In this document: positions 1 through 5,154 of the stretch, one piece after another | How positions within the stretch are numbered: position 1 is the first letter of the stretch | Layout of the letters: each line of letters begins with the position of its first letter | Source of the DNA: a virus | Taxonomy: Duplodnaviria > Heunggongvirae > Uroviricota > Caudoviricetes | Virus record (IMG/VR): IMGVR_UViG_2802429228_000005 | Strand: one strand, 5' to 3' | Length of the DNA: 5,154 nt | Position numbers and translations under genes: made by a program | Notes under the pieces: generated by a model | Databases searched by the model: none | Seen by the model: only the letters and a program-made list of their open reading frames with translations | Told to the model about the DNA's origin: nothing

Positions 1-1968
1 TCGAAGAACGCGGCGAAAACCTCAGAAACGAATGCAGCTAACAGCGCACAGGCAGCAGCGGCCTCACAGACTGCATCGGCAAACTCCGCGACAGCAGCCC
101 AAAAATCAGAAACCAACGCGAAAAATAGCGAAACAGCCGCAAAGACGAGCGAAACCAACGCGAAGTCCAGCCAGACGGCAGCGAAAACCAGCGAAACGAA
201 TGCCAAAGTCAGTGAAACTGCGGCGAAAAACAGCCAGGCTGCAGCAGCTGAAAGCGAGAGCGCAGCAGCCGGTTCTGCGACTTCAGCAGCTGGATCAGCA
301 ACTGCTGCGGCTAACAGCCAGAAAGCTGCGAAGGCGAGCGAAACTAACGCAAAGTCCAGCCAGACGGCAGCGAAGACCAGCGAAACGAATGCCAAAGCCA
401 GCGAAACTGCGGCGAAAAGCAGTCAGGATGCAGCAGCCGAAAGCGAGAGTGCTGCAGCTGGTTCTGCAAGCGCGGCGGCTGCTTCTGCCACTGCATCAGC
501 TAACAGTCAAAAAGCAGCAAAAACCAGTGAAACCAACGCAAAGGTGAGCGAAACAGCGGCTGCGAACTCAGCGAAAGCATCCGCTGCAAGCCAGACAGCA
601 GCTAAAGCAAGTGAGGATGCAGCCAGAGAGTATGCAAGCCAGGCTGCGGAGCCGTATAAACAAGTTTTGCAGCCGCTTCCCGATGTGTGGATACCGTTTA
701 ACGATTCACTGGATATGATTACGGGCTTTTCGCCGTCATATAAAAGGATTGTTATTGGCGACGATGAAATAACAATGCCTGGCGACAAGATTGTAAAGTT
801 TAAACGCGCATCAAAAGCAACCTATATTAATAAATCTGGTGTGCTGACAGAGGCTGCCATTGACGAGCCACGATTTGAACGTGATGGCCTGCTTATTGAG
901 GGGCAAAGAACGAACTTCTTCCCGAACAGTACAGACCCTTTGAAGTGGAATAAGTCAACTTCACTGGACGTTACAGAAACAGGCACAGATAGTTTCGGTT
1001 TTAATTATGGCCGGTTTGTCGTACAGGATTCGATTGTTGGCACAAGTAAAGCGCATACCATTATAGGGCTGTATACAAGTACCGGAGGGGTTGATACTTC
1101 AGGTGACGAAAAGTATGTAACTATATCCTGTCGGGTAAAAAGTGAAGTTGATAATATCGCCGTTCGTATTTTATTTGAACATTATGATGGGGAAGTAAGG
1201 ACATCAATAGGAACAGCAAGCCTGAACCTTACCACCCGCATAATTAGCAAGACGGGTCAGACAAGCCGTGTTACAGCAAGGTCTGTTAAGGATGATGCAA
1301 CTGGCTGGATATTTTTTGAGGCTACATTAAAAGCAGATACAACAGAAAATACGGTTGGTGGTTTCGTCCAGTATTCTCCGGATACAGGTCAGATGGTGGC
1401 ATCAGGGGATTATCTCGATGTAACCACTCCACAGATTGAGGCTGGTACAGGCGCATCATCTTTTATTGTTACGGGGACGGCACCGGCAACGCGGGCAAGC
1501 GATATGGTGACAGTCCCAATCAAGAATAACCTTTATAATCTTCCTTTTACGGTTCTTTGTGAGGTACATAAGAACTGGTATAAAACGCCAAATGTAGCGC
1601 CGCGTGTTTTTGATACCGGCGGTCATCAAACCGGAGCGGGGATCGTAATGGGGTTTGGTTCATCAGGTGGGTACGACGGTTTTCCGTATTGCGATATAGG
1701 TGGTTCAGACCGACGAATAAATGAAAATGCCGGGCTGGAAAAAATGGTTATGGGGATGCGTGTAAAGTCAGATCAGTCTACGTGCTCAGTAAGTAACGGG
1801 CGTATATCCAGCGAAACAAAAACCACATGGTCATATATTCAGAACTCCGCAATTATCCGTATTGGAGGCCAGACTACAGCCGGGTTACGCCATTTATTTG
1901 GTCATATCAGGAATTTCAGAATATGGCACAAGGCATTGACTGATGCTCAGATGGGGGAGTCAATCTAA
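1..1968 (+). CDS. Side tail fiber protein, 3' portion (5'-partial, gene starts upstream of the window)
   Basis: Frame 1 is open from nt 1 to the TAA at 1966-1968; the first in-frame start (GTG 544) is internal, and the upstream codons continue the same repeat pattern, so the ORF-track call 544..1968 is a truncation artefact. The N-terminal part is Ala/Ser/Thr-rich with reiterated S-E-T-N-A-K and S-Q-T-A-A-K motifs typical of phage fiber shafts. The C-terminus (...IRIGGQTTAGLRHLFGHIRNFRIWHKALTDAQMGESI) matches the C-terminal signature of concanavalin-A/LamG-like jelly-roll lectin domains used as receptor-binding tips. Confidence 0.85.
   Translation, partial: SKNAAKTSETNAANSAQAAAASQTASANSATAAQKSETNAKNSETAAKTSETNAKSSQTAAKTSETNAKVSETAAKNSQAAAAESESAAAGSATSAAGSATAAANSQKAAKASETNAKSSQTAAKTSETNAKASETAAKSSQDAAAESESAAAGSASAAAASATASANSQKAAKTSETNAKVSETAAANSAKASAASQTAAKASEDAAREYASQAAEPYKQVLQPLPDVWIPFNDSLDMITGFSPSYKRIVIGDDEITMPGDKIVKFKRASKATYINKSGVLTEAAIDEPRFERDGLLIEGQRTNFFPNSTDPLKWNKSTSLDVTETGTDSFGFNYGRFVVQDSIVGTSKAHTIIGLYTSTGGVDTSGDEKYVTISCRVKSEVDNIAVRILFEHYDGEVRTSIGTASLNLTTRIISKTGQTSRVTARSVKDDATGWIFFEATLKADTTENTVGGFVQYSPDTGQMVASGDYLDVTTPQIEAGTGASSFIVTGTAPATRASDMVTVPIKNNLYNLPFTVLCEVHKNWYKTPNVAPRVFDTGGHQTGAGIVMGFGSSGGYDGFPYCDIGGSDRRINENAGLEKMVMGMRVKSDQSTCSVSNGRISSETKTTWSYIQNSAIIRIGGQTTAGLRHLFGHIRNFRIWHKALTDAQMGESI
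148..525 (+). repeat. In-frame tandem direct repeat, 189-bp unit (63 codons), two full copies (148-336 and 337-525) with partial, more diverged copies on both sides (about 1-147 and 526-600)
   Basis: Copy 1 translates SETNAKSSQTAAKTSETNAKVSETAAKNSQAAAAESESAAAGSATSAAGSATAAANSQKAAKA and copy 2 SETNAKSSQTAAKTSETNAKASETAAKSSQDAAAESESAAAGSASAAAASATASANSQKAAKT. They are near-identical at nucleotide level (e.g. aagtccagccagacggcagcgaa[a/g]accagcgaaacgaatgccaaag in both). A third unit begins at 526 (SETNAKVSETAAANS...). Confidence 0.85.
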
Positions 1969-2249
1969 TGAAAGATTTAACACTCAAATTTGAAGACAGG
2001 GCCGACTTTTCGGCCTTTATGGATAGCACTGGCTATTATGATGACGAGTCGATGCAGGATGATATTCTTATTGACGTGATAGGTAACGTGTACAAAGAAA
2101 CCGGAGAACTGACTGAAGATGGCGAACCGGTATGTGTTAAGGAAGACGGATATTTTGTAAACGTGCGCATCATTAATGATGTGAAAACACCGTCATTATT
2201 CGATGAATACGCGGTTGCTGTTGAGCATCAACTTCGTGGCTGGATGTGA
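1968..2249 (+). CDS. Hypothetical small acidic protein (93 aa) translationally coupled to the upstream fiber gene; possible fiber-associated chaperone or adaptor
   Basis: Its ATG (1968-1970) overlaps the fiber stop TAA (1966-1968) as TAATG. A GGGGAG Shine-Dalgarno lies at 1953-1959. I count 22 Asp+Glu against 8 Lys+Arg (net about -14). It sits between two fiber genes. I recognise no family motif. Confidence 0.65.
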   Translation: MKDLTLKFEDRADFSAFMDSTGYYDDESMQDDILIDVIGNVYKETGELTEDGEPVCVKEDGYFVNVRIINDVKTPSLFDEYAVAVEHQLRGWM

Positions 2250-2258
2250 GGAAGGAAA

Positions 2259-3299
2259 ATGGCTACATCGACAGTAATTCCTGATGATATCAAAACGCTA
2301 AAATCCGACGTTAGCAAATTAAAAACCGATCAAGGAAGCTACGCAACAAAATCATATGTAGACAGCAAAGATGAAACCGTTGGTGACTGGTCTGCTTCAT
2401 GGTATCAGCAGGTATTGCCAACTAGCGGAGCTATATTTGGGAGAAAACTCCGCTCAACTCACCGGACGGCAGGTGTTGAGGATGCGTATTGCGAACTATA
2501 CCTCAAAAAATGGATAGACAGTCCAGGTAACGCAATGGCGCGCCTTAACCTGAACGATAACGGGACAAACATTTGCTGGGACTTTACCAACCTTTATGGC
2601 GGTACGATGATTTTTCCCGGTGACAGCGGATACCTCAAAATGGGTAACTGCCTTATGTCATACAGCAAGCGTGGAAGTAACGCGCTTATTAAATTTGATT
2701 ACACCGACACATTACAGATCAAATATGCTAATCATGGGTCAACCATGACATTAAACACACAGGGAACCGCTCACGCTGGCGTAACAACTCGACTATGGGG
2801 CAATTCTAGCCGTCCGGTTGTTTATGAAGTTGGCGTAGATGAGGCTCTGTATATGTTCTACGCACAGAAAACTACCAGCAATACCTACGAATTAACGGTT
2901 AACGGCGCGTGCAATGCAAGTGCATTTAATCAAGGCTCTGACCGGGATCTGAAAGACAATATTCAGGTGATAGATAATGCAACCGACCGCATTCGTAAAA
3001 TGAACGGCTATACATACACGCTTAAAGAAAACGGTATGCCTTACGCTGGTGTTATTGCACAAGAAACCCTGGAAGCCATCCCCGAAGCCGTAGGGTCTAT
3101 GATGAAATATCCAGACGGCGGGAGTGGATTAGATGGAGAAGAAGGTGAACGGTATTACACTGTAGATTATTCTGGTGTTACTGGCTTGCTTGTTCAGGTA
3201 GCCAGAGAGTCAGACGACAGAATAACAGCACTGGAAGAAGAAAACGCAGAATTAAGACAAAGATTATCTGCAATTGAGGCGGCGCTTGCGTCTAAATAA
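2259..3299 (+). CDS. Tail fiber / tailspike-like protein (346 aa) with C-terminal intramolecular chaperone auto-processing domain (peptidase S74 type)
   Basis: Strong RBS GAGGAAGGA (2248-2256) ahead of ATG 2259. Residues 227-280 (GSDRDLKDNIQVIDNATDRIRKMNGYTYTLKENGMPYAGVIAQETLEAIPEAV) match the conserved S-D-x-x-L-K-x-N-I ... G-x-I-A-Q-E ... P-E-A-V core of the intramolecular chaperone domain of endosialidases and T5 pb1-type fibers. The C-terminal heptad-like stretch ITALEEENAELRQRLSAIEAALASK is the coiled-coil end usual for that domain. Confidence 0.85.
   Translation: MATSTVIPDDIKTLKSDVSKLKTDQGSYATKSYVDSKDETVGDWSASWYQQVLPTSGAIFGRKLRSTHRTAGVEDAYCELYLKKWIDSPGNAMARLNLNDNGTNICWDFTNLYGGTMIFPGDSGYLKMGNCLMSYSKRGSNALIKFDYTDTLQIKYANHGSTMTLNTQGTAHAGVTTRLWGNSSRPVVYEVGVDEALYMFYAQKTTSNTYELTVNGACNASAFNQGSDRDLKDNIQVIDNATDRIRKMNGYTYTLKENGMPYAGVIAQETLEAIPEAVGSMMKYPDGGSGLDGEEGERYYTVDYSGVTGLLVQVARESDDRITALEEENAELRQRLSAIEAALASK
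2937..3299 (+). other. Predicted intramolecular chaperone (S74) domain; the conserved Ser227 codon (tct 2937-2939) marks the expected autoproteolytic site
   Basis: The domain boundary is inferred from motif onset at G-S-D-R-D-L-K-D-N. In characterised members this module is released after trimer folding. Confidence 0.7.
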
Positions 3300-3306
3300 T
3301 ATTAAT

Positions 3307-3328
3307 GGGCCGAGCGCCCCGTTTTATT
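3307..3328 (+). terminator. Weak intrinsic terminator or attenuator candidate downstream of the S74 fiber gene
   Basis: A 4-bp all-GC stem (GGGC 3307-3310 pairing with GCCC 3316-3319) with a 5-nt loop is followed by C then GTTTTATT. The stem is short, so termination would be partial at best and the downstream membrane-protein gene is probably co-transcribed. Confidence 0.25.
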
Positions 3329-3341
3329 GGGTAGGATGAAA

Positions 3342-3629
3342 ATGGATATAACACCTTTCCTTCATGCTCTTTGTGCTGTGGCTGCGCAGCTACTGATTGG
3401 TCTTTTTACCGGGAACTGGGCTTACGGAGCGATAGCCGGTTGTACGTTCTTCATTGCGCGTGAACACACCCAGGCAGAATATCGCTGGATTGAAATGTTC
3501 GGGCATGGCAAGCGTATGAATATGCCGTGGTGGGGCGGTTTTGATCCACGTGCATGGGATGTGGCAAGCCTGATGGATTTTGCTGTGCCGGTGGTGGCGT
3601 GTCTGCTGATCTGGATGTTGATCCGTTAA
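3342..3629 (+). CDS. Small hypothetical inner-membrane protein (about 95 aa, 2-3 predicted transmembrane segments); accessory (moron-like) gene
   Basis: The ORF track opens at TTG 3327. ATG 3342 is the more plausible start because AGGA (3333-3336) sits 5 nt upstream; ATG 3336 is also possible. Hydrophobic stretches FLHALCAVAAQLLIGLFTGNWAYGAIAGCTFFIA and VASLMDFAVPVVACLLIWMLI flank a polar W/G/P-rich loop (RWIEMFGHGKRMNMPWWGGFDPRAW). I cannot assign a family. Confidence 0.6.
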   Translation: MDITPFLHALCAVAAQLLIGLFTGNWAYGAIAGCTFFIAREHTQAEYRWIEMFGHGKRMNMPWWGGFDPRAWDVASLMDFAVPVVACLLIWMLIR

Positions 3630-3630
3630 A

Positions 3631-3679
3631 TATAAAAAGTAAAAAGCCGCAGTAACTTGTCATGATAGGATACTGCGGC
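3631..3679 (-). terminator. Rho-independent terminator candidate for the minus-strand dinI-like (and int read-through) transcript
   Basis: A perfect 9-bp inverted repeat, GCCGCAGTA (3646-3654) and TACTGCGGC (3671-3679), encloses a 16-nt loop. Read on the minus strand the stem is followed immediately by TTTTTACTTTTTATA (complement of 3631-3645). On the + strand there is no U-tract after the stem, so it is not an efficient + strand terminator. The loop is longer than typical. Confidence 0.45.
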
Positions 3680-3746
3680 TGGCTGGTTAACTTTCGATAG
3701 TGCGAGTATTGAATGATTTCCAGCCGTTACCGATTTTACGTGTTAA

Positions 3747-3995
3747 TTAGTGAACAAACCACTCGTCAGCAGACTCCCAGGTATCTTTCAGAGTTTCCTG
3801 AACAAAAGTTTTAGCTGAATCTTTATCGGCGGTGCGCGTAACAGAAAGGCCATCGTTGCTGGTGGCTTTTACGATCACCTCTACATCGTCATAACGTTTA
3901 CTGATGCGTCGGGTTAATTCTTCCTTTAACGCATCCACAGCACCGGTTGGCATTTTAGTCATTTTTTCTTTGGCTATGCAGATTTCAATACGCAT
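3747..3995 (-). CDS. dinI: DinI-family protein (82 aa), SOS-inducible RecA modulator homolog
   Basis: The translation [82 protein letters not shown] aligns along its length with E. coli DinI as I recall it (MRIEVTIAK...P.GA.DAL..EL.RRI...LSV...QETWESADDWFV). SD AGAGGGA lies 5 nt upstream of the ATG (minus strand). Two LexA boxes sit in its promoter. Confidence 0.88.
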
Positions 3996-4008
3996 AAAAG
4001 TCCCTCTA

Positions 4009-4028
4009 TACTGTGTTTGTATACAGTG
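4009..4028 (-). promoter_or_regulatory. LexA operator (SOS box), promoter-proximal, overlapping the likely transcription start region of the dinI-like gene
   Basis: The + strand reads TACTGTGTTTGTATACAGTG, with CTGT at 4011-4014, 8 nt, then ACAG at 4023-4026. It matches the gammaproteobacterial LexA consensus TACTGT-N8-ACAGTA at 19 of 20 outer plus core positions. Confidence 0.8.
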
Positions 4029-4030
4029 TT

Positions 4031-4060
4031 ATTTTTAACTGTATGGATAAACAGTGTCAA
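4031..4060 (-). promoter_or_regulatory. Sigma70-type promoter for the dinI-like gene
   Basis: On the minus strand: a perfect -35 TTGACA (complement of 4055-4060), a 17-18 bp spacer, then TAAAAAT (complement of 4031-4037) as the -10. The ATG follows 36 nt downstream. The integrase stop codon TGA (4057-4059, minus strand) is embedded in the -35 hexamer. Confidence 0.6.
4037..4056 (-). promoter_or_regulatory. Second LexA operator (SOS box), lying in the spacer between the -35 and -10 of the dinI-like promoter
   Basis: The + strand reads AACTGTATGGATAAACAGTG, with CTGT at 4039-4042, 8 nt, then ACAG at 4051-4054. Its centre is 28 bp from the first box. No other CTGT-N8-ACAG occurrence was found by eye anywhere else in the window. 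Confidence 0.75.
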
Positions 4061-5154
4061 GAGGTCTTATTTCTGCTCTTTTGGAGCTCTTCAAAACGAT
4101 TATGTAAAGATTTCGGATACAGTTCGGTATATACCTGCCATAGCACGTTTAATGAACGATGCCCTGTAACTTGGGCGACTTCCTCAATACTAAAACCAGC
4201 CTCAAATAAGCGACTTGCCCCTTCTCTACGCAAATCATGGTATCGCAGATCTTTAATACCTAATTTGCTTCTTACCCTCTGAAATCCCGCAGTAACAGAA
4301 GTGCTGTTATATGGAAAAATGAATTCCGATTTTTGGGGCTGTCGTTGGACGATATCCCAGGCTTCCCCAAGCAAGGCTACTTTCATGTGGTTGCCTTCCT
4401 TTTTGCGTGGATCTTTCCTGTCTCTTACGAGTATAGATTTTTGTTCCTGGTCGAGATCTTCCCATCGTAACCGGCATACTTCTCCGATTCGCATACAGGA
4501 CCACACAGAAAATTTGAGGATATCAACGAACGGAATTTTTGAGCATTTATGTGTAGATCGTTGTTGAAGACCTTCAATGAGCATGTCCAGTTCATCAGAT
4601 GCCGGTCTACGATTACGACGGTTTGATTTACCAATCAAACCAAGTTTAAGTAGATATGGACGAGCACTTTTCGCCGGGTTTGATGTGTAATTAATTCCGT
4701 ATACAGGTTTGGCCGCATCCAGAACACTGCCAAGATAACTAACATCGTGGCTGACTGTTGCTGGACCTGCACCAGCGTTGTTTCTTAGCCTACAATGTTC
4801 AATTACGTCATTTTCTGTCAGTTCGGATAGTTTGATCGCGGAGATGTCACTATCCATAAGCAGTTCCAGCACATATCTTTTAGTACGACCTGCTTTACCT
4901 CCGGCATTTGGGTCATTTAAATATTTGTGTAGTAAGTCACGGACTGTAAGTCCGTCAACTGCATTTGATGATGGAATGCCATATAGATCTAATTCCATCA
5001 CTTTCTGTGTACCCCATGTTTTGGCATGGGCATGTTTAGGGAATGTTTTGCTTTCCCTGTAAGTGATAACACCTTTTTCTTTGATAATCACATTACAGCG
5101 ATAGCGTGGTGTGCCATCGGATTTTAGTCGTTTCTCTATGTTATAGTACGCCAT
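4057..5154 (-). CDS. int: Phage integrase, tyrosine site-specific recombinase (365 aa as read; start codon at the window edge, so the true N-terminus may lie beyond the window)
   Basis: C-terminal catalytic motifs are visible: CMRIGEVCRLRWEDLD (box I Arg), RYHDLRREGASRLFEAG (His-x-x-Arg box II) and VTGHRSLNVLWQVYTELY (His ... catalytic Tyr). The basic N-terminal region is consistent with an arm-binding domain. It is oriented convergently to the fiber genes. Confidence 0.88.
   Translation of the reverse strand: MAYYNIEKRLKSDGTPRYRCNVIIKEKGVITYRESKTFPKHAHAKTWGTQKVMELDLYGIPSSNAVDGLTVRDLLHKYLNDPNAGGKAGRTKRYVLELLMDSDISAIKLSELTENDVIEHCRLRNNAGAGPATVSHDVSYLGSVLDAAKPVYGINYTSNPAKSARPYLLKLGLIGKSNRRNRRPASDELDMLIEGLQQRSTHKCSKIPFVDILKFSVWSCMRIGEVCRLRWEDLDQEQKSILVRDRKDPRKKEGNHMKVALLGEAWDIVQRQPQKSEFIFPYNSTSVTAGFQRVRSKLGIKDLRYHDLRREGASRLFEAGFSIEEVAQVTGHRSLNVLWQVYTELYPKSLHNRFEELQKSRNKTS

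Follow-up and report, generated by a model that had tools for sequence, protein, structure and literature searches.

The window analysed here, a stretch of 5,154 nt from a tailed phage (IMG/VR record IMGVR_UViG_2802429228_000005), opens inside a side tail fibre gene, stf, on the plus strand. Reading frame 1 meets no stop codon before the TAA at 1966-1968, and the 655 codons at 1-1968 form the 3' part of a gene that runs off the window's 5' end. The product matches phrog_1419 ('tail protein', E 2.2e-241), and its relatives bear side or lateral tail fibre annotations. A shaft of SETNAK-type repeats (about 1-660, plus strand) is followed by a fibre head domain (892-1497; aa 117-318 of a 474-aa piece) related to the head spike of RcGTA, with matches to NCBIfam NF048003 (69.5 bits, cut-off 36) and to the head spike fibre in PDB 6TB9 (E 2e-4). 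Between relatives this domain varies most, its DNA being alignable in only 17% of 80 loci. The C-terminal tip (1486-1965) is ConA/LamG-like and ends in the signature IRIGGQTTAGLRHLFGHIRNFRIWHKALTDAQ, which is kept in 26 of 26 aligned fibres. Against Pfam Laminin_G_3 the tip encoded in the window scores below threshold (19 bits, cut-off 27.6), and the homologues AKFV33 orf137 (36.2 bits) and L179 (31 bits) score above it. The equivalent of this tip in phage Bas32, Gp22, was termed 'galectin-like' in the BASEL-2 study (PMC11990801).

Directly downstream lies the subject of this report, an ORF on the plus strand (1968-2249) encoding an acidic protein of 93 amino acids, p93. The initial annotation had let it begin at 1966, where the stop codon of the fibre gene starts. 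The ATG of p93 (1968-1970) and the TAA of the fibre gene (1966-1968) overlap by one base, and the TAATG thus formed (1966-1970), a signal for translational coupling, was seen as described before. A Shine-Dalgarno-like GGGGGAG (1953-1959, plus strand) is located within the end of stf at a distance of 8 nt from the ATG. The p93 gene has no promoter of its own and relies on coupling to the fibre gene. That the two proteins are made 1:1, as had been proposed, is a reading drawn from the overlap rather than something displayed by the sequence itself. Our recount of charged residues agrees with the earlier one: 13 D and 9 E make up 22 acidic residues, 5 K and 3 R make up 8 basic ones, and the 10.7-kDa protein has a calculated charge of -14.4 at pH 7 (about -14 had been given) and a pI of 4.06.

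The next gene is preceded by the Shine-Dalgarno sequence GAGGAAGGA (2248-2256, plus strand; 9-nt spacer) and encodes p346 (2259-3299, plus strand), a short distal fibre that carries an S74 intramolecular chaperone in its C-terminal part. p346 belongs to phrog_4563 ('tail fiber protein', E 5e-213), and its S74 domain covers aa 227-278 (nt 2937-3092; Pfam Peptidase_S74, E 8.6e-14); p93 contains no S74 domain. The distal fibre starts with a conserved N-terminal peptide, MATSTVIPDDIKTLK (2259-2303, plus strand), which is a candidate docking peptide and is followed by a heptad-like DIxxLKxDVxxLK stretch. The operon is closed by a 96-aa membrane protein (3339-3629, plus strand; phrog_1443, function unknown). 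It is probably not part of the fibre complex and serves as context only; in the phage 21 clade, where its annotation gives two transmembrane domains, it comes directly after p93.

Concerning the affiliation of p93, residues 1-93 align with positions 1-92 of the 92-position profile phrog_1361 (PHROGs, function unknown; E 4.4e-45), a family that also matches a 110-aa protein of rV5-like phages (E 7e-27) and AKFV33 orf136 (E 3e-29). The PHROG scan returned phrog_1361 and phrog_18574 only, and thereby no relation to T4 gp35/gp36. Since neither Pfam nor NCBIfam gave a match at E <= 1, p93 has no Tfa-type match, which bears out the initial remark that it lacks a Tfa-type motif. Searches of the PDB with the single sequence and with a profile yielded chance-level matches only (GAPDH, telomerase p19), and comparison of the predicted fold revealed no informative relative. 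The AF2 model (pLDDT 85.3) shows a beta-alpha-alpha-beta4 fold; residues 70-93 are modelled with lower confidence, yet hold the nearly invariant R90 and W92.

Homologues of p93 were found in 181 phage records. The family extends over at least six phage groups, and a search of 1.84 billion proteins gave 51 clusters of homologues at the 50% identity level. The allele of the window type is present in 988 of 5426 complete E. coli genomes (18%), with at most five copies per genome, and is annotated as hypothetical in every case. In the genome records inspected the family is labelled 'hypothetical protein' except in two BASEL records, which read 'tail fiber protein'; this GenBank label on the small gene is annotation, not evidence. 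A scan of genome contigs with p93 retrieved three close Escherichia-type loci only, and the same scan with the fibre tip retrieved nothing. The family as a whole is acidic, with net charges of -7 to -18 and pI values of 4.05-4.52 in 67 distinct sequences. Comparison of coding sequences in three prophage clades gave dN/dS values of 0.19-0.42 for the p93 gene, showing that it is a real gene under purifying selection. Natural fusions were not encountered, as the first 176 loci contained no ORF of more than 115 aa matching the family HMM. Two long representatives, P0156 and P0159, were considered as fusions and set aside; a stretch of 25-30 residues was matched repeatedly in them, which we take as a probable repeat-motif artefact. 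The idea that p93 is joined to the fibre by a conserved frameshift or by read-through, prompted by a gel mass reported for AKFV33, was likewise rejected because the frame relation between the two genes differs between AKFV33, SelmaRatti and the window.

Our literature search found no paper on the p93 family. STF-V10 proved to be the phiV10 tailspike, and a paper on tail-spike tips concerns gpJ. Virion proteomes of AKFV33 (4 gel bands) and swan01 (5 proteins) are both too shallow to be informative on p93; a good virion proteome exists for rV5, but its genome lacks the small gene. The cryo-EM paper on phi92 resolved no p93-like protein.

The genomic context of p93 was compared in 174 loci from lambdoid, T5-like, Seurat-, Dhillon-, Warwick- and rV5-like phages. 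In 170 of them, an upstream ORF of more than 150 aa, the gene of a fibre with a ConA/LamG-like end, closes with a stop codon overlapping the start of the small gene, by 1 nt (TAATG) in 85 loci and by 4 nt (ATGA) in another 85. Among the four exceptions is 4A7, where the fibre gene is interrupted by transposase genes. The converse holds as well: when 80 viral contigs were picked with the LamG tip as the sole criterion, 79 proved to carry the small gene just downstream, and the remaining contig has 27 nt of DNA left at this point. Phage database records with a LamG tip (205) and with p93 (181) have an identical organism profile. At the Vequintavirus locus both states occur. The LamG-tipped allele of EmilHeitz is accompanied by a small gene, and rV5 has none because its gp41 ends in S74. 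LamG-tipped fibres are found on different anchors, namely phage_tail_N in lambdoid and Seurat-type phages, Tail_spike_N in rV5-like phages and the N-termini of T5-type LtfA, which suggests that fibre tip and p93 travel together as a mobile cassette. Because the family sits directly after one class of side tail fibres, p93 is almost certainly an accessory of the LamG-tipped side tail fibre, either an assembly helper or a joint piece, as judged from gene order and sequence comparison. The initial preference for a structural or assembly role over DNA mimicry is strongly supported by this synteny in both directions.

At the level of alleles the pairing is loose. p93 proteins more than 90% identical stand beside tips that are only 38-42% identical, and tips about 90% identical stand beside p93 variants that are only about 41% identical, which argues against a tightly co-evolving interface of p93 with the variable parts of the tip. 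Correlations between the identity of p93 and that of fibre segments are positive for all segments (rho 0.31-0.69) and were dropped as evidence because shared ancestry confounds them. Among 80 close loci, a conserved DNA block (about 1861-2290) runs from the last 35 fibre codons through p93 into the beginning of the distal gene and is flanked on both sides by variable receptor-binding regions. Conservation of the junction between p93 and the distal start could reflect mere physical linkage over about 30 nt.

A second, distal fibre is encoded downstream in 107 of the 174 loci, and a gap of 9-12 nt between small gene and distal gene is kept in nearly all of these. The distal fibres of the 107 loci start with M(A/V)T(S/K)TVIPxDIxxLK and continue with unrelated bodies; the shared start is found on proteins of 346, 234, 574, 576, 510, 388, 166 and 98 aa from five phage groups. 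At full length, this motif was found nowhere but in phages with the small gene. In the divergent clade of AZ21 and L180, where the small protein has about 30% identity, the N-terminus of the distal protein is also different (MANR...), and the sequences suggest that the two diverged together. On the other hand, 49 loci, mainly of the phage 21 clade, have an intact small gene and no distal fibre, and in this clade the small gene evolves with a dN/dS of 0.32. Small genes without a peptide-bearing distal fibre were found in 46 of the 50 loci that represent the phage 21 clade, and also in ev243, in L179 and in rV5-like phages. The initial suggestion that p93 is an adaptor docking the S74 fibre onto the main fibre is therefore retained in part. 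The common distal peptide, complete only where the small gene is present, speaks for it, but docking of an S74 fibre cannot be the sole or defining task of p93, since the phage 21 clade, ev243, a distant metagenomic relative and the rV5-like phages have an intact small gene and no distal fibre of this kind.

The reading that we favour, at somewhat less than an even chance, is that p93 may be an accessory subunit at the tip or joint of a mobile side or lateral tail fibre cassette. This cassette would consist of a fibre with a GTA-spike-like head and a ConA/LamG-like tip, the coupled p93 and, optionally, the short distal fibre. p93 would bind conserved framework features at the LamG-tipped fibre end and would persist at this site as its tip or joint; in loci that encode a distal fibre it would receive, by itself or jointly with the end of the fibre, the distal peptide M(A/V)T(S/K)TVIPxDIxxLK, and the outcome would be a branched fibre with two receptor-binding units. 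The binding of p93, its presence in the virion and a peptide-receiving surface are all inferred steps. A stricter version, which we put forward more tentatively, would make p93 a virion-borne, stoichiometric 'knee-cap' on LamG-tipped side fibres, by which the fibre end would become a universal socket; interchangeable distal fibres would fit into it with this peptide as a plug of 8-15 residues. BASEL-2 modelled Gp22 and Gp24 of Bas32 only as separate homotrimers (PMC11990801 Table S7), and because of this the Gp22-Gp24 joint is absent from the published models; according to the same study, Gp24 attaches to the proximal fibre. The Gp22 tip was predicted as a homotrimer without the small protein at an ipTM+pTM of 0.94 (PMC11990801), and a model of such confidence counts against a joint function of p93. 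So does the position of the gene, and a joint role cannot explain why p93 is retained in the phage 21 clade, ev243, L179 and the rV5-like phages, because these lack a peptide-bearing distal fibre.

The slot directly after the fibre gene is the classic one for non-structural assembly chaperones, e.g. lambda Tfa. Accordingly, p93 could be a pure assembly chaperone that helps the LamG-tipped fibre in trans to fold or trimerise, in the way that Tfa-type proteins serve other fibres, and does not stay in the virion, with the distal fibre docking directly on the proximal one; we regard this as a serious though not a probable alternative. A small gene immediately after the fibre gene and coupled to it in 170 of 174 loci would be expected of a chaperone, purifying selection in the phage 21 clade operates without a distal fibre, and the rV5-type allele with its built-in S74 has no small gene beside it, in contrast to the LamG-tipped allele. 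The loose pairing of alleles would also be expected if p93 recognises a conserved framework or an intermediate of folding. Yet p93 resembles none of the known fibre chaperones in sequence or fold, and LamG/ConA-like domains usually fold by themselves. The chaperone reading moreover has to face the confident prediction of the Bas32 tip as a homotrimer without p93 (PMC11990801), and it leaves unexplained why peptide-bearing distal fibres occur only together with p93. Chaperone caps have been proposed for Alteromonas phage fibres (Gonzalez-Serrano 2023, as cited in PMC11990801). A transient cap, in which p93 as an acidic 'glycan mimic' would cover the lectin face of the LamG domain against sticking to host LPS or debris and be shed later, would account for the strong acidity kept across the family, the obligate pairing with a lectin-like tip and the persistence of the small gene where no distal fibre exists. 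We consider it unlikely, since the glycan-binding loops of the tip vary and p93 does not co-vary with them.

It is very unlikely that p93 is a DNA mimic, which the initial annotation had offered as an alternative, and the broader reading, which adds anti-defence factors of other kinds and lysogenic-conversion morons riding in the late operon, deserves hardly more credit. Small size and a net charge of -14 are all that speaks for mimicry; beyond acidity, nothing in its favour came to light. In temperate and virulent phages alike, p93 and the LamG-tipped fibre were never found without each other, and the p93 gene, which lacks its own promoter, is a late-operon gene coupled to that of the fibre. 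Anti-restriction genes are normally expressed early. p93 resembles T7 Ocr and ArdA in being small and very acidic (net charge -14, pI 4.06), but no profile or fold match to these DNA mimics was obtained, and, unlike theirs, its gene belongs to a late structural operon and is tied to a fibre gene.

Among known fibre systems, the tail fibre assembly proteins of lambda (Tfa) and of Mu and P2 type (Caudo_TAP, PF02413) come close in gene organisation. Like them, p93 is small and encoded directly downstream of a fibre gene in the late operon, and in lambdoid phages its gene occupies the position that tfa has in lambda. Tfa is about twice as long as p93. p93 differs from Caudo_TAP in giving no profile match (E <= 1) and from Tfa in that its partner is a ConA/LamG-like tip rather than a Tfa-dependent one and its fold has no informative relative. 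Small accessory proteins, gp35 and gp36, join the proximal and distal half-fibres of T4, and the joint role proposed for p93 is alike by analogy. T5-like phage DT57C has branched, L-shaped tail fibres made of LtfA and LtfB (PMC4728585, PMC10713586). There, too, a proximal fibre bears a second fibre, the genes lie at the same Tequintavirus position, and the distal fibres of the window type are LtfB-like and carry an S74 chaperone. However, ltfA and ltfB of DT57C have no small gene between them, S74 instead of LamG forms the end of LtfA, and the N-terminus of LtfB is unrelated to the distal peptide described here. In Klebsiella phages of the KP32 type (PMC13352976), a branching domain of RBP1 is combined with a conserved N-terminal peptide of RBP2. 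The likeness is that the gene beside that of the primary fibre encodes a further receptor-binding protein, in which a short conserved peptide at the N-terminus is joined to a body that can be exchanged. The differences are that a separate 93-aa protein is encoded between the two genes in our phages, where we identified no branching domain in the primary fibre, and that our phages, from E. coli and Salmonella, belong to the siphoviruses and myoviruses instead of the podoviruses.

Fibre accessory proteins decide the assembly of engineered or swapped fibres, and for this reason accessories of the p93 type matter for host-range engineering of lambda and T5 vectors. p93 is an obvious candidate for the missing joint piece in lateral fibre models of the Bas32 type. 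If p93 acts as a chaperone only, it would represent a new, unrelated class serving lectin-tipped fibres, and transplanted LamG fibre tips would need the p93 gene to be moved along. If the knee-cap version is true, it would reveal a three-component plug-and-socket branching of tail fibres, with no relative in sequence or fold among known fibre joints or chaperones, that is shared by temperate lambdoid prophages and virulent phages of the T5-like, Seurat, Dhillon and Warwick types.

The window corresponds to the right-hand end of a lambdoid E. coli prophage. It begins within the side tail fibre gene stf, whose final 655 codons (ending at 1968) are followed, likewise on the plus strand, by the gene for the acidic 93-aa protein p93 (1968-2249), a short distal fibre of 346 aa (2259-3299) that carries an S74 intramolecular chaperone C-terminally, and a 96-aa membrane protein (phrog_1443, 3339-3629). 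After the latter, a DinI-like gene and an integrase lie on the opposite strand. The fibre shaft (1-660, +) is built from imperfect SETNAK(S/A)S...AA-type repeats in tandem, and its DNA is conserved (93-98% identity) among about 92-95% of 80 related loci. In every lambdoid clade the phrog_1443 protein (96-100 aa, function unknown) is encoded last in the late operon, in the phage 21 clade directly 3' of the small gene; two TMDs are annotated in the phage 21 homologue. The gene, a candidate for lysogenic conversion or exclusion, has an ambiguous start (TTG 3327 or ATG 3339, +).

The p93 ORF is a real gene. The TAATG junction with its one-base overlap, on which the initial annotation had based coupling to the fibre, was confirmed, and GGGGGAG stands 8 nt 5' of the ATG. 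A recount reproduced the reported 22 acidic (13 D, 9 E) versus 8 basic residues (5 K, 3 R; pI 4.06), and acidity is shared by the family, with net charges from -7 to -18 and pI 4.05-4.52 over 67 distinct sequences. A profile search, as proposed initially, gave an end-to-end match to phrog_1361 (function unknown, E 4.4e-45); sequence searches of Pfam, NCBIfam and PDB gave no match, those of Pfam and NCBIfam agreeing with the reported lack of a Tfa-type motif. Relatives are found in 181 phage records and, in a library of 1.84 billion proteins, fall into just 51 clusters at 50% identity; dN/dS is 0.19-0.42 in three prophage clades. The small gene is identical in E. coli VTB97074v, and of 5426 complete E. 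coli genomes 988 carry the window-type allele, in every case under the label 'hypothetical protein'. phrog_1361 is catalogued and very common, yet unannotated. The E. coli prophage small gene (90% identity) on a 2.8-kb scaffold assigned to a Collinsella MAG (JAGZNZ010000051.1) likely reflects binning contamination.

Structure prediction with AF2, also proposed initially, yielded from a 23-row alignment a small alpha/beta fold with good confidence (pLDDT 85.3), comprising a strand (2-8), two helices (11-21, 27-32) and four more strands. Confidence is lower over residues 70-93, a C-terminal tail that nevertheless contains the nearly invariant R90 and W92. Among the fold matches listed there was no known fibre chaperone and no DNA mimic.

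Upstream, p93 is linked to one type of fibre. We gathered 174 loci with a family member from annotated phages and IMG/VR; in 170 a long upstream ORF overlaps the small-gene start by 1 nt (TAATG, n=85) or 4 nt (ATGA, n=85). One of the other four is 4A7 (1917-4333 in our locus L090), where three IS-like transposase genes split stf just 5' of an intact small gene. All 26 aligned fibres end in the ConA/LamG-type signature ...GGQTxxGxRHLFGHIRNFRIWHKALTDxQ...; for Pfam Laminin_G_3 the window fibre scores below threshold and two homologues above it, and the Bas32 equivalent Gp22 was termed galectin-like in BASEL-2 (PMC11990801). Conversely, 80 viral contigs were chosen solely because they encode a fibre-tip relative; in 79 of them a family member lies just 3' of it, and the remaining one has 27 nt of DNA left. 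Tip (n=205) and p93 (n=181) show the same organism profile in phage-database records. Since the N-terminal anchors of the fibres differ (phage_tail_N, Tail_spike_N, T5 LtfA-type), head, LamG tip and small gene together form a cassette that is mobile. Of the alleles at the rV5-type locus, the S74-ended one (rV5 gp41) lacks the small gene and the LamG-tipped one (EmilHeitz) has it; in DT57C, unlike the LamG-tipped loci, LtfA ends in S74 and the small gene is absent.

One 25-kb contig (IMGVR_UViG_2724679539_000001) bears two convergent stf/small gene/346-aa fibre/membrane protein modules about 5 kb apart, possibly through neighbouring prophages or an artefact of assembly. Mislabelling or contamination is the probable explanation for E. 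coli T5-like or rV5-like fibre modules (protein identity up to 100%) in records named 'Campylobacter phage' and 'Listeria phage' (MG065692.1, MG065654.1, MG065635.1, MG065666.1, OR848352.1, OR847733.1). In HannyBb (PP925841.1), Tritos (OV696610.1) and PhiR63_1 (PV340573.1), genes for a DNA invertase, PinR or a serine recombinase just 3' of the fibre module hint at an invertible host-range switch in some relatives; the window is without it.

In 80 close loci a conserved DNA block (about 1861-2290) covers the last 35 stf codons, p93 and the first distal codons, and fibre head (900-1860) and distal body are freely replaced. p93 proteins >90% identical stand beside tips just 38-42% identical, and tips about 90% identical beside p93 variants just about 41% identical. 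This loose pairing, together with the mosaic block, indicates that p93 would recognise a conserved framework feature and not the variable receptor-binding surface.

Downstream, 107 loci encode, 9-12 nt 3' of the small gene, a protein with the N-terminus M(A/V)T(S/K)T(V/I/N)IPxDIxxLK. Behind this shared start follow widely differing bodies: S74 fibres of 346 aa and 234 aa in prophages, T-shaped fibres of 574-576 aa in T5-like phages, and bodies of 388-510 aa (Seuratvirus), 166 aa (Warwickvirus) and 98 aa (Dhillonvirus). The 346-aa (window 2259-3299) and 234-aa (L023, a collected locus, 7292-7996) cassettes are interchangeable, have only the first 20 or so residues in common, and each occur behind window-type and PhiR47-type small proteins. 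The distal N-terminus was matched over its full length only in phages that possess the small gene too; elsewhere fibres align just from residue 27 on or just via coiled-coil-like repeats, and in the divergent clade AZ21, L180 (small protein about 30% identical) the distal N-terminus is also different. The initially suggested adaptor role is upheld in part by this conserved N-terminus; against a purely adaptor role stand 49 loci in which the small gene is followed directly by the membrane protein gene. In the phage 21 clade 46 of 50 loci have this order and no distal fibre, and the small ORF (92 aa, dN/dS 0.32) is always intact; ev243, L179 and rV5-like phages likewise have the small gene without a distal fibre. 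The distal fibre never occurs without both LamG-tipped fibre and p93, and the invariant unit is these two, the distal fibre being an optional third part.

This arrangement makes it very probable that p93 is, at class level, a fibre accessory. Which kind is more tentative. We favour, with reservation, a tip or joint subunit that would stay at the fibre end and help take up the N-terminal peptide of the distal fibre; a pure assembly chaperone is possible and ranks next by a narrow margin, and a transient lectin cap, ranked after it, is improbable. A DNA mimic or other anti-defence factor, for which the charge alone speaks, is the least credible, as p93 is linked both ways to a structural gene (170/174 and 79/80), in keeping with the initial preference for a fibre-linked role, and has no profile or fold similarity pointing there.

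According to BASEL-2 (PMC11990801), Bas32 Gp24 is a distal fibre attached to the proximal one; in that work Gp22 and Gp24 were modelled solely as separate homotrimers (Table S7) and Gp23, the family member between them, is not discussed. The AKFV33 paper (PMC3326045) lists the family member orf136 just as hypothetical, its mass spectrometry comprising four gel bands, and the coastal coliphage paper left 'two genes upstream of ltfB' in mar004NP2 unresolved. For the AKFV33 fibre orf137 (369-2990 in our locus L177), a predicted 83.05 kDa compares with 95.8 kDa reported for the gel band (PMC3326045 Table 3); the gap comes near the mass of orf136 (10.16 kDa), which lies in-frame directly after the orf137 stop. 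We regard this coincidence as a curiosity, because the frame relation is not kept in SelmaRatti or the window. We found no paper assigning a function to the family, which as far as found is unstudied and unrelated to other tail-fibre accessory proteins. p93 would close an evident gap in branched lateral-fibre models while overturning nothing, and its family is relevant to phage host-range engineering.

Follow-up and report, generated by a model that had tools for sequence, protein, structure and literature searches.

A short S74 fibre protein of a lambda-like Escherichia coli prophage as the probable distal subunit of a composite side tail fibre

Introduction

What is the role of a short fibre gene with its own chaperone domain that lies directly behind a long side tail fibre gene? 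The question is raised by a 5,154-nt stretch of viral DNA (the window), part of an E. coli lambda-like prophage with a J-type tail tip. An earlier note, made from the letters of the window alone, took this second gene, orf346, for a short fibre or tailspike tip that rides on the main fibre. Domain, profile, structure and comparative analyses lead us to consider it probable that orf346 is a structural protein of the virion which makes up the distal, exchangeable part of a side tail fibre built from more than one subunit. The features discussed are collected in Table 1.

Table 1. Coordinates of the features in the 5,154-nt window
Feature	Position	Strand	Basis or remark
Stf (proximal subunit), C-terminal 655 residues	1..1968	+	N-terminus upstream of the window
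Ala/Lys/Ser/Thr-rich Stf shaft	127..543	+	189-nt tandem repeat, 2.2 copies, Tandem Repeats Finder score 582
Stf C-terminal module (lectin-like head)	670..1968	+	From QPLPDVWIPFNDSL to RHLFGHIRNFRIWHKALTDAQMGESI
orf93, acidic 93-aa protein	1968..2249	+	pI 4.06; ATGA overlap with the stf stop codon
Shine-Dalgarno-like GAGGAAGGA for orf346	2248..2256	+	Direct sequence reading
orf346	2259..3299	+	Short fibre protein; precursor 38.1 kDa; probable distal Stf subunit
Putative N-terminal docking ('plug') motif MATSTVIPDDIKTLK, residues 1-15	2259..2303	+	Cross-relative conservation
Predicted alpha-helical heptad-like stalk, residues 9-30	2283..2348	+	AF2 helix, moderate confidence
Beta-rich mature tip, residues 35-226	2361..2936	+	Alignment, profile matches
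Peptidase_S74 intramolecular chaperone, residues 227-346	2937..3296	+	Pfam, profile search, dyad
Candidate catalytic dyad, S227	2937-2939	+	
Candidate catalytic dyad, K232	2952-2954	+	

Locus organization

The sequence confirms the open reading frame and its upstream neighbours, a long fibre and a coupled acidic ORF, as they had been described. The orf346 gene encodes 346 aa from an ATG located 9 nt past the stop codon of the acidic ORF and has its own Shine-Dalgarno-like sequence. The protein matches PHROG 4563 from end to end (346/346, E 5e-213). None of the NCBIfam models matched orf346, orf93 or the membrane ORF, and a promoter and terminator scan around orf346 returned counts no higher than those in shuffled sequence. 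DinI-like and integrase genes lie beside orf346, which is close to the end of the prophage.

The frame-1 translation of the long fibre gene matches PHROG 1419 (tail protein) over positions 137-793 of 793. Full-length homologues have 792-799 aa and lie after J and lom; their annotation reads either side tail fibre or "prophage tail fiber N-terminal domain-containing protein". Neither Pfam nor NCBIfam detects an S74 domain in Stf, and orf346 is the sole S74 protein in the window. The shaft repeat shows high GC and AT skew; a 171-aa ORF in another frame (32..547) is a by-product of this repeat. The C-terminal head contains an NCBIfam GTA_spike_fiber domain (E 1e-18) and a weak Laminin_G_3/ConA-like match in Pfam that falls below the cut-off (E 0.0016). 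It is 40-53% identical to the C-ends of IrisVonRoten Gp22, KarlBarth 0028, phage 21 Stf, KarlJaspers 0037 and EmilHeitz bas49_0026. The last of these is apparently RBP_10, whose "lectin-like head" has been confirmed by cryo-EM (PMC12143355).

The acidic protein matches PHROG 1361, a family of unknown function (E 4e-45). This is its sole match; searches of Pfam and NCBIfam, including the Tfa/Caudo_TAP families, gave none. Homologues occur in 179-203 phage records, always directly behind a homologous Stf head. Phage 21 and the rV5-like EmilHeitz possess the Stf head and orf93, with the short fibre absent at that position. Because both keep orf93 without a short fibre, orf93 tracks the Stf head and not the short fibre. 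The acidic ORF, called coupled in the earlier note, is translationally coupled to stf through the ATGA overlap. The idea that orf93 is an adaptor dedicated to the short fibre is weakened by the same two phages. orf93 may serve the Stf head as a chaperone or partner, and possibly contributes to the socket for a distal subunit. The two phages also imply that the Stf head can end a fibre alone, and that a distal subunit is dispensable.

C-terminal chaperone domain

Pfam places Peptidase_S74 (PF13884) on residues 227-278; at 52 bits (E 8.6e-14) the match lies well above the gathering cut-off of 22. This bears out the S74-like C-terminus proposed in the earlier note. The position given there for the putative cleavage site is also correct. 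The sequence GSDRDLKDNI starts at G226, leaving 226 residues ahead of the candidate scissile serine, S227. In an alignment of 36 homologues that reaches down to 34% identity, S227, D228, L231 and K232 are invariant. An alignment profile matches S16 gp37 (6f45, E 8e-8). The S74 domain is C-terminal and ends in a long helix, as in S74 fibres generally; AF2 predicts this helix over residues 305-344, with pLDDT of 84-92 from about residue 321. The spacing of the putative Ser-Lys dyad (+5) is identical to that of Ser1264 and Lys1269 in T5 pb1 (PMC4690869).

For the full-length monomer, AF2 with the 36-sequence alignment yields a mean pLDDT of 60.5 and a pTM of 0.33; poor scores of this kind are what one would expect of an intertwined trimer. 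Foldseek searches of the PDB with this low-confidence model return nothing with E below 0.3, and T5 pb1 (4uw8) appears at rank 31 with E 1.5. We therefore limit the reading of the fold from AF2 and Foldseek to its agreement with the sequence-profile match to gp34 described below.

Mature tip

Residues 1-226 are rich in Gly, Asn, Thr, Ser and Tyr (41%), as the earlier note had stated. A PDB search with the single orf346 sequence finds a weak match to S16 gp37 and chance matches to UHRF1; the profile search is more informative. It identifies residues ~160-226, the segment just before S227, as a triangular beta-sheet domain of the T4 gp34 type, through matches to structures of the gp34 C-terminal part (5nxh, E 3.6e-10; 4uxe, E 7e-9). 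As in the P-type domains of gp34 (PDB 4UXE, 5NXF, 5NXH), this would be a trimeric antiparallel beta-sheet. In gp34 the domain is internal to the long proximal fibre, whereas in orf346 no other domain follows it in the mature protein. Two fibre PHROGs, of 1567 and 1210 aa, align at their C-ends with residues 92-337 and 132-342, and the first 91 residues are absent from long fibres. The tip and chaperone module is also found on single-chain fibres, including one from the rV5-like phage MaxBurger. This protein is presumably RBP_11, for which cryo-EM shows no density for the peptidase domain (PMC12143355).

The suggestion that the mature part might carry an enzymatic activity is not borne out: Pfam, NCBIfam, PHROGs and PDB searches of orf346 match fibre domains and S74 only, and find no catalytic domain of the pectate-lyase-like beta-helix, sialidase, esterase or lyase kind. 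Residues ~35-115 are the most variable part among the 346-type alleles, and dS is mosaic along the gene.

These results bear on the proposal that the main task of orf346, and especially of the 225-234-aa allele, is to help the long fibre assemble, as an assembly factor or chaperone, and not to bind a receptor. Homologues in KarlJaspers, KurtStettler and HMD-P4 are annotated as "putative lateral tail fiber chaperone", Stf has no intramolecular chaperone of its own, and the 234-aa allele has an S74-like serine motif at about residue 117 (read by eye), so that its mature part would be mostly coiled coil. However, S74 chaperone domains work in cis on their own polypeptide. T5 pb1 provides the precedent (PMC4690869). 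Furthermore, orf346 contains ~190 residues of beta-rich tip homologous to bona fide fibre ends and shows the allelic, mosaic variation typical of receptor-binding domains. The Stf heads of phage 21 and EmilHeitz do without a protein of the orf346 type, and the classical tfa position is taken by orf93. We consider a dedicated chaperone improbable.

N-terminal motif and the conserved triad

The earlier note saw no obvious anchoring domain at the N-terminus. This needs revision, as the first ~15 residues are conserved in every gene of the slot and are followed by a coiled coil. They are the most widely conserved part of mature orf346. Relatives at 40-45% identity retain the pattern M[AV]TxT[VIN]IPxDIxxLK, in which T5, D10 and K15 are invariant. 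It is common to orf346, the 234-aa allele, KarlJaspers 0035, KarlBarth 0030 and IrisVonRoten Gp24; beyond it, the last four are unrelated in their remaining sequence. Among the 84 loci with sequence present downstream of orf93, the motif opens the next gene in all 84. In the stalk, the alignment shows insertions of variable length in the relatives, which carry one to five extra TLKSDVS-type heptads. The N-terminus of orf346 is probably a docking motif plus coiled coil, made for a proximal fibre rather than for the tail itself.

The order Stf with lectin-like head, 92-93-aa acidic protein, plug-motif fibre is seen in lambdoid, N15-like, Drexlerviridae, Dhillonvirus, Queuovirinae and T5-like phages. 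Isolated phages with this triad include lambdoid and N15-like ones, the Nonagvirus phages JenP1 and JenP2, ESCO3, KarlJaspers, KarlBarth and IrisVonRoten. In metagenomic contigs it is kept at 40-50% identity on Drexlerviridae-like and Queuovirinae-like backbones, and strictly virulent phages carry it at the lateral-fibre locus. Tail-tip proteins differ across these lineages, and the inspected flanking genes have nothing in common beyond the Stf head and orf93; the partner of the plug should therefore be one of these two.

The same distribution weighs on a second proposal, that orf346 is an independent fibre with its own direct link to the tail tip or baseplate, perhaps to J or at the Stf attachment site, giving the virion two fibre sets. 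A direct tail anchor should co-vary with tail type, yet the plug is kept across unrelated tail tips (lambda-type J, T5-type, Drexlerviridae), the gene in the orf346 slot always comes directly after the Stf head and orf93, and 15 residues plus a coiled coil would make a very small baseplate anchor. These points stand against the facts that orf346 is a separate polypeptide with its own ribosome-binding site, that Stf heads occur as fibre ends without it, and that two independent receptor-binding proteins are common among phages (PMC11990801). An independent fibre is, in our judgment, rather unlikely.

In gene order and sequence, orf346 resembles the distal subunits of composite lateral fibres of the IrisVonRoten Gp24 or Drexlerviridae type. 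It lies directly downstream of a fibre with a lectin-like head and a 92-93-aa protein, and a variable, horizontally exchanged part follows the conserved N-terminus, as seen from two alleles, sub-alleles, mosaic dS and reassortment. The 234-aa allele fills the orf346 slot in other prophages, and both alleles combine with all Stf-head allele classes. Of 5426 complete E. coli genomes, 471 have a full-length match to orf346, 740 have the 234-aa distal allele and 988 have the orf93 allele. The protein had been called unusually short, which holds only in relative terms: it does have just 346 aa, and homologues of 307-384 aa, as well as the 234-aa allele, are common.

A third proposal is that orf346 is in decay, left over as the 3' end of a Stf that was once a single chain, or that it is a non-structural moron of the prophage accessory region. 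Residues 92-342 do match the C-termini of long fibres, the gene sits near the prophage end beside the DinI-like and integrase genes, and some loci hold shortened copies of 90-299 aa. Nevertheless, most loci retain the 346-aa length, full-length copies recur in the complete genomes counted above, and strictly virulent phages conserve the triad. Compared with seven alleles, dN/dS is 0.11-0.36 overall and 0.08-0.44 by region (three regions tested, one saturated), low wherever it could be computed, the N-terminal 91 residues included. orf346 is under purifying selection. On dN/dS and the conserved, unique N-terminus we reject a remnant or pseudogene, and consider this third proposal as a whole very improbable.

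Comparison with known systems

The closest parallel is IrisVonRoten (Bas32, T5-like). In the predicted-structure model of its authors, Gp24 is attached to the proximal fibre Gp22, which has a protruding galectin-like domain that may be an extra receptor-binding domain (PMC11990801). Gp22, Gp23 and Gp24 follow the same gene order as Stf, orf93 and orf346. Over 743 aligned columns, the head of the proximal fibre is 52% identical to Stf of the window. The 92-aa protein and orf93 share 38% identity, and Gp24, like orf346, has the N-terminal motif (MVTKTVIPTDITKLK) at its start and an S74 chaperone at its end. The notion of a main fibre with a piggy-backing short fibre, advanced in the earlier note, fits both this model and the conservation of the triad. 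The differences are clear as well. Gp24 is a T-shaped protein of 574 aa with Gp12-like and T5-like receptor-binding domains; outside the N-terminal motif and the S74 domain its similarity to orf346 is undetectable, with no BLAST match. IrisVonRoten is virulent and T5-like, whereas orf346 is carried by a lambdoid prophage with a J-type tail tip. Distal lateral-fibre subunits are also described for Drexlerviridae, Dhillonvirus and Queuovirinae phages of the BASEL collection, and the 92-aa protein is not discussed in these papers (PMC11990801; PMC8594841).

The best experimental precedent for a piggy-back mechanism is LtfA plus LtfB of DT57C and DT571/2. LtfB bears an S74 domain, has no virion anchor and rides on LtfA through its extreme N-terminus (~45 aa); genetics shows that the two proteins recognise different O-antigens (PMC4728585; PMC10713586). 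In that system both proteins have S74 domains, whereas here only orf346 does, and the presumed branch point of LtfB is midway along LtfA. The N-terminus of LtfB resembles phiEco32 gp15, not the plug motif of orf346, and no gene of the orf93 type is described for DT57C (PMC4728585; PMC10713586). DT57C is not among the best 60 matches listed for the 92-aa protein, which include many T5-like phages.

For maturation, T5 pb1 (PDB 4UW7/4UW8) and K1F endosialidase share with orf346 a C-terminal S74 domain, the Ser-Lys +5 spacing and a cut expected just before the serine. In T5 pb1, release of the chaperone unmasks the O-antigen-binding tip (PMC4690869). pb1 differs in being a single 1396-aa chain anchored to the tail, and neither single-sequence nor profile PDB searches match orf346 to its bullet-shaped tip, pb1(970-1263).

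The locus order J, lom, stf, small downstream gene is that of lambda Stf and Tfa (Ur-lambda), and the N-terminal and shaft region of lambda Stf is homologous in this prophage class. Lambda Stf ends in a T4 gp37-like tip that is assembled by a separate chaperone, Tfa, and lambda is not known to have a distal fibre subunit. Unlike lambda, Stf in the window ends in a lectin-like head, the unrelated orf93 occupies the tfa position, and a third gene adds an S74 fibre. Literature searches found no explicit description of the triad module in lambdoid phages. The SH6 paper (PMC5238451) deals with an S74 fibre made of a single chain and has no bearing here.

Proposed assembly of the fibre

For orf346, we infer docking, cleavage and receptor as follows. 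The chaperone domain would bring three chains into register, drive the folding of the trimeric tip and then cut itself off between G226 and S227. This would leave a 25-kDa mature chain, consisting of the coiled coil and the beta-rich tip, with the tip exposed. The mature trimer would not bind the tail directly. Its N-terminal plug would dock on the lectin-like head of Stf, the N-terminus of Stf would anchor the composite fibre to the lambda-type tail tip, and orf93 may contribute as a chaperone of the head or as a piece of the socket. In the assembled fibre, the Stf head and the distal tip would each be a potential receptor-binding part. Both most likely bind surface glycans such as O-antigen, for reversible primary adsorption, and J would keep terminal receptor recognition. 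Recombination would swap the distal module independently of the Stf head and so tune host range. The expanded host range that the earlier note associated with this layout is plausible by analogy.

We more tentatively propose that the plug, the Stf head and the PHROG 1361 protein form a universal plug-and-socket joint in at least six coliphage groups, with the small protein retained in the virion as a structural adaptor and not acting just as a chaperone; as matters stand, we hold this to be possible but doubtful. If true, distal modules could move between temperate and virulent phages without re-adapting their attachment. In nearly one-fifth of complete E. coli genomes, lambdoid prophages would then have side fibres of two parts and two domains, with two distal alleles that can replace each other.

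Implications

The two-part fibre concept has already been published for virulent BASEL phages; the gain here is one of extension and annotation, with no new principle. In annotation and host-range prediction, a "tail fiber domain-containing protein" at this position should be counted as a piece of Stf and not as a fibre of its own. For engineers who wish to mount chimeric receptor-binding proteins on delivery particles of the lambda type, the 15-residue plug with the conserved head would offer an obvious junction. The usual picture of the side tail fibre in lambdoid prophages is Stf plus Tfa. On the reading that we favour, a large class of E. coli prophages would instead build the side fibre from three genes, with a distal module that is short, predicted to be self-maturing and freely exchangeable.

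Window layout and prophage setting

Spanning 5154 nt, the window comprises the right-hand end of an E. coli lambdoid prophage and closes exactly at the integrase start codon. The gene order J, lom, stf (side tail fibre), orf93 (a small acidic protein), orf346 (a short fibre protein) and small membrane ORF is annotated both in E. coli CUVM3, where it adjoins intS/argW, and in the N15-like linear plasmid-prophage PhiR46_1. Elsewhere the fibre module adjoins a different integrase (IntS at argW in related genomes); prophages that differ in integration module therefore have it in common. Besides integrated lambdoid prophages, its carriers include N15-like linear plasmid-prophages (telR site, ParA/ParB; PhiR46_1, L002). 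E. coli "plasmid" entries of 46-47 kb (e.g., NZ_CP165740.1 and NZ_CP101200.1) also contain it, and of the 1121 places matched in complete E. coli genomes, 42 are plasmid-borne.

The membrane protein (95 aa, two TM) is encoded immediately 3' of the module in phage 21 and lambdoid prophages and is missing from virulent-phage versions; it may serve in lysogenic conversion or exclusion. Its start is probably ATG 3342, since homologues begin MDI(T/S)P, and the TTG at 3327 given by mechanical ORF calling is probably incorrect. The repeat region encoding the Stf shaft has high GC and a strong AT skew.

Features of the window and of fetched comparison loci (L-numbers)
Feature	Location	Strand	Remarks
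Stf, last 655 residues	1-1968	+	PHROG 1419
171-aa Arg/Gln/Pro-rich ORF	32..547		spurious; other-frame product of Stf-shaft repeat
189-nt tandem repeat	127-543	+	2.2 copies, 82% matches; encodes Ala/Lys/Ser/Thr-rich Stf shaft
orf93, acidic, 93 aa, pI 4.06	1968-2249	+	ATG overlaps stf stop (ATGA)
orf346, 346-aa ORF	2259-3299	+	PHROG 4563, Pfam Peptidase_S74
Small membrane protein	3327/3342-3629	+	PHROG 1443
DinI-like gene	3747-3995	-	Pfam E 1e-19
Tyrosine integrase, 365 aa	4057-5154	-	start codon at window end
orf93 family	L088:5001-5279
orf93 family	L089:4501-4779
orf93 family	L092:4501-4833
229-234-aa distal allele	L016:6292-6996		same slot as orf346; 28 other IMG/VR loci
KarlBarth distal subunit	L091:4770-5649		bas17_0030/0031; two overlapping ORFs
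Phage 21 (L089), distal fibre gene cleanly absent	OL657228.1 21291-21875		12 nt between small gene and membrane protein

Domain organization of orf346

The gene is preceded by a Shine-Dalgarno-like GAGGAAGGA. Its product consists of a plug motif (residues 1-15), a heptad helix (~9-30, longer in relatives), a β-rich tip (35-226) and a chaperone (227-346). The S74 domain claimed in the earlier note is borne out: Pfam Peptidase_S74 matches residues 227-278 with E 8.6e-14 (52 bits; cut-off 22), and neither S227 nor K232 varies among 36 aligned homologues. The length given for the part before the auto-cleavage motif is also correct, as GSDRDLKDNI begins at G226 and exactly 226 residues precede S227. 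S227 and K232 are spaced +5, as are Ser1264 and Lys1269 in the T5 pb1 dyad; in pb1, cleavage gives a mature chain whose final residue is 1263 and exposes the tip that binds the receptor (PMC4690869).

Over its final ~65 residues, the tip is homologous to T4 gp34 triangular domains (profile E 3.6e-10). An enzymatic activity had been suggested, but Pfam, NCBIfam and PDB sequence and profile searches detect no catalytic domain in orf346. AF2 modelling of the monomer gave a structure of low quality (pLDDT 60.5), and a fold search with it gave no significant matches. Measured against seven alleles, dN/dS is 0.11-0.36 overall and 0.08-0.44 by region (N-terminus, tip, chaperone), with one region saturated; dS is sharply uneven along the gene, which points to recombination.

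Distribution and the three-gene module

orf346 is a widespread gene and is annotated already. PHROG 4563 ("tail fiber protein") matches it end to end, and 471 of 5426 complete E. coli genomes hold a full-length match (coverage of at least 80%), annotated "tail fiber domain-containing protein". Isolated phages with the gene include the lambdoid Tritos, 2G7b, HannyBb and PhiR63_1, the N15-like PhiR46_1, and the Nonagvirus-type ESCO3 and JenP1. Single-chain fibres of 1210 and 1567 aa match residues 92-342 at their extreme C-termini, and lambdoid single-chain Stfs such as that of mEp460 match these residues too; thus, tip and chaperone form a module that is also fused to long shafts. A MaxBurger lateral fibre, presumably RBP_11, shares this tip and chaperone at 47% identity; RBP_11 ends in an S74 domain, and the fibre atlas reports peptidase-domain density to be absent (PMC12143355).

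Short full-length relatives extend down to 40% identity. Each of their contigs encodes, in order, a 646-702-aa fibre (partial in one), a 91-92-aa protein with 40-51% identity to orf93, and a 307-348-aa S74 protein, on Drexlerviridae-like or Queuovirinae-like backbones (one with QueC/FolE/QueD genes). Common to the long fibres is a C-terminal module of ~430 residues, QPLPDVWIPFNDSLDMITGF to RHLFGHVRNFRIWHKALTD, and their N-termini vary with tail type. Among 80 IMG/VR loci collected through orf93 and seven fetched earlier, a gene starting M[AV]TxT[VIN]IPxDIxxLK stands directly 3' of orf93 in all 84 that hold sequence there; it belongs either to the 346-aa type or to an allele of 229-234 aa. Among complete E. 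coli genomes, 988 have the orf93 allele and 740 the 234-aa type, so that together with the 346-aa type the latter accounts for roughly all orf93 copies. Both distal alleles are paired with all Stf-head allele classes.

The 229-234-aa allele shares the N-terminus and coiled coil of orf346 and differs in its small tip and in its S74-like domain. Its N-terminal motif is identical, its heptad stalk longer and its tip very small; the serine motif is SSIRYK, and the mature part would comprise ~115 residues if cleaved there. The same N-motif opens this allele, KarlJaspers bas06_0035 (Drexlerviridae), KarlBarth bas17_0030 (Dhillonvirus) and IrisVonRoten Gp24 (T5-like), and each of the four comes after a 92-aa protein and a fibre with a homologous head. 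The KarlBarth distal protein bas17_0030 has no S74 domain. It keeps the N-motif with a different tip, and its two-ORF arrangement may reflect a frameshift or a genuinely two-part tip. Split or truncated distal subunits (90, 189, 194 and 299 aa) are seen in several IMG/VR loci.

The Stf head and orf93

The Stf C-terminus matches an NCBIfam GTA/head-spike-fibre domain (E 1e-18) and gives a weak ConA-like signal. This head has 40% identity to EmilHeitz bas49_0026 over the C-terminal ~440 residues of the latter; bas49_0026 is presumably the EmilHeitz fibre RBP_10, whose "lectin-like head" is confirmed by cryo-EM (PMC12143355).

orf93 belongs to PHROG 1361, where its function is unannotated, and no Pfam or NCBIfam model covers this 92-93-aa family. 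Its members, in ~180-200 phage records, always lie directly 3' of a lectin-like-head fibre and span lambdoid, Drexlerviridae, Dhillonvirus, Queuovirinae, T5-like and rV5-like phages, including some that lack a distal subunit. A C-terminal LRxW is kept in phage 21 and in every case where an N-motif fibre comes next; it has diverged in rV5-like EmilHeitz. In phage 21, a classical lambdoid phage, the membrane protein gene comes straight after the 92-aa gene with no distal gene between, and the region just past it holds a sitABCD operon for iron/manganese transport. In EmilHeitz the next gene encodes an unrelated protein without the N-motif. Since orf93 follows the head even in these two phages, it belongs to the head, and the distal subunit is dispensable. 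orf93 may be a chaperone of the Stf head, because it occupies the tfa position and Stf, in which no S74 domain is found, has no chaperone domain of its own. It may also stay on as a partner and contribute to the socket.

Proposed assembly

Lateral fibres can consist of one polypeptide or of two or more (PMC8594841). For IrisVonRoten, the predicted-structure model of the BASEL authors places T-shaped Gp24 on the proximal fibre Gp22, whose C-terminus bears a protruding galectin-like domain, proposed as an additional receptor-binding domain (PMC11990801). A piggy-back S74 fibre has experimental support in DT57C, where LtfB rides on LtfA via its N-terminal ~45 residues (PMC4728585, PMC10713586); the docking sequences of this analogue differ from those of the orf346 module.

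The earlier proposal that orf346 piggy-backs on the main fibre is supported by the conserved triad and the N-motif shared with IrisVonRoten Gp24. The absence of an anchoring domain, also claimed, does not hold, as the N-terminal plug is present and conserved at every locus with sequence there. The plug is kept across phages with unrelated tail tips, and the Stf head and orf93 are the only other components conserved alongside it in the flanking genes inspected, which suggests, from sequence conservation, that one or both are its docking partner. A universal plug-and-socket joint with orf93 as structural adaptor is a tentative and somewhat doubtful extension.

On the likeliest reading, the chaperone domain would promote folding of the orf346 trimer and then release itself by cleavage between G226 and S227. 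Once mature, the 25-kDa trimer would plug onto the lectin-like head of Stf, possibly with orf93. The resulting composite fibre would have two parts that could bind glycans in reversible primary adsorption; J would stay the terminal receptor binder. orf346 is the lambdoid-prophage case of a kind of fibre already described for virulent coliphages.

Follow-up and report, generated by a model that had tools for sequence, protein, structure and literature searches.

A dinI-like gene at the integrase end of a lambdoid prophage: a probable self-contained, LexA-repressed unit for a paralogue of DinI

Why does a phage carry a DinI-family gene next to its integrase, and does such a gene belong to the functions of lysogeny or does it form a unit of its own? 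The question is raised by a stretch of viral DNA of 5,154 nucleotides (the window, hereafter), in which a sequence-only reading had recognized a phage-borne DinI-family gene immediately downstream of int and had considered it, because of this position, as part of the lysogeny module. The two genes concerned are the following.

3747..3995, minus strand: dinI-like coding sequence, ATG start, 82 codons plus stop

4057..5154, minus strand: tyrosine integrase gene, 365 aa (Pfam Phage_integrase, 75.1 bits), which is context and lies outside the dinI-like transcription unit

The placement is as described, since the dinI-like ORF lies downstream of int on the same strand, with a gap of 61 bp. The other flank is occupied by plus-strand tail-fibre genes, one of which carries a Peptidase_S74 chaperone domain. 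The int-dinI block is 97-98% identical to that of phages mEp460, SKA5 and phiSTEC1575-Stx2k, and the same block is found in a prophage of E. coli AR_0085, with int abutting the host dusA gene; identity between AR_0085 and the window is 100% over 3630-4100 and 98.7% over 2238-5154. Judged by the flanking tail-fibre genes and by the near-identical loci in mEp460 and in E. coli prophages, the locus is phage-derived, as had been proposed. GC content gives no clear contrast (0.438 for the dinI-like gene, 0.423 for int and 0.448-0.512 for the genes on the opposite side). The dN/dS ratio of the dinI-like gene, calculated against four homologues with identity down to 60%, is 0.08-0.24; this indicates purifying selection, so that a chance ORF is ruled out.

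The integrase appears, from the AR_0085 locus (L002 7614-8651), to be dusA-targeting; a family of integrases with this target has been described (PMC4482086). The attachment site would in that case be located upstream of int, past the end of the window, which coincides exactly with the int start codon. On the tail-fibre side, plus-strand frame 1 is open from 1 to 1968 and the side tail-fibre gene is cut by the left edge of the window; Ala/Ser/Thr/Glu-rich repeats (AAKTSETNAK...) occupy the first ~600 bases of this gene, and an apparent ORF of 171 aa at 32..547 was discarded as an out-of-frame artefact of this repeat. Two small plus-strand ORFs are also present. The first (1968-2249, 93 aa), located between two tail-fibre genes, matches PHROG 1361 (unknown function) with 152.8 bits and has no match in Pfam, NCBIfam or PADLOC; from its position, a role in tail-fibre assembly or as an accessory protein of the fibre is suggested. 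The second (3327-3629, 100 aa, or 95 aa in RefSeq), which separates the tail-fibre genes from the dinI cassette, was judged hydrophobic from its sequence and matches PHROG 1443 (unknown function) with 194 bits, again with no Pfam, NCBIfam or PADLOC match, and it may be a second cargo gene. PADLOC gave no defence or anti-defence match for the DinI-like protein either.

Assignment of the product to the DinI family is supported by profile, alignment and fold. The protein matches Pfam DinI (PF06183) with 70.9 bits, above the cut-off of 24.2, covering profile positions 1-63 of 63; it also matches PHROG 189, named 'RecA filament binding protein DinI', with 108.6 bits, a match that covers only positions 71-149 of 151, the profile reaching about 70 positions further on the N-terminal side. 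Alignment with E. coli DinI (PDB 1GHH/7YWA) is end to end, residues 1-81 versus DinI 1-79 (E=3.7e-13), with 38 identical residues among the 78 aligned (49%). The AF2 model has moderate confidence (pLDDT 72.7) and consists of a single domain of about 80 aa, with strands at 2-8, 39-45 and 51-55 and helices at 19-34 and 59-80, that is, the beta-alpha-beta-beta-alpha topology of 1GHH. Foldseek comparison of this model with the PDB returned DinI alone among the significant structural matches (1GHH, TM 0.77; 7YWA, TM 0.75/0.78), the next match having E=0.08. Comparison with DinI-family proteins had been suggested as a check on the sequence-only reading, and both the sequence and the structure comparison support the DinI fold.

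The protein is named 'DinI-like family protein' in RefSeq, and orthology to the chromosomal dinI was considered and ruled out. Indeed, the score against NCBIfam NF007893, the equivalog model of chromosomal DinI, is 73 bits, below the cut-off of 111, and the pyrC-dinI-bssS context of K-12 is absent at the window locus, where the flanks are phage tail-fibre genes and a phage integrase. Score and genomic context together thus make the window protein a paralogue, and not the orthologue, of chromosomal DinI.

The residues through which DinI contacts RecA have been defined by cryo-EM of DinI on the RecA filament, combined with mutagenesis, and fall into two sets (PMC9926225). The first is a hydrophobic pocket formed by L13, L21, W71, W77 and F78, which takes in F203 of the RecA L2 loop; the second is an acidic patch, E24, E69 and D76, opposite RecA K232/R243/K245 (PMC9926225). 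The equivalents in the window protein are M15, L23, W73, W79 and F80 for the pocket and E26, D71 and E78 for the patch, so that all eight positions are kept, five identical and three with conservative replacements. The acidic C-terminal helix is also kept, the net charge of the last 20 residues being -4 versus -5 in DinI, while the whole protein is less acidic (-2 versus -5). This lower acidity, together with the score under the equivalog cut-off, indicates that affinity or specificity for RecA may differ from that of DinI.

Some relatives depart from this pattern. In the homologue of phage BP-4795, ORF85 (L086 248-496; 60% identity), an Arg replaces the contact Trp equivalent to DinI W71 (QEARETADDWF); the next genes downstream encode type III effectors and LexA box A, described below, is lost, and from its sequence ORF85 may be a functionally diverging copy. 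Furthermore, in rare E. coli variants of 108-112 aa (P0001, P0003) a stretch of 26-30 residues spanning the beta2-beta3 region (DKDSAKT[RYDD]...) is duplicated in tandem and in frame.

The 61-bp gap and the region that follows the stop codon contain the elements listed here.

4055..4060, minus strand: -35 element TTGACA, overlapping the int stop codon TGA (4059..4057)

4037..4056 (core 4039-4054), minus strand: putative LexA box A, CACTGTTTATCCATACAGTT, filling the promoter spacer

4031..4037, minus strand: -10 element TAAAAAT, from the promoter scan

4009..4028 (core CTGT-N8-ACAG at 4011-4026), minus strand: putative LexA box B, CACTGTATACAAACACAGTA, between the -10 element and the ribosome-binding site

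4001..4007, minus strand: Shine-Dalgarno-like AGAGGGA, 5 nt ahead of the ATG, read from the sequence

3631..3680, minus strand: terminator-like hairpin, with a 10-bp stem (3680..3671 / 3654..3645) and a 16-nt loop, followed by UUUUACUUUUU

The paired LexA boxes, passed over in the sequence-only reading, are the most informative feature of the locus. Perfect CTGT-N8-ACAG motifs occur twice in the window, both within the 61-bp gap, against 0.07 expected; when the whole window was shuffled with preservation of dinucleotides, none of 200 shuffles gave two. Agreement with the 20-mer LexA consensus, given in place of the heterology index, is 15/20 for box A and 16/20 for box B, the centre of the latter being 23 nt from the ATG. 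The relaxed motif CTG-N10-CAG yields four further matches at 218-506, which were rejected as LexA-like sites since they have GC-rich spacers and lie in the Ala/Ser/Thr/Glu-rich coding repeats of the tail fibre. The predicted promoter is sigma-70-like (TTGACA-N18-AAAAAT, 10/12 consensus matches), and a promoter is annotated at the equivalent place in the mEp460 record.

At the other end of the unit, the hairpin has an RNA folding energy of -30.1 kcal/mol (z = -3.98), and none of 200 shuffles folds equally well. A scan for consensus terminators found none, since it permits loops of at most 8 nt and would miss a loop of 16 nt. No minus-strand ORF of at least 20 aa is present from the dinI-like stop codon to the hairpin. 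The absence of such an ORF and the folding of the hairpin suggest that the gene is monocistronic, and it appears to have a predicted promoter, operators and a terminator-like element of its own. In the RefSeq/PGAP annotation, an 81-bp 'capsid protein' pseudogene fragment, with an internal stop and a missing N-terminus, is placed on the plus strand at ~3670-3750 (L002 6041-6121); it covers the hairpin together with the final bases of the dinI-like gene, and is probably either an artefact of annotation or a very small remnant.

Conservation of these elements was followed by a tblastn ladder through sequenced phages and then in eight fetched loci. A protein search of viral contigs had returned 80 loci, all 99-100% identical, which shows prevalence and is uninformative for conservation. 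Eleven loci were compared, namely the window, mEp460, VT1-Sakai, PhiR12_2, BP-4795, two Klebsiella phages, YeP3, Gifsy-2, an Aeromonas phage and K-12 dinI. A CTG-N10-CAG box is centred 23-29 nt upstream of the start codon in 10 of the 11; in the remaining one, YeP3, the box lies ahead of the preceding co-oriented ORF. A LexA box is thus found ahead of the dinI homologue or of its operon at every locus (11/11), K-12 included. The tandem-box promoter is kept in mEp460 and in PhiR12_2, whose protein is 71% identical; VT1-Sakai has a degenerate box A and BP-4795 has lost it. The promoter/operator region of PhiR12_2 (L085 182-316) is nearly identical to window 3996-4060; from these sequences, either the regulatory region would be better conserved than the coding region, or recombination would have replaced it independently of the gene.

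When the DNA of five loci is aligned, the -35 hexamer marks the start of homology, which in three of the four relatives extends as far as the stop codon and no further. The upstream neighbour is int in the window and in mEp460, and attL within yehV in VT1-Sakai; among 20 evenly sampled E. coli loci, an integrase is listed under the match in only 7. As regards the features by which morons are recognized, the gene has its own predicted promoter and hairpin, homology breaks at the edges of the unit and the flanks differ. Since homology begins at the -35 hexamer and the neighbours vary, the gene, on this comparison of sequences, is an autonomous cassette, or moron, near the prophage end and not a component of the int module. 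Membership in the lysogeny module, which had been deduced from position, is therefore not supported, given the predicted promoter, LexA boxes and hairpin that belong to the gene itself.

The cassette is widespread. Promoter plus gene, at a coverage of at least 80%, are found in 1,698 of 5,426 complete E. coli genomes (31%), with up to 7 copies per genome and 5-6 in the sampled O157:H7 strains. A tblastn census detected homologues in 133 of 50,697 phage records, mostly from Stx-converting and lambdoid coliphages and in part from phages of Klebsiella, Salmonella, Yersinia and Aeromonas. Most of these homologues already carry a dinI annotation: in the mEp460 record a 'DinI-like protein' is annotated, and in the GenBank entry of VT1-Sakai H0001 is a 'DNA-damage-inducible protein I', with a 'putative SOS box' and a promoter at the equivalent position. 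A LexA site has also been reported ahead of a DinI-like gene of a Serratia phage, in a paper that cites LexA regulation of the PhiKO2 homologue (PMC7556043), and an effect of DinI copies on prophage induction was proposed earlier (PMC8456039).

Taken together, the operator sequences and the conserved contact residues identify with high confidence an SOS-regulated, DinI-family RecA binder, both RecA binding and LexA occupancy being predicted from sequence. We consider it likely that the locus is a self-contained, LexA-repressed transcription unit (moron) encoding a DinI paralogue that would act on RecA filaments, and that it is carried, at the integrase end, by a lambdoid prophage of the mEp460 type that integrates at dusA; LexA control in vivo, RecA binding and any effect on induction are drawn from analogy with E. 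coli DinI and the Gifsy homologues. In an undamaged lysogen, host LexA would occupy both operators, one in the promoter spacer and the other just downstream of the -10 element, keeping the gene off. After DNA damage, RecA-ssDNA filaments would trigger the self-cleavage of LexA, the promoter would become active and a monocistronic mRNA would be produced, ending at the hairpin and its U-tract. The pocket of the product (M15, L23, W73, W79, F80) would then accept RecA F203, with E26, D71 and E78 facing K232/R243/K245, and the protein would occupy the filament groove that is also used by LexA, UmuD and CI-type repressors.

The net effect would be a larger cellular pool of DinI and stabilized filaments, and competition with slowly cleaved substrates, such as UmuD and the S24-type phage repressors, would delay induction and SOS mutagenesis or raise their threshold. 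Lambda CI and UmuD do use the same RecA groove and L2-loop site as DinI (PMC9926225); competition with cleavage of the repressor and of UmuD is thus the natural expectation. Moreover mEp460, which has an identical protein, possesses an HTH + Peptidase_S24 repressor, of the RecA-cleavable type; it was taken as a proxy, the immunity region of the window phage lying outside the window. The S24 repressor in mEp460 and the groove common to lambda CI and DinI make a tuning of the induction threshold by the phage DinI plausible by analogy. However, the action of DinI depends on its concentration, filaments being stabilized when this is moderate and inhibition prevailing when it is high; whether induction would be damped or favoured is therefore not predictable, and our confidence in any particular effect is low. 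The sole genetic test made in prophages, in phages that rely on antirepressors, was negative (PMC3121763).

An opposite outcome has to be weighed, in which the phage DinI stabilizes the filaments, prolongs the SOS signal and repressor cleavage and thus locks in induction. DinI lengthens and stabilizes RecA filaments, whose formation has been described as occurring 'with the assistance of DinI' (Gao et al., PMC9926225), the residues required for this stabilization are conserved in the window protein, and the predicted LexA boxes would make the gene SOS-induced by design. [quoted passage not shown]

The same negative deletions would suit a gene that serves the host, allowing the lysogen to survive DNA damage better, through less SOS mutagenesis or lethality, for instance with quinolones, and with little involvement of the phage switch. 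The moron anatomy with its varying neighbours and the high prevalence, up to 7 copies per genome, would agree with cargo of this kind, and a viral-region DinI-like gene is among the gene groups linked to the emergence of quinolone-resistance mutations in E. coli (PMC10575684). This association is correlative, however, the function is already supplied by the chromosomal dinI, and the literature searched yielded no survival phenotype for the prophage DinI class; a benefit of this type is, on balance, unlikely.

It could also be supposed that the protein binds RecA like DinI and adds nothing measurable, hitch-hiking at a recombination-prone prophage end; besides the Gifsy deletions, the location of the cassette in a mosaic region, by int, att and tail fibres and with varying neighbours, is what a passenger would show. 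The dN/dS of 0.08-0.24 maintained across homologues down to 60% identity, the promoter and operators conserved where the protein is just 71% identical, and the retention of the RecA-contact residues all argue for selection on function, and they make a redundant passenger quite improbable. Finally, LexA-controlled antirepressors linked to dinI are known in 186, PSP3, Fels-2 and the Gifsy phages (PMC3121763) and the PHROG 189 profile extends ~70 positions N-terminal of the matched part, but the delivery of a phage-repressor inactivator by the window unit, as by 186 Tum or the Gifsy operons, is improbable in the extreme and was discarded, because the protein is a DinI domain alone (residues 1-81 versus DinI 1-79) with no N-terminal extension, no minus-strand ORF of at least 20 aa lies between the stop codon and the hairpin, and the repressor of mEp460, which carries the identical gene, is of the self-cleaving S24 type and can dispense with an antirepressor.

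The LexA-repressed unit acting on RecA filaments remains the preferred reading. If phage DinI copies modulate the RecA coprotease, the inducibility of Stx-converting and lambdoid prophages after antibiotic or oxidative damage would be affected, as would SOS mutagenicity in lysogens, with clinical relevance for EHEC. A more speculative extension, which we hold to be rather unlikely, is that the 82-aa paralogues at prophage ends, each under a promoter tightly repressed by LexA through two operators and numbering up to 7 where prophages are abundant, as in O157:H7, jointly constitute a dose-dependent governor of the RecA filament. If this were true, each added prophage would enlarge the SOS-induced DinI pool and shift the threshold and timing of S24-repressor and UmuD cleavage, with consequences for Stx-phage induction, for cross-talk and competition among co-resident prophages and for SOS mutagenesis.

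Comparison with named relatives places the locus within a well-populated group. E. coli DinI (b1061) has 81 aa versus 82 in the window protein; the two share the beta-alpha-beta-beta-alpha fold (TM 0.77) and the C-terminal motif TWESAD-WFV, and in both genes a LexA box precedes the ATG by 23-29 nt. K-12 dinI has, however, one CTGT-N8-CCAG box, whereas the window gene has two with a perfect core, and it lies between pyrC and bssS, while the window gene is in a prophage. The gene itself recurs in described phages, as mEp460_021, phage cdtI gp30, VT1-Sakai H0001, CP-1639 and the Stx-phage dinI, with 95-100% protein identity to the window; like the window gene, they sit between the tail-fibre region and the prophage end, with the same promoter/operator arrangement, except for the degenerate box A of VT1-Sakai. 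In this last phage the neighbours also differ from those of the window, the dinI homologue adjoining attL in yehV and being followed by a YkgJ-like ORF.

The dinI homologues of the Salmonella phages Gifsy-1/2/3 are, like the window gene, DinI-family genes of lambdoid prophages with a LexA box, and for them SOS induction has been shown experimentally: they head LexA-controlled operons and accumulate after mitomycin C (Lemire et al. 2011, PMC3121763), and the three are induced 4.6-23-fold by nalidixic acid in Salmonella (PMC8072944). They differ in several respects, since the proteins have 77 aa and ~42% identity to the window protein, the LexA box is single, the genes map to the nin region, with the replication genes on one side and Q on the other, and their operons include the antirepressor (gfoA/gftA) and irsA, whereas the window gene is, as far as the sequence indicates, monocistronic. 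The Gifsy phages also use antirepressors and not RecA-cleaved repressors (PMC3121763). Tum of coliphage 186 is LexA-controlled, as predicted for the window gene, and its C-terminal half is DinI-like (PMC3121763). It is, however, a protein of 146 aa with an N-terminal antirepressor half, an extension that the window protein does not have. Salmonella MsgA is a small DinI-family paralogue. A LexA box precedes its gene, whose SOS induction amounts to 3.4-fold (PMC8072944). Thus the gene, its SOS box and the hypothesis of a damping of induction are all already known, and interest now lies in an experimental test of how prophage DinI paralogues act and not in discovery; the locus is a typical representative of a known arrangement, and not a new type of system.

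Follow-up and report, generated by a model that had tools for sequence, protein, structure and literature searches.

Between the integrase gene (int) of a tailed phage and a small DinI-like open reading frame (ORF) lie 61 bases that hold two palindromes of the LexA type, and the stop codon of int falls within the −35 hexamer of the promoter predicted for the small gene. This arrangement raises two questions: whether the palindromes are LexA operators that would place the DinI-like gene in the SOS response, and whether the overlap also ties integrase expression to DNA damage. A preliminary description of the locus had proposed both. The two questions were addressed in a 5,154-nt stretch of Caudoviricetes DNA (IMG/VR record IMGVR_UViG_2802429228_000005), called the window throughout and numbered from its first base. 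Minus-strand features are given in descending coordinates.

Prophage setting

The integrase gene occupies one end of the window, which stops at the int start codon:

5154..4057, minus strand: tyrosine integrase gene of the dusA-associated type, 365 aa (ORF and Pfam)

The encoded protein matches the Pfam Phage_integrase domain (E = 7.5e-21). The int–dinI segment has 100% identity to Escherichia phages PhiR40_1, PhiR47_1, and PhiR55_1 and 98% identity to mEp460, and it is also identical in prophages of many E. coli chromosomes. Gene order in E. coli 1517k is J, lom, side tail fiber, small ORFs, dinI-like (convergent), int, and dusA, with an identical int at the prophage end, divergent from dusA and 88 bp away from it. 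The dusA-associated integrase family comprises tyrosine recombinase genes at island ends that are divergent from and adjacent to a dusA gene that has had its 5′ end replaced (Farrugia et al. 2015, PMC4482086). The integrase studied here has the domain, and its identical copy in E. coli 1517k lies beside dusA. Judged by these matches and this gene order, the window represents the int-proximal end of a lambdoid E. coli prophage that resembles mEp460 and is integrated in dusA.

Elsewhere in the window, the side-tail-fiber gene fragment at 109–543 holds 2.2 copies of a 189-bp repeat unit (82% identity), itself composed of 21- and 42-bp sub-repeats, and the repeats code for alanine-, serine-, and lysine-rich ('SETNAK...') segments. 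A 346-aa ORF (2259–3299) encodes a tail-fiber protein whose C-terminal domain is an intramolecular chaperone of the Peptidase_S74 type. The ORF that follows (3342–3629) encodes 95 aa, is hydrophobic, and has no Pfam match.

Predicted promoter and operators

The promoter region of the DinI-like gene contains the following features:

4060..4055, minus strand: −35 hexamer TTGACA, a perfect match (promoter scan)
4059..4057, minus strand: int stop codon TGA, inside the −35 hexamer
4054..4038, minus strand: 17-nt spacer, 16 nt of which are the distal box
4039–4054: exact CTGT-N8-ACAG core, CTGTATGGATAAACAG (motif scan of the window)
4037–4056: putative distal LexA box, 20-mer AACTGTATGGATAAACAGTG (plus strand), with its core at 4039–4054, occupying the −35/−10 spacer
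4037..4031, minus strand: −10 region TAAAAAT (promoter scan and sequence)
4011–4026: exact CTGT-N8-ACAG core, CTGTGTTTGTATACAG (motif scan of the window)
4009–4028: putative proximal LexA box, TACTGTGTTTGTATACAGTG, with its core at 4011–4026, over the predicted start and early 5′ UTR
4006..4001, minus strand: Shine-Dalgarno sequence GAGGGA, 5 nt ahead of the ATG (3995)

Read 5′ to 3′ on the minus strand, the layout is TTGACA CTGTTTATCCATACAG T TAAAAAT AACA CTGTATACAAACACAG TATAGAGGGACTTTT ATG. The preliminary description had called this a consensus promoter of the form TTGACA-N17-TAAAAAT. Its geometry and its perfect −35 stand, but "consensus" is slightly generous for a −10 that matches at four of six positions whether it is taken as TAAAAA (17-nt spacer) or as AAAAAT (18-nt spacer). 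The promoter scan returned TTGACA-18-AAAAAT with 10 of 12 matches. As predicted from these elements, the promoter is near-consensus, with a perfect −35 and an imperfect −10.

The two palindromes lie on either side of the −10 and start 28 bp apart. They had been described as the only such sites in the window, with about 0.08 occurrences expected by chance, and both statements hold: no further exact CTGT-N8-ACAG occurs in the window, and 200 dinucleotide shuffles of it gave a mean of 0.07 and a maximum of one, never two or more. Their placement is also as described, with the distal core filling 16 of the 17 spacer nucleotides and the proximal core (4026..4011) beginning 4 nt past the −10, where it covers the predicted transcription start. 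Both boxes overlap the core promoter or the predicted start of the DinI-like gene, the promoter itself being a prediction.

Scoring with a LexA weight matrix, which the preliminary description had put forward as a check, favors LexA. The matrix was symmetrized and trained on 27 literature sites for E. coli LexA (Lewis 1994; Fernandez de Henestrosa 2000), and its values are approximate. On this approximate scale, the 20-mer at 4037–4056 scores 20.8 bits (heterology index ~5.9) and the 20-mer at 4009–4028 scores 20.1 bits (heterology index ~6.3), versus only 8.3 bits for the next best site in the window. Training sites span 12–26 bits in the same matrix, with the lexA, uvrA, and yebG boxes in a range similar to that of the two boxes studied here. 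Each box agrees with the LexA consensus at 15–16 of 20 positions. The top score over 300 shuffles was 16.2 bits; this value and the shuffle expectation of 0.07 rule out a chance origin of the palindromes. Both sites are genuine-looking LexA (SOS) operators, with scores like those of validated E. coli SOS boxes.

The DinI-like gene and its module

Two features lie downstream of the promoter:

3995..3747, minus strand: DinI-like gene, 82 aa (ORF and Pfam)
3746..3632, minus strand: structured 3′ UTR with an intrinsic terminator (folding)

The 82-aa protein matches the Pfam DinI family (PF06183) with E = 1.1e-19 and 70.9 bits, against a cut-off of 24.2, and aligns over residues 1–81 with the solved E. 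coli DinI (1GHH; E = 3.7e-13). It keeps the C-terminal acidic helix (...TWESADEWF), as in E. coli DinI, and residues E74, A76, D77, W79, and F80 are invariant in the alignment (A1). By these matches the small ORF unambiguously belongs to the DinI family and has the helix through which DinI contacts RecA.

The terminator consists of a 10-bp GC-rich stem (3680..3671 paired with 3654..3645), a 16-nt loop, and then UUUUUACUUUUU. A simple terminator scan returned no match because the hairpin loop of 16 nt is beyond the 8 nt of that scan. The 3′ UTR folds at −30.1 kcal/mol (z = −3.98). It is ~115 nt long, and a second hairpin precedes the terminator. An Rfam scan of the whole window gave no match above noise. 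RefSeq places an 81-bp "capsid protein" pseudogene fragment (record positions 5071–5151; window ~3670–3750) over this 3′ UTR and terminator, which looks like an annotation artifact. A Gifsy-type antirepressor after the dinI-like gene was considered and rejected, as no ORF is present there and the terminator closes the unit.

A megablast search against phages showed that Stx1, Stx2, and other lambdoid phages match the window only from ~3673–3676 to 4060–4065. The shared span comprises the terminator, the dinI-like gene, and the promoter as far as the −35. Since this unit has its own promoter and terminator, has mosaic ends on both sides, and occurs in at least 10 upstream contexts, it qualifies as a self-contained mobile "moron."

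Conservation of the operator arrangement

We surveyed 80 DinI homologs, each from a different GTDB species. At least one strong LexA box was found 13–75 nt before the ATG in 73 of the 80, and in 70 of those 73 a strong box lies 13–34 nt before the ATG. Two boxes were present in 15 of the 80. This two-box form corresponds to an 82-aa prophage-type subclade (at least 56% identity) that includes Escherichia, Shigella, Erwinia, Mixta, and Pantoea; more distant Klebsiella phage homologs have one box each. Spacing between the boxes varies from 24 to 29 bp among two-box homologs, so cooperative binding of two LexA dimers cannot be assumed. The order TTGACA/CTGT, −10, second box, Shine-Dalgarno sequence, and ATG is shared by VT1-Sakai, BP-4795, Stx2c, PhiR12_5, Shigella, Erwinia, Mixta, and Pantoea. 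VT1-Sakai, BP-4795, one Stx2c phage, and PhiR12_5 have the same promoter layout behind unrelated upstream sequence. Among 5426 complete E. coli genomes, at least 1274 carry the 77-bp control region.

An alignment of 13 diverged two-box promoters from Escherichia, Shigella, Erwinia, and Mixta has invariant columns at TTGA-ACTG, in which the −35 runs straight into the first half-site, and at CA, CTG, and CAGT. The distal box keeps its CTG and CA(G) half-sites across genera, and CTG...CAGT of the proximal box is invariant in all 13 promoters. An A-rich −10 is kept at the same place in homologous promoters, and a purine-rich block is kept at the Shine-Dalgarno position in the alignment (A2). The N8 interiors and all sequence 5′ of the −35 are variable. 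An invariant −35 and invariant half-sites amid variable surroundings are what would be expected if selection had acted on a promoter that two LexA dimers occlude.

These data bear on a different reading of the palindromes, in which they are operators of another protein (a phage repressor, Int at arm-type sites, or IHF) or chance occurrences, and the dinI-like gene is expressed only by read-through from int. Sites for recombination proteins are frequent near prophage ends, where this segment lies, although nothing specific points to them here. The attachment site separates int from dusA, 5′ of int, and does not fall between int and dinI; both palindromes agree with the LexA consensus at most positions and score 20–21 bits; the chance expectation is 0.07; and the DinI genes of 73 of 80 species have LexA boxes whatever the context. 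We consider this reading very improbable. The proposal that these are LexA-type operators, at which LexA would occlude the DinI-like promoter, is supported by the scores, by conservation of the half-sites and −35 across genera, and by experimental work on Gifsy and Klebsiella homologs.

Several observations were made alongside the survey. Enterobacterial-type dinI-like genes with LexA boxes occur in records labelled Chryseobacterium sp. and Vagococcus sp. and in metagenome-assembled genomes (MAGs) labelled Saccharibacteria and Wohlfahrtiimonas; these four records are probably contamination or mis-binning. BP-4795 and VT1-Sakai contain TGATGCCCCAT, directly repeated two to four times 20–70 nt 5′ of the −35, between the attachment site and the dinI promoter. 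The repeats, none of which occur in the window, may be arm-type sites for the integrase. PhiR47_1 has three more strong LexA-type boxes at its opposite prophage end, at 167–186, 190–209, and 271–290 (20.7, 19.2, and 16.7 bits), located 3′ of a TTGACA-N17-TATAAT promoter (124–152) and 5′ of annotated PanA/PanT toxin-antitoxin genes. In the circular form of PhiR47_1 they are just across attP from the int start, and mEp460 does not have them. They suggest that this phage group has a second LexA-controlled moron. PhiR47_1 also has a very strong LexA-like palindrome at 6512–6531 (TACTGTTTTTACATACAGTA, 25.4 bits), ~210 nt into the coding sequence annotated as the cI repressor.

Proposed regulation

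The reading we favor, with a probability of roughly 0.88, is that positions 3993–4060 are the control region of a self-contained LexA-repressed moron made up of promoter, dinI-like gene, and terminator, and that the overlap of the int stop codon with the −35 is the joint of this module. In an undamaged lysogen, one LexA dimer would occupy the spacer box and a second the start-site box, and the two would jointly exclude RNA polymerase. DNA damage would lead to RecA-stimulated self-cleavage of LexA, freeing a promoter with a perfect −35 and an A-rich −10. A small DinI-like, RecA-filament-binding protein would then be produced as an SOS function of the prophage.

Multiple LexA boxes over a core promoter, as at lexA, recN, and the colicin genes, are classically associated with tight repression and late induction. 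The spacing here, 28 bp center to center, differs from the 21 bp of lexA and from the overlapping boxes of colicin genes. Two medium-strength operators would be expected to repress basal expression more tightly, and to delay induction more, than the one box of chromosomal dinI. We infer LexA binding, the start site, and this effect of two boxes from the sequence. The obvious guess for the function of the product is that it modulates RecA co-protease activity and hence the timing of induction.

Overlap of int with the −35

The int stop codon does lie within the −35, as had been pointed out, and T4060 is the last base of TCT, the final sense codon of int. The position of the stop is the same in all 51 dusA-int loci retrieved (positions +1 to +3 of the −35). 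In at least nine other upstream contexts of the same promoter, no ORF ends in the −35. Integrase homologs align only as far as residue ~338–361 of 365, so the last few codons form a non-conserved tail. Because the overlap is restricted to the dusA-int lineage, homology breaks at the −35 edge (4060–4065), and the int tail is not conserved, the junction has the marks of a recombination joint. On this sequence pattern, the best explanation for the stop codon within the −35 is that a mobile dinI module was joined there to a dusA-type int, with the −35 of the module supplying the stop.

The preliminary description had proposed that LexA could affect the 3′ end of int transcripts, by a roadblock or altered read-through, which would couple integrase to DNA damage. 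In a more explicit form of this idea, LexA bound at 4037–4056 would halt polymerases finishing int before the stop codon, and the resulting non-stop int mRNA would lead to tmRNA tagging and degradation of Int, so that stable Int would appear only after LexA cleavage. This would be the LacI/O3 mechanism in a prophage integrase. The geometry would permit this: the operator starts 1 nt past the int TGA, and a stalled polymerase would have its active center ~15 nt upstream of the distal box, near 4070–4075, ahead of the stop at 4059..4057. A simple scan (loops up to 8 nt) found no terminator between int and the promoter, and the int/−35 junction is invariant in the 51 loci of the dusA-int lineage. 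There are also precedents. A LacI roadblock at O3 yields truncated lacI mRNA and SsrA tagging (PMC3711431, citing Abo et al. 2000), and a 2026 study reports that DNA-binding proteins can halt RNA polymerase, and trap complexes engaged in transcription and translation, ahead of the stop codon, with trans-translation as the sequel (PMC13584721).

Against this, the overlap is missing from every other context of the same promoter, and it coincides with a mosaic homology boundary, as an accidental joint would. Recurrence would have been a sign of selection, and the stop-in-−35 design is confined to the dusA-int lineage. LexA is, to our knowledge, not an established strong roadblock, and single LexA dimers are easily displaced by trailing polymerases and ribosomes. 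Further LexA control of int was sought by scanning mEp460 and one E. coli lysogen, both 5′ of int and across the gap between int and dusA. The 5′ side of int had no LexA box in either; the mEp460 scan found none of at least 11 bits besides the two dinI boxes, and the lysogen scan found one weak extra LexA-type site (13.6 bits), within a tail-fiber gene. The resemblance to LacI-O3 lies in an operator directly adjoining the 3′ end of a coding sequence, where a blocked polymerase would halt short of the stop codon; it is purely geometric here, and LexA, unlike LacI, is not encoded by the gene that would be blocked. A roadblock on int is therefore unlikely in our judgment, and the proposed coupling of integrase to DNA damage is not supported: the junction is found only with dusA-int and lies at a mosaic joint.

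Implications

The main use of these results is in annotation. In many lambdoid and Stx prophages of E. coli, the DinI-like genes at the prophage end share a promoter that appears to be occluded by LexA at two operators, and conservation of this promoter would place them in the host SOS regulon, independent of prophage induction. The comparative footprint, TTGACA abutting CTGT, could be used to find such promoters. The current view of SOS or phage regulation stays unchanged. If the roadblock were true, it would be a post-initiation SOS switch on integrase, arising from a LexA-controlled moron fused to the end of int; the excision recombinase would build up only after LexA cleavage, a new tie of integrase supply to damage. 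As it stands, this is an ordinary, already-recognized kind of DNA-damage-inducible prophage gene, and the overlap is a lineage-specific junction, not a demonstrated regulatory device.

Comparison with known systems

The author of the preliminary description had not seen such coupling described for this architecture, and the prior record does not bear out a claim of novelty. The GenBank record of mEp460 already annotates the dinI-like promoter. That of VT1-Sakai (AP000400) lists a "putative promoter of H0001 and H0002" together with a LexA "putative SOS box," which is the homolog of the proximal box; the distal box has no annotation there. The literature search turned up no paper that explicitly describes tandem boxes at the dinI genes of E. 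coli prophages, and the O157 papers found mention chromosomal dinI alone. The prior record accordingly consists of these GenBank annotations and the work on Gifsy and Klebsiella. The element looks real and functional by its sequence, and it is not novel.

The closest known system is H0001 of VT1-Sakai/Sp15, also present in BP-4795, Stx2c phages, and CP-1639, whose protein is 95% identical to the DinI-like protein. Its promoter likewise has TTGACA, a spacer box, TAAAAAT, and then a box 13 nt from the ATG, and the gene is at the prophage end, past the tail-fiber genes. It differs in that the promoter comes after the attachment site in yehV, not after int, and in that the distal box is weaker (15.4 bits, with a CTGG half-site).

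The dinI homologs of Gifsy-1, -2, and -3 lead LexA-controlled operons (dinI-gfoA/gftA-irsA) in Salmonella (Lemire et al. 2011, PMC3121763). Swapping out the LexA-box region removes their mitomycin-C-dependent activation, lexA3 blocks it, and non-polar deletion of the dinI homologs causes no detectable change in induction (PMC3121763). Nalidixic acid raises their expression 4.6- to 23-fold (PMC8072944). Each Gifsy gene has one LexA box, 19 nt ahead of its ATG (PMC8072944), whereas the prophage studied here has two, and in Gifsy a downstream antirepressor gene triggers induction, whereas the unit here stops at the terminator right after dinI.

Chromosomal dinI of E. coli K-12, Salmonella, and Klebsiella is of the same family (49% identity) and also has a LexA box over the start, confirmed by ChIP in Klebsiella (PMC10907235). 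The E. coli promoter is similarly squeezed, directly behind the pyrC stop codon (72-bp gap), but it has one box, ACCTGTATAAATAACCAGTA, and the gene is not phage-borne. Salmonella chromosomal dinI has a second, very weak box (HI 17.6; PMC8072944). Among other SOS genes with multiple boxes, Salmonella recN has three and lexA two (PMC8072944). LexA-repressed prophage-borne dinI genes are already known, and the tandem-box detail of the E. coli-type subclade is a small refinement.
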